DNA of 63,983 nucleotides, filler included, from Olpidium bornovanus S191 (taxonomy: Eukaryota > Fungi > Olpidiomycota), in NCBI GenBank assembly GCA_017911155.1. It is 27 parts of 27 records of this genome, joined end to end, with 100 filler letters (N's around TTAATTAATTAA, not from the genome) between each part and the next. Parts side by side here need not be neighbours in the genome. Positions count along the whole stretch, not along the records: positions 60,424 to 63,983 come from JAEFCI010010358.1; 26 more parts are not named here. One strand, 5' to 3'. This document shows positions 1-63,983 of the stretch, piece by piece. Under the pieces are notes generated by a model. The model saw only the letters and a program-made list of their open reading frames with translations, searched no databases and was not told the DNA's origin. The translations under genes were made by a program, and so were the position numbers. Positions within the stretch are counted from its first letter, which is position 1. Every line of letters starts with the position of its first letter.

Positions 1-1
1 C

Positions 2-91
2 ATGCCCTACGCCCAAAACCTCGAGACCCTGGCCCTCCCGACCCCCGCGGTCATCGAGAAGGCCGCCAAGCGCGCGTGCTACAGGGAGTAG
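2..91 (+). CDS. PDB1: Pyruvate dehydrogenase E1 beta subunit, C-terminal end (5' truncated)
   Basis: Translates MPYAQNLETLALPTPAVIEKAAKRACYRE*, matching the conserved E1-beta C-terminus (P-M-P-Y-A-x-N-L-E-x-x-A-L-P...KRACYR). Confidence 0.85.
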   Translation: MPYAQNLETLALPTPAVIEKAAKRACYRE

Positions 92-2187
92 AAAGAACGG
101 ACGGAGGGCGGGAACCAAGAAGAAAAAAGAAAAAAATAAAGAAAAAAAAAAGAAAAGCAATAAAAAAAATAAAAGCAATAAGACATCATCGAAAGAGGAG
201 GGGAAAAATTCGCGGGCGCGCGACATTATTACGGCAACCCGCCCACCACGGTCCCGACGAGACGCACTACGCGCGAGTAAACACAAAAAAAAATCACTCC
301 CTAAACTTTTTTTTTCCCTCTCGATCTCTCTCTCTTTCCTCCCCCCCCCCCCCCCCCCCGTCAATTATTACCAGCGCGACGATTTGATCTTTATCTTGTT
401 ATCTCTCCCCACCCGCCACCTTCCATTTGCACGTTCTTTCTTCCGAAAACCGGCCCACTTGTTCCCCCTCCCCTGCCGCATTTTTTTTCTTTTTTTGCGA
501 AGACGCCGGAAAAAGTGTTTTTCGTTTTGACTTAAAGAAAATAAAAAAAAATGAACACGAAGTTTCCGCAATCTGGATTTTGGTCCGCGGGGGAGTTTTG
601 GACGCGCGTGGGCGCCGTAAAAGACCCCGAGGCCTGGGGACGGCTTGCGCCGATCGCAGCCCCCAAGAATCTCGCGCGCGGGGCTGCGAGCGGCGCGGCG
701 CGGAACGGGCCTGGGACAAAAAAAAAACAATCTGAAAACCGGGAGAATCCAACCCGCCTCTGGCAACCGACCCGCTTTCGCGACGGTTTTCTCTGAACCC
801 CTTCCCCCGCCTTCACCATCTTCCCCCCACCCGCCAACGCTCTCACGACGTGCTTTTTGCTCCACACGCTCTGGGCGTCGCTCACGAATTTCTCCAGCGC
901 CTTGAATTGGAGTGCGACTGCAAGCGCCGTCGTCTGCGCACTCTGTTGAACGGGCCGAATCAACAGCAACTCGCAAAATGGCTCTCTCCGGTCGATGGGG
1001 AGCGGCGGGAGAGAAAGAGAAAAAAAAGGGGGGGGGTATCCCTGACCGAGCGGTTCCGGCATTAGAGCGCCGCGCGCGAAAGCCGATTAATAAAGAGAGG
1101 CCCGCCGCCAGTCCTCGTCCCGCGATGCGATTGATCGCCCGGGAGGGCGTGGGGAGGGAAGGGACCCCCCGCGGTCGGGTTGACTGCGTGCGGCGTGAAG
1201 AGTCTCACAATCTGTAGTGGTGGGAAAGGGGAATCTGCGCCGGTTGGAAACCCACCCCTTACCCACCCAGCCCTCCCCAGCTCCCGCCCATCTGGGGCCT
1301 CACCGGTGAGCGTGGGGCCGTCTGCCCGTCTACGGCCCATCACACGCTGTCCACCTAAAGCTGCAACTGGACATTTTCGTAGGATTCCGAGGTCTTTGAG
1401 AGAGGGAATGCCTGCGCGCGTGTGCGCGGGTTTCGGGCGACCGGCCAGCGAAACCGACCGCTGTGTTTATTACGGGCCGGGCGGCGGGTGAACACTGAGT
1501 GGACCTCTTTGCGTCCCGGTTTATGCCCACGACCCAGACGTTTTCTCTCTCTCTCCCACGCCTCCAGCGCTGTCGGGTTTGCCCGCCCTTTTGATTTGGC
1601 GGGCGTTTTTATTTCGGAATGCGCCCGACGGAGTGGCGCACCTCAACGGCTCCCGGGTGGAAGCCCCGCGCTGCGCGCTTCCCGATGGAGTCGCCTCTGG
1701 TGGAACCCTGCCAGTGTCAGCATCGACCCTTTCTTTACGCTCTCGTCCCGAATCCTTTTGTGCCCATCCGCCATTTCGAAGTTTGATACGTTGCCGTTGG
1801 CCGGGATGCTGAACGTTGCAGCATCTTTCGTTAGGTGGCCTGCGTGACTAATTAGGGACTTGCGTAGGTGATTACCGCTTCTGCCGTCACGGAAACCGCG
1901 GCGCCCACGCCCACACCGACACGACCCAAGCGAGTCACGGGATCACGTCGCGAGCGGACGGCAAACCAGGAGAACTGACGACAAGCGACTGAGAAGAGCG
2001 AGCCGCCGAGACAACCCACAAGCGGGTTGAAGGAACCCAGGACAAAAAGCCATTTGAACACGGAACCGCACGCGGAGACTGCTTAACGATAAGGGAAAAC
2101 GTTCGCGGCTCAGGTCGCGAGCAAACGGCAGTTTTCCAGGGCTTCGTTCCTCGGTCGCCAGCAACAGGGAAGCGTGTGTTTCCGCAA

Positions 2188-3348
2188 TTAGAGGGCGGTC
2201 CCTCGTTCCAAATTGTCCCGTATCTCCTTTGTCGCTTTGTCTGGTACGCGGGAAAAAAGAGACGCAGTCAGCAGGAGTCGCTGCCAGACAGGCCCACCAA
2301 AGCATCAGGGTGGCGACCCGGCCTCCTGTCGGATGACCCACCGTAAGCTCGCGCGATCTTCTTGTTGAACCGCGCGTTGCGTTCGTTGATGTACGTGATG
2401 TCCTCGTCCTCGTTGTGTGTCCGCCTGCGGGAGTTCGCGGCTCGTTTCGCCAACCTGGAGCCGAACCGTAAGAAACCGTGAGAATATGCCGACCGCGGCG
2501 GCACAAGCCGCCAGACGGCAGTACCCGAAGCACAGAGGCACTCAACTGTTCAACTTGCCACTGCGACAGCCTCTCTGCAGCTTCTTTGCTGACCTTGTCC
2601 TCACCGCCATACGAGAGGGAGTTAGCGTCACGGTACAGCAGCTCCGACAACTCGGCGGAACCGGGAGCGCCCGAGCTTTCCAATTCCTCTATGGCGGCTT
2701 TCGCCTCGTTGTAGGCGGTGATATTGGGCTTCAGCTCGCCCACCAGTTTCTTGTATTTCTTATGGGCGACCTGGTTGTAGTCTGGCGCCAAGCGACGGTG
2801 AAGGTCAGCCCGTCCGGGACAAAACAAGACGCATTACCGGCCCGCCCCTCGCGAAGACAAAATAGAAAAAACCCCGTGAACTCTAACCAGTGAAGACGTT
2901 GTCGGCTTGCTTGAGCTTCTTCTGCTGAGCCTTCTCCCACCGCTCCGCGTCCTCGGCCGAGTAGTTCCAGTACCGCTTCCGCTGGTAATCTTCCCCGCGC
3001 TCCTCCGCCTGCTTCCTCTCCAGTAGCTTTTCTGCGCGCGCCCTCTTCTGCTCGTACCGAGCCTGCTCCCGCGGGTTCGCCTTCCGCCTCGCATCCTCGG
3101 CGACGACGTCGGCGCGGTTGTCTTTGGACGCTTGGGCCTGGAACACGAAAGCCGGGGGGCGAGCCGCCGTCTCAGAAGAGGCCGGGCGCGGCAATCGAAC
3201 CGTGAAAAATGAAACAAAGGGGGGGCGTCGCTGGGACATAAAAAAACGAGGCAAGCCCGCACCCCCTCACCAGCCGCGCTTTCAGTCGCTGCAGCTGGGC
3301 AGAATGCTCTGAGGTTTCCGCAGAGGGCGAAGGAGCAGAAGTGGCCAT
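2188..3348 (-). CDS. SYF2: Pre-mRNA splicing factor SYF2 (5 exons)
   Basis: Exons with GT-AG junctions give MATSAPSPS...RLKARL / AQASKDNRADVVAEDARRK...EDYQRKRYWNYSAEDAERWEK / DYNQVAHKKYKKLV...LYRDANSLSYG / RRRTHNEDEDITYINERNARFNKKIARAY / DKATKEIRDNLERGTAL*. DITYINERNARFNKK and NLERGTAL are SYF2 hallmarks. Confidence 0.93.
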
Positions 3349-3386
3349 GGCGAGTCTTGCGAAATCCGCCGCTGGCGTTTTCTCTT

Positions 3387-3442
<56 letters not shown>

Positions 3443-4053
3443 CATGCACCGCAAAGGGTTTTTGTGGCCCCTTTGCTTTTTCCCGGACGCTGTGCGCGAG
3501 GAGCGGACGCCGGCTTATTTTCAGATCCAGGGAACAGCAGCCGGCTTCGTGAAAAAGACGACTACTGCATTAGGCCCCCACCCCACCCCCTCTCTCCCCC
3601 TCACCGCAGCACCCCGTGCGGTCGAAAATTGCCGCGGGTTTTGGTCTCGCGTGCGACCCCAAGTCGTTTTTTTATTTTTTCTTCCTGAATTTTTTTTTTA
3701 ACCGGAGCATTTTCAGACCTGCGTGTTTTGTATGTGTGGTGGTGGGCGGCGGCGGTGGTCGGTTGGTCGGTCGGTCGGTCGGTTTGTGGGGGTGGACGAG
3801 TGCAAATGCAAGAGGCCAACGTACGTACAGTATGCCAAAAAAGAAAAAACGATTTCTGTCAAAAGAGGAAACAGAAAATGGAGCGAACTGGGACGCGTGG
3901 AAAAAAAAAAATCTGCAAATGAAATAGGAGTGCACTGCTTTTTTTTTTTTTCTTTTTTTGCTGAAGCCGAAATATTGCCTCGGTACGGTCGACAGACGAC
4001 CTCCGTCCGCCAACTTTTCTGGGATGGCTGCAACCTGGTACTTTTCCTCCACA

Positions 4054-5995
4054 TCAGTCGCGGCCAGGGACTTCCTGGTAGCCGGCGCGCTGCCTGCGGA
4101 CCTGCAGGTAGCGCCACAGGCCAAAGCCCGCGGAGATGAGGCCGAGGACTCCGAGGACGATGAGGGATATCCAGTACCAGGCGAGGCCGTGGTGAACGGG
4201 GATCGTGAAGAACCGGTCAATCTGATCGGATAAAATGTCGCTCCGTCAGACGCACCCAGCAGCGTGTGCTTCACCGCAAATACGTTGCACCTCGGTCCTA
4301 CCTCGTACAGGTCACCGTTGCGGGCCTCGCCGCGACGCCCAACGTGGGCCCGCCCGAGGTCATCACCGTGAATTGCGCTGCCCCTCTTGTCGGACATCTC
4401 CAGCTCCCACTTGTCGTCGCCCGTAGAGTGCACCTTGAACCAAACGTCCGGGCACATGGTTTCCCATACCGCACCGTCGGCGATTTCCGGGCGTCCGCGG
4501 ACGAAATACATTCTCATGCTGCACGTGATGCGCGCTGGATCGCGGCCGAGCTCCCCGATGTCGACAGATGCGAAGGCGCTTTCGTTAGGGACGAGCAGGG
4601 TGAAGGGCTCGTTGTTTGAAGAGTCGAGCGCCGGAACTTCGGGGTCGGCAGAGAGGTACTCAGACAGCAGGTGGTCGAACGTCGGCATTTTCAAGCCGTC
4701 GAGGAGGTTGCGGACGGTGATGCTGATGTCCGGAAGGAGAACGCGGTCGATCACAAACATGTTACCATTGGACGTGGGTCGGTTGCGCGGACGCGGGGAC
4801 TGGAAGCGAGCCTCGTGCCGCTGGCTGCCGTGCAACCCCAGGTCGTCTCCGTTCTGGCCGACAGTCACAGTTATGTTTTGCCCCACGAGTGTCGGCATCA
4901 TCAGCTCATTCTGATTCTTGCCCGGTTGGGGAAACTCGCTCGAGTAGACGATCTGAGTAGCAATGTGGTACTGCAAGACAGCCGCAAGTTTCTTCTCGCT
5001 TTCGGGAAGAAGTAAGTACGACATGAGCGCGCTGTTCTTCAAGAACGCCTGGTTGGAAGGGACGAAGATGGTCGTGCCCTGCTGCTCTCGGACGGTATGG
5101 GCAAGCTGCGCGGTGTGTACGGCCGTCGCAAAGGTAGAAAGATCGAGATCGTTGACAATTGCCTGCAGGCTGCATAAAACGAAAAGAAAAGAATAAGTAA
5201 AAGAAAAAGATAAAAAAAAAAGATATTTCAGCCGTAACCTGTGAATCATGACGACAAAGTCAGGAAACGCACGGGTCGACAGGAAGTTCGAGCAAGTGAG
5301 ACAAAGTGTAGATTACGACGCCGTCCGCAATAACTACGACCCAAAGAAAGTGTTTAGCACCTTTAGTCGCGCGCTGTGCTCCCAGTACATTGTATCACGC
5401 GTACCTGGATCGCCCATGATTTTCGCGTCGTTAATGAAAACTTCCCGTTCCCCGTTATTGTCCAGAACCATGACTTGCACAACTTGATTTTCGTCTCGGA
5501 GACGGTCTGACTTCAGGGCGGTGCGGAGTAAGTCGTTGTCCTGGAGACTGTCGGATTCGTGGAGTCCAGGGACGATGTGGTACAGCATTTGACCCATCGG
5601 GCGCGACGAATGCTCGAGGGCCTCGTTCGGTACCGTTAAAATGGTGAGCGGAGAAGTCGACTTGCGCTTCGTAAGAAAGTCCGAGAGCCCAGCGTCCACG
5701 AGGAGATCGACGAACTTGGTGCGGCCCGTGGCAATCAAATATTTCATCGTATCCATCTTAAACGACGAAGGGAGGAAAAGTCGAGGAATAACGTGGACGG
5801 CACCTGATGACGACCATGACATGTCAACGCGGTAGGCGGGGCTCGAACGGACGCAGCGCTAACGTAACGACCGACCTACCGTTTGAAGCGATTATGTCGA
5901 CATTTTGAATGGCAACACGGTCGTAGGTGACTTCACCGCCATTCTTGGGTTTCGTCAGCTCATGCGTACCCTCCGCCATGGCGCGAACTTTGCCC
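4054..5995 (-). CDS. Multi-FAS1 (fasciclin) domain single-pass membrane protein, 5' truncated
   Basis: Repeated FAS1 motifs: DIIASNG/AVHVIPRLFLP, TILTVPNEAL...LYHIV, TIFVPSNQAF...LQYHI...SNGNMFVIDRVLLP, FTLLVPNESAF. The last exon gives a transmembrane helix (AWYWISLIVLGVLGLISAGFGLW) and the tail RYLQVRRQRAGYQEVPGRD*. Confidence 0.85.
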
Positions 5996-6158
5996 GTTGA
6001 AAAGGCCAGTGAGAAGCGATGTAGTCCCACTCTCTCTTCCCCTCCCCCCTTTCCCCCCNNNNNNNNNNNNNNNNNNNNNNNNNNNNNNNNNNNNNNNNNN
6101 NNTTAATTAATTAANNNNNNNNNNNNNNNNNNNNNNNNNNNNNNNNNNNNNNNNNNNN

Positions 6159-7457
6159 ACGCTGGAACTCTTTGTAGGGGTTCAGGTACGTGTTCCAGTA
6201 GTCCAAACCGGTGACGTAGCCGATTGAAACAAGGTTTTGGTCGAAGTGGTAGACGAACGACCCGCCCCACGTGTGCATGTCCATGGGGGACCCCACCGAG
6301 TGAATGGCGGTGCCGCTGCGAAACTTCTCTGGTTTGATCTCCCACACCTCCTTGATCCCGATCCCGTACGTCTGGTGAGAACGGCCCTCACGCAAGTTGT
6401 ACTTTTTCACGAGCGTCTTCGTGAGCGAGCCGTGGCAGCCTTCGGCGAACAGGACAATCTTGCCGCGGATTTCCATTCCCCTCTCGTAATTGGGTTTCGG
6501 CTTGCCGTCCTTGCCGATCCCGACGTCGTTCGTTGCCACGCCGCGGACGGAGCCGTCCTCGTTGTAGAGCACCTCCGCGCCCGCGATGCCCGGGTACACC
6601 TCTACGCCGGCCTCCTCCGCCTGCTCGCCGAGCCACCTGACGAAGTTGGAGAGGGAGATGATGTAATTGCCTTCGTTGTTCATTTCTGGAGGATGGAAGA
6701 TGTGTGGCAGGGGGATCGCGAGAGACTCGGTGAGGATGTGGAACTCGTCGTTGACGGCGGGGGTGTTCAGCGGAGCCCCTTTCTCCTTCCAGTCGGGAAT
6801 GAGCTCGATCAGCGCGCGAGGCTCCACGACGGCGCCTGAGAGAATATGTGCGCCTGCAGACACGATAAAAGCCGTCAGCCGTCGTCAGCAGGCAATCCAG
6901 TTGGAAAAATGCGGGTTGTCTCCGTGGTACGAGGGAGCACCCAAAACACGAAACCGGCGTCCGTCCCCAGCCGCCCGTCTCCTAAACGGCAGGATGTGCT
7001 GACCGACTTCGCCGGCCTTTTCGATGACGAAGACCCTGAGCTCTTTGCCCTCAGCTTCGGCGAGCTGTTTCAGCCTGATAGCCGCGGCGAGGCCCGAGGG
7101 GCCGGCGCCGACTATGACGACGTCGGCTTCTTCGACGGCGCGCTCCGCATTGCGTGGATCCTCTTCGGCGGCGGCTGCGAGCCGCGTGCTGGAGCTGAAC
7201 AATCGCGCGAAGACGGCGGTGGCCGACGGCGGCCTGGCGGCAAAGGCAGCCGCGGAAAAGCTTTTCCGGACAGTGGCGGGAGCGGCGGCCGTCCCCGCGG
7301 TGGCTGCGCCGGAAAGGCGCCCGGCGGAGGGCTTAGCAGACCGACGCGGAACCGACTTCGCGGACAGCGGCGAAGGGCAGCGGCACGCCCCCGGCAACGT
7401 CCGCAGCGGGCAGCGGACGGGCGGCCCGGCGGCGGCAAGGCGAGCTCCCAAGAGCAT
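6159..7457 (-). CDS. CIR2: Electron transfer flavoprotein-ubiquinone oxidoreductase (ETF-QO/ETFDH), 3' truncated
   Basis: Arg/Ala-rich presequence, then [20 protein letters not shown] (FAD-binding GxGxxG), [46 protein letters not shown] and [17 protein letters not shown]. One GT-AG intron. Confidence 0.95.
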
Positions 7458-8960
7458 GGCGGAGAGCGCGGGGAACAAGCAGCAGCGCCGCACGCTGTGG
7501 GGCAAGACGTGGTGAACGGGCGAGGGCCTTTTTTTTTTTTTTTTTTTTTGAGAAATCTAGCCCCCCCCCCCCCGCCCCCTTTCCCCCACACTTGCTTTTC
7601 CCACTGTCCCCGCTCTCGCTCCTGCCGCCGTCGCCGCCGCTCTCCACGCTTGAACCAGGCATGGAGAAAGCCGCTGTCGGCGCGGCGATGCTTGGACCCT
7701 GGTTGGAGTTGGTAGAAGCTGCTCCGGCTGTGCTTCCACATGGCTAGCAGCAGAACATCGTAAGTGCAACGGTTCGCGCACAAAAGTACGTGAAACAGCG
7801 ATGACGACTGCTTGCGGTGTTTGCCATCATCAGGGCCGCTGGCATTTGCTGTCACCAGACGTGAACTGGCCACAGAAGATGCTTTGTTATGGCAGGCCAA
7901 ATCCGACGGTGACAATTCCAGCGGTTGTACGCATGCAACCCAGCTAAAGTGCGTACGCCTGGCTGTAACTGTTTCAGCAACGGTGCAGCTCATTTGCCTT
8001 GTGTTTAGGTGGCCAGCAAGCGGCACGCGCGCCGTTGGCGATCAGTTTGATGNNNNNNNNNNNNNNNNNNNNNNNNNNNNNNNNNNNNNNNNNNNNTTAA
8101 TTAATTAANNNNNNNNNNNNNNNNNNNNNNNNNNNNNNNNNNNNNNNNNNNNCCATGCCACCGAGCTTCCCGTTATCGGGGGCCAGGCATCGCGTTCCGA
8201 AGGCGTGGCCGCTCCCCGCGCCGGAAGACCGCGCGCACTCGCGGCCCGCGGGCGGCGTCGCCGGTCGCAAAGCGCCCGGGTCGCGCGTGTGCCGAGAATT
8301 GCGCCCCGGGTGCCGGATTGCGGCGGGGCCGAACCGCCGAAACTGCCGACGCGCGGCCGCTGCGCCGCCGCCGACCGCGACAGGCGGAACGCGGCAGGCG
8401 GCCTGAAGAAACGGGCCTGGCGGCGGACGGCGCCGCATTTCCCAGCGGAGGCGGGGGCGCCTGCAGGCCGGCCAGGTTTCGGCAGCCTGCCCCGCAGCGA
8501 GTCGTTCCTCTTGGAGGGCGTTCGTGGTTGTTTTATTCTTTGATTGCGCTTTTTTGGGTTCGGTTTTGCTTTTTTTGTTCCTTTTTTATTTTTTTCTTTT
8601 GTTTTATTTTGTCTGTTGGAGTATTTTTGGAAGCTTTCGACCCGGCGGGTGTAGCGGAAGCGAGAGCACGGACGCCCCCGCCAACGGCACGTCACGTGAC
8701 CGCTCCATCCGGTTTGCCGCAACCGACAAGCACAGTTGCCAGCCGGGAGGCGAAATCCGGCGGAGGCACAGGGATGTTCTGGCAACTGCCATTCGGACGA
8801 ACGGAATCTGCCCTCTTCCCCCGACGAGGCCCTTTCCCGCGACTCCCGCCACCCCCGCTTCGCCGCTGCCAGGGCGAGGTGAATGATTGCATTGTCCGAG
8901 GAGCTGCGGAGAAGGCAAAAAACCGGAGCGGTTTCCGGGGGAAGGAAGCGGGGAGGAGGA

Positions 8961-8997
<37 letters not shown>

Positions 8998-9443
8998 CGG
9001 GGGGTGAGGGGCGAAGGGGGTGGGAAGGTTGGGGGGCGGAATCCTCTTCCGTTTGTCCGCGTTTTGCGACAGACGTCTCCTAGCACGGCACAACGATGTC
9101 GTCTAAATGAACAACGATGTCGTCCAAATAAACGGGAAGAGGAAGTAAAAGAATGTTCCGAAGGGCGACGTGGGAGGCGACCGAGCTTCGGGACGGAGAA
9201 GCAAAGTCTTTTTCTTTCCTTTAATTTGGTTGTTGAGGGGGGGTGTTCGCTGCACTGCCTGTAGGTCGGCGGTGCCGGTAGTGGTGTAGTACCGACGACA
9301 TAAACGATTGGGGGCATGGGCACGCCACTACCGAGGGCCACCAGTACCAGCAATTTTGTCTTTAGCTGCCTGGTCAGGTGAAGACCGGGACACTTCGCTG
9401 CAGTCGATGCAGAAATCGTAAACAAACAGGTGTTGCCCTCCCG

Positions 9444-9475
<32 letters not shown>

Positions 9476-10749
9476 CGGAAAAAGCCCGCNNNNNNNNNNN
9501 NNNNNNNNNNNNNNNNNNNNNNNNNNNNNNNNNTTAATTAATTAANNNNNNNNNNNNNNNNNNNNNNNNNNNNNNNNNNNNNNNNNNNNGTGACTTTCGA
9601 GGCTGGCCGCTCATCGGGTAGAGGCGAGGAGAACCGGCACAACGCCACCTTCCGCCACCACGCCCTTTTCTTTTTTCGGCGGCCGCAAAATAACAAAATT
9701 TGCCACCATGCATCGCGCAACGCCCTCTCCCCCCATTTTTTTTTTCCTTCCGTCCTTCTATCTTTCTTTCCTTTCAAGCTGCCAAAAGAGGCCTTTGAAA
9801 CGAGCCAAGAACGGGCTTGGTCCGCCCTGCCGCCTATTTGCCAAAGAAAGATCAACCGTGTGAGCGCATGTGAGACACTGCCCTGAGCTTGCAGGCAGCG
9901 CCACAGACAGGACGGGACAGAAGGTAGGGAGGCAAGAACTTTGTTAGCTGCCTGCAAAAAAACATCAAGTCAATAGGTTTCCTGGGGCCTGAAGTAGGCC
10001 ACTTGTTGTCAGCAGTGTGAAGGCCCGATATCACATAATCTGTTGCTCCTCCGTTAAAGCAAATCCACTTTTTTCTTCCTGAAAATTGGCCCAGACGTGT
10101 CGTTCATCGCCTGGAAAAGCCAAAAGCTATTCCCTGGAAAGTCTCTGAGTTATTTCCTAGAATCACTACTCGTGATTCAGGTTTCAGATTAAACCTAAAG
10201 CAAGCCCACCTAGTAAAAAGGCAAGTTTCTTGGCCGCCCCGTTTTCTTCCTGAAACTTGCTCTAAACTTCATTTACCTCCTCCTTCTCCTGGACTTGGTT
10301 TCCTTACCTTCCTGTCTCCTTCTCCTGAAGTCACAAGTTCGGCTTCTGTTTTTTGGCCTGATCATCTGTCCTGGCAGAACATTGCTGTCTGGGTGTTGTG
10401 TCTGGTGGGGGGGTGCGTCGGGCGGTGTGGGCGTTCTGGGTTGGAATTGGGGGGTCTTTCGTTTTGTGGGGCCTACGGGTGTCCAATTCGGAATTTTACG
10501 GACCCTTTCCCCCCCGGAAATCGTCTGACATGCGCTAAGTCTACAAGCTGTTTTCATAATTCGGTGCCCGCGCCGTTCGGCGTCGGCGTTTCGCCGATCC
10601 GTCCACGCGCGCGCCCTGCCAGAACTTCAAGCAGGAAGCAGAGCTTGCANNNNNNNNNNNNNNNNNNNNNNNNNNNNNNNNNNNNNNNNNNNNTTAATTA
10701 ATTAANNNNNNNNNNNNNNNNNNNNNNNNNNNNNNNNNNNNNNNNNNNN

Positions 10750-12223
10750 CACCCGGCGGCGGTGTCTCCTTCAACGACTCGACCACTATGAGCTGGTTCT
10801 GGATGAACTTCGCCGTCAACGCGGCCCGGAGGGCAAGGCACTGGCTCTTGAGGCTGAGTTTGGTAGCATGCTCGCTGGGCCAAAGGTTATGGGCGTGTCC
10901 GCCTGAGTAACGCAACACGAAGAGTTACGTCATGCCGGGCGGCCGCGAGGGTAAAAAGCCCCGCACCAAAATAACCCCCCTTATTGGCAACCAGTATGGC
11001 ACCGGGGCGCAAAACCCGGCAGGGACCTCAAAGCTAACAGTACCTTTCCTGAATGTGGGTGCCTTTCTGTTTCCCACTCGCGCCGTTCCCATGCCCTTCT
11101 GGGCCCTAATTTTTCTATTGGAGCCGCGGACAGTGGTCCTGTGCTTCGTCTGGGTTGTACCCTGGCGGCGCATATTCGCCTGCCAGACAACGGCGCTGTG
11201 AATGAGATCCCTGCGCAGAGGAGTTGAGGCAATGGCTTTCCGCGGCACCGAGTGGAAGGCGACGGGTCTAAAAGACGGAAAGGCGCGAACAAACGTCTCG
11301 ACGTGCGAGGCCAACGGGGAGACGGCTGCCAAATAAAAAAATAGCGCGGCGAATGACGGGAAAGTTGGGCGGAAAGACAGGTGACGCGCGCAATTAACAA
11401 AAAGCGAGCGGACTGCGTCAAAAAGCTGCAATCTGACCTCCCGCAAGGCAATTCACGGGATTCCAGCGAAGGAGCGACAACGCCGGCGAAGCGGCACTGG
11501 TCCCGAAAACCCGGCCCCCCAACGCAGCTCGCGAACTTCAACCAAGATCGCGCATGTTCGTACCCTTGAGGCTCCGTACAACACCGGGTTGCGGCGCGGG
11601 AAACGCCGGCTCCGGCACGTACGGCCGTGAGGGGTCGTCCCTAGACGGCGGCATGTACGTCGAGGAGTCGATGGGGAGATGCGCCGGGTTCGGCACTGTG
11701 GTGCACAAATGTCTGGTTGGCGCGCGGAAACTCTCGCGCGAGGGTGCCGCGGGCTAGACAGGGCCGGAGAGAGGGAGAAGGGGAACGGGGGAGGAGGGGG
11801 AGGAACGCGCAGCGGGCGAGGCGCCCGACGGACGAGGGAAAAAGAAAAAGGGTTCCGCGCCCGGAAGGGGGGGGAAAAGGCCGAGCCGGTCGCGTGGGAA
11901 AAAAAAAACCGGTTCGGCCGGCATTTTGGTTACAAGCGGAGAGAACGCATCAGCAAGCCGCTCGCCGGAAACCAGAAAACAAGAACAAAAAAAAGAAAGC
12001 CGCCCGCTGTTTTGCGCAAACCGGGGATTTTTTTTTTTTTTCTCTTCAAGAGGTTGGGGGACGGTCTCGCCGGGGCCGTCCACTCCGACAGTCCTCCTAC
12101 CTCCGACGGGCGCCGCCGCGGGCCGGCAGAAGCGCGAGGCGGCCGCGCTCTTCTGAGGAGCGTGGCGACGACGCCGCCGACGGCGGCGCGCAGCGCCGGG
12201 CCGGCTGTCCGGGGCTGGCGCAT
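10750..12223 (-). CDS. YML6: Mitochondrial ribosomal protein uL4m (YmL6/MRPL4), spliced, 3' truncated; start tentative
   Basis: LRRDLIHSAVVWQANMRRQGTTQTKHRTTVRGSNRKIRAQKGMGTARVGNRKAPTFRKG / GGHAHNLWPSEHATKL...ALRAALTAKFIQNQLIVV is the L4 signature. A candidate Arg-rich presequence exon MRQPRTAGPALRAAV starts at 12223. Confidence 0.88.
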
Positions 12224-12504
12224 CACGGCGCGAGGGGGGGTTTTTTTTTTCCTCTCCCCGCGCGCTCCTTCCTTTGCCGACGGGTTCCGACGGAGAACGG
12301 GGCGCGCGCGCGCGCGCGGGGCGGACGCAGCGAGCGGGCGGCTGCGCTTCCTTGGGGGCGGCGGGGAGGAGGACGGGGGCCCGTGAGTCGTCGTCGGCCG
12401 AGTGCGGGCGCGGGCGTCTCGCGCGGGTGCCGGGCGTTTTGGGCGCGCGCGCGCGGGCGGGCGGGGGAGGGGGACGAGCGTGGCGGGACTCGGTGGGATG
12501 GGGG

Positions 12505-12552
<48 letters not shown>

Positions 12553-12779
12553 ACACACCCCCCCCCCCCCCCCGCCCCGCGCCGCCNNNNNNNNNNNNNN
12601 NNNNNNNNNNNNNNNNNNNNNNNNNNNNNNTTAATTAATTAANNNNNNNNNNNNNNNNNNNNNNNNNNNNNNNNNNNNNNNNNNNNCATGCGCCGGAGCC
12701 AAAACTCCCAGAATTTATTTTCTCAATGAGTAAAAAGTTTCTGGGGTAAACTGGGTGAATTGAGATGCATTGGGTAGGG

Positions 12780-13039
12780 TTATCAAACAAACAAAAGGAA
12801 CCCCCTCCTTCAGATTATTAGAAATGGGGGTATGACTGATAGAACTTAGTCTTATGGTCCCTGTGGATGTGGGAAAAATCAGCCCTTGCTGGGTAGGATC
12901 TTTCCCACAAATCCAGGTACATTGGAATGCTTCCATATCCAACGAGCAAAAAGAACGTCAGGTTTGGACAGTTGTTCTCCGAGTTATGCCTGATGGAACA
13001 TCTTCCCGTGCTCTCTGTAGCAGCAGGAGGAAGAACTGA
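12780..13039 (+). mobile_element. Possible decayed Ty3/gypsy integrase C-terminal (GPY/F-like) remnant
   Basis: AT-richer, stop-interrupted frame V*LIELSLMVPVDVGKISPCWVGSFPQIQVHWNAS resembles the K-L-x-P-x-W-x-G-P-F-x-I GPY/F module. Weak. Confidence 0.3.
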
Positions 13040-13698
13040 AAAATTCCGAAGTTTATTTTCTACTTGATAAATAGATGCTTCCGCTTGAAATGTTCAAGCC
13101 GAGGCCTGTCCGATGAGTCAAAAAACGTCTGGTTCGGACCATTACGTACCGAGTTATGTCTGATTGAACTTCGTGTCCCATGGTCTGGAGTTTCGCCCCT
13201 CGCACTTACTTCCTGACTTCCTCGCTGGTCGCAATGTCTGCCTCTTTCACGAATCACAATGCATCACAGGTCGCGCCGTGGGACGAGGCGGCCTGCCACC
13301 GAGCACAGAGCTTCGGTAGGGACATCGAAGCGACAACCCCACTTGGCAAGCGTCGCTAGTCCCAAGTACAGGATAGCGTAATTGAGAGAGTGTGGACAAC
13401 CAGTAAATGTACTCTCGATAATAATATAAATCCTAAATAAACAAAAGATAAGGTGAAAAATCGGGAAGAGGAAAAAACAAAAAAAGCGGACCTCAGTTCC
13501 GGCATGCGATGGGACAAGTGGCGTATGGCGACGGAGAACTTCAATTCAAAGTGCCGAAGGCCGCGGGTTGTGAAGATGGTCATTCTTGCAAGCCAAAATC
13601 ATGTTTTCAAATGTGACCGTAGCACGTTTTCTTTTTTTTTTTTTCCTTCCCTGAAAAAAAAGGTTTTTGCGGCCAAAACACCGGCTTTCGACAAGCCG

Positions 13699-15117
13699 TC
13701 AGTGATAGCGAACTTTTGCAACGGCCTGGCGTTTCGGCTTCGCGATGCTCCGCCTTTCCGACATGACCGCAGTTGCCGGTTGCTGATGGTGCGGATCCGC
13801 CGCGCCAGGCGAGGCAGCGGCGTTTGGCGCCGCGGGATGGTGGCTTCCAGGGATCCCGCTGAATAGGTAGTTGTATGACGCGGCCGTTGCCCTGGGAGCT
13901 CGCGCCGCCCTGACCGCCTGCGGCCTGTCGGAGCTGTCACCCGCCGGGCGCTCCGGAGGCGCCGCCCAGTACGACGGCACGCGCGCCTGCTCCAGCGAGG
14001 CCGCGGACCCTGCGGAGATGAGCGAGCTCCCGGTCACCGTGAGCCGCGCGGTCCCGTTGATGAGGCATGCGTTGATGCCGTTCGGTTCCGGCCGCAGGCT
14101 GTACCGAATGTGCTGTCCCACAGGCGGGACAGGCGTCAACGCTGGAGAAGGAGTCTGCCGCGAGGGGACGCTGGTGGGAGACTTGCCTCGGTGACAGGAT
14201 AAAGGGAGAAAAATAACCGCCGATCAGCTGTTTTGATGCGCATTTTTTTTTTATTCCCTTAACCTGAGAAAAGAAGGATGACGGTGGAAGGGGCGGAGGG
14301 GGACGTACCCGTAACTGAGCGGCTCGTTCGGCCAATAACTTCCGCGGCTGCGCTGGTATGACGTATTCCTTGACCCTCGGCGTGTCGGTGACGAGCATCG
14401 AAGATTCAAAGTCCACCGATTGACTGAGTCCAGACGAGGACGGGGTCAACGGGCGGGAGTTGAGGAGGCCGTTGGGCATTTGCACTTGGATCCCGCTCTT
14501 GCTTTCCATCTTCCACAGCCGCGCCTGAATCCTGGGGGGGGGGGACGTCGGACGGCTGGTTGTCAAACGGCCCAACCACCGTCCGGCAGAAAGATTCAAG
14601 TGAAACAGCTCTGGGAAACGCACGTCTGCATGTAATTTTGCTGCGGGCCGACGACGCTCCCGGGCCGGAGCACGCGGAGGAACGCGATGACTTCGGCGGC
14701 GGTGAACTTGTATTCTTTCATGAACCAGGCGCCTATCAGCGTCCCCGTCCGGCCGAGCCCGGCCTTGCAGTGCACGGCGATCACTCCGGGCTGGTTGTCC
14801 GCAATGTCCAGGAACTTCTGGAGTATCTGGTCGGAAGGGCAGCTCCCGTCCGGGAAGTACAGCTCCATGTGATCAATGCCCGCATCGAGGAACTTCCTTC
14901 GGTCGTAGAGCTTGTTGTTCAGCCGCAGCGTGAGCGTGACGCCGTGCTCTTTGAAATACCGCACGACGGATTCGAAGGTGTTGCTGAATCTTGCGGCCAT
15001 GGCCGGCGGTCTCGCCACCAGCAGATGGTGTGTTTCGTCCTGCGGAGACGCAAACGCAATGAACTTCTTGGAGATCCAGTTGAAGTCGCCGTTCTCTACC
15101 TTTTCATAGTGCTCGTA
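13699..15117 (-). CDS. CDC14: Dual-specificity phosphatase CDC14, 5' truncated
   Basis: YEHYEKVENGDFNWISKKFIAFASP, RLNNKLYDRRKF, ELYFPDGSCP, catalytic AVHCKAGLGRTGTLIG, RPGSVVGPQQNYM and a later PAQPRK motif, followed by low-complexity C-terminal exons. Confidence 0.95.
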
Positions 15118-15243
15118 NNNNNNNNNNNNNNNNNNNNNNNNNNNNNNNNNNNNNNNNNNNNTTAATTAATTAANNNNNNNNNNNNNNNNNNNNNNNNNNN
15201 NNNNNNNNNNNNNNNNNAAAAAAAAAAAAAAAAAAAAAAGGGG

Positions 15244-15351
<108 letters not shown>

Positions 15352-15364
15352 AGAAATAAGAAAG

Positions 15365-16830
15365 TCAACGGCGGGACTTTTTGCTTTGCCTGCTCAGTAT
15401 CTCGTCTTGCTCCTTCTCCTCCTCGTCGGCGATCCTCGCGCTTTGTAAACGCGAACGCAAGACAGGTCGGAGAACCGGGAGAAGGGTGTGTGTGTATGTG
15501 TGTGTTTGTGTGTGCGAGAGGGGGTAGAGCGGACGGCGTGGGACAGATCAGCGACACCAACGCGGAGCCAGCCGCCACACGTTCTTAAGCACGACGAGGG
15601 ATAACGCACCTTTTCGCCTCCTCCCGGCGGATTTCCGCGGCGCTGACCTCCATGTCGTCCGAATCGCTGTCGGCAACATACACACTATACAAAGAATCAA
15701 AATTATAAAGCAAAAGAAAAAAAAAAAAAAAAAGACGGTGGCGTAGATAGGAAAAAAAAAAAGTTAAACCGAGCCTTTCGGGTTTTCGGTTCGCTACACA
15801 GCACTTGCGCGAAGCTCACCGTTTCCTTCCCCGGGCGTACAGCCCGCGGATGATGCTGCTGGTATCCGCTGGGTCGATTTCTTCCACGACCTCGGCGAAG
15901 GGCCCGTTGCCGATAATGGTTTTTTTCGGTGAACTGGCACGGGATGCATATTGAACACGCGTCGATGTGCCATAGCGGCAAATACGCGGGAGGCCGGCGG
16001 GATATTTCTGGACAAAGGAAAAACCTCGGAAGAAGCACCAACCTTCGACGAACGCGGCGATCACCGTTCGGTGCCTGCACCGGCTGTGATGTCACCCGGC
16101 TGGGCCCAGCCGCCGGGCGCCGAGCCGCCAGCGAACTGGGCCCAGCAGGGGCCGTGGTTGGAGGAGCGGGGCGGACCTTGACGCTTTGGCGCGTCTCCGA
16201 GGGACCCCCGGAGAGGGCGCCTGCGCCCTTCCCGGGAGGTTCTTCGGTCGCGGGTCCCGCGGCCCGCGCCCTCTCCGGGGGTCCCTCGGGGACGGGTCCT
16301 GCGGCCCTCGCTGACCGCAACCTTGCGTCCAGGGCGGCGCCGCCACCCCTCGCCGCAATTGTGAACAAATTGGTCGATTGCGTCTTCGTCCGAAGGCAAT
16401 CGACCAGCGGCTTAACGGGGAGGGTAGGGCCGCTCTCGCCTACGGTATGCTTCGCCGGCTTCGGAGACCTCGAGCTCGCCGGCGCCGAAGCAGGAGTTGT
16501 TGCCTGCGATTTGGAGCACTGAGATTTTGCCGCTTGAGCAGCAGCCGCCGCCTTCTTTACCGGGATGGCGGGGCAGCTCGAACGCTGCGGTGGTTCCGGC
16601 TTCTTTGCGGCGATTGTTTGTGAGCGGTAGGATGGTCTCGTCAGGCTCGGGCGCTGCGGCGGTGGGCTACCCACGCCCTTCCCTGTGCAGGGGTTGATTA
16701 GCTGGCCATGCAGGTAGTCAAGCGAGACCGTCCTAGTATTTTCCATATACACGTCCGGTTGGTAGCTCCGGGCAATCCATTCTTTTGGCATGAAAATGCT
16801 GATTGTTGCAGGTTTAGAAATCCGCGCCAC
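15365..16830 (-). CDS. SPT2: Chromatin protein SPT2-like (C-terminal SPT2 domain), 5' end uncertain
   Basis: A long Pro/Ala/Lys-rich region is followed by spliced exons DTSSIIRGLYARGRK / VYVADSDSDDMEVSAAEIRREEAK / SARIADEEEKEQDEILSRQSKKSRR*. This matches the SPT2 motif (DDME...I..EE..SAR.A..ED). Confidence 0.72.
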
Positions 16831-17043
16831 CCTCGGTGGAGACTTCTTGGCGGAGCTCAGTGGGGGCCCCGCGGGTATATCGACGGTAACGCTCTCCTTT
16901 TCTGCAGCCNNNNNNNNNNNNNNNNNNNNNNNNNNNNNNNNNNNNNNNNNNNNTTAATTAATTAANNNNNNNNNNNNNNNNNNNNNNNNNNNNNNNNNNN
17001 NNNNNNNNNCATGCGAAAGCAAAAGAAACAAAAAGAAACGCAC

Positions 17044-18482
17044 TCTTCGCCCAGCAGTTCACGAAGTGTCGTTATGCGCTCCTTCATCTGGTGTTTGGAC
17101 TCCAACAGACTTTGTATGTACTCGAAGGCTGGCGAGTAAAGAAATGTTACTTATGAGTGCCCGGACAGAATAAAAATCCTGAACATCAAGGCACGGACAT
17201 ACGTCTGCAGGAGCTTACATTTCTGCAAAATCAAGGCCTCGCTCCGATGGCACTGGCTTAGCGTCGGAACTAGATCGCAGAGCGTGTCGAACCCAATCCG
17301 GATGTTCTGGCGCCGCCGCTGCTCGCTGGCGATATGGTTCGCTTTTCTCTCGCTTTCAGTCAAAAGGTCCTGTCCTTTGGCACCCCTTCTCCCGGGCCTG
17401 GTCCCCGGGACAACGATGGGCTTCAATCCTCGCGGCCCGCCACCCAAAATCGGGGAATTGCTGTATAAAGATATGCCCGCGCACGTCGTAGCGGTTTTCT
17501 GCTTGCTGACCACTCGCGAACCGTTGGCTTTATGGCCTGCACCGGGCTTCCAGTCGAAAAAATCGTTTGAACCGCCGATGAGTGCGGAGCTTGCGGGCAG
17601 ATTTCCGGCGCCGTCCGCGCTAGCCGCCGCGATATCCTTCAGCTCATTTCTCCTCCGACCGCGGGGCTTCGAACCCTTCGCGATCGGCGGCGTGGACGAA
17701 GAAAAGCTCTTTTTCCGCTTGGTCACGGAAGGGGCGTCGGACCCGCATTCGGCCGCAGCCGCGGATTCCCGGGCCGAATTCGCGGTCGCGTTGGCGCCGC
17801 CGTTGTTGCTGGCTTCTCCAAACTTCACGTCGTCTTCAGCCGGCAGGTCACCGCGCGTGCCTGAGGGGCAGGCGCCGACGGGAAGTCCTGTGATGTCCTC
17901 GTTCTGCAGTTGCAGAGGACGAGAAACGGGAGCTTTGGCAGATTGAGCGACATCGCCTGGCTATCAACGCGTGACCGTCACATGGATTCGCAAAAAAGCG
18001 AGCTTCCGTTAGCTTACATTAGCTCCGGGACGCGTGTGGGGAAGGAGGGGATGGACGGATGCTTTCAGGTGGGAAGAGGAGCGGATGCTTTCAAGTGGGA
18101 AGAGGAGGCTCACCGGCGCCACGTCCCGCAGGGCAACGTTTGTGCTCTGACCTACCCCAGGCGCTGCCGGCGGCGCTTCCGTGGGGGAAGGGTACACGAG
18201 AAAATCGTCGGTGGCGAAGCGGTTGAGAAAGTCGGCGAACGCCCTCTGCTCGGTCTCGGAAAGCAGAGCACCAGCAGAGAAGTCAACGACGTTGTTTGAA
18301 GTCTCGTTGAGGCCGGCGGAAGACGACGAGGAAATGATGAGGTCGGCGTACGCCCCGCTCGCGAGGCCGCGACGGACGGCAGCAGCCGCAACAGCCGCGG
18401 CGGTGGTTGGTGAGAGGAAGACGGGCTCCGGCACGCCCCGGACGGACGAGTGGCGTCGAGCAGCGGCCGCGCGCGATGTCAT
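17044..18482 (-). CDS. bHLH(-ZIP) transcription factor, INO4/Max-Mlx-like, 3' truncated
   Basis: LLTESERKANHIASEQRRRQNIRIGFDTLCDLVPTLSQCHRSEALILQK / SFEYIQSLLESKHQMKERITTLRELLGE across a GT-AG intron. First exon starts MTSRAAAARR and contains LLSETEQRAFADFLNRF. Confidence 0.88.
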
Positions 18483-19635
18483 TTTGATACGGGACTTATC
18501 AAAATGAGGCGCCGGTAATAACTTATATCCAACGCTTTCTTGGGGACCGCAAGGTATGAGATAAACCGCGTGAGAGCAGATAAGCCGAAGTCCGTCCCCT
18601 TGCCTCCGTCTATTTCGACCTCCCGGTTAGCACCTTTTGCCAAGTCTGGCCGGTGCGCTGCGGAGGACGACGACGTTTTGGCTACCAAAGGGGCGCGAAC
18701 GGCTGCCCGCGGGGGTTGTGCCCCAAGGCGCCGGCGCGGCGACAGGGGCGCCGCTCTCGCCGCTGGGGAGGGAATTTTTTTGTCACGCGCAAGAATTTCG
18801 TTGTTTCTGTTCCAAAGGCTTCTTCGTTCCGTCTTCCTTTCTGATCTCCTTGTTTGTGGTTTGACGGGCGGGAGGGAGAAGCCCACTGGAGCTCCCCGCC
18901 CGGTCTTTGGCATCTTTGATCACGTGACCGTAGAGCACTCTTCCGGTTCACGACAGTTTCGACAGGGAAAGTTCTTAAAAGGCCAAAAATTTCACAAGGA
19001 TCCTTTCGGCGAACTCCGCTACCTAACAGAGAGAACTTGCCCGGAGGTTCAGTGGTATCAGTTCACAGTCAAAGATTTTGTCATCAAGTCCGCAATGGAA
19101 TTTGCCAGACCTTGGCGCTCTCTCCTGATGGAGCAAAAGCTTGCCAAGATGCGGTGAATGGCCGCGGGCTGCGCTTGGTGAAGCCTTCTCCAGCTCGACA
19201 CTTTTACTCTTGCTCAAAACGAACTTTTCCACTCTGTGCCCATCACATCATCTGAAAGGCGGGAAATATTACTCGGCCGGCCAGCTCACACAAGCAAGCA
19301 AACTCCGGATCCCGCAGCGTGGTCGGCTCATACTGGCGAGGACTCCGGTAACTTGGCCTTTCTGGAAGCTCCCAGCACCCCCGCGCCGGGGACTCAGCAG
19401 TCGCCCGCTCAGTCGCCGGCTGTCGAGAAGCGCAAGCGGGTAGGACGACCGCCGAAGGATCCGCGTTTACCCCGGCATTTTCTTGTAAATTTTACCGAGC
19501 TCGTCTACCGCTATGGACTTGTGCTGGAGTCGCAAGTGTCCGGAAGTTGAGGGGTTTATACCTAAGGTCGGGCGTTCCATTCAGGGGTTGATTGATGGCG
19601 GCCCTGAGATTTCCGTGGTCGAGAGTTGAGTCGTT

Positions 19636-19784
19636 CGTGAAGCCGATCTTGCGTGGTCACCTCTGCCGGCGAGAACGCCCCTGTCGGGGCATGTCCGAAT
19701 ATGGAGCCTGTCCGTGAAGCCGGTCTTGCGTGGTCACCTCTGCCGGCGAGAACGCCCCTGTCGGGGCATGTCCGAATATGGAGC
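19636..19784. repeat. 77-bp tandem direct repeat, 2 copies
   Basis: CGTGAAGCCG(A/G)TCTTGCGTGGTCACCTCTGCCGGCGAGAACGCCCCTGTCGGGGCATGTCCGAATATGGAGC begins at 19636 and at 19713. Confidence 0.92.
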
Positions 19785-20191
19785 TTGTAGTCGCGAATGT
19801 CACAAGCAAGCACAATATCTTTATGCAAGATCGTTTGGGATAGAACATCATTCTCGGTCAGCCCTGAGAGAGTCGCAGCTAGCTGTCGGCAATGCAGACA
19901 TGATGGATCTGGGGTGCTTACTATTACGGAGATGCAGGACGGCCGTGGGGTAACGGGGTTCGGGCAGGTTCATGCCATTGTCAGGGATCAGCATTCACTG
20001 TCTCCTTCAGATTCATTTTGAGTTAAGACCAACGACGCGCACGGCGAAGTTGGAAATGGACTTGTGGATGCAGAGAACGGAAAGCGACAGANNNNNNNNN
20101 NNNNNNNNNNNNNNNNNNNNNNNNNNNNNNNNNNNTTAATTAATTAANNNNNNNNNNNNNNNNNNNNNNNNNNNNNNNNNNNNNNNNNNNN

Positions 20192-20379
20192 CCCTCGAGC
20201 AGACAGAAGTACCTTTGTCTAGCCTCTACTATCGAGAGTGAACATGGCTCATACATAAGAGATTGTCCTCTCTCTATAGTCTCTCATAGCTGCACCACGC
20301 ACACAATACAAAAGTAAAAAGGGCAAACTGAACCAGACCCCACTGTCCTCTGAGCTCGGCTCAGAGGTTATGAGCCCAA
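20192..20379 (+). mobile_element. Putative LTR 3' end plus half-tRNAiMet primer-binding site
   Basis: ...GGCTCA-GA-GGTTATGAGCCCAA (PBS at 20366-20379) lies about 190 nt upstream of a gag ORF. GGTTATG(A/G)GCCC is the copia/Ty5-type PBS complementary to the anticodon arm of initiator tRNA-Met. Confidence 0.65.
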
Positions 20380-20568
20380 AGACCCTCTGAAAGACCTCGT
20401 TTACTCTTCTTACCTGTCAAGGACGGGGCCAGCCGCAAGGCGACAGGCAAAGAACTCGTTGTCTGGAGAGGTTTCTGGTTTGGTCCGCTCACTCTACGTG
20501 TGTACGCGTTTTTTTCCTCTCTCTCTTTCCTCGATGACGGCGTCACCCCTCGATCTCGGATCGACACC

Positions 20569-22071
20569 ATGACCGTCGGGAGGAGTCCATCATCTCGCAC
20601 GCTTGCGGCAAGGGAGGAAGCGGCCTGCTCTGGTGGCCGCGGTACCAAAAACTCTCAGCTTGGCCTCGGTCACGCCTCGCATGAGAGGGGAAAAGCAGCA
20701 GAGTCGGGCGAGTTGTTAAGCGCGTCGTCCAGTACCAAGCCAGGACTGTCGAAAAGCGCGTCAACGCAGCTGACCCTGCCTCAGCCCTCAGCTCCACAAG
20801 CTGTGGAGCGCCTCGAGGCACAGTGAATCAGCCGGTCTGGCTCCTCAGCCGTTGAGAAAAATCCCTCTGACTTGATTCCGGCCGACGAGGTTCGTCGTTT
20901 GTTCAAGCAGACGCAGCAAGAGCTTGCTCGCAAGGACGCTCAAATCGAGCAGTTGATCAAGGCACTTTCACTGCGCGAGGACGAGCCACGGGGCCGCCGC
21001 GGCCGTAGCCACGACCGCGACAAAGACGGGGAAGACTGTCGCCACCGCGGCCCGTCTCCCGCTGAAAGCGTTACCTCGGTCGTTTCTTCGGCTACTCATG
21101 CGAGTCATGCGTTGTTCTCTGAAGAGAAAGACATACGCAAATCCTTGATCGCTGTGATTCCCATGTACTTGGGCGAGGGTGCGACCTCGCTCTTCTTCAC
21201 CTGGACCGCTGCCTTGAAGTGGGTCTTCAATTTTTCGCCCACGTCCGAGCGCGGCAAGATCGTCCTCGCAACCTCGTACCTGACATCTGCCGCCCTCAAA
21301 TGGTGGAACGTGTACAAGACCCATGTTGAGTCCGGAGTGGTCCCTGCTCTTACCACCTTCGAGGAGCTCAAGGCAGCGCTTTGAAAAGAATTCATTTCGG
21401 AAGACTACGAGCTTTGCCTGCATGAACAGCTTAATTCATGCACTCAGGACTCATGCGGAAACTTAGCTGCCTACAATCAGAAAATGCAAGATCTGTATCT
21501 CCAGATCTCCGGCGAGTCCGACACCTCCTGGGTTGCCAAGTATTTCAGGGGTTTGCGTCCGTCGCTGCGCCCCTTAGTCAAGATGAACCTATCGAACCTT
21601 GACTCTTTTCAGAAGGTGATGGCCGCGGCAAATCGTCTCGCCGATCCCTCGGAGACGAATACGAACAAGAACAAGCGTACCGGTCCCACAGATGCATCTG
21701 CATCGACCGCGACCTCTTCCTCATCATCTTCGAAGCAGAAGAAGAAGGGACGGAAGGCCGGTAATGTGCAGAACAACGGCGGCAACCGCAACAACAACGC
21801 GGAGCGGCAACCCTGTTCACACTGTGATCAGCCCGAACACTCAGTTCAACAGTGCTGGCAACATCATCCGGAGTTGCGTCCGAACAACAATGGCAACGAC
21901 AACTGCCGTCCCGCAGCTCGAGTCGCCGAAACCGACGCCGAGCGACGTGTTTTTTCGGCATTCGTCGAGTCGGCCGACGATGCGATCGATGACATCATGG
22001 ACACTACCACCTCTCCCTCAAAATCCTTAACGGTTCACGAGCGTGCCGGTGTCGAGATCGAAAAGCCTTGA
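20569..22071 (+). pseudogene. Retrotransposon gag (capsid plus CCHC zinc knuckle) with two in-frame TGA stops
   Basis: One frame runs from ATG 20569 to 22071, broken by TGA at 20824 and 21382. It contains KIVLATSYLTSAALKWW...TTFEELKAAL*KEF...YFRGLRPSLR (retrotransposon gag) and CSHCDQPEHSVQQCWQHHPELRP (Cx2Cx4Hx4C, 21814-21882). Confidence 0.85.
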
Positions 22072-23599
22072 TGGAGCCCTCTCGTCATCGGGGAGAGTAG
22101 GGCGAAGTGTGATCGATGAGACGGGGGATGGGATGGCAGGTTGCGGAACCGAACCCGCTGGGGGCTTGCGCGTAACAGAGGGGGGGTTGCGAAAGAGCAG
22201 GGCGAGGGAGACGGGACGCTTCTCCTTCGAAGGGCACAAAAGAACCAGCGCGTGAACGGACGCTTCTGCTCCTGGCCCGACGGCGCAGGAAAACGCTCAA
22301 AACTTAACTCCTTCGACTTTGGGCTGCCCGACGGCAGCTTTCATCTCCGACCCCTCTCCTCCGAATGCCCGACGGCAATTTCGACTTCGCTCTCTTTCCT
22401 TTTGACGTCGGGGGTATTTTGCGCGTAGTGGTAGGAGCGTGGACGAAGAAAAAGGAAAGAAAAAAGGGGGGGGGGAGAAAATTCAAAACAAAAGAATTGA
22501 AAGGGAAAAGCAATCAATTTAAGCGAAAGAAAAAGGCAATCAATTTAAGCAAGTCAACCCCCCCCTACGGGAAGGGAAATCGATGGACTCTATTTAATAG
22601 CAAAGCGTCGATCCAGCGGGCAACCATTTGGGGGCCGACAACCGCCCCCCCCGCGCCAGAGCGATGCCTGGGGCGAGGCGCGAATCAACCGTAGCCCCAA
22701 AATGGTGGCCCTTCTTCGCCTGGCATCTCGCGTAGCCCTCGTGCCCCCTTCACACCCCGTTCGACATGCCTTCTCTTCGAGGCTCTTCGGACGGTCTCGA
22801 GTATTTTCCTAATCGGTGCCGAGAGCTCGTTGTCGTCGCCGTCGCACGAGTCCGGTTGCGCTGCTGCCCCGCGGTCCCTCAGCTCCTTCGCCCGCTTCTC
22901 CTTCTTCGCTTTGGGCTTTGCCGCTTTGCCCCCCCCCTCGGGCGTCGACGTTCTCCTCTTCCTTCTCTCTTTTTTTTTTTTTTTTTTGCTCCCCCTCTCT
23001 TCGACGTTGTTCGGTCAATCTTCTTCAGCGCGTCGCCCAGAAATGGCGCCCGGAGTCGGCGGGGTGATTTGCCTGCCCGGCGTCCTTGTATGGCTCCTCG
23101 GCGTCGTTCCATGCTGTCGCCGGCTCGGCGGCCGAGTCGTTCGCTCCTTTGAGCTCTGGGTCGCCGCTGACAAGGATGATTAGGTCGCGTCGATGCTGAA
23201 GCGCCGTCCTTCGCATTCCCGGCGCAAGGTATTCGCGCTATCGAAACACCATGAAGCTGTAGGCGTCGGTGTCGGTTTCGAAGGCCCGGCGGCGCGCTGC
23301 CGCCATCCCGCCGGCGAGGGCTTCGTGCGTGGCGCCAATGAGTGTGTTCCAACGGGCTCGTTCTAGGTCCTGCAGACAGCCGAGTTGCCCCTGGTTCCAG
23401 GCTGACAGCTCCGAGGCCGGCCGCTGGGCTGCTCCCGTCGGCGTCGCCGGCCGGCGATCCGTCGAAGGCAAGGCATTCGCTCGGCATTTTTTCGTCGCCN
23501 NNNNNNNNNNNNNNNNNNNNNNNNNNNNNNNNNNNNNNNNNNNTTAATTAATTAANNNNNNNNNNNNNNNNNNNNNNNNNNNNNNNNNNNNNNNNNNNN

Positions 23600-24849
23600 A
23601 GGCACAAAAGGACGCAAGCGGCCGCCACGACGAGCGTCCTGGTGATCAAAAGCGCCTCGCCGCTGGTAGTGGCCGAGGAGGAGAAGGCCACGGGCGCCGG
23701 CGCGACCACGTAATCATGGATGCCCGAGCCGGGGGTTGACCTGACGGTGTAACCCAGGGCGTCCATGACCTTGAGCAGCTTGGGGCCGATCGGCCCGAAC
23801 GGGTTTTTCGAAGCACACTTGTGGACAACGTCCTGGAGGGTGCTGCCGGGCTCGAGCGCGAAACGCATGAGGAAATCGGCAGTGTTCGCCGACGTGGCTG
23901 CGGACGCGTGCGACACGGACGACCCTGCCTTGTAGGGTATAATCGACGTCTCGAGGACGACGGCGTCCTTGCCCCCGGGCAGCGCGAACACAAGCGAGTC
24001 GGAGGTTTGCGCCAACATGAACAGGCGCTGCGACTCGGCCAGCCCGGACCCGTGCAGCGCGTCCCGCACGACCGAAGCCGAGGCGGCTTTCGGGTCGACG
24101 GCGCCGGGCAGGGCTTTGGAGCCGCCAACCGCTTTTTCGCCCAGCGAGGTCCGGATGGTCCGGGCGTCCTTTGAGAGCGTCGTGTTTTTAGCTGCGTCGA
24201 CTACGAAACGGTCGAAGGCAAACTCCCTGAACTCGCCCAAGGCAAACCCGGCGTCTGTCGCGTTCGGTTTCCCTTGCGGCAGTGGCGTCAGGACGCCGAG
24301 GTTGAAGTAGTCGCGCCACGAACTAGCGAACCCCAACCCGTGAAACATTTCGTGTAGAACTTGCCCAAACCGGTGAAAGTCAGCCGCGCGAACGTCCCGC
24401 CGCACATCCCCGCCCGCAGAAAAGTGTTACACACCGACATATGTAAAGTCATGCTGGCTGGCGTTTATTGGCCCGTCACCCTGAACGGACAATGTAACCG
24501 CCGGTTTGCGATTAGCAAAGATGCGTAACGAACAGAAGTTCACTTATCCGCCACATACCAGAAACCAGAAATTAGCGTCCGAGTTAAACTCTGCAAAAAT
24601 GTCGGCGCCCGCAAGATTTCCCATCGCAGGCTGCGTATAGAAGCGACCAGAATCGGATATAGCGACAGTCAACAGCCGCTCGCCACGTGAACCGTCACAG
24701 CGCTTGCCCTTCCCTTCTCCCTTTCCCAGAACTCACCATTATCTGCTTGACCAGAGATTGAGGGTACAGCCTGTTCTCCCCGTCTACGTCCTCCAGAAGG
24801 TGTAACCGCGTGGTGGTAGCACTTCCGAGAGTTTCAATCCGGTCGCCAC
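23600..24849 (-). CDS. Secreted/GPI-type zinc metalloprotease-like protein (HExxHGLGF), spliced, truncated
   Basis: Exons join to TLGSATTTRLHLLEDVDGENRLYPQSLVKQ / ADIFAEFNSDANFWFL / GDGPINASQHDFTYV / VLHEMFHGLGFASSW...LETSIIPYKAGSSVSH...DFLMRF...GPIGPKLLKVMDALGY. The protein ends in a Ser/Thr/Ala spacer and a hydrophobic tail. Confidence 0.8.
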
Positions 24850-25055
24850 CTAGCGACCGGAAATGTGCGTCCACGACGACCGGTCGATGGAAGGACAATG
24901 CCGAGCTGATAATAGACCCCGCCCGCTCGAAGCCCGCCTTGGCCTTCGCGCATGNNNNNNNNNNNNNNNNNNNNNNNNNNNNNNNNNNNNNNNNNNNNTT
25001 AATTAATTAANNNNNNNNNNNNNNNNNNNNNNNNNNNNNNNNNNNNNNNNNNNNC

Positions 25056-25166
25056 ATGAAGCTCTGCGAGCAGGAGAAGAGGCTTGAGGTGAAAATCGAG
25101 TCCATCTTCGCCGGCCAAAGCCCGGCGTGGGCGAGGGCGGGACCGTCGCACCTCGGCGCCGTTTGA
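25056..25166 (+). CDS. C-terminal fragment of an unidentified protein
   Basis: MKLCEQEKRLEVKIESIFAGQSPAWARAGPSHLGAV* at the contig start, with GC3-rich codons and followed by poly-A-rich sequence. Family not recognised. Confidence 0.4.
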   Translation: MKLCEQEKRLEVKIESIFAGQSPAWARAGPSHLGAV

Positions 25167-25336
25167 GAGGGCGAGAAAAACTATTACGCCAAAAAAAAAT
25201 AAACGGCGGTTTTTTTCTTTTTGGTACCTCCGCGAATCCTTTTTTTCTTTTTGTCTCTTTCTTTTTCCATTCCGTTCTTTTCCGTTTTTGTGGTGATCGG
25301 TTTGGTTCCTTTCCGACCCGCCTCGCCCGGGGCTAA

Positions 25337-25448
<112 letters not shown>

Positions 25449-25457
25449 CCCCCGGGG

Positions 25458-25501
<44 letters not shown>

Positions 25502-25695
25502 AAAAAAGAAAGAAAAAAAGAAAAAAAATACAAACACGTTCTTGGATCTGGTGTCAGTCGGTATCTGCAGTAAGAAAATAAGAAGCAACTTGCAGCACAA
25601 CGGCATAACAAAGCTATTGAGCAGTGAGGAAGGCCGAGAATGTCAAACTTAGCCGGTTTCGCCAAACAGGAAGCCGTTGCCCAGGAAACACCACG

Positions 25696-25795
25696 TGGCG
25701 GTGTTCGACAAGCTTCCCTTTTTTTTTCTAACCTCGGAGAGGGATTGGCGGTGTTCGACAAGCTTCCCTTTTTTTTTCTAACCTCGGAGAGGGAT
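25696..25795. repeat. Perfect 50-bp tandem duplication
   Basis: TGGCGGTGTTCGACAAGCTTCCCTTTTTTTTTCTAACCTCGGAGAGGGAT occurs at 25696 and 25746. Confidence 0.92.
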
Positions 25796-27416
25796 TAAAA
25801 AAACAACAAAATACAAACCAAGAGTAACGCGGTGTGGATCAGCCAAACGATATAACAAAGTAACGGACAGTATTACTCGCGGGAATACCCCGCTCCCAGA
25901 CCTGCACCACCTGGACGCAATTCACCTCTCGAGTAACAGAGTTCCAGGGCCGCCACTTGGGGATAGAGGGCTTTGCGGGCGGTCAAGAGTGCAAAAGGGC
26001 GTTCGCAAAGCCACGCGCTGGAAGCCGGCTGGAGCCGTTCGCCGGACGAGTCCGGCAAGACAAAAATTTGGCGGTAGAGTACAAAAAAAAGGCATACCAA
26101 CGACACGCAGAGTCGGGCCGTCCGCTGCCCTCGAGAAGTCTCCAAAGCCGTGTACGCTGAACCCCCCCCCCCCCCCCCCCCCGCCCTTTCCACCCTTTTT
26201 TTTTTCCGACCTCCCCTCCCCCTGACACGCGTGATTTTTAGGTTACGGTCGTGTGCGGCGGAACAGATTTCTTTTTTGTTGTTGTTGTTGTTGTTGTCGT
26301 CGGCGAAGGAAGCTCCGTCGCGCCCGGGCGAACTCCCGTGTCGAGCTCGACCTGCCGCGCGTGGCTGCGGGTCGTTTCCCGTTGAGAAAAGGGCCCTGCG
26401 TCGGGAACAGCGAAAACCGTAACGGCCTGCGTGAAACCAGAACGCAAAGACGGCCCCGTGAGAGGCCGCCGGCTGCAGAGGCGATCGTGGCAGTCACGGG
26501 GGGCGTGAGCGGTGAGGTCGGCTGTTGTGAAGAAAAGGGGAAACGAGCAGACGCTCGAATTGGGGGGGGGGGGATCAAAGAGGGCCGCGGGCACGTCGGG
26601 GGGTGCTTCGCGTAGGGAAGGGAGGACGGAGAGGGGGGGGGGAGGGAAAGGGAAAGTGAAGCCGTTTTCCCTAGCGGCGCGTCATCTGCTCTTCTGCTTG
26701 TTGCGGGGCATTCCGTCTTGGAATTCTACGATTGGATCGTGGAAAACCCAACGACCTCCGCAAGCGCAAAACAAGGGCGCTCGCTGCGCCTCGGCAGCTC
26801 CTGCGTGAAGTCGGCAAACCAATCTTCCCGTGGCCTCTTGCTCCCCGCGGTTTGCACGCTCCTCGTCGTTGTTGGATAGAGCGCCGCGTGACGTGAAGTT
26901 TTGTACTTCGTGCCGGCCGCCCTGTTGCGTCTTACCTTTGCGCTTTTCATCGAAAACGCTTCCGAGCCTCTTGTCGGATCCCCTCAGCCACCGGGCGCAT
27001 CGAGCAAACGGTGACCCGAGTTTCGACCCGGCTTTCGGCGACGCCGAGTCGCCCCGACGGAAAGCACCGAGAGCCTGCGCCGGGGCTACAGGGCTTAAAC
27101 TACCGAGGCCGGGTTGATCAACCCCTGGGCACATCTCTAGATATAAGGACTTAAGCATGCGCAAAAGAAGCTCCCACCACACTTTCTAAAAAAATGGACG
27201 CGCGCAACAAAAAAAAAGCTCCCACAAAACCTCCTTCTGTGTTAAGGTTGCTTCATCGATAGTACAGTCCAGCAGTACAGGCGGTCACTCGCGTCTCTAT
27301 ATAGCGTGCTACTTTACAAAAGAAGGGCGTTATAGCGTTCTGTAAGACCGTAAGATGACAGTTCCCGGTTCGACAAGATTTCGACAATCCAGGCCCTCAT
27401 TCGCGGCATAAACCTT

Positions 27417-28088
27417 CTAAAATTCCTCGCGCCAACGGGGCGAGCACAGGCCACTAGCGACATTTCCTCTCTGCTCCAGGTTGATGGCCGACCCGAAACC
27501 TACAGACGTGCACACAAGGTGGGCCGCCTCACGAACGCAGGAATCGGTAGCGGTTTTGTCACGTTCGTGAACTCGGACACTGACCACGCGGTTGGGGTCG
27601 TCAACAGACCGCGGTTTGCGGATGACATTGATGTGCTGAACATCGCAAGCAAATCCGATGGGGTCGAAGGGATCGTTCGCCTTGCACCGGCCTTCCACGA
27701 AATTGCCCCTTTGGTAGATCTCGGTGACTCCATCAAAGCCCTTCGATTTGCACGCCAACCTGGCCGCAGCACGCCCGCAGGCTTGCCTAGCACTAAGGGT
27801 CTCTTCCCGAATAGTGAGTCTAATAGACAAGTCGGGGTCGTCTCTCCCATACGGTTCGCGGTAAACGTCGACGAGATTCTCATTGCAATCCGTCGCAAGG
27901 ACGTCAAAGCGCTTATCATGGCCAGCATGGCGGTTCTCATAGCCCGAACGGCGGTTCTCATAATCCGCACGGCGGTTCTCATAATCCGCACGGTGGATAT
28001 CGTAACCCGCATAGACGGTCTGAAGGGCAGCGAGGACGGCCAGCGAGGCGGCGACCAGCACCGAACGGAGGCTCAGCTTGACAGACAT
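27417..28088 (-). CDS. Small secreted cysteine-containing protein (223 aa), intronless, two tandem domains
   Basis: Clean ATG-to-TAG ORF. Hydrophobic signal peptide (MSVKLSLRSVLVAASLAVLAALQTVYAG), 7-aa repeats (RADYENR), a KR site, and two ~80-aa repeats each with 4 Cys at equivalent positions. Confidence 0.85.
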   Translation of the reverse strand: MSVKLSLRSVLVAASLAVLAALQTVYAGYDIHRADYENRRADYENRRSGYENRHAGHDKRFDVLATDCNENLVDVYREPYGRDDPDLSIRLTIREETLSARQACGRAAARLACKSKGFDGVTEIYQRGNFVEGRCKANDPFDPIGFACDVQHINVIRKPRSVDDPNRVVSVRVHERDKTATDSCVREAAHLVCTSVGFGSAINLEQRGNVASGLCSPRWREEF

Positions 28089-28092
28089 GACC

Positions 28093-28202
28093 GGCGATGG
28101 AAGTAAAAGAGCGCCGGATTTGCGTTACGAGCGAAAATGCGTGGTCACTGGCGATGGAAGTAAAAGAGCGCGGAATTGCGTTGCAAGCGAAAATGCGTGG
28201 TC
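28093..28202. repeat. ~57-bp tandem duplication immediately upstream of the secreted-protein start codon
   Basis: GGCGATGGAAGTAAAAGAGCGC...TTGCGTT(A/G)C(G/A)AGCGAAAATGCGTGGTC occurs at 28093 and 28150. Confidence 0.88.
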
Positions 28203-28453
28203 CGNNNNNNNNNNNNNNNNNNNNNNNNNNNNNNNNNNNNNNNNNNNNTTAATTAATTAANNNNNNNNNNNNNNNNNNNNNNNNNNNNNNNNNNNNNNNN
28301 NNNNACCGTCCGGCGTGGTCCGCACTCAAAAGATAGTCCCTTCGACAGAGTTTAGCAGACGGTTCCGCAAAGCCTCCAATCCAACAAAATGTTCAGAAAC
28401 GTGCGCAAGTCTGGGGAAACGCATGATGTCGTTTGCCTGCACGGCAGACAGCG

Positions 28454-28529
28454 TCAGATATTATCTACAACAAAAGGCTCCACACATATCTTCGGAGAAG
28501 TTTCCCAATTGCTTTATGTCGCCATTCTT
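28454..28529 (-). ncRNA. Box C/D snoRNA paralog 1 (degenerate, possible pseudogene), intronic
   Basis: Minus strand: ATGGCGA (decayed box C)...TTGGGAAACTTCT-CCGA...TAGATAATAT-CTGA. It lies in a predicted intron GTGAAT(28569)...TTTCCCCAG(28411). Confidence 0.6.
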
Positions 28530-29006
28530 ATGCAGTGATCACGCGCCGCCTCCAAATTACAACATTCACCCAGAATGACCGCCTGCTTCAAAAGGATTCT
28601 ATCCTGTTCCGTCCTTAGCTGTGTTCACACGCGCACCAGAGAAGTTCCGGCTTCCTTTGCTCCGCGTTGAAAGAACCGTCGTCGGGCCGTTTTAGAAAGA
28701 ACCCGCAGATGTTGCTCTCCCATACATTCGCGGTCAATCGCTTTCCGTAATTTGAAATTCAACTGTCCGAAGCAGAAACCTAACAGAAAAAGCGACGGCG
28801 TAAGAATCTTTATAGTTGCTGCCAACAGCAGCGTCTTTTCAACAGGCACACTTACGCAAAAACTTCAGACGTGCGCAAGACACTCTTCTACAGAACAACC
28901 GCCAATTCAAAGCAGATTGCAAGGTCTGAAGGGAGCACAAAAACACGACGTTAAGATCGTAATAAATCCGCGGCTTCGCTGGCTCCTCAATCATCAAAGC
29001 ACAATA

Positions 29007-29080
29007 TCAGATACTATCTATCAAAAAACCAGCTCCACATGAAATTTTCAGAGAGATTCCCAATATTTGGTCATCATTCC
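29007..29080 (-). ncRNA. Box C/D snoRNA paralog 2 (dual guide, SNORD79-like D' guide plus snR65-like D guide), intronic
   Basis: Minus strand: GCACAGGA-ATGATGA-CCAAATAT-TGGGAATCTCT-CTGA...GATAGATAGTAT-CTGA-TATTGTGC. Canonical boxes C, D' and D, a GCACA/TGTGC terminal stem, and guides complementary to LSU rRNA GAGAUUCCCA and UACUAUCUA. It lies in intron GTAAGT(29129)...CCCTTCAG(28926). Confidence 0.88.
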
Positions 29081-29276
29081 TGTGCAGCGCTGAGTCCCCT
29101 CCCCTCCACCTGCAACCCACGGACTTACTTCCAGTGACCTTGCCCTTGTGAATTGCTTGCGCAAGAAGCAATTGGTAAAACATCAGCGTATGGTGAGGCC
29201 TGTGAAGAACGTGCAGAATGACACAAAAATGAGCTTCTCGGGAGACCGTTCATGCCACTGTTCGAGCGCGGCAAGC

Positions 29277-29351
29277 TCAGATTTTATCTTATCAAAAATC
29301 TTCCACACGAAAGTTCGGAGAGATTCCCAATTGCATTGCGTCATCATTCTT
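29277..29351 (-). ncRNA. Box C/D snoRNA paralog 3 (D' guide intact, D guide decayed), intronic
   Basis: Minus strand: ATGATGA-CGCAATGCAAT-TGGGAATCTCT-CCGA...GATAAGATAAAAT-CTGA. It lies in intron GTCAGT(29390)...TTCTTCACAG(29200). Confidence 0.82.
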
Positions 29352-29668
29352 CGCCTATTACTCTGCAAACATTAAGCCACCTGGACTGACCTCAGGACGG
29401 AAAAAAAAATATGGCAACGTCGGCCACCAACCCGATGTTGCATCCCAGGCATCGAAATAGAATCCAAGTCGTCACACGCAGAGACAGGAGGCTGCTCTCC
29501 GTCAGGGTGTCTCCGCCGCGAAGCGGCCCTCCGGAGTGAAAGCCGTTCACCAAAAGTGCTCGAAATCAGTGGCAGTAACCCCTGGGTCTGCGAATACGAC
29601 GGCAAAACGCAAAAAAATAAGCCTCGGAAGGTCGGACTGTATCACGACGGCAACTTAATAGGCTAAAA

Positions 29669-29737
29669 TCAGATACTATCTATTATAAAGTTCCTCCACG
29701 ACGTTTCGGAGAGATTCCCAATTGCTTCGCATCATTT
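29669..29737 (-). ncRNA. Box C/D snoRNA paralog 4 (both guides intact, box C variant), intronic
   Basis: Minus strand: ATGATGC-GAAGCAAT-TGGGAATCTCT-CCGA...AATAGATAGTAT-CTGA, with a flanking TAGGTT/AGCCTA stem. It lies in intron GTAGGA(29778)...TATTCGCAG(29588). Confidence 0.8.
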
Positions 29738-30199
29738 CGAGCAAACCTAGGGCTTGACCTAGGGAACCACAATCCTACCTTTGGCAACGTCATCTGACAA
29801 TTTGACGGCGACCTAAAAGAAGCGACTGGTAAAGATTAGGGCGGACAGGAACTGTACTGGTTCGAAGACAAACAGCAGCGGTTGCTCAGCACTGACCGGA
29901 AAATTCAAGTTTCGTTTGTCCGGGGTTGGGGGGGGGGGAAGGGGTGTGAAGAAGGGCGCGAAGCACCTGGCAGGCACCTCGAGAGGGCGAGCGCGGGTGC
30001 CCGCAAGAGCGGAACCAGGCGCGGAGAACGACCGGCAGCCACAGTTGCTTGCGCGCGACTCCAGCGCCCCGACAAACCGGGCGTGTTACCGTGACGGGGC
30101 CCGGGAAGGCAGGGCAGACGTTCGCGGGAGGAGGGGCGCATTTTTGTTTACGGTTTGGAAAGTTTTCGGGGGAAGAAGTAGAGGGTGGGAAGGGCAGTA

Positions 30200-30242
<43 letters not shown>

Positions 30243-30372
30243 CCCCCGGCCGCCCAAGNNNNNNNNNNNNNNNNNNNNNNNNNNNNNNNNNNNNNNNNNN
30301 NNTTAATTAATTAANNNNNNNNNNNNNNNNNNNNNNNNNNNNNNNNNNNNNNNNNNNNCCCCTTTCACGCAG

Positions 30373-30560
30373 CTTTCATTCTTCCTCCCAGCTGCTACCT
30401 TAAGTTGGCCTCCGGATCGCTTCTCTCGTGGAAGAAATTTCGAGCCGTCTTGTGCATCGCGTTCGGCGTCTTCGTCATGGTCACGAGCACCGCGCTCTCG
30501 CTGTACCATTTCTACCACCGGCCGCCTGCGGAGGGCGACACTTGCGCGCACCGAGAGTAG
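30373..30560 (+). CDS. AVT2: Amino acid transporter (AVT2/SLC38-like), last exon
   Basis: After a CAG acceptor: FILPPSCYLKLASGSLLSWKKFRAVLCIAFGVFVMVTSTALSLYHFYHRPP...RE*. This matches the Aa_trans C-terminal ILPP.CYLKL motif followed by the final transmembrane helix. Confidence 0.72.
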
Positions 30561-31255
30561 GCGAAAGTCCCGCGTTCGAAGGCACCCCGTTCCCCCGCGC
30601 GCGTTCGGACGGACGACCGGCCGACCGACCCGCGACGTCACGAAGAGAGAATCTGCTCCAGTAACACTGCGAAATTCGCCGATCGCGTCAAAAAAGGGGG
30701 GGGGCAACCCCGTCAAGGCAGAGTATTTTAACGTTATCCCGGGTCCAACCGATGTACGGGGCAAACCGGGGGGGGGTCGTCCTTTGCACATCCTCTGGTT
30801 ACTGGCGCAGTCTCGGGATCTTTATTTGTATTGAGCAGTTTTCTTTATTCAAAGCCATAACGAAAAAGCCGAAAAGCCGGGACTGCGGGGGTGAAGGGCG
30901 GGGGGTTAGAGGGGGGTGTAAGTGTGCCGGATTTTATTCCTCACAACGGGGAGCCCCGCCCCTCCCCACCCCCAAGGTGAGAGGGGGAGGACGGGGGGGG
31001 GGGTTGTTTTTCCTTTTCGTCCGGCAACGAGACCGGCGCCCGGCGGCGAGGGTCGTCGTTTCCTGTTCGTTTCCGTCGGTAGTTGCTGTGGCGGTGGTGG
31101 TGATGCGGGGGGGGGGGGGGGGGGGGGGTCCGTTCCCATGCAAGCAGGGGCAGCACTTCGAGGATTTTTCTCGATTTTAGCGCTCACGTTCACGCGGCCC
31201 AAGCTCAGGAAAACGCCTTTCGGCTTCTTTTTTTTTTTTTAAGAAAAAAAAGGGG

Positions 31256-31287
<32 letters not shown>

Positions 31288-31440
31288 GCGTGACCAGTTT
31301 TACCCCGTACACCGCGCCGAAAACGTCCCGATCTTGATGCGACCGTTCGATTTTCCACGCCGGGCACAACGCCCGCGCGGAGGTCAAACCCGTTTCAGCG
31401 GGACGGCGTTTAACACCAGAGCAGGGTTTGTTTTTTGTCT

Positions 31441-31553
<113 letters not shown>

Positions 31554-31702
31554 AAANNNNNNNNNNNNNNNNNNNNNNNNNNNNNNNNNNNNNNNNNNNN
31601 TTAATTAATTAANNNNNNNNNNNNNNNNNNNNNNNNNNNNNNNNNNNNNNNNNNNNACGCGAAGCCGCCGGGGGGGGGGGGGGGGGGGGGGGTGGTCACC
31701 AG

Positions 31703-34700
31703 GCGGAATTCTCACAGTTACCGACGACCTGCTCAAAAACGACAGCGAGAAGTTCCTAGAAATGATGGAACGGCTGGCGGAGCGGCGCGTCCATCGGGAC
31801 GACGAGATTGCTATGGAGCTGGAAGCCCTCGCCGCCGGCGGCAACGGCAACGGAGGCTACGATGGCGAGTACGACGAAGGGGATGACGAGGAGGACGATG
31901 AGGAGTATGAAGAGGATGAGGACGAGGTACTGACCCTTCCCCCCCTGTTTCTCGCGATTGTTTTACGGCGGTCCGTTTTGACGATCGGAAACGGGAGCTT
32001 GACGCCAAAGTTTCATTTGCCGAACGTAGGATTCGATGACCGAGGAACAACGGCTGGAAGAGGGGCGAAGAATGTTCCAGATATTCGCGGCGCGAATGTT
32101 TGAGCAGCGGGTCCTCACCGCGTACCGCGAGAAGGTACGGCCCTAACTTCGCGTTTTGTTACGCCGTGCTGAATTGGGAAGCGTGGACGCGTCGTTTTGT
32201 CGAAGCGAGACAGTCAGCGTTTGCGACGCCAATCCGTACGGGGTTCCTTTCCTTCTTCCTCTTTTTTTTTTGTGGACCCAAGGGCGCCCAAGAGCGGCAG
32301 CAGCGGCTTTTGGACGAACTCGAAGAGGAAAACCGACTCAAGCTGTACCGCGACGAGCTGAAACTGAAGCAAAAGGAAAAGAAGAAGGACAAGAAGAGGT
32401 GGGGGAGGTGTGGGGTGGGGGGGGGGAGTGGTGGGACCGCGTACACCGCATCCGATTCTCCCTGGCTATGATTTTTGGCGCGTAACACAGTTACTAAGCC
32501 GCAATCGAAACATCAAAAAGGGCTCTGCGGCAGCAAAAGGAGGAGGAGAGGTTAGCAAAGGAAAGCGCGAGGCAGGCCGAAGAAGCGACGATTCGGGCTG
32601 CAAAGGAGCGGAAAGCCGAGTTGGAACGGAAACGAAGAGAGGAGGAGCGGCTGCAAGCCGAGAAGGACCGGCAGCGCAAGGAGGAGGAGAGGATGCGCAA
32701 AGAGGAGGAGAAGCGGCGCAAGGCGCGAGAACGGGAAGAGAGGGAGCGGAAGGAGCGCGAGGAGCGGGAAGAGCGGCAGCGGCGGGGGAAGAAGGCCCAG
32801 GAGGGGAGCGAGGAGCGCGAGAAGAACCGCAAGGCGCAGAAAGAGCGCAAGAGGCGGGAAAGGGAGCGGGAGCAGCGGGAGAAGGAGCAGGAGCAGCGGG
32901 AGAAGGAGCGGGAACAGTGGCACAGGGAGCAGGAGCAACGGGAGGCGGACCGCGGGCAGCGAGAAAAGGAGGCCGCGGAATCCGCGGACTTCCATCCCGT
33001 TGTGGTCCGTTCGGAAAGAAGAAGATCCCTTGCGAACGAGCGGCAGCAGAACTTGGCCTCGCAACAGCAGCAGCAGCAGCAGCAGCAGCACCCGCCCCAA
33101 GCGCCAGCGCACCAGCAACAACATCACCCGCCTCCGCACTCCGGCCAACAAGCGCCGCGCGTCCAGCACCCTCTTCCGCCACCACCGCCGCCGCACCTCC
33201 GCGCCACGCCCACCCAGCACCGTCAGGCGGCCCACCCGACCCTGTCCGCGGCCGCCAAGCCGCCAAGCGGCGCGCCGGACCGCGAACAGAACCAGAACAG
33301 CGCTGCTCCGCTCCCGAACCCGCGCCCCACGCCGCCGAGCTTCGGGACGTCGTTTTTCGCGCACCCGGCGGTTCCCGCGGACGCCGCTACCGGGCGACTC
33401 CTCGGATCGAGCCACAGGCCTTCTGGTCACTCGATACCAGCCCAGCCGTCAAAGCCCGTCGTGGCTGCGCCGCCGCAGGCCGTCGGCAGCAGACCTATTC
33501 CGGGACTCCCTGCCGCCGCGTCGCAGAGCTTGTTTTCCACGCCGTTGGACGGCACCGCCTCCAGGAGCCAGCCGCAGTCAGTCGTGCCGCCGCCCGCGGC
33601 GAGCGCCACCGCGGCCGGCCCGGGCAGGCGGGGCTTTGGCGGCCTACCGATCGGCGCTCCGGTTTCCGGGAGCGCCCCGGCTCAAGGAAAAGCGGCGGGG
33701 CGTCCGAAGTCACCCTCACCCACGCGGGGGCTCTCCCTCGGCGGCGGCAAAGGCCTCGGCGTGAACGTTATCGCGGAGGCGCAGCCGGTTTCGCCGACCC
33801 GGCTGGAGACGAGACGCAACTCACGCGGACCGGGTCTGTCCGCGAAAGCCGTGTCCAGGCCTGCTCCGATCGCGCGGCCCCGGGGCGGGCCGGCGGGAAC
33901 CGTCGAGCGGGCCAGTTCTTCGCCGCCCGAGGGCGCGCCCCCGCCGGGCGGCAGCTCCAGCGTGCCGAGCAGCCCGCCGCACGGGGGCCTCCTGAGCGTG
34001 GACGCCAAGTCGTCGCCGCCCGTGCCGCCCGGGTTCGCTCTCGGGCAGGCGGCGGCGGACGGGTCGCGGATGGAGTCCCTGTTCGGCGGCGGCGGGCTCA
34101 TATCCGGCGACCTCTCCTCCGTCCTCGGCCGGCCTTCGCAACCGCCCGCTTTCGGCGCGATCGGTTCGCTCGGCGTTTCCGCCGCCGAAGCCGGACTCCA
34201 GGCCCACACGAAACCCCGGTCGATGTTCTCCTCTTTGTTCGGCAGCCCTCCGCTGGGGCCCGCGCCTCAGGCGGCGGTGGCGGCCCACACGCTGTTCCCA
34301 TCGCAGCTGCACCCGCCCAGCGCCGCGGCGGAACAGCCTCACGTCCCGCTCCACGGCATTCCGCCGCCGCCGGCGCAGTCCCCGCCGTTTCCGTCGTTCC
34401 TACAGCAGCAGCAGCAGCAGCAGCCGCACCTGCACCACCAGCTCGGCGGCGTCCCGGCGTCGCACGGCCGGGCGCAGCAGGCGCAGCAGCAGCAGCAGCC
34501 CGCGAGCAGCGTCTGCACCGCCGGCCAGGGCCCGCTCGGAGGCGCGTCGCCCTTCGCGGCGGCGACGGCCGCGCTGTGGGGCACCGGGGCGGAGAGCGTC
34601 CGGACCTTGGGGATCCCGGGGGCGGGGCCGGGCGACGGCCTGGGCCTCGGCGGAGGCGGCGACGTGTTCGGGGGCCCGTTCGCGGCGGTGGCGGCGGCGG

Positions 34701-34897
34701 GAGGGTACGGGCTCGGCCTCGCCGTCGGGGCGGGGCCGGACGGGCCCGGCGGGGCTTCTTCGCAGGCGCAGCAGCAGCCGCACCACCAACACCACCACCA
34801 CCCCCACCACCCCCACCACCACCACCACCACCACCCGCAGCAGCGGCAGCCGCGAGGGGTGGCGGCGGAGAACCAGGCGCCCGCCGTGCCCGGCGCT

Positions 34898-34928
<31 letters not shown>

Positions 34929-35041
34929 TGCAGCCGGGACCGCCGCCGGTGCCGCCGCCCGGCGCGTTTTTTCCGATCGGCGTCGGCGGCGGCGAGGATT
35001 GGAGCCGAGGGGTGTACGGCGGCGCCGGCGGGGTCGGTTAG
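31703..35041 (+). CDS. NST1: Stress response protein NST1-like, 5' truncated
   Basis: [28 protein letters not shown] / [35 protein letters not shown] / [15 protein letters not shown] are NST1 signatures. They are followed by an E/R/K coiled coil and a long Q/P/G/H-rich tail ending in TAG at 35041. Confidence 0.92.
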
Positions 35042-35291
35042 CGGCGGCGGCGGCGCGCAGCCGGAAAGGTAGTCACCGAGCGAGTCCCCCGAACCCTTGC
35101 CCTCTCTTCCTCCTCCCCCCTTCCCTTCCCTTCCTTCCCTCCCCCTCCTGGAAACAAAGTGCTTTTTCTATCTCTCTCTCGGTTTTTCCACCCATTCCCG
35201 TTTTTTGGCGTTTTTTTTTGGTCGGGAGGCAAGGAGAGGGCAGGGAAGGCAGGGGGTGTGGGGGTTATCCTTTTTTCATTTTTTGTTTTTT

Positions 35292-35330
<39 letters not shown>

Positions 35331-35795
35331 GCGGGGGGGGCAGACAAATGCTCGAGCTCGGGGCGGAAAGCCCGCTTGCTTACCCGGTCCTCAGCTTGGA
35401 ATTTGCCGAAGACACGGACGAGCTTATTGCAGGTGGCATNNNNNNNNNNNNNNNNNNNNNNNNNNNNNNNNNNNNNNNNNNNNTTAATTAATTAANNNNN
35501 NNNNNNNNNNNNNNNNNNNNNNNNNNNNNNNNNNNNNNNAGTACAGCCAAAAACGCCTTTAAAAAAAACGCATCATTCCCAGAATCTTGGTTTTCGCTTC
35601 ACCTTTATCCTGTCTGACGTTTTTACCACTGGCAGGTTCTGACGGAGGTAAAATTACATGAACATCTGTTTGTGCCCTAACAGGCATGTCTTTCACTTTT
35701 TATACAGGTCCCTCTATATGGTCATGAACATAGTTATGAGCAGTGTAGATTTCACTTTCATTGGTGCAGCTGTCAAACGTCAATTCCGAAACGGG

Positions 35796-36143
35796 CGGAC
35801 CGCAACAACACCTCCCGCAGGCTGCAAACGGGGCTTCAGCGCCGTTGGCACGCCCTGTCGCCGCCCGGCGGCATCACCCCGTTCCCTTTCCTGGGTTTTG
35901 TTGTGGTGGGGCGCCGGTCCCGCATCTTCCGCTCGCGCGGGGAGGAAAGGCGGCCGCTTTATGCCGAACGGGCTTCAGATCCGCCCCGGACCCCCAACCC
36001 CACCACCACACTCCCCCTTCCGTTTTTCACGACGCCAGGGCTTCTGTTCCTGTTTCGTCGGCAAGCTCGGACCGCAACAACATCTCCCGCAGGCTGCAAA
36101 CCGGCTTCAGCGCCGTCGGCGCGCCCTGTCGCCGCCCGGCGGC
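35796..36143. repeat. ~77-bp dispersed direct repeat (35796-35872 and 36068-36143)
   Basis: CGGACCGCAACAACA(C/T)CTCCCGCAGGCTGCAAAC(GG/C)GGCTTCAGCGCCGT(T/C)GGC(A/G)CGCCCTGTCGCCGCCCGGCGGC occurs twice, 272 nt apart. Confidence 0.88.
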
Positions 36144-37435
36144 GTCCGGTCCGAGGACGGACGCAACGATATCGTCGACGGCCGCCGCGAACGCGGGCCC
36201 GGCCGCCCCTCGCTCCCCGCCGCCGCCTTCCCGCTCGACGACAATCCGCCGGACCATCCCCTCCGCCGCGCGCAGCTTGCGCCAGTACGCCGAGGCCGGG
36301 ACCACAGGCCGGCCGCGGAGACCGGCCGCCTCCTTGCCGTCGGCGTCGGCGTCGTCGTCGTCAAAGAGCATGCCCAGTCGTCGGCACAGCGACTCTGAAA
36401 CTTCGTACGCCAGCGCGGCATCCGTGGAGCGCGTTGTCAGGTTAATGTGAAAGCTCCCGGGTGGCGACGAGTCTGGGGCTGGTCCGGAGTGCCGTTCGTT
36501 CCCCCCCAGAAACGGTCGCGTCAGATGGCGTTCGGTTCCAGGATAAAATTGAAACGTAACTTCAGAACAAACACAATTGAACGGCGGCAAAAGGGGAAAG
36601 AGCGCGGCAGTTTTCCTCACGTTCGCGGACGGTGATTACAATTTCCTCCGGACCGCGGTAGCTGCGGAACGCGACCTGATCAGACGACAGCACGTTTTTG
36701 TGCAAGTCAGATCTGCAGAATGGGTAAGGGTTGGACGTTTGCGGCCGAGAAACGTGGGCGGGAATTGCCCAAAAAAAAAAAACAAACGAAATAAAGGGAA
36801 CGAATGAAAATTCGTGGGGGACCGCAATCAGACGGCTTTTAGACAACGGTTTCGCCGTTCCCCGCGCAAGTGTGGAACGCGAAGGATCGCTAACGCGGGC
36901 GCGGGAGATTGGGGGGAAATCGAAAGTCGTGGGAAGCGACTCACGCGCCAGGGTCCGGAGGATCCGGAGGGCGGTCGAGCGGCGCCAGGAGGAGGGCCAA
37001 ACAGCCCGCACGAAAAATTCCAGCCTCGCCGCCGTCTTCCGACGAGAGGGCAGCCCACTCTGGGACTGTGACCCTGTTAGTGACCGTTTCGACTGCGGCA
37101 CGCGCGCCCGGGGCGAGCCCCGTTGCTTTCCTCAGGGAGCTGGCCTTGCGGGAAAAAACGAAGGAGCGGGCAAACTGTCTGCTTAAACGTCGTCCAGACG
37201 ACCGCGCGTGTGGAAACTCGGCGATTCGCGACCGTTGAACACAACTAAACGCCGGAGACGTTTCCCGCAGGAAAGAAAAGCGAAAAGACAAACGGAACGG
37301 GATCCATCCCGTTCCCCACGAACCAACCGTTATTTCCCGGCCCAGCTTTTCCAGCTCTGCTCTCGACGACAGAAAGTCGAAGCCCGGGGGTATCATCCGC
37401 GGGACCAATTCCCGCCGTCCCGCGGAATACGCCAT
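36027..37435 (-). CDS. Hypothetical spliced protein (unrecognised), exon structure uncertain
   Basis: Protein-like segments MIPPGFDFLSSRAELEKLGREIT, DLHKNVLSSDQVAFRSYRGPEEIVITVRE and SFHINLTTRSTDAALAYEVSESLCRRLGML...AYWRKLRAAEGMVRRIVVE, with plausible GT/AG sites between them. Confidence 0.45.
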
Positions 37436-38522
37436 GNNNNNNNNNNNNNNNNNNNNNNNNNNNNNNNNNNNNNNNNNNNNTTAATTAATTAANNNNNNNN
37501 NNNNNNNNNNNNNNNNNNNNNNNNNNNNNNNNNNNNAACCGCGGTGACGGACTCCGATTGGGAAACTTTAGGTGGCGTTTTCTAAGAAGCGACATTCCTC
37601 TAATCCGTCCGTGCTTCTGTCGCGGAACGCCACTGGGCTCACAGTTTGCACCGCATGAGGACATCCTGCCCATTTTTGTGCAGATCCGGAAACCCCGACG
37701 GGGTTTGGCAGTGGAAGACCCCGGCGGGGCCGGAAATCGCGCGGTGCATACGCGCATCTATCCTGCGGAGAAAACGCCGGTTGCAACACCCATCTTGTGC
37801 ACGTTTCAGGCTTCCAGTTTGTTTCTCTTGCGCCTGTCGGTCGATTTTGATCGACGACAAACGCGGCAGCCCCTCCCCCCCGCCTCCCTCCCCCCATCCA
37901 AGACGTCCTGCGCTTCCTACTGCCGGGTAGACGACCGGGTAACGTCAAAACTATGTGGCCACGGAGAATCCGCCGGCGCTGGCAGCTGACGGCACGATCC
38001 CCAAATTTTTCGGTGGGAGTTTTTATTGGATTTTTTTGGGGTGTTTTCGGTTTTTTTTATTATGAATTTTCCTTTTTCCGATTTTTTTTGGGCACTTCTT
38101 TTTCATTTTTGGTTTGTCCTTCCCTAGCCCGAACAAGCGTCCCTGGAGTATCTTCCGGTCGCAGAATGCTAGGACTGAACTTTTTTACTCTTTCTTTTTT
38201 TGCAGCGAGATGTCATCGTCTTGATATGCGGCTGCAGTCATTGCTTCGCGTACGGGCGACAGCGCTGGCGTAAGCTCAACTCGAGGCTTTACCCGACGTT
38301 GAACGAATTCCTCGTTGGCATTTCTCTAACGCTGTTGCAAAAGCTAATGTTTTCTAGGTATGCTGCGTAAAACATTGATACATTGTCGCCCGGCCTCACG
38401 ACGACTTGGAGTCCTGGCCCCATTACCTCTCGCTTGATTAAAAATGACGTGCACTCGGACGACGACAACGGGCACGCTCTATGCGCTGTAAGGATATAAA
38501 ATAAACCGGGTAGCTGCCGCGT

Positions 38523-40349
38523 TCACTTCTGCCGCCGTTTCTTTAAAGGGGTATTGCTGTCCTCCACGTAGAACGCCTCCACGGAAAGGCCGAAAACCGT
38601 CAGCAGGTGTATCCAGACCATCTGCTGCTGGGAGAAGCGGTCCTTGTCGGACTGATTGGCACAACACCGTGAGCTGGAAAAAAAAGGAATTTCCCCGTTT
38701 CTTCTTCCACCACGACCTGACAGAAATAAGTGAACCCTTTTTTGCACTGTACCTTGACTTCGACAATCTTGAGCTCTCTGGTTTCGGGCTTCCACAGACT
38801 GCGATATGTTGTGTCCCGGGCCACGGGACGGCGGTGCACGCTCATGTTATTTGTGGGTTCGCGGCAGGCACGTGGAGACGTAGTACGCCGAGGAGAATTC
38901 AGTGCAGCCTGGCCAGCATGCGCCTGTTTGTTACCATAGATCAGGCACGCCGGACGAGTAAGCCCAGTACGTCCTGGCGAACAAACCGCATATTTTTGCG
39001 AGCGCCGGACCGCCGATTCCCTTGGGGACGTAAACAATTGTAAACACGGAGTGTTTTCTCGCGGCCAACCCGCAGCGCCTTGCGCCTAGGAGGGGAGCCC
39101 GACCCACCTCAGCAATGTCGATGAGGTCCTCCCTCCCGTATTTCCACGTGACGCCGACGCAAAGGGTGCCCTTCTCGCGCTCCCGCTCGTCAACGCGCCG
39201 GATTAGCGTCTCGATATCGCTCGCCCTCCCGTCCCCCTGCTTTGCACTATGTTCGATCTCCGCCAATCTCGTTTCAATGACCTCACGTCGGGACTCGTAA
39301 AAAAACTCGGTTCGCATATCGAGTGGGCAGGCTACGAGGGGACAATGCCCGGAAGTTGCGCGACCGGCGTGAGATTTTATGCGCCGCGTGCCTAACGTGC
39401 GCCATGCAACTCAGGCCTACTCTGGAATTCGGAGGCAAATACGCCTGGGATGTTGTCCATGTATATGATGTCCCAGAAGAGAAGCCCATACTGTCGTACA
39501 AAGAAGTCAGTCAGAGCAGAATTTTTTATTTGATCAGCCGCCTGTAAGAGACCCCTCATACCAACGTCGATAGGATGCTTGTCTCGGAGTGGAACCCTTT
39601 CCAGCCACGCGCGGCGTAAAATTCAAGGGCAAGCTCCTCGACTCCAATTGTTCGCCCATCTTCCAGAAGGTATTCGCACTTCATGCCAACATTTGGCACA
39701 CCTGGTTTTTTGACCTTGTTTGCTAAAGGGAGATTTCAAAAAAGGCCAGTAGAATAAAGAGGCCGGCTTGAACTACGTTATTAACTTCATCGCAGAGCCA
39801 AACTGCTACAATACCATATATCCGGACGCAGGTTCCCTTCTGCCAGCCGGGAAAGTGGAGGGTGCTGGTAGCTTTTCGGAGCCGCGAACGCAAACGCAAG
39901 AGGCGAGTCTCGATAGCTTTTCGGTGCCCTGCGCCCCCTCGAGTTAGTGAACGGGACGACGTCGGACAGCACACGCACACCGAGAAGTGCATACCAGTTT
40001 CCACCCATTTGTCTTCCAGCGCCGACATGCAGATAGACCAGGCAGTCTCGAGAGCTTCGGTATTCTCCTTTTCCCGTCGACCTTTGTACGTTATGCCGAA
40101 GTGGTGGTGATATATTACTGCCAATCTATCCCACCAGGAACCTCGAGCAGCTTTCCCAAACGTAAACCCCCGAACACATTAGCTGCCGCTGGCGTAACAA
40201 ATCGCGAAATCGTATCAGCACAAATTTACATGGTCTGAACAGCTGTTGGCTCAACAGTCTTCGAAGAAAAGGCCACACGTCACTCAGATACCGGTCTTCA
40301 AAACAGAAAAGCGCCTTCGCAATTCTGCACGGTGCTTAGGTATTTACTT
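38523..40349 (-). CDS. FAN1: Fanconi-associated nuclease 1 (VRR-NUC domain), 5' truncated
   Basis: Exons give RGSWWDRLAVIYHHH, GVEELALEFYAARGWKGFHSETSILSTL / YGLLFWDIIYMDNIPGVFASEFQ / TCPLDMRTEFFYESRREVIETRLAEI, GGPALAKICGLFARTYWAYSSGVPDL, WKPETRELKIVEVK and DRFSQQQMVWIHLL. The PD...EVK nuclease motif is present. Confidence 0.92.
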
Positions 40350-40956
40350 NNNNNNNNNNNNNNNNNNNNNNNNNNNNNNNNNNNNNNNNNNNNTTAATTA
40401 ATTAANNNNNNNNNNNNNNNNNNNNNNNNNNNNNNNNNNNNNNNNNNNNGATCGGCATTTGTCGGGCGCGGTATGACGTCGTGTGCAGACACTCTCAATT
40501 TGTCCGTCCCTGTGGTAAATCACAAATTTTGTAATAACAATACTTTTATCATATACGAATATTAGCATGTGAGCTGCATAAACTAAATATATGTTAGTAT
40601 ATTCCAATACGTCAACGTCTTCAATGAAAAGATTGTCTCGCCGGATAAAACCAGTAATTCCAGAACTCGACGCCCACGCCTGCGATGCCACCCCTTACCT
40701 CGCCGCCCACGCGATCATCGGTAATACCTAAATGTCACACATATGACCCCGCACACCCCCATTGCAACCAGTCACTAATCCCTTGGCATTCCACTATCCA
40801 CCTGTATTTTCTCCTTTCTTTTTTTTTTGTCGTGTAGCTAACGGCTATGAAAGATTCGCGATACGTGGCCTGGAAAACCGTGCAATGCCCAGTAGCCAAG
40901 GAGGACGGAAAATGTCTACATACAACAGCGGACTCGCTTCAAAGCAGCTTGCTCAT

Positions 40957-43083
<2,127 letters not shown>

Positions 43084-43456
43084 GTCTCAGCGCGGGCTTC
43101 TGCCTTTTTGGTTGCTTTCTGAGAGGGAGCGGCGGTGGGATGGAGCGTGCGAGAGAGAGGGCAGGGCGCTGTGAGGATTTTTTCCCTTTTTTTCGCGTGT
43201 TTTTTTGTCCCCGAGTTTTGTGTGAGGGAGGAGGAGGGAAGGGCGGGGGAGGGGAGGAAGGGTGTGGTATTTATTCGCTGGGGAGGAGGAACCTGGAAGG
43301 GGGGGGGGGGGGGGGGGGGAGGGGGGCCCCCCCCCCCCCCCCGCCCCCCCCCCCCCNNNNNNNNNNNNNNNNNNNNNNNNNNNNNNNNNNNNNNNNNNNN
43401 TTAATTAATTAANNNNNNNNNNNNNNNNNNNNNNNNNNNNNNNNNNNNNNNNNNNN

Positions 43457-43700
43457 CGCAATTTTCGGTTGCTTTGCTGATAAAGACACGTTTCAGGTTC
43501 TCAATGTCTCTGAACGGAAACGAGGTTAATGCTGCTAGGTTATCCTTGATAATTCTCTTGTTATTTACCTTACATGCTTCCTGCAAGAGATTACCATCCT
43601 TTTTAATTAAATCCTTCCGGTGTCGAGGAATATAAACCCTCCCTCAAGGGGTGGCCATCACCTTACCATCGCCTTCACAAAAGCACACTCACAAGAGGAG
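43457..43700 (-). mobile_element. Possible decayed retroelement pol fragment
   Basis: AT-rich, stop-interrupted frame EGDGKVMATP*GRVYIPRHRKDLIKK...; GR(V/I)Y(I/V)P recalls the segment preceding the gypsy integrase zinc finger. Weak. Confidence 0.25.
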
Positions 43701-44127
43701 GGGGTGATGTTGATATAGCCCGGTATTCCCCCCCTTGTTGGTCCAAACCTACCAGTGAAATGCACTCCAGGTGTCAAAGGGCTCCTCGTCGTGGGGTGCC
43801 TTTGGTCACCCTTCTCGGAAGAGGCAGAAAGTTACAGAAGTGTTGCGATTCGCTCTCTTCTTCCCGTCTTCTCCTTCTCTTTGCTGTTGCGGCCGAAGGG
43901 GAGGAAGCCGGATACGCCACCTCCTCTTGGCAGTAGGACGTTGACGGTCACGTGACCCGTAAAGCGCATCGTTCGGTTCACAGCAAAAAGGCGGAGGAGT
44001 CTTCCACCTTTTTTAGGACCGCCGGCCGCCCGCGAACTTCGAGCCGATCCCGGTCGACCCTTGGCTACGTCTCCTGTCCGCCGGACGTCACCACGGCCAC
44101 GGCCACGCACGCCGCGACGCGTCTCCC

Positions 44128-44490
44128 ATGACTTTCCCTTGCGCCGCCCGCCTCGCCGGCGCGTTCGCCGCCGTCGCCGCCGCCGTCGCCGCCGCCGTCG
44201 TCGTCGTCGTCCTCCCCGGACGCAGCGCCGCCCTTGCCGCGCCGAACGGCGACCCCTGCGCGCCGCTACCCGTGGCCATGACCAACCGGGAGTTCGAAGA
44301 AGCCTCGGAGCTGCCCGTTCCCCTTGACTGCAGCGAGGTGACCGAGTTGGCCGAGTACGCGCGCCCCGTCGTCGCCACATCCGAACGGAAGATACTGGTC
44401 GCCGCCAGCGGTGCACCGGACGCCAGAGCAATTTTCCGCAAAGTCGTCGAGTGCCCGGTTTGCCATGGCTGCATGCACTACAACAAGGTG
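44128..44490 (+). CDS. N-terminal exon of a putative secreted protein (unrecognised), 3' truncated
   Basis: ATG at 44128, signal-like MTFPCAARLAGAFAAVAAAVAAAVVVVVLPGRSAALA, then GC3-rich codons to ...FRKVVECPVCHGCMHYNK and a likely GT donor. Confidence 0.55.
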
Positions 44491-44535
44491 TAAGTTCACA
44501 GGCGGCGGTCGTTATTTGTCCGTTTTCTCTCCTCC

Positions 44536-44585
<50 letters not shown>

Positions 44586-45044
44586 CGGGGGGGCCCCCCC
44601 CCCCCCCCCTTTTTCCCTCCNNNNNNNNNNNNNNNNNNNNNNNNNNNNNNNNNNNNNNNNNNNNTTAATTAATTAANNNNNNNNNNNNNNNNNNNNNNNN
44701 NNNNNNNNNNNNNNNNNNNNCCTTCTTTCCTCCACGCCGGGCTTGCGACCTCCTTTATCATACTTTTGTACTGCGGCATCCTCTTATACCGCGGGAGGAT
44801 TGCCGCCCAGGAAACGGGCGTCACGTTGGTGTTCGGACATGAGCCTGTTTCTTGCGCAAACACAAAAGATACAAACCCTTCGGCAGCACCCACGGCGCGT
44901 CCACCTGCATCGCTTTAAGGAACGCGTAACGCCGTTCGCTGCGCTCTTCGGGGTCTGCTGACACGTCCTCGACGTCCTACAAAATGAGTGTTGGGATTTT
45001 GCATCGTTTAGTACAATTCACCGCTCCCCTAAGCAGTTTCTTTC

Positions 45045-45640
45045 TCAAAGGCAATCTATCTTCCGCCGTACCATTGGATTGATGGACTCGATTTCGTGAA
45101 CCGTCACCAGCTCCGTCGGCGGTGCAAACTTGACACCGCTCGAGAGCCGTCGGGCCCGCGGCGCCGCAGGGTCGCTCTCCCCAATTCTCTTTAGAATGCT
45201 TCGTCCGCCCGCCGTTTCCGGGCTGCTGGAAAGGGAGGGGGTGGCGGCAGCCGCCACTTCGGCCTCCGTGGCCCTGCGGACGTTCATAAAAGCTCTGCTG
45301 TCGGCGACCGCCGACGAGGTCGGCGCAGCGGAGACACCGCTTTCGAATTCACCCACGGCAGGGGAGGCTATCGGCCTATACGACAACGAAAAAAAAAAAG
45401 TTAGGCCGACCAGTCGTTAAACCGAGAACTAAAACTACACGAGCGCTGCTTTGAATGCAAAGTCTGGGCGTACTCGGCAACTTCCAGATCGGAAAGGTCC
45501 ATAAACCCACCCGACTCGTTGGGCTTCGGCTTTTTGCGTGAGAACGAGTCGTCGGCGACGTTTCGACGGACGAGATCCGAGCGTTTGCGGGCATCCGCCG
45601 CTCTAAAATACCAACCAGCAGACCGAGCGGTAGGGGGCAA
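45045..45640 (-). CDS. Hypothetical spliced protein with SILK and GVKF (PP1-docking-like) motifs
   Basis: Exons ...FMDLSDLEVAEYAQTLHSKQR / ...GRSILKRIGESDPAAPRARRLSSGVKFAPPTELVTVHEIESINP. No family recognised. Confidence 0.45.
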
Positions 45641-45698
45641 AAAGAAAAAAGAAAAAAAGAAAAAAAGAAAAAACGAAAAAAAGAAAAATGAAAAAAAG

Positions 45699-45804
<106 letters not shown>

Positions 45805-46170
45805 NNNNNNNNNNNNNNNNNNNNNNNNNNNNNNNNNNNNNNNNNNNNTTAATTAATTAANNNNNNNNNNNNNNNNNNNNNNNNNNNNNNNNNNNNNNNN
45901 NNNNCATGTTACACGGGCAGTGTGGGTTTTCCACGTTTCACGCTACACGGCACCAGGAGGAGGGGGGGGGAGCCGTTCGGGCGAGCGCAATCACCGCGCA
46001 GCCAACGAAGTGCGTTGACGTGCACTCGTTGCACCGCTGCGCGACCGACGCGGTTCTTGCCGGCCGCGCGAACTCCCCCCCCCCCTCCCCTCCCCTTATA
46101 TTGCCTTTCGGGCGAGCAGCCGCGGTCGCGGAACACTCGCGATCCTCAAGGGGCGAAGAAGAGGTCGCGC

Positions 46171-46206
<36 letters not shown>

Positions 46207-47117
46207 AGGGAAAAAACGTGCGTCTGATTTGCACGGCGGGCGGGAGCGCCGAGCCGCGCCGAACAGATTTGTGGTGAGCCTCGGGCAGGTCTTCTGCCGT
46301 AAGAAGGGGGTGTGCAAAAATGCCAACGAAGGAATTGAAGGATGCAAAAAAAAAAAAAAAAAAAAAAAAAGAAAAAAGCGAAAGAAAAATATTTCGGCGC
46401 ATCAAAGTTCTCGCGGTCAAGGAACCGAAAGGGGAAACGGCGTTCGCACGATGGGTCAGTTTGTCTTTTATTGGGCTCCCAGCCCGAGACGAACGGTTTG
46501 CGGGCGATTTAATTGCGTTCGGACCATGTGCAGGGGGGCGAGTGGAGCAATGTGCAGAAAGGAACCGGTTTGGCCGCGCGTTCGAACGGTTCGAGTAACC
46601 GCGCGGTTTCCTGATTTTTTTTTTTGCCGGAAAGGCCCAGAACTTGGCGTGTTCGCAAAATAGAGTCTGATTGCTGCGATCCCACCCCCTCTTTGTCTGC
46701 TGATGTATGATCAAAGAGTACCTTCGACGGTGCCCCTGCAGTTTGTCCCGTGGCGTCCGCCGCTAAACAACACGATCTACTGGACACGCCTCCTCGACTG
46801 ACGGGGCTTCATAAGCGTGTCAAGCCAACTGAATCCGACAGCGGAGAGCACGCAGCTTCGCTTTGGCACCCAGAGACCCCCCTGCACGTACCCTCCGCAG
46901 ACGCTCATTGATGTGGATGTCCCCTCGCGTAGCCGGAGGACCAATGGACCGATGCATGCTCCGCCCCTAAAGCTAACCGCCGGGTTCGAGCGACAAATAA
47001 ATTGTTTCTGTTTTCCGTCGGCGAGCCGGGATCTTAAGGCGAATCTATGCGCTGTTTCTGGGAGGAAAAAGAATATTCAACATTAACACCTCCAGACGGT
47101 CAAAAGCATCGGCTCCG

Positions 47118-49060
47118 TCACTCGTCTTCTTCGTCGGCTGCTTTTCTTGGCTTCGCGGAAGTCGGCTGTGTGGAATCTTCTTTCTCCTTCTGCTCCATGG
47201 CCCGTAGTTTGTCTTCCTCTCCGTCCGCCATGGGGTAGCAGTGTTCCGCAGCGGGGAATGTCCGCGACTTGACCTCGGTGCGGTACTGCTCCATCGCCTT
47301 GCCGACGACGGTGGTGATGTGGGTGTACTGCTTGCAGAATCTGGTTAATTTCGGACCGTGAGCGGCCCGGGTTTGGGTAATTTGGTGGATCGATGTGCGT
47401 CCCACCGAGTAAAAAATGCTGCTGAAAAAAAAAAAAATCAAAAGGCAACCGATATTGTTTGCCACCGTCCGGCTCACCTCGGCACAAACTTGTCAAATAT
47501 ACCAAGCATGTCATTTTGCACGAGAACTTGACCGCTGCACCCAGGCCCCGCACCGATGCCAATCGTAGGGATCTTCAAATTCGCGGTGATATAATCTGCG
47601 GTCGGAGCGGGCACCCCCTCGACGATAATAGCAAAGCAACCCGCATCTTGCAGGGCCTGAGCGTCTTTTAACAAAAGACGAGCCTGCGCGCGGGCGGACA
47701 AAACAAACGATGAATATTGCCAAGAAAAAAATTACGGCAAGGAAGAAACAGGGCGGAGAATCTTGCTCGAAGGACAAATTGGCACAGGAAGGGTCCCATC
47801 TGCAATATCAGTAAAACAGGAGTGCCCACCTTTGCGGCCGTTTTGCCTTGAACGCGATAGCCACCCATCGCCGATTGCCGATGTGGCGTGAGGCCAATGT
47901 GACCCATCACTGGGATGCCGACGCGTTGAATTCTGTGGGCGGTGGATGCCATTTCTATCCCCCCTTCCAATTTCACTGCCTGGACGAAGCGTTTGATATG
48001 CGATGTTCGGTCGTGGGTACAAAACGGAAACGGCCGGTTAGGATCCGATGCAAGGGAAAGTGCGGTCACGGCATTTTTCCTCCGCAAATTCCGCCTTAGG
48101 GAAGCACTCTGTTCCCACAGTTCCGTCTCCATCAAAATTTTCCTGCTCCTCGCGTACCTCTACTTTTCCTTCCTTCATAAGCCGAATCGCATTTTCCGTA
48201 GCTTTCGTCTCGCTCGTCTCATAGCTTCCGAAGGGCATGTCACCAATGAGGAAAGGGTGCGTTATTGCTCGGGCGACTGCTCGACAGTGATGGATCATAT
48301 CCTATTTTGCCACATCGGAAATTCGGGTAAACCGTCTATACTGGCTGCCACCAACACTCCTGGTGCCCTCAACCGCTGGATAACTGAAATCGAGCGCTCA
48401 GGTTGAAGGAGCGATCCCCACGGGAAAACTCACATCCATGGTGAGCTGACTGGTGTTGGGGTAACCCAGAGCGACCATTCCAAGCGAATCGCCAACCAGA
48501 CATATATCCATCTGTCCGTTTTCGACGAACAGGCCTGAGGGGTAATCGTGCGCAGTCATCATCGCGATGGGCACTCCCTTCTTGTACATGTTCCGCAAAG
48601 TGGTGATGGTCACTTTCTTCTCTGCAACCCGGGCAGCAGTCAGCCGTAAGCCGGCCGGACCCGTGGGAGCGGTGGGCGGCACCAGGCGCCGCCCTCCGGT
48701 TCCCCGCCTCCTTGGCCGTAACGGGAAATGCCGACAACACCTACGCGAAGTTGCTGGAGCGCTTTGAGACGCAGGGTGCGAACTGCACCGGACGGCACCC
48801 AGCCGCGGGCTACAATCCGCACGTCTCGCGCGGCGCTGAAGAGAAGTTGCGGCCGTCCGCAGGCCGGAAGCCGCGGGCCCCCTCGCCTCCGCGGAGAAGG
48901 ATCGGCGGCCCGCGGCGCAACGGGCGAATTCTTGTCGCCGCGCGAAGGCCGCCGGCGCCCCAGAGCTCCCGCTGCGCACTGCCGCGGAGCGCAGGCACCC
49001 TGCAATCAGGCGGCGGGCGGCCCGGCGGGCGCCGCCGGCTCCTTCTTTGGCAGCCAGCAT
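47118..49060 (-). CDS. ECM31: 3-methyl-2-oxobutanoate hydroxymethyltransferase (PanB), with mitochondrial presequence, spliced
   Basis: KKVTITTLR...[10 protein letters not shown]...[33 protein letters not shown]...[33 protein letters not shown] and FCKQY...[11 protein letters not shown]. Confidence 0.95.
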
Positions 49061-49199
49061 GTCTTTCCGGCGTTCGCCTCGGACGGGGTCCCGGCGGGTC
49101 CTCCGGCGGAACTGTTCCGTCTCGACCGCGTGTGCGTGTGCGTGCGCTTGTGGCGCGGCCGCGGGGCGGGAGGAGGCGTTCGGCGGGGGTTCGGAAGGA

Positions 49200-49244
<45 letters not shown>

Positions 49245-49365
49245 CCCCGGGGGACCCCCCGCCCGNNNNNNNNNNNNNNNNNNNNNNNNNNNNNNNNNNN
49301 NNNNNNNNNTTAATTAATTAANNNNNNNNNNNNNNNNNNNNNNNNNNNNNNNNNNNNNNNNNNNN

Positions 49366-50736
49366 CATGAACACAGGATTTTTGCCGTCTTGATCACGCC
49401 TAGCAAGCTCTTCTCGCAGCAGGCGATAACCGTCCTTGTAAGTGTCCGCGTTCAGAGTGATCGCGCCCTCGAACGCTCCGATCTATTTTCCCCACTCAAT
49501 CGTGCCGAAAATCCGTGTTGAGTGCTACTGGCCAAGGAGAGCAACAACGCCAAACGGAAAGCGAATTGTTCCGGGGGCTCACGTACGGCGCTCTCGTAAT
49601 GATTTCGCAAGCTAAGACAAAACGAAGGTAGCGGCGCGTCCGACGGGAAGGCGGGCAGAAAAACGCTTTAGTGTTTTTATTTCCACCCCTCCGTAGCGAG
49701 ACAGATGAAACGCAACGTCGCCGCAGTCGAGACCAGGGATGGCGGGGTCGCTGGAAACGTACTCCACCACCACCGGCGGCTCCGTCCCGCCTCCCGCACC
49801 GCGCTCCATCGCTTCCTTCAGCTTCCTGTGAAACTCCGCGGGAGGAAGGTGAGTGGCTTGCGGGGTCGAGTTTTTGAAGGTGGACACCGTGCCGCCAAGG
49901 CCGTCGTTGACAAGGACGCTGCGGATGCGGACGTGCAGGCCGGTGAACGACAAGTCTTTGTTCAGCCCTTCGTTGTACTCGAGCGACCCCGCCTCGATGC
50001 CGGGCAGGGTTTCCTCGAGCCGCCTCTTCATCTCCTCGAGATTCCGGTCCGGGCACGTGAGCTGGGCGTTGATCCCCTCGGTCGCTATGTATATCCTGCC
50101 GCGGACGTCAAGGTCGAGGAAGAGCGCGAGCAAGCTCTTCCGCAGGTCTTCGAGCTGGTCGGCGGGGAACGGCGCGAACTGGTAGAAAGACCAGGTCGTG
50201 ACGGCGCCGGCCACGGGCGGCAGCGGGAGCCCTTTCATGTAGTACCTGAGCCGGTCGCCGCCAAACTTGATCGGCCTTTGGGCGTGCCGCGCGCCGTGGA
50301 AGGCGGCGGCCCCGGCCGGGCGCAAACCGCCGCCGCCGCCGCCGCGCGCGGGGAGGAACGCGCGCGGGACGGCCGAGCGGAGCACGCCGGGCGGCGGCCC
50401 TTCGGGGTGCCGCGGGCCCCGCGCCGGGCAAAGGGCGCGCAGCTGGCGCAGGAGAGGGCGGCGGACGAGGTCCTGGGCGAGGCGGGCCGCGGCCAGGACC
50501 CCGTCCGCCGGCCGCGGTGGCAGCATTGCGCCGGCGCGGTTGCCGAGCGTCCGGGCGCGGCAGGCGGCGGTTGCGGAAGAGCGCCGCCGGGTGGCGACCA
50601 GGGCGGCGCGAGCGCAGGGCTCGGGCTGCGGTGCGCCGGCGAGGAGGCGCCGGGTGTTCCACGGAAAGGCGCGGTTGAGGGGAGCGACCGCAGGGGAACG
50701 CGGGATGGCGTCGGGCAGCCGGAAGGTCGGCGGCAT
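49366..50736 (-). CDS. trhO: TrhO/YceA (UPF0176, TSTD2)-like rhodanese-domain protein with N-terminal targeting peptide, 3' truncated
   Basis: TTWSFYQF...DVRGRIYIATEGINAQL...SFTGLHVRIRSVLVNDG...HLPPAEFH; spliced VVVD/LRNHYESA/IGAFEGAI...NPVFM, cut just before the expected YCTGG. About 100 aa of Arg/Ala-rich leader precede the domain. Confidence 0.85.
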
Positions 50737-51905
50737 CGTCGGCGGGTGCTGACGACACACGCGGGGGCCCGGGTCTCAGTCCTCCGGCCCGCCGTGCGAA
50801 AATGAACCCGCTTCGTGACGACAAAAAATTCTTCACCAGAAAAAATCATGNNNNNNNNNNNNNNNNNNNNNNNNNNNNNNNNNNNNNNNNNNNNTTAATT
50901 AATTAANNNNNNNNNNNNNNNNNNNNNNNNNNNNNNNNNNNNNNNNNNNNCATGCTCTGGACTTTCGTAGCACAGCCCCCTCGCCGCTCTCCACCGCGCC
51001 ACGGGTGACGGAAGTTGAAGGTTTCGGAATCATTTGCATCTGCGTTCCAGCCCCAGACTGTCCGACCTCAACGGCTCGCTGCGCGGCCGTCATCAGGGCC
51101 CGTGGCGAAAAAGTTCGCCCACCGATGTGGGGTAAAAACAAAAAAGAAAATGCACCGACGGAAAGTACAGAGCGCAGAGGTCGGTAAAGGATTTAAAAAC
51201 GGAAGCAATAGATATTCGCGAGACCGACGCCCGCGCGTTGGGCGCGTCCAGAAGATATAAAGTCGGGAGAAAAAAAAAAAAAAAAAAAACTAAGAAACTC
51301 GTAAATGCGATAGGGGAGGGTAGGGTGGACGAGAGGGAGTGGCGGATTTGAGAAAAGAATGTTTTTTCTTTATCAGACGGAAATGATGTCAGAATATTTC
51401 TCAATTTCCCTTTTCCTTTTCCCCCCATTTTTTTTTTTTTTTCGCCGCTCTCCCCTTTTTCCCCAGCCGGCTCCACCCAACCCCCCACCCCCGTCCCTCC
51501 CCATCCCCGCCCTCCGGAGTGACCCCTCCCGCCACCGCTTTGCGAAGGAAAACCGCCGTTGCCCCAGCGAAGCCGAGGAAAAGGAAGAGACAAAGAAATA
51601 GAGGGCCGTCCGCCATGCCGAAGGCGCCCAAGAGCTCCGCGAAACAGAGCACGGTCGGTCTGTCGGTCGGCGGCACGTCGTGAGATCCGCCGGACGCTTT
51701 TAAACGAGAGGGAGACATCCCGCCCTAAAATCTTTGTCTGCTCCGTCTGCCCGTCACTCCGCTTTGGGAAAAAAAAAAAAAAAAAAAAAAAACGCAGGCG
51801 CCGGGCGGGCCCTCGCCGGCGACCGCCGGCGGCGCGTCGTTGCCGAGCGGTGCAGGCGGCCACCTCTTTGCGGCAGTCCCTCCGGTCACGCGCGCGGGTA
51901 CGGGC

Positions 51906-52366
51906 GGGGTAAGAAGCCGGGGAGGGGGCGGGTCGTGGCGGCCCCGCGTTGCCGGGGAAAAGAAAAAGAGGAACACGCAGCCAGGGGGGGGGGCGGAGCG
52001 GGGGGTGTGGTCCCCGCCCAGCGAGCTTCCTTGGTTTTTTTTTTTTTTTTTTTTGTGTTTTGACGAGGCCCGTGATTCGCGAACTCGAACGGCCAGTCGG
52101 TATCTACGGTCGACACGGTGTTGTTGGACGACGAGCGAGACCTCGAGAGCGAAGACGGCGCCGCCGGCGCCGGGAACGTGCGCGAAAGTTTTTCTCCGTG
52201 AGTCGCGAGGGATCGAGCACGCTTTCGGACCCCCCCGGGCTGACGACCGACCGAATTCCCCCCCCCCCCCCCCCTCCCCCCCCCCCCCTGGCTGCGTGTT
52301 CCTCTTTTTCTTTTCCCCGGCAACGCGGGGCCGCCACGACCCGCCCCCTCCCCGGCTTCTTACCCC
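51906..52366. repeat. ~88-bp inverted repeat (51906-51993 versus 52279-52366) ending at the contig end
   Basis: GGGGTAAGAAGCCGGGGAGGGGGCGGGTCGTGGCGGCCCCGCGTTGCCGGGGAAAAGAAAAAGAGGAACACGCAGCCAG is the exact reverse complement of the contig's terminal sequence. Confidence 0.9.
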
Positions 52367-52857
52367 NNNNNNNNNNNNNNNNNNNNNNNNNNNNNNNNNN
52401 NNNNNNNNNNTTAATTAATTAANNNNNNNNNNNNNNNNNNNNNNNNNNNNNNNNNNNNNNNNNNNNCCCGCCTGTGTACTAAATCGTTTATCTCAAGCGG
52501 ATTCAGATTGCGGCGTCGTCCTTCCAGCGCTCTCCTACGACGTGCTCTAGATCTTCTCTTCTTCTTTCCGTGCTCACTGCGTAAACAATCGTGTGCGGTA
52601 CTGTAGTACTGTAGTAGAAGCGTCACGGGGAAGGCCTGCGTCGGCTCAAACGGTCTTTATTTTCTTTTCGCGCTCACCCAAAAAAACAAAAGAAAACAAA
52701 AAGTCGGAAACCGTGATAACACCCGAGGGCTCCCGGGCATTAGAGGCCATACTTTGCCGTCGTCTCCTATGAGGAGCTGCAGGAGGAGGGGGAGGGCGCA
52801 CTAGAGTTCTGCACGTCCGTCGTTGACCTTCCGGTATAGCTACTTCTGGACAGCTTC

Positions 52858-53346
52858 TTGACAAAACACCGACGTCTGGAGCTCGCTCGCCGTCAACCTG
52901 TGACAAAACGGGGCAGCGCACAAGGCCAAAACTTCGCACAAGACAAGGAAGCGGTTGACGCAGCAGCTGCCCACATGAGCCCGAGCGCCACCACAACGTG
53001 GTCTCTCGTCTGCGAGTTTTGCACAGCAGGGAAGACGATCGGTACGGCGTGCACAGCAAAAATTGACCGCGAACATGACAGGGAGGGCGCCGCAATTTCC
53101 GCCCTGCTGGAGGACTATATAAAAATCCAGACAGCGCGCGACGCCAACCGAGCGGAGATGGATGCAGACCGCGCGCTGGACGACGATATCGCTAACTTCG
53201 TTCACACCAAAACTTTTTATTCTTTTCGTGTGGAAGGCACGATCCACAAAGAACTGAAACGCATTTCCTGGATTCCAAATTTTCGCCTAGCATACCCGCC
53301 TTCGCGGCCGCGCAGCCGACTCCATTCCGCTCTGATACGGCAATGA
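52858..53346 (+). CDS. Hypothetical ORF (unrecognised)
   Basis: A 162-codon open frame with a protein-like helical segment (EGAAISALLEDYIKIQTARDANRAEMDADRALDDDIANFVH). No motif recognised. Confidence 0.3.
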   Translation: MTKHRRLELARRQPVTKRGSAQGQNFAQDKEAVDAAAAHMSPSATTTWSLVCEFCTAGKTIGTACTAKIDREHDREGAAISALLEDYIKIQTARDANRAEMDADRALDDDIANFVHTKTFYSFRVEGTIHKELKRISWIPNFRLAYPPSRPRSRLHSALIRQ

Positions 53347-53699
53347 GAGAATTCCGGATCTTTGAACGCCTAAAGCAGGCCAACACAAACAGGATGATTG
53401 GCAACAGAAAGAAGGACGATACTCGCAAGTCGACCACCCAGACCATCCATATCCAGCAAATTCACCTCCAAATCCAAAATCCATCTTTAAATCCACCTCC
53501 ACCTCCAAAAAACAAAAAAAAAAAAAAAAAAAAAAAAAAACGCCCGCGAAATGTTATGGGGGGTTCCGGTTTTTTTGGTTTTTTGGAAAANNNNNNNNNN
53601 NNNNNNNNNNNNNNNNNNNNNNNNNNNNNNNNNNTTAATTAATTAANNNNNNNNNNNNNNNNNNNNNNNNNNNNNNNNNNNNNNNNNNNNCATGCTTCC

Positions 53700-56668
53700 G
53701 CCCGCTTACGAAATCCCGTCCTTATCGTCGGCAGCGATGAGATGCGGTAAGAAGCTTTGGAATACCAGCAACGACGGTCCGGCAACGTTGTGCAGAGCGG
53801 CTGCCGGAGAACCCCATCTAGTCCCCGTTACTTTAATAGAAGGCGAAGTCAGCGAACGCCCCGCTTATTGGTAAACAGAGACAAGTGGCGCCGGAATTTG
53901 CCGAAAAATTACAATCGCCAAAATTTTTCCTTAACGCTTCGTTCTCCTTCAGCAAATTCTCGTTGCGTGCATTCCTCCACTCCCGCTGGTTGTACTCGAC
54001 GCTGCCCGGTTCGTCCTTCTCTTGCGGCTTTGATGCGAACGAGCGTTCGGCGAACTCTCAGCGCCGACCGGGCAAAAACAATTCTCGCAAGGCGTCAGCC
54101 GCGCGTCCGCACCTTCATTTCCGGTTGCAGGAACCTTTCAGCGCTCCACTCCCAAAGCGAGCTGGACAGCGGCAACACGCTGGACTCGTAGGGGTTCGTA
54201 AGTTCGGCCGCATTGTCGTGGGCTTCAGTCCCCTCGAACACGCTCCGGAAGGAGGACGGCGCGGGCGAGTACCCACGGCCGTTCCATTCGGACCCTGGCG
54301 TGAACCCGGCGGCAGTGGACGAGGAGGATGGCGGGGTGAGGGCTCCAGCGCCGAGGGAGTACAGGTGCTTAAGGGAAAAGGTCAGCGACGGTGACCGCTT
54401 CAGCGTGGAGGAGATCTTGAGGGCCGTTCGGCGGTCGAGCGTCTGCGTTGAGAGGTGCTGCAGATCAGTGAAAGAGGCCGTCGCCGCGGCCGCCGCCGAC
54501 ACGGCGTCGCCGTGGCTGATGGCAAGCCCGCCGTTGAGAAACGCCGCGGACTCAGCGAGAACCGTCGGGTTGTTCCAACCCGCGGGGGATTTCCCGCCCT
54601 GGCCGCCGCCCGCGGCTAGGTTCGCGCTGACGAGGCAAACCGATGAGAGCGCCGAATTCGGCGACCCGTCTAGGTCAGCCGGCAAATTCTCCAGCAACTG
54701 GTTGATCACGTCGTCCACCACGATTTTGGCGACGCTCGACACGTCGTGATGCGGATCCACCGAGAGCTGAAGCAGTAGCTTCCATAGGTAGGAGTACACC
54801 GAGCGGCTCGTCAACTGGTTTAACGCGTTGACGGACGCAGGGGGAGAACCAAGTTCGACTTCCTTCCTATGTGGGAGCAGATCACGAAGGCCCGCCGAAG
54901 TACAAACCGTGGTCGAGCTCGCAACGGCGTAATCAACACTGCCGCCAGCGCCCACCAAGTTCGTTGCTGAACGCGTCCGCCGCTGGTCAAGCGTGCTCGA
55001 CCGTTGCTCTTTTTGTGGCTCCTCGTCCTTGATGAGCTCGTTTGCAGCCGCCACGAACTCGCTCTCCTGCAACCGGACGAGCTTCGAGAGCGCAATCACA
55101 TACTCTCTCCTGACAAGATGTGACCCATCCAGCGTGCTGTTCAAAAAGCTGATCGCTATGGTATGCTCTACGATAGCGGCCTGATCCGTCCGCTCGATAC
55201 CGCCAAGGAACGTGCCCAATGCATATATTGCAGAGGCTCGGACCTCGGGGATCTCGTCCTGCAGAAGGTCGATCAATTTCTCGTGCGCATTCAGTCGTAA
55301 ACCGGCTGAAGTTGCCTCGCTGAAGCCGCTCCACAGCTTGCTAACACAAAGGCACGCCCATTGCCGCAGTGACGACGACGGATCTTTAAGATACTGTAGG
55401 CAGAGGGAAAGCACGTCCGACCGGAGGCAAGCCTGCTGGCCGGCAGCAAACTTGGCACAGAAGGTGCTGAGTATGAACGCGCACATTGCCCGGTGCTCGG
55501 AAATTTGCTCGCTCGGCAGGCCGCATTTGGGCGCCAGGACCGACACAAAGTATTGGTAGCCGTCATCCTTGATAAGGTCGCTCTGGCAGGTCGGGTCCAC
55601 CGCCAGTATCCGCGCCCAGATGAAGATCAGAACCGGCTTCAAATCCGGCGCCGGAGACTGTAAAAGCTTGAGCACGTACGGGAAGATTCCGACGGCAAGG
55701 GCAAGGTTTACCGCCCAAGGTCCGAGGTCCAAAAACCTACTGAGAAGAACAAGTGCTCGCAACCGGTGAACCTGACTGAGGAGAACCTGCAGGACAATCG
55801 GCAGCTGCTCCGGCGCCTTCCGGCTCACGACGCCCTGGTTGTTAAGCCAAACCTCGAACGCTGTGAGTTGCTCCGCAAAAAAGGTGCTGTTCTGATACGC
55901 AGGTCGCGGAATGGGCTGACCGTCAGGACCAATTTTTTCATCCGCTAGGAAGGCCGGTAGCTGTGCCAGACAAGTGTCCATGGCCAAGTCCCATGCATTC
56001 CACATTGGGTGTTGGTGGGTGGGCGGCAGCGCCGGCGACGACATTGGCGTGCACTGATGGGAGCGCATTATCCTGTCCGCAAGAAGAAAATTTCGGAAGA
56101 GCGCGGCGACCATCAGGTCCTGGCGGAAGAGGCGCTTGAACAAGTCTTGCGGAAGTACGTTCCACGCAATTGTGTCGGTGATAGACGTAAAAATCCAGTT
56201 GAGCTCGCCTAGGGCTGTTCGCCGGTCATTCAATCTCCCCGGTATTTTCATGACCATGTCGATAGTGATATTCTTAAACATCGTGTTCCGAAGGACGAAC
56301 CATCTCAGCGCTATCTCGATCGGAGTTGTTAGGCAGGAAGTGAACATGTCCGCCGGATGGTCCGGGCTCATCGGCAGGGTCTCGTGCGGTCCGCAGGCGG
56401 CCAGCTGGATGCAGTCGCTGAATAAAGCAGTCGACACCGGCTTCGCGGCACCCTGTTGTTGCTGTGAATGTTGGGTATTCTGCGAGTGAGCCTGGTTGGC
56501 TGAATGTTGCTGCGACGGTTGTTGGGACAGGGAGTGCTGGTGTTGTGATTGCTGCTGCCCTTGTTGATGGAGAAATTTCTGCTGCGAGAGCCGGTCCTTG
56601 TCCCTCTGCTCTGCAAATTTGTTGAAATTGAGGAGTATGTGACCCGCAGCGCTGCAGTCGTAAACCAA
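53700..56668 (-). CDS. KOG1: TORC1 subunit Raptor (KOG1/Mip1), internal fragment
   Basis: VYDCSAAGHIL, CIQLAAC...PADMFTSCLTTPIEIAL, PGRLNDRRTALGELNWIFTSITDTIAW, LFRQDLMVAALFRNFLLA, EQLPIVLQVLLSQVHRLRAL...LGPWAVNLALAVGIFPYVLKLLQSP and HEAT repeats. Later exons give DEPGSVEYNQREWRNARN and the first WD40 repeat. Confidence 0.97.
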
Positions 56669-56781
56669 AATACATGGNNNNNNNNNNNNNNNNNNNNNNN
56701 NNNNNNNNNNNNNNNNNNNNNTTAATTAATTAANNNNNNNNNNNNNNNNNNNNNNNNNNNNNNNNNNNNNNNNNNNNGGCG

Positions 56782-57048
56782 ATGATCCCGAAAGCATGGA
56801 GGATGCTGGCCGGCGAGACCCGCCAACCCACGCCGCCCGGGGCGAGGCCATCGGAAATGGACGAGTATCTAAAGGCGAAGGTCGAGCGCATGCGACACCT
56901 CATCGACCTTCCGCTCGACCTCGCGGCTTCCGTCGTGCAGGCCGGCGTCGCGCCGATGTTCAACACAGGCAGCGCTACCGGCGTGCGTGGGTCTCCCATG
57001 GCCGTCGACGGGCCGGTCGAAGAGAGCCTACTGCGAACGCCCGATTAG
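56782..57048 (+). CDS. C-terminal fragment of an unidentified protein
   Basis: MIPKAWRMLAGETRQ...MDEYLKAKVERMRHLIDLPLDLAASVVQAG...RTPD* with strongly GC3-biased codons, followed by an A-rich 3' region. Confidence 0.55.
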   Translation: MIPKAWRMLAGETRQPTPPGARPSEMDEYLKAKVERMRHLIDLPLDLAASVVQAGVAPMFNTGSATGVRGSPMAVDGPVEESLLRTPD

Positions 57049-59494
57049 AGGCAGGAGAAAAAAAAAAAAAACAAGAAAAAGAATAATTTTAGAAGCCCTT
57101 TTCCGACAGCTCACCACGGACCGTTGTGATATTTGGGTCCGAGTGATCTGTTTTGGCTCCCGGCATATCATTTTCGTGAACGGCACACTGCGCTGCGTTG
57201 TAAGCGTCGTGCCGGACGACGACGGTCTCCAGTTCCACGCCTGCGCGGGCTGTCACGCCGGAGGCTGGGTTCTGCGACCGCCGCGTGGAAGCCGCTGACG
57301 GTCACAGCGGGGTGAGGTCTATGGTGCCGCGCCGCCCTACAACTCTGGACCAACTGGGAAAGGCCGCCGCTCCGAGCGGACCCTGGGCAAGATACACGTT
57401 CCGGGAAACTTCGTGAGATTATGGCCGGCCGCTTGTTTCGCGAGAAGAGCCATATTCTTGGTGGGTCTTTTCCGACTGGCTCCACCTGCACTGCAAGCGG
57501 CTTCTGTATCCTGGGGTGCGCGTGGGAGCGGAGGACGCACGATTACTGACGAACGGGTACTTTTAAAGCCTCCCCTCCTTCTCGTCAGACGAAGCGAGGT
57601 CGCAACCGTTCGGGAGGGGAACCGCGACTGTGCCTTCCGTGAATTTCATAGCAAGCAGGGAGAGACGGGGAGGAAGGAGAGTTGGTTGGGTTACGCAGCG
57701 GGGGGCAAGAGGACTCGGGCCACCCTATGCTTTCTTGGGGGGGGAAGGGTGACACTTTTTAAACACAAGCTTACGTTGGCCCTTTTTTTTTTTTTTTTTT
57801 GCTTTCGTGCAGGGGCAGGGCCGGGGGTGGGCGGGGGGGAAGTTTAGGGGTTGGGTTGGGTTGGGTTTGGGTTGGGTTTTTGGTTTGGTTTTGGGGCGGG
57901 TGTTGTGGTTGTGCGTGGTTCCGGCGAANNNNNNNNNNNNNNNNNNNNNNNNNNNNNNNNNNNNNNNNNNNNTTAATTAATTAANNNNNNNNNNNNNNNN
58001 NNNNNNNNNNNNNNNNNNNNNNNNNNNNCCCGCTCGGCCTCAACGAGCATAAATAGCGCTCGTCTGGCTTCGTAGCTCCGCTCCCTCACAGACCTTCGAC
58101 TCGTAGACTCAACTTAGCTTGAACTTGGCTGTACTTGTCAACCCTCGTCACTTTACCTGTAGCACCCCGCACAGACCTGACAAGGAAGAGTAATAAAACG
58201 TTCTAACTAGCCGCAGTACAATTGACACCAGACCACGCTCCCGCGTCTGTCAATACAGACTTCATTGCACCATCCCCCCCCGATTGTGCTCTATAACCGG
58301 TCAACAAACAATGCCGCCGCTGTCGACGTTGAATCGCTCTAGCCCGCTCTTTCGACGCTGATGAAGGATGGAGGTTGTGGTGATCGACGTGACTCGGGTG
58401 GTATGGCAGGCGGTGGGCCGCACCCACAGGGGGTTCCCACTTCGAACGAGCGGTAGGAAAGCAGAAACAGGGGGGAAGAGGGGCGGGAGGGGGGAAACGG
58501 ATGGGTACTGCTCCCGCGGTGGCACCGAGTCCCGCGGACGTAGGATTGATCACTGTGCCGACGCGCAACTGAGAACTTCCATTTCGAAACGTCCAACCGG
58601 CCCGACGATACAGCGGTTGGTTTCGACATAACTTACTTTGATGCGACCAACCAGCCCGACGGCACGATGGCGGGTTTGACTTCGTTCTCTTTTTATTTTC
58701 GTTGTCGGGGGTTTTTGCGAGGAGGGAAGACTACTTGCGCGAAGAACAGTCTGACAGAGAAGAAAGAAAAGCAAACAAAGCGAAAAAAAAAGCTGGGGGT
58801 TGGGAGGGGGAAGGAAAAAAAGGTAAACAAAACAAACAATTGGGCGGACGATCGAAGCGGAAGCGATCAAATCAAAGATATCGATTCTGGCCGAAATACA
58901 ACTGCGAACTGTGCAAATCGAAGCACCGGCCGCTGACGATGGCTGAGCCCTTGTCGGAAGATTTTTTTTTCTCCTCCTGAGGCTAAGCGCAGCAAATTCT
59001 TACAGACGTCCCTCTTATACTTTATAGTCCCCGTTCCGGGTGAGATATATAAGGTATCAGAGGTTATTAAGTAGTGGATTATAGGGCCGAATAATCAATT
59101 TATTTAAAATCAAAAAAACTGGTGGACTGTGCCGCCGGGGTGTTGTCGCAGGTGGTTCCCGACTCGCTGGCGGTGCTAGACCCCCCTAGAAATAGCGCCA
59201 CCCCCCCACCGGCGCCGCCGCCATGACCGGTAAACACAACACCCCGCCGGCACCGATGACCGGTAAACAGAACTCACCACCGTCCACCTCCATCTTCCCC
59301 ACTCTACCCTCTCGCTTCTTCCCCAAGTCCCGAAGCTAAACAATCATCTTCGTGCAAAGAGAACCTGCCTTTAGCCCCCGTCTGCGGTCCTTCTCTGTGG
59401 TCCCGCCACAGTTCCAGTGTCTGGCAACACAGGAGACACGTGTCAACCCGTTTTCTGCCCGCACTACACTTACCAGAGTAGCTGCTGTAAGAAG

Positions 59495-59643
59495 ATGCCT
59501 CAGTACAACCTCACATACGAACAGAAGCGCCAGATCTGTTGTCAGAAGGACAGCAATCCACAGATTATGGGGAATGCACTGGCTGCTTGGGCAAAGGCGG
59601 AATTCAATCTTGCTGGGACAGGCATCACGCAGGCTGTCATAGT
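59495..59643 (+). mobile_element. pogo/Tc5-type transposase N-terminal CENP-B/psq HTH fragment
   Basis: MPQYNLTYEQKRQICCQKDSNPQIMGNALAAWAKAEFNLAGTGITQAVI matches the L(T/S)..QK..IC....P......LA.WAK..F.L...SQ.TIS pattern. The frame ends shortly afterwards with no DDE domain. Confidence 0.62.
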
Positions 59644-59709
59644 TCTAGTTCGCTCCGCGCACACCTTCAACCCCCCCTTCCTTTTTTTCCTTTTTACCAA
59701 CGAGAGCCA

Positions 59710-59902
59710 AAGACAATATAAAGGAGAGTGACCGCGTCAGGTTATGAGCCCAAGTCGGACTTGACCCGTCCCTCATCTCCGCCGCCCTTTGGCTCTGATT
59801 ACATCTGGTTACGGCTGCGAAGAAGACAATATAAAGGAGAGTGACCGCGTCAGGTTATGAGCCCAAGTCCGACTTGACCCGTCCCTCATCTCCGCCGCCC
59901 TT
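59710..59902 (+). mobile_element. Duplicated LTR-end/PBS segment (80-bp direct repeat, period 113) with half-tRNAiMet PBS
   Basis: AAGACAATATAAAGGAGAGTGACCGCGTCA-GGTTATGAGCCCAAG...CCGCCGCCCTT occurs at 59710 and 59823. In both copies CA abuts the PBS (59740-59753 and 59853-59866). Confidence 0.7.
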
Positions 59903-59959
59903 CTTCGCAGCCGGGACCTGTTCCCCCGACCGCGACCTCGCTTCTCTGCGCAGCTGCCC

Positions 59960-60310
59960 GCCACGCCGCCTCCGCCGCCTTCGGCCACCAGCCGCGCCAT
60001 CTGCGAGGCCCTTGGCCGCCCACCGCGCCGTCTCCGCCGCCTCCGGCCACCAGTCGCGCCATCCGCGCCGCCCTCGGGCACCAGCCGCGCCATCCGCGCC
60101 ACCCTTGGCCGCCCACCGCGCCCTCGCCGCCGCCTTCAGGCCACCAGCAGCGCCATCCGCGCCGCCCTTGGCCGCACACCGTGCCGTCTCCGCCGCCCTC
60201 GGCCACCAGCCGCGCCGTCTCCGCCGCCTCGGGCCGCCAGCCGTGCCATCGGCGCCGCCCTCGGCCACCAACCGCGCCATCCGCGCCGCCTTCGGCCGCC
60301 CGCTTCGCGG
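59960..60310. repeat. GC-rich minisatellite, ~30/60-bp imperfect units
   Basis: Repeated CCGCCGCC(T/C)TCGGCCACCAGCCGCGCCAT and CCGCGCCGCCCTTGGCCGCCCACCGCGCC units run to the contig end. Confidence 0.8.
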
Positions 60311-61073
60311 TCGTCGCCACGCCNNNNNNNNNNNNNNNNNNNNNNNNNNNNNNNNNNNNNNNNNNNNTTAATTAATTAANNNNNNNNNNNNNNNNNNNNN
60401 NNNNNNNNNNNNNNNNNNNNNNNCCATGCTCTCTGGTGGGTGTTTTGTTTTAATAATAGCGGGGTTCAAACTTAAGTTTTTGGCAGCAGATTTTATCCAA
60501 TTAACTACACCAGAGTGCGGCTGTATTTTGTCCAGAAGGATTAGGCCTTGCTTGGATGACCATTCTAAATACAATTTTGGCATCCGAAAATGCGTTCCGA
60601 CCCGAGACGGAAGTCGGCGGCCGTCCGGCCCTCGGGAATTGCCCCTGGAAATCGATCGCGGGCCGTTGGATCACGGCTTTCTGCTTCGTCATCTGCGCCC
60701 GGCCCGTGCGTCAGCGGACCGCCGATTCGCGCGGTGTGTGTGGAACTAGTCGCGGTCGATCGGGCCTTCGCCTCATTTGCCCAGGTTCTCTCTCTCTCGC
60801 TTTCCGTCGGAGAACACCCTCGCGATGCCTACCAATTTGCGAATTGCCATATCTAAAAATGATTCCGCTCGCCCTCTCCCCCCGATCCCAATCCACCCCC
60901 AGAACTTGTCGGGCCGAGATGATGATGATGATGAAGACGATTGAGGACGGTGATGAAAGATGACGATGATAATTATATATATATATATATTTGGGCCCCA
61001 CATGCCCTTGCGACGCGAAGTCGGGACCGTTTCAAATCGCGAGCGGGTCGCGCGGCGGGGATCTCACCGGGGC

Positions 61074-61118
<45 letters not shown>

Positions 61119-61141
61119 CCAAAAAAATTTTTCGGCCCGGG

Positions 61142-61174
<33 letters not shown>

Positions 61175-61293
61175 AAAAAAAAACGACCGATCCGAGCGGA
61201 GGAAGTCTGCGCGAACGGGGAGCGGGCGTTTTCTTTCTTTGCCCGGCCGGAGACGGTGCCCTCTACCGTCGAGGAGGGGTACAATCAAAAAAC

Positions 61294-61326
<33 letters not shown>

Positions 61327-61940
61327 GAGGCGGAAAACCGTTTCCGTTTCCTTTTTGTTTTCCCCTCTCTCGTTTTTTCGGAATTTTCGGTTGGGCGAGA
61401 GGTTACAGATCGGCGTCGGGGGGCGGTGGGTGGGGGGGGGGGGCGGGGGGGGGGGGGGGGGGGGGGGGGGGAAGGGAAGGGATCAACAGGCCAAACCCGG
61501 GGAAGTACAACTGGTGGCGTCTACGTCGGTAGACATCTCCAACGCTGGCAGCGGAGTTCAAGAAGACGGGGACAGACAGGAGTTCTGAAATGACGAGAAC
61601 CGCGCGCGGGGTTTGCTTGCTTTTTGAAATCCTGACGGGTGAAAAAAGAGGAAAAAAAAAACACCTCCCCAAATCTGGTTCGTGACATTCCCCTTCGAGA
61701 CGGTGTATCGCGTATGCTGCGCAAAAACAAAAAAAAAAAGAGATCATCATTTTTTTATGCACTGCTTTGGCTGCGCCGTAAGCATCTCTGTATCTAGCAA
61801 ATCGATCTATTGATGTGCCTTTGGCCGGGTGCGCAACCAGCCGGGCCGGCCGATTTCGGTGGTGGGGGAAAAACAAAAAAAATTTTCGCCCTTCGCCGCA
61901 TACCTTCCCGCCGCTTTCCCGGTCCCCCTCCCGAACGCGG

Positions 61941-63212
61941 TTATCGTCCAACAGACCAGACGAACGAGTGCCCGTATCCGCTCCCGACCGCCTTGACGGC
62001 CGCGGGCGCGTCGGTGACCGCCGGTTCGAACACGTCGGCCTGGTCTCCCGTGCCGCAGTTGCCGTGCTCGTTCCAACCCCACGCCGCCCACCTGCCGTCC
62101 TCGAACGCGCACAGCGTGTGCTCGGCGCCGGCGGCGACGGCCGAGACGCGGGGTGGCCGGCCTCCCTCGCCGAAGCGGAATTCGATTATTCTCGGCTCGA
62201 ACGGCGAAACGCCCTCGCGGACGGGACCCAGCTGGCCCTTGTCCCCGCGTCCCCACGCGCAGATCCGACCGTCGCCCAGCAGGACGGCGGTGTGGCTCCA
62301 CCCGCACACGACGTCCACGCCCGCGGAACCTGCGGGCAGTGCCGCTTCCCGCAATCTCGCGGTTCGCTCGGCGCGGGTCGCGTACCCCAGCTGACCGTGG
62401 CGATTCTCGCCGCACGTGAATACCCGGCCGTCCTCGGACAGAAGCGCGGTGTGGTTGGCACCGCAGGCGGCGCGGACGATCTTCGCCGGAACGTCCACTT
62501 TCCGCGGCACGTCCGTCGATTTGGTGGCGACGCACTGCTCTTCATCGTCTCGCTCGGCATTATTTCCGTCCGGTGGCGGCGTGGCCAAACCCAGGGCGCC
62601 CCGCGCGGATCCCCAGGCCCACACGCCACCCTGAGCGTCCACGGCGACCGAATGTCTCCTCCCGGCGGCAACGCCCGAGATCCTGACATCGCCGGGGAAC
62701 ATGACTCGGACCGGCCTGTCGATCCAGTCGGGCCTCTCCGCTAGTCGATCTTGGTTGACTCCTAGTTGCCCGTGCTTCGCACTTCCAAAGGAGTAGACGT
62801 TCCCGGCATTGTCGACGACCAAGCTGTGAGACCACCCGCACGCGGCAGCAACGCACGGCGGCAGCGGGAGTAACTGGAAGGAGAAATGGTTGTTCACGGA
62901 ATCGTCCGGTGTCTGCCCAGCGCCGTTCATGGCGCGAACGTCGTTGGGTGTGGCGCCGCAGGCTGGCCCAGCCGGCCGCTTTTTCTTGACCGCCAGACCC
63001 AACTGTCCCGTGTCGTTCAGACCGCACCCGTACACGTCACCGCGCTCCGTAACCAACAGGGTGTGGTTTCCTCCGCCAGTTACCAACCTCGGTGGTCTCC
63101 GTAGAGATATCGACTCTGGAGCCGCAAACACGCAGGTTACAGGCAAGCTCAGGTCGCCCGCACGCCCGACTCCAAGCTGGCCATGTCCGTTGCTGCCAAA
63201 TGCCTGCAATTT
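61941..63212 (-). CDS. ATS1: RCC1-repeat protein, Ats1/Kti13-SERGEF-like (C-terminal part of a fused ORF)
   Basis: KLQAFGSNGHGQLG...GGGNHTLLVTERGDVYGCGLNDTGQLG, CGWSHSLVV...FGSAKHGQLG, AAGRRHSVAV...WAWG, ACGANHT...CGENRHGQLG, VCGWSHT...WGRGDKGQLG and AAGAEHT...WGWNEHGNCG...VGSGYGHSF*. About 7 RCC1 blades. Confidence 0.85.
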   Translation of the reverse strand, partial: KLQAFGSNGHGQLGVGRAGDLSLPVTCVFAAPESISLRRPPRLVTGGGNHTLLVTERGDVYGCGLNDTGQLGLAVKKKRPAGPACGATPNDVRAMNGAGQTPDDSVNNHFSFQLLPLPPCVAAACGWSHSLVVDNAGNVYSFGSAKHGQLGVNQDRLAERPDWIDRPVRVMFPGDVRISGVAAGRRHSVAVDAQGGVWAWGSARGALGLATPPPDGNNAERDDEEQCVATKSTDVPRKVDVPAKIVRAACGANHTALLSEDGRVFTCGENRHGQLGYATRAERTARLREAALPAGSAGVDVVCGWSHTAVLLGDGRICAWGRGDKGQLGPVREGVSPFEPRIIEFRFGEGGRPPRVSAVAAGAEHTLCAFEDGRWAAWGWNEHGNCGTGDQADVFEPAVTDAPAAVKAVGSGYGHSFVWSVGR

Positions 63213-63317
63213 CCCGCCAGAGACTTCCAGTTTCCCGTTCGACGATGGCGAGCGCGACAACGGAGACTGGAAAGAGGAGTCGCCGCCTGCGATAAGGTTG
63301 TCCATGACGAAGTCCAG

Positions 63318-63983
63318 AGGACGGTAGTTTCGAAAACGAACGCCTGCAGCTTCGAACAGCTCCCGCGTAAGGTCGTCCATGCCGTAGGCCTGAGAGTAAA
63401 CCACTTCGCTGACGCCGACCTGGACAATTTTCTTGGCGCAACCTTTACTTTTGCGAGTGCACCGGTAAGCCAAGCCAACAAGACGAATGGGAAATCACAG
63501 TGCCGCAATAAAACGTCGTGTTGTTCGCGGCGCCGTTCCGCACGGAACATGCAAGAAGTATCGGCGCCCTTACCTAGGCACGGGCAGGTATTGCAATACA
63601 GTGTGGACTGTCCGTCATCGAGCCGAGTACGGCCGGCCTCTATCAAGGCGTTTTCCTCGGCATGTAGGCAAAGGCAGGTGTCGAGGGAGTGGCCGCAACG
63701 CGAGTTCATGTTGCAGCGGCGGCAACCGCCCTCCCCACAGTTGCGCAGACCGCGCGGCGTCCCATTGTAGCCGGTAGAGATGATTCGTCGGTCCTTTACG
63801 AGAATGCAGCCGACTGCCCGCTTCATGCAATTGGACCGTCGCGCCGCAAAATCCGATAACTGCATGAAATAACTGGAGGGGTTTTACGGCGTTAGACAAC
63901 ACAACGCTGCCAGACAATCCGGGCTAACAGCGCTCCGAGTTTCGCGGTCTTTGCAGGGCGACTCACGTGTCCCACGACGGTCG
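63318..63983 (-). CDS. DCD1: dCMP deaminase (N-terminal part of a fused ORF), 5' truncated by the window edge
   Basis: RPSWDT/YFMQLSDFAARRSNCMKRAVGCILVKDRRIISTGYNGTPRG...CLCLHAEENALIEAG...TLYCNTCPCLG/CAKKIVQVGVSEVVYSQAYGMD. HAE and PCxxC zinc motifs are present. Confidence 0.95.

Follow-up and report, generated by a model that had tools for sequence, protein, structure and literature searches.

A tandem array of box C/D snoRNA genes in Olpidium bornovanus with predicted guides for two neighbouring LSU rRNA sites

The window, which is the whole analyzed stretch of 63,983 nucleotides (27 joined parts of the Olpidium bornovanus S191 assembly GCA_017911155.1, filler included), contains four paralogous box C/D snoRNA genes. 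They lie head to tail on the minus strand of the piece at 28305-30258 (JAEFCI010003299.1) and are designated A to D. Their guides suggest that this is probably a tandem dual-guide array, in which the D′ guide would be aimed at A2326 of the large-subunit (LSU) rRNA and the D guide of copies B and D at U2347 (yeast numbering). The initial annotation had described one snoRNA within 29007-29737. That range holds three genes (B, C, and D), since it is bounded by box D of copy B and box C of copy D, and the fourth gene, A, lies outside it at 28446-28551. Both guide strings given in that annotation are present on the minus strand.

Layout of the snoRNA gene array

Start-to-start spacings between the four units are 392, 270, and 553 nt, and no convincing reading frame was found anywhere in piece 28305-30258. 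Every unit has a 5′ box C, a 3′ box D, and complementary flanks, together with an internal D′-like box and a degenerate C′ box (UGUGGAG, UGUGGAA, or GUGGAGG) that lacks the consensus GA. Box C reads AUGAUGA in copies B and C, AUGAUGC in D, and GUGAUCA in A. Box D is CUGA in four of four copies; D′ is CUGA in B only and CCGA in A, C, and D. All four copies thus show the features by which box C/D snoRNAs are recognized, namely a box C, a CUGA box D, and a terminal stem in a unit of about 60-100 nt.

Copy B (28999-29085, minus strand) is the most canonical, with AUGAUGA, CUGA, and CUGA boxes enclosed by a 6-bp terminal stem (29085-29080 with 29004-28999). Its box C (AUGAUGA, 29077-29071) is followed by the D′ guide UUGGGAAUCUCU at 29063-29052, the D′ box CUGA at 29051-29048, a degenerate C′ box (UGUGGAG, about 29039-29033), the D guide GAUAGAUAGUAU at 29022-29011, and the D box CUGA at 29010-29007, all on the minus strand. 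Copy C (29268-29356, minus) kept the D′ guide and diverged in the D guide. It comprises box C AUGAUGA (29347-29341), a D′ guide identical to that of B and D (29330-29319), the D′ box CCGA (29318-29315), the C′ box UGUGGAA (29307-29301), the diverged D guide GAUAAGAUAAAAU (29293-29281), and the D box CUGA (29280-29277). Copy D (29661-29748, minus) has both guides as in B, with box C AUGAUGC at 29735-29729, the D′ guide at 29721-29710, the D′ box CCGA at 29709-29706, the C′ box at about 29700-29694, the D guide AUAGAUAGUAU at 29683-29673, and the D box CUGA at 29672-29669. The terminal stems of C and D, paired by eye, have six pairs with a bulge or mismatch, the stem of D containing one mismatch.

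It is hardly credible that the array consists only of decaying or silent duplicates of a functional gene located elsewhere in the genome. The loss of the ancestral box C in copy A and of the D guide in copy C, as well as the final C in box C of copy D, would be expected under such decay, and RNA reads from four runs gave zero placements over the whole piece, a result that is uninformative on expression. However, copy B is fully canonical, a terminal stem is kept in all copies, and B, C, and D have exactly the same 12-nt D′ guide and box D, despite the divergence of their loops and flanks to roughly 60-70% identity.

Copy A (28446-28551, minus) is the diverged paralog, altered in box C and in both guides. 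Its ancestral box C has decayed to AUGGCGA (28525-28519), which lacks the A required for the sheared G-A pair. A second motif, GUGAUCA (28542-28536), lies 17 nt upstream of the decayed box and is associated with an 8-bp terminal stem; this upstream motif and stem could have replaced the original box C. The remaining elements are the D′ guide UUGGGAAACUUCU (28508-28496), the D′ box CCGA (28495-28492), the C′ box UGUGGAG (28484-28478), the D guide (28471-28458), and the D box CUGA (28457-28454). A few substitutions and an indel have turned the D′ guide from GGGAAUCUCU into GGGAAACUUCU. The altered guide no longer fits A2326, and instead forms 10 bp in register with LSU GAAGUUUCCC, where it would select G953 (yeast numbering). 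The D guide of copy A forms 7 bp only, at U2340. We know of no yeast or human Nm at the equivalent of G953. The Arabidopsis Nm table likewise has no methylation entry at this position. Copy A may be either a retargeted paralog or a decaying gene or pseudogene.

An additional snoRNA between copies B and A, running from UUGAUGA near 28995 to CUGA near 28868, was considered and rejected: it has a terminal stem of only 3 bp, it encroaches on the stem of copy B, and the guide matches nothing in the rRNAs.

The piece also contains a recurrent 8-mer, CUUGCGCA, on the minus strand at 29165-29158, 28879-28872, and 28409-28402. These sites lie downstream of three of the copies, at 112 nt from box D for C, 128 nt for B, and 45 nt for A. 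About 0.03 occurrences per strand would be expected by chance. The occurrences at 28879-28872 and 28409-28402 lengthen to CUUGCGCACGU, and that at 29165-29158 lies within a short hairpin with the arms AAUUGCUU and AAGCAAUU. The 8-mer showed no rRNA complementarity of more than 7 nt; it may have been left over from the duplicated unit, or act as a 3′ processing or termination element. Upstream of the array in the minus-strand sense, a block at 29880-30258 has about 60% G+C, with a G run at about 29925-29937 on the plus strand and a T run of about 46 nt at 30193-30240 (plus), which reads as poly(A) on the minus strand. This block might act as a promoter, or it could mark where a neighbouring transcript or retro-element ends.

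Pairing of the guides with LSU rRNA

Guides were evaluated by contiguous Watson-Crick pairs covering the fifth nucleotide from the box, using the rRNAs of a eukaryotic rDNA unit (L123) as targets. According to Rfam, this unit is complete (SSU of 1800 nt, 5.8S, LSU of 3396 nt, and 5S on the opposite strand), and numbering along its LSU gives back A2326, C2337, and U2347. The pairings described below are those with this yeast-type reference LSU and a conserved 38-nt segment, rather than with Olpidium's own rRNA. The 38-nt segment, taken from the initial annotation, occurs exactly in at least 86 contigs of a prokaryote genome collection (bacterial and archaeal genomes and MAGs). The two that were checked, L123 and L134, are complete yeast-type rDNA units by Rfam, which points to contamination of those prokaryote assemblies by eukaryotic rDNA.

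The D′ guide, identical in copies B, C, and D, forms 10 contiguous pairs with LSU GAGAUUCCCA of L123, and the D+5 rule places the target at A2326, as had been proposed from the sequence when the guide was assigned to the SNORD79 site. A run of this length was reached anywhere in 18S, 5.8S, or 25S by 31 of 2000 composition-matched shuffles (1.6%). A2326 of yeast is the SNORD79 site, and it corresponds to Arabidopsis Am2327 and to human Am3830, which we take to be the same as Am3809 of the older numbering. In human 28S, SNORD79 is assigned to Am3830 and SNORD74 to Cm3841, 11 nt downstream; the yeast Nm list does not contain Am2326. The D′ guide is also identical to the guide of the Rfam SNORD79 consensus. 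The same guide was found in plant snoR44_J54 loci scoring above the gathering threshold (contig L038) and, among the matches listed, in about ten snoRNA-like loci of eukaryotic metagenome contigs. The classification of the D′ guide of B, C, and D as a SNORD79-type guide is solid.

The D guide of copies B and D forms 9 bp in register with UACUAUCUA of L123, selecting U2347. A2326 and U2347 are 21 nt apart, the distance given in the initial annotation, and the duplexes at GAGAUUCCCA and UACUAUCUA are separated by 11 nt on the same rRNA strand. The assignment of this guide to the snR65 site was borne out for copies B and D, but it does not extend to the whole array: the D guide of copy A differs, and that of copy C (GAUAAGAUAAAAU) has diverged and showed no match of more than 7 bp in the rRNAs of L123. 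The D duplex consists of 9 Watson-Crick pairs, two of them G-C, and is thus short and AU-rich. In copy B, the pairing resumes after one mismatch into GCGAAA for 5 more pairs, and 14 of 18 positions are paired with the U2347 region when G-U is allowed. Both the D′ guide and the D guide of B and D therefore provide an antisense element of about 9 nt or more with a plausible site at the fifth pair. Guide duplexes with experimental support are mostly 10-14 bp, and duplexes of 7-8 bp have been accepted for detected Arabidopsis Nm sites (PMC8053127).

The literature agrees with the two sites as named, SNORD79 being listed for human Am3830 and snR65 for yeast 25S U2347. Deletion of snR65 abolishes Um at U2347 (2345 in the numbering of that paper, 2347 in the usual one). 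No Um appears in the human list at a distance of 21 nt downstream of Am3830, and the Arabidopsis table has no Nm at the U2347 equivalent.

The D match could be fortuitous; the genes would then resemble vertebrate SNORD79 in being single guides whose AU-rich D spacer is an orphan. We consider this improbable. Taken alone, the D match is weak, because 169-172 of 2000 composition-matched shuffles (8.5%) equal it somewhere in 18S, 5.8S, or 25S. However, a match within 40 nt of A2326 was obtained in only 54-92 of 50000 shuffles (0.11% for copy B and 0.18% for copy D), and given this closeness to the D′ target, a chance origin seems unlikely. Furthermore, copies B and D share a run of 16 identical nt that spans the D guide and box D, but diverge in the adjoining spacer and in the loop, and the 5 pairs that copy B adds beyond its mismatch likewise speak against a fortuitous match. 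Selection is weaker on the D guide than on the D′ guide, since the D guide was lost in one of the three intact paralogs.

Relation to known snoRNA families and metagenomic relatives

In the Rfam scan of the window, all matches were sub-threshold, with 22-28 bits against gathering scores of 46-47. For SNORD79 (RF00152, threshold 47), copies D, B, and C scored 24.2, 23.4, and 22.2 bits, respectively, with alignments that rest on box C, the guide UGGGAAUCUCUC, and D′; copy B also matched SNORD111 with 27.7 bits. With the same library, two contigs, L109 (49.6) and L100 (76.2), passed the SNORD79 threshold. L100 appears to be an animal-type snoRNA-host locus with SNORD79, 74, 75, 47, and snR60-type genes, and it could be vertebrate. 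SNORD79, SNORD74, and snoR44_J54 form one Rfam clan, CL00069. The copies in the window have the guide of this clan, their likeness to metagenomic relatives reaches beyond the guide, and SNORD79 is the best or near-best match in three of the three intact copies, at sub-threshold scores throughout. The snoR44_J54 family is defined by guides for the A2326 and C2337 equivalents, and no GGGACA-type guide for the latter was found in any copy. The genes were filed in the clan and in neither family, because they fall short of the SNORD79 threshold and lack a C2337 guide. They appear to belong to the SNORD79/SNORD74/snoR44 lineage, being closest to SNORD79 in guide position and to snoR44 in dual-guide logic.

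Vertebrate SNORD79 (U79) resembles the window genes in size, in its guide upstream of D′ with the core UGGGAAUCUCU followed by CUGA, in the LSU adenosine that it targets, and in a degenerate C′ box of the UGNNGA type. It differs in the D spacer, which in the Rfam consensus is AU-rich and carries no snR65-site guide, whereas the D spacer in the window fits a second rRNA site. The absence of such a guide from the consensus is also what a fortuitous D match would predict. The genomic setting differs as well: the window genes form a tandem paralog array in ORF-free sequence, whereas vertebrates have one SNORD79 copy, in an intron of GAS5.

The plant family snoR44/J54/Z268 (RF00357) is a closer parallel in logic. 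In Arabidopsis, SnoR44 has been assigned by RiboMeth-seq to both A2327 and C2338. It is among six snoRNAs with two guides on sites 11-18 nt apart, for which simultaneous binding is possible, and dual guides at this distance can bind at once (PMC8053127). Thus, a dual guide on this rRNA segment is already catalogued. The plant RNAs and the window genes have in common the dual guide, the same adenosine (A2327), and a second site downstream on the same strand, and plant loci are tandemly duplicated in clusters (L038). The arrangement is different. In plant snoR44, the A-site guide lies upstream of box D and its partner upstream of D′, directed at C2338 (the snR64/SNORD74 site) 11 nt away, whereas in the window the A-site guide lies upstream of D′ and its partner is directed at U2347, 21 nt away.

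The likeness to snR65 of Saccharomyces cerevisiae is confined to the target nucleotide. snR65 is listed for U2347 alone, and no snR65-like family appeared in the Rfam scan of the window with E up to 10. The term "snR65-type" is thus best taken here to denote the same target site, with no claim of homology.

A metagenome scan with box C plus the D′ guide returned at least 120 loci, most of which were chance matches in bacterial coding sequence; about ten well-formed C/D snoRNAs were among the matches listed. By the Rfam gathering threshold, L109 is SNORD79, and L038 contains two plant snoR44_J54 copies in a snoRNA cluster, in which box D is preceded by the A2326 guide, and a CAGA D′ box by a GGGACA guide that fits C2337. 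The loci on L020, L114, L003, L069, L095, L059, L071, and L109 share with the window genes the same box C, the D′ guide, a D′ box of CUGA or CCGA, and a similar stretch from D′ to C′. L003 and L114 closely resemble copy B between D′ and C′, and L003 is identical to it at 17 of 19 positions of this stretch, a likeness beyond the guide that argues for true homology. Loci closely similar to that on L114 are found on L003, L069, L095, and L116, which are contigs of uncultured eukaryotes.

Among the matches listed, none of these relatives has the U2347 register of the window genes. The D guide of L020 (737-817, plus strand) forms 9 bp with UCUACUAUC; its target, A2345, precedes the snR65 site by 2 nt. 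This guide has the GAUAGUA core in common with the window D guide, placed 2 nt further from box D. The L020 snoRNA is probably intronic; the ORF fragments on either side of it resemble a DEAD/DEAH-box helicase, with a Pfam score of 17.4 bits that falls short of the cut-off. The D guide of L114 (3215-3303, minus strand) forms 10 bp with UUAACGAGAU and selects A2320, which is one nucleotide from the U30/SNORD30 site. The two guides of L114 are unable to bind simultaneously, because both overlap one rRNA stretch. The D guides of the other relatives showed no match of 9 bp or more.

These relatives bear on a fortuitous D match from both sides. Such a match would be in keeping with the lack of a D target of 9 bp or more in most metagenomic homologs, among the matches listed, and with the zero matches returned when metagenomes were scanned for the exact guide pair of the window in one RNA; yet L020 and L114 are independently aimed at the same neighbourhood.

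The initial annotation had further seen in these genes the union of a vertebrate site with a yeast site, possibly an ancestral state that was later split or partly lost. The union applies to copies B and D, which hold both guides, and not to A or C. An ancestral origin finds no support: in the metagenome scans the guide pair did not recur, and the D guide was different or without a match in the roughly ten relatives listed. As the partner guide differs in other eukaryotic contigs (A2345, A2320, or no match), the pairing of A2326 with U2347 is probably lineage-specific rather than ancestral. Neither the literature nor the metagenomes searched contained a SNORD79-site guide combined with an snR65-site guide. 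In fungi, guides are documented to split and merge, and the placing of snoR44 in one clan with SNORD74 and SNORD79 agrees with such events.

Proposed function and significance

If the dual-guide reading is correct, RNAs of about 75-90 nt would be released from a precursor or from separate transcripts. By analogy with other members of the family, each would assemble with Snu13, Nop56, Nop58, and fibrillarin on the C/D kink-turn. The D′ spacer of B, C, and D would then pair with GAGAUUCCCA and bring the fifth paired nucleotide, the last A of GAGA, into the methyltransferase site, and the D spacer of B and D would pair with UACUAUCUA and place U2347 in the second active site. The equivalent of A2326 would accordingly be methylated by the D′ module and that of U2347 by the D module of B and D. 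As both duplexes lie on one short rRNA segment, as in the plant dual guides, each could serve the other as accessory pairing, which is known in yeast and Arabidopsis (PMC8053127). In copy C, the D′ function alone would remain, and copy A would be decaying or retargeted.

Accessory pairing also forms the basis of an alternative that we regard as rather unlikely, namely that these are single-function snoRNAs in which only the D′ guide methylates (at A2326), the D pairing acts as an accessory or folding chaperone, and U2347 is unmethylated. Extra pairs of 7-15 bp beside the primary duplex, often formed by the other spacer, occur at 45 of 104 Arabidopsis Nm sites (PMC8053127). The modest length and AU-richness of the D duplex would suit such a role, as would the ability of copy C to manage without a D guide. 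The spread of related D spacers over A2320, A2345, and U2347 could likewise mean that nearby pairing was selected more than one particular Nm. Nevertheless, the D pairing starts at the second position from a perfect CUGA box D beside the terminal stem; this is the canonical geometry, and a duplex that forms there should be methylated. In L020, moreover, the core is shifted by 2 nt, yet the canonical register is kept. We retain the dual-guide reading as the more probable one.

More tentatively, and with some doubt, the comparison may be read more widely: within the SNORD79/snoR44 clan, the A2326 guide would be fixed across eukaryotes, with the second guide repeatedly re-aimed within a 30-nt LSU segment, at C2337 (plants), A2320 and A2345 (uncultured eukaryotes), and U2347 (the window genes). 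The array might then display re-aiming under way, copy C having dropped its second guide and copy A having acquired a new box C along with a D′ guide redirected to G953.

No concept is changed by these genes, as adjacent-site dual guides, guide splitting and merging, and accessory pairing are all documented (PMC8053127, PMC5824354). If the dual-guide reading is true, one RNA would install both the "yeast" Um2347 and the "animal/plant" Am2326 in Olpidium bornovanus. If confirmed, this would add a data point on the shuffling of rRNA methylation guides among snoRNA genes, in which a site with the dedicated guide snR65 in yeast is served by the spare guide of a SNORD79-type RNA. It would also support the view that what is conserved is the site rather than the gene, and that sites close to each other tend to be served jointly. 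With a full dual guide, a single guide, and a possibly retargeted copy side by side, the paralog array would offer a compact example of guide gain, loss, and switching.

Follow-up and report, generated by a model that had tools for sequence, protein, structure and literature searches.

Does a short contig of the root-parasitic fungus Olpidium bornovanus encode a single protein in which a dCMP deaminase runs in frame into an RCC1 propeller, or does some error of assembly or annotation join two genes that are really separate? A preliminary description, made from the sequence, had proposed such a fusion, with a propeller of the Kti13/Ats1 type, and had regarded it as specific to this lineage. We consider it highly probable that the fusion is genuine and transcribed, as one spliced mRNA for a Dcd1-type deaminase, a linker and a complete SERGEF/Kti13 propeller. 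That judgement covers the existence and expression of the fusion; the functions proposed below lie outside it. What follows demonstrates a continuous reading frame, spliced RNA spanning it, the orthology of both halves and, in other early-diverging fungi, two separate genes.

Gene structure

The window (the whole stretch of DNA analysed, 63,983 nucleotides) contains the 3,560-bp contig entire, with the fusion gene on the minus strand at 61941-63983. The 5′ end of the gene is past the contig edge, and its N-terminal part is absent from the contig. The gene parts, from 5′ to 3′, are:

63967-63983, minus strand: 3′ end of exon 1, encoding ..RPSWD plus bases 1 and 2 of the T codon, truncated by the contig edge (translation)
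63873-63966, minus strand: intron 1, 94 nt, GTGAGT...CAG (sequence reading and RNA joints)
63574-63872, minus strand: exon 2, dCMP deaminase core (Pfam PF00383 and fungal Dcd1 alignment)
63443-63573, minus strand: intron 2, 131 nt, GTAAGG...AG, dividing the Gly codon of CPCL-G-CAKK (RNA joint in all four runs)
63318-63442, minus strand: start of exon 3, C-terminal part of the deaminase domain, CAKKIVQVGVSEVVYSQAYGMDDLTRELFEAAGVRFRNYRP (Dcd1 alignment and frame)
63213-63317, minus strand: linker, 35 residues, Ser/Gly-rich, stop-free (frame and RNA contigs)
61944-63212, minus strand: seven-repeat RCC1-like propeller, assigned to the SERGEF/Kti13 clade (Pfam, Atlas model and tree)
61943-61941, minus strand: stop codon TAA (reading frame)
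61717-61903, minus strand: optional 3′ UTR intron, 187 nt, GTATGC...CAG, beginning 38 nt past the stop (X3 RNA contig)
61525-61716, minus strand: last 3′ UTR exon, its low end approximate, from 192 nt of the X3 contig

Scans of the whole piece for Rfam families, tRNAs and tandem repeats returned nothing except long downstream homopolymer runs.

The deaminase frame reads ...ELFEAAGVRFRNYRP, in which P is 63320-63318, passes without a stop into the linker LDFVMDNLIAGGDSSFQSPLSRSPSSNGKLEVSGG at 63317-63213, and leads directly into the propeller opening KLQAFGSNGHGQLG, which begins at 63212. The preliminary description thus read the layout correctly in its missing stop, its Ser/Gly linker of about 35 residues and its roughly seven blades ending at the TAA. 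Other fungal Dcd1 proteins, when aligned, stop 7-40 variable residues past the end of the deaminase domain. In this GC-rich DNA the linker is free of stops in all three frames, and by our own estimate chance alone would leave a stretch of 35 codons open in the matching frame about once in ten times. For that reason the open linker frame alone is weak evidence, and the case for a fusion transcript rests on RNA.

The deposited GenBank model (P0001) already contains the fusion. It uses a wrong donor for intron 2 and thereby loses YCNTCPCL, so that the zinc-binding PCxxC motif is deleted; its N-terminal part is missing, being cut off at the contig end; and the name of the protein ignores the deaminase. 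Comparative work on the Olpidium proteome is affected by a deposited protein that is misnamed, mis-spliced and N-terminally truncated.

RNA support for one spliced transcript

RNA contigs were assembled independently from four runs (X1, X3, X9 and X20), each from a different study. For the three best runs the RNA label itself is a guess, and they are taken as RNA because of their intron-free joints. The junction segment 63200-63330, across which the preliminary description had suggested looking for RNA, is covered contiguously in X1, X3 and X9 and nearly so in X20. Record 8 of X3 is a single contig of 2,163 nt that carries the three exons together with the spliced 3′ UTR; record 1 of X1 and record 11 of X9 likewise span the junction segment.

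The intron 2 joint, with 131 bases skipped, is present in all four runs. Intron 1 is also removed: contigs of X1, X3 and X9 jump from 63872 (X20: 63868) to exon 1, the loose ends at 63872 in the first three opening with 63967-63983 in reverse complement, letter for letter. Their upstream continuation reads ..PERL in frame, which fits the fungal Dcd1 consensus ERLRPSWDTYFM. The 3′ UTR intron is spliced in X3, where the contig exits at 61904 and the next 30 letters are exactly 61716-61687, and is retained in the X1 contig.

Could two separate genes look fused because the metagenome contig is chimeric, because a stop was lost to sequencing error, or because an intron was missed? The genome was assembled from non-axenic zoospores as a metagenome-derived, fragmented bin (PMC7865070), the contig is only 3.5 kb long, the error of the deposited model at intron 2 is demonstrable, and in DNA rich in GC a linker free of stops is nothing unusual. 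However, four independent assemblies from as many studies reproduce the junction, at 99% identity or more in three runs and at ~92% in X20, with neither indel nor stop. The linker shows one substitution in the contigs of X1, X3 and X9 (63293, Ile to Val). X20 comes from a ~92%-identical relative with unchanged exon structure, in which the linker is entered in frame from both sides and ~12-15 nt of it (~63296-63310) are unbridged by any contig. The outcomes that the preliminary description had set against a fusion, namely splicing or termination ahead of the RCC1 region and a linker broken by a stop or frameshift, are absent from these assemblies: no linker stop, indel or splice joint was seen in the contigs of the four runs, and intron 2 is their sole coding-region joint, with no stop or indel. 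An artefact is largely refuted, and we give it scarcely any credence.

A different possibility would add a free SERGEF/Kti13 protein to the fusion and not substitute for it. A promoter inside exon 3 could give a shorter transcript, translated from the ATG at 63305-63303. That codon, picked out in the preliminary description, is indeed in frame, and it lies within the linker, 31 codons before the first blade. RNA contigs do not mark transcript starts or ends, and a de Bruijn contig can merge overlapping transcripts. In X1 the word depth of the exon 3 contig is 24.2 versus 19.3 for the exon 2 contig, a small gap between depths that cannot rank gene parts. No contig start, loose end or joint falls near 63305-63440, and the ATG is away from the site where homologues start, 3-8 residues before FGSNG. 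Production of a stand-alone propeller beside the fusion is, on balance, unlikely.

The deaminase half

Exon 2 alone matches the Pfam profile PF00383 (dCMP_cyt_deam_1) at 61.9 bits against a cut-off of 25; NCBIfam gave sub-threshold bacterial deaminase models only. The HAE zinc/catalytic motif is encoded at 63664-63656, and its catalytic His and Glu occupy nearly invariant columns of the fungal Dcd1 alignment. The P-C-L of the PCxxC motif is at 63583-63575, the complete CPCLGC crosses the RNA-confirmed splice 63574/63442, and removal of intron 2 restores the conserved LYCNTCPCLGCAKKIVQ. Over 96-100% of the domain, identity to the 119 other proteins listed is 59-69%, with chytrid Dcd1 at 69%; all 120 matches listed carry PF00383, and most are named dCMP or cytidine deaminase. 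Other fungal Dcd1 proteins are 61-71% identical to the domain. On these sequence comparisons the half is assigned as a Dcd1 orthologue and not as Tad2/Tad3 or a cytidine deaminase.

The propeller half

The exon 3 product matches the RCC1-like domain PF25390 at 277 bits (cut-off 150) over profile positions 3-363 of 363, and Pfam finds in it seven stretches of the RCC1 repeat PF00415. In the Atlas model, residues 165-590 align to a 379-residue propeller of an RLD protein with a TM score of 0.92. A tree from a quick search, with UVR8, RCC1/Srm1 and yeast Ats1 absent from its sampling, places the propeller in a fungal clade (SH-aLRT 98) that is sister to animal SERGEF, the two together again having 98. 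RPGR, BTB-RCC1, HERC2-like and most bacterial RLD sequences fall outside the SERGEF clade.

Yeast Ats1 is a short and divergent protein, and Kti13/Ats1 is also Dph8. The direct similarity of the propeller to it is weak (E 1e-15 over one stretch of 80 residues), below that to UVR8, HERC2, RPGR and RCC1. SERGEF is equated with Kti13 on the strength of the literature, in which SERGEF is called the Kti13 orthologue (PMC7591051) and DelGEF/SERGEF binds Dph3 (PMC3502187). By its place in the tree, the propeller is a fungal member of the SERGEF clade, and the label 'Kti13/Ats1-like' of the preliminary description holds only indirectly, through that clade and these reports.

We asked whether the propeller might be nearer to UVR8 than to SERGEF and decided against it, the best database matches and the tree both leading to SERGEF. 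UVR8 is among the best matches with solved structures, and the PDB holds no SERGEF. When the last blade is compared with solved structures UVR8 dominates and Ats1 is marginal, a result that says nothing on orthology.

One might also suppose that the read-through fusion is recent and neutral, with one half turning into a pseudo-domain and its work done by another copy. One Olpidium species was examined, and the assembly is incomplete, so that a second copy could be hidden. In the X20 relative, non-synonymous changes are frequent in the first propeller blade, the loops and the loop inserts, at a contig depth of only 3-5. Yet all seven blades score as RCC1 repeats, and the signature C-terminal WGWNEHGNCG and GYG-SF-W motifs, also present in fungal homologues that stand alone, are preserved. 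So are the zinc ligands of the deaminase, which are under purifying selection, the X20 substitutions in that half being mostly synonymous (12 versus 4 non-synonymous). The matches listed include no further Dcd1 or SERGEF-like protein from Olpidium. Decay of either half is very improbable.

Distribution of the fusion

In Gaertneriomyces, Phlyctochytrium and Thamnocephalis the deaminase and propeller genes are separate and unlinked. Similarity, domain and structure-model searches found, among the matches listed, no other protein with both PF00383 and RCC1 domains, and the literature searched yielded no deaminase-RCC1 combination. With the whole deposited protein as HMMER query, the best 150 matches (at least 294 bits) were all giant multi-RLD proteins; because these end at 294 bits, the query excludes only close fusions. 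A 200-residue junction piece used in a word search brought up free-standing RLD proteins only, at 35% query coverage, and the look-alikes in the ESM Atlas were RCC1 clusters only, none with a deaminase. A metagenome scan with a 150-residue junction piece found no second Olpidium-like locus, nor did a degenerate DNA pattern for FEAAGVRFRNY, which had no match. Lineage specificity, as originally claimed, fits this evidence, absence elsewhere being moderately tested. Both halves belong to well-known families; the fusion is a new domain architecture built from known parts, and the novelty is their combination.

Origin and possible function

The fusion may have arisen when a rearrangement placed a SERGEF-like ORF directly behind DCD1, with subsequent loss of the DCD1 stop and of the SERGEF start codon. 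The propeller begins exactly where its free-standing homologues begin (M-x-x-L-F/Y-A-F-G-S-N-G), and no ATG is left there. The variable C-terminal tail of Dcd1 would in this way have been turned into the linker.

To judge by conservation, both halves most likely keep their ancestral jobs: the Dcd1 part would form an oligomer that converts dCMP to dUMP, and the tethered propeller would act as a partner of Dph3/Kti11. Immediate effects of the fusion would be equal co-expression and deaminase oligomers that each bear several propellers. This does not imply a new catalytic mechanism.

Functional coupling of the two halves is speculation. An adaptive 'Rosetta stone' fusion would physically couple the supply of dTTP precursor to the radical-SAM modifications of EF2 and of the tRNA wobble uridine, or would let the propeller gate the deaminase. 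The oligomeric Dcd1 core would here display several Kti13/SERGEF propellers, which might recruit Dph3/Kti11. We think an adaptive coupling of this kind very improbable; if true, it would point to an unrecognised link between both pathways in eukaryotes that have separate proteins. Should the fusion prove functional, it would be a natural test of whether Kti13/SERGEF works while tethered to an oligomeric enzyme, and would give a weak guilt-by-fusion hint of a connection between dNTP metabolism and Dph3-dependent modification pathways.

Comparison with known proteins

Within the Dcd1 family (S. cerevisiae DCD1, human DCTD), the proteins of chytrids, Zoopagomycota and Mucoromycota show 61-71% identity to the Olpidium domain. 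Fungal Dcd1 and Olpidium have in common the HAE and PCxxC motifs, the Cys-rich insert CxEGGCxRCN and the upstream ERLRPSWDTYFM. Unlike Dcd1, the Olpidium domain has no stop, and the variable tail, usually free, is a linker into a propeller of 423 residues. Dcd1 homologues also have an N-terminal P-loop-like region, which in Olpidium would lie off the contig and is at most implied by an X1 RNA contig with 774 nt of sequence upstream of exon 2.

Like the Olpidium propeller, SERGEF/DelGEF and its fungal orthologues are one RCC1-like domain with seven blades and 350-420 residues. The free-standing fungal homologues and the Olpidium propeller also both open with FGSNGxGQLG at the N-terminus and have a C-terminal WGWNEHGNCG motif. 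In contrast to SERGEF, the Olpidium propeller has no start codon of its own, sits behind another enzyme and has lineage-specific loop inserts (e.g. ~62990-62880 and ~62600-62500). UVR8, the HERC2 RLDs, RPGR and RCC1, the best solved-structure matches (E 1e-43 to 1e-26), have the same propeller fold; RPGR, HERC2-like and BTB-RCC1 form branches separate from the SERGEF clade in the tree, from which UVR8 and RCC1 are absent.

Other predicted fusions of Dcd1 are P0180 with cyclophilin, P0182 with ferric reductase domains and P0215 with GatB. Like the Olpidium protein, these are long predictions that combine a Dcd1 domain with an unrelated one, but their partners differ. They may be merged gene models, whereas the Olpidium fusion is the only one to have been compared with RNA, and the RNA supports it.

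Gene structure

The in-frame fusion of a Dcd1-type dCMP deaminase with an RCC1 propeller in Olpidium bornovanus is real and expressed. Its gene lies on a 3,560-bp contig of a metagenome-derived genome, contained in full in the window (60424-63983); the zoospores had been grown non-axenically on cucumber roots and annotation was by MAKER (PMC7865070). The minus-strand frame passes through the deaminase end (...ELFEAAGVRFRNYRP) into the linker and propeller, and every coordinate and peptide string of the preliminary description was reproduced when re-read from the sequence.

Features of the fusion gene
63967, minus strand: end of exon 1 (..RPSWD-T)
63966-63873, minus strand: intron 1
63872-63574, minus strand: exon 2, matching Pfam dCMP_cyt_deam_1
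63573-63443, minus strand: intron 2 (GTAAGG..AG), from the RNA joint
63442 through the stop, minus strand: exon 3
63317-63213, minus strand: linker of 35 residues, LDFVMDNLIAGGDSSFQSPLSRSPSSNGKLEVSGG, by translation
63305-63303, minus strand: internal ATG, from sequence
From 63212, minus strand: propeller start, KLQAFGSNGHGQLG, by translation
61943-61941, minus strand: stop codon TAA, from sequence
61903-61717, minus strand: 3′ UTR intron of 187 nt, beginning 38 nt past the stop, from RNA

The linker stretch is free of stops in all three frames. For adjacent genes at this GC content we estimate that an open in-frame junction would arise by chance about 1 time in 10, and taken alone the open frame proves little.

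Downstream of the gene lie very long plus-strand homopolymers (A40, A42 and A36, and one G-rich run of 54, within 61075-61471), along with (TA)n and (GAT)n microsatellites at about 60925-60990. Scans of 60424-61700 revealed neither a gene nor a tRNA or Rfam family.

Transcripts

All or part of the stretch was found in 20 public sequencing runs from 11 studies, and contigs of four runs, each from a different study (X1, X3, X9 and X20), were compared with the window. All four carry a single identical joint that skips exactly 131 bases, GT..AG on the gene strand, corresponding to intron 2; the contigs therefore represent spliced RNA. One 2,163-nt contig (X3 record 8) begins with 133 nt from exon 1 and farther upstream, continues through exon 2 and the whole of exon 3, linker and propeller included, and then jumps from 61904 to sequence exactly matching 61716-61687, a spliced 3′ UTR. 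The linker is also crossed by X1 record 1 (61800-63444) and X9 record 11 (63151-63440 joined to 63572-63650). Across 63200-63330, where the preliminary description had the deaminase run on into the propeller, contigs of X1, X3 and X9 pass without stop, indel or splice, and in the coding region the contigs of all four runs showed no stop, no indel and no joint beyond intron 2. One spliced mRNA thus carries a single frame through both domains, and the propeller is complete: the PF25390 RCC1-like domain scores 277 bits, its match covering 3-363 of the 363 profile positions, and RCC1 repeats are recognised in seven stretches.

X1 also yields a contig, at lower depth, that retains intron 2; the 3′ UTR intron is spliced in X3 and retained in X1, which has one additional A within the homopolymer behind 61874. 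X1, X3 and X9 (at least 99% identity) have three substitutions in common relative to the genomic contig, which indicates one strain, differing from that sequenced.

Substitutions common to X1, X3 and X9
62748: synonymous
62888: His to Tyr, propeller loop
63293: Ile to Val, linker

The root metatranscriptome X20, labelled cDNA, contains a relative at about 92% identity, perhaps from another Olpidium lineage; its intron 2 joint and its exon 1/exon 2 junction are unchanged. Its contigs reach into the linker in frame from both sides, leaving some 12-15 nt (about 63296-63310) unbridged. The listed differences in its deaminase comprise 12 synonymous and four non-synonymous codon changes; the covered parts of its propeller (blade 1 and a loop insert, contig depth 3-5) have more replacements. 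Many runs containing Olpidium transcripts or DNA are labelled as another organism (X1-X10, X12 and X15-X16, all naming one organism, presumably a host plant); others are soil metagenomes (X11, X13 and X14).

The deposited model

P0001, the GenBank protein of this gene (590 aa), is the only database protein at 100% identity and sits on one 3,560-base contig. It is labelled ‘MAG: regulator of chromosome condensation 1/beta-lactamase-inhibitor protein II [Olpidium bornovanus]’, and its precomputed domains include PF00383 and RCC1 families, so the fusion was already predicted in databases, under a name that omits the deaminase. In P0001 the intron is taken to start at a GTATTG donor near 63598 and to end in the AG at 63448 (minus strand), whereas RNA contigs from four studies use the donor GTAAGG at 63573 and the acceptor AG at 63443; the 131-base joint in all four runs shows the deposited splice to be wrong. 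The resulting junction, STL|KGCAKK, deletes YCNTCPCL with its PCxxC zinc-ligand motif, while the RNA splice yields CPCL-G-CAKK, restoring the nearly invariant LYCNTCPCLGCAKKIVQVGV block of the aligned fungal Dcd1 proteins. The first residue of P0001 is an internal Met (MQLSDF), the gene being cut by the contig end. The deposited model is thus faulty and its name misleading; the fusion is nonetheless present in GenBank. Queries for the database searches were exon 2, exon 3 or P0001 (which is minus eight zinc-motif residues and the N-terminal part).

The N-terminal region is absent from the window because the contig ends there. On the 5′ side of exon 2 the RNA loose ends encode ..PERLRPSWDT in frame, in agreement with the Dcd1 consensus. 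They extend upstream by 133 nt in X3 and by 774 nt in one X1 contig; the latter has room for an N-terminal region of the 190-250 residues found in other fungal Dcd1 proteins, and such a region is probably present beyond the contig edge.

Identity of the two halves

Judged by its sequence, the deaminase half is an ordinary fungal Dcd1 with intact catalytic motifs. With Gaertneriomyces Dcd1 it shares 69% identity, and with over 100 other proteins 59-68%; among the matches listed all have the family's Pfam domain and most are named dCMP or cytidine deaminase. In the alignment, free-standing Dcd1 proteins end in 7-40 variable residues past the LRQ/FRN position, so the Olpidium linker sits where a variable tail would be. 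Three long predicted proteins (P0180, P0182 and P0215, in Mortierella, Dispira and Venturia) join Dcd1 domains to cyclophilin, ferric reductase or GatB domains and may be merged gene models or additional fusions.

The propeller's best matches have a single domain and 350-420 residues; some belong to early-diverging fungi (Geosiphon, Ambispora, Syncephalis, Thamnocephalis), others to animals, in which they go by the name SERGEF. These free-standing homologues start M-x-x-L-F/Y-A-F-G-S-N-G; the Olpidium propeller matches this start but lacks an ATG there, and it shares their ending, WGWNEHGNCG...GYG-SF-W. In a maximum-likelihood tree of 44 proteins (quick search, SH-aLRT; UVR8, RCC1/Srm1 and yeast Ats1 not included) it falls within a fungal clade (support 98), adjoining Zoopagomycota sequences, and this clade is sister to animal SERGEF with joint support of 98; RPGR, BTB-RCC1, HERC2-like and most bacterial RCC1-like domain proteins lie outside both. 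A metagenome-derived, presumed bacterial protein (P0089) is placed inside the fungal clade on a long branch and is probably a fungal sequence; its JGI name is ‘alpha-tubulin suppressor-like RCC1 family protein’.

The highest-scoring solved structures are UVR8, HERC2 and RPGR, with yeast Ats1 reaching only E 1e-15; the PDB holds no SERGEF. SERGEF has been called the orthologue of yeast Kti13 (PMC7591051), and direct binding of Dph3 to DelGEF/SERGEF has been reported (PMC3502187), parallel to the yeast Kti11-Kti13 dimer (PMC10468694). The term ‘Kti13/Ats1-like’ used previously is therefore reasonable, resting on orthology through SERGEF, with a weak direct match to yeast Ats1.

Occurrence and origin

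Gaertneriomyces DCD1 is adjoined by NDK and BolA genes, and the genes flanking the SERGEF-like gene have no relation to DCD1 in either Phlyctochytrium or Thamnocephalis; ancestral adjacency is therefore absent. Of the 120 best-matching long proteins with this deaminase, P0001 alone has RCC1 domains, and of the 120 best propeller matches it alone has PF00383. An exhaustive search gave no second fusion above 294 bits, being informative only in that range since giant multi-RLD proteins swamped the list. Atlas clusters, two metagenome scans and a junction-fragment search gave no further deaminase-RCC1 fusion, and a literature search found nothing relevant on the combination. Absence elsewhere is thus moderately supported, not proven, and to that extent the fusion may be called lineage-specific, as first proposed.

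We infer that a rearrangement put a SERGEF-like ORF behind DCD1, and that the DCD1 stop, the DNA between the two genes and the propeller's start codon would then have been lost. Each half most likely retains its ancestral role. Deaminases of the Dcd1/DCTD family are oligomers, and an oligomer of the fusion would bear several propellers. That the supply of dTTP precursor is functionally coupled to the modifications of tRNA and EF2 that depend on Dph3 is speculative and very improbable. The fusion is a new domain architecture made from known parts.
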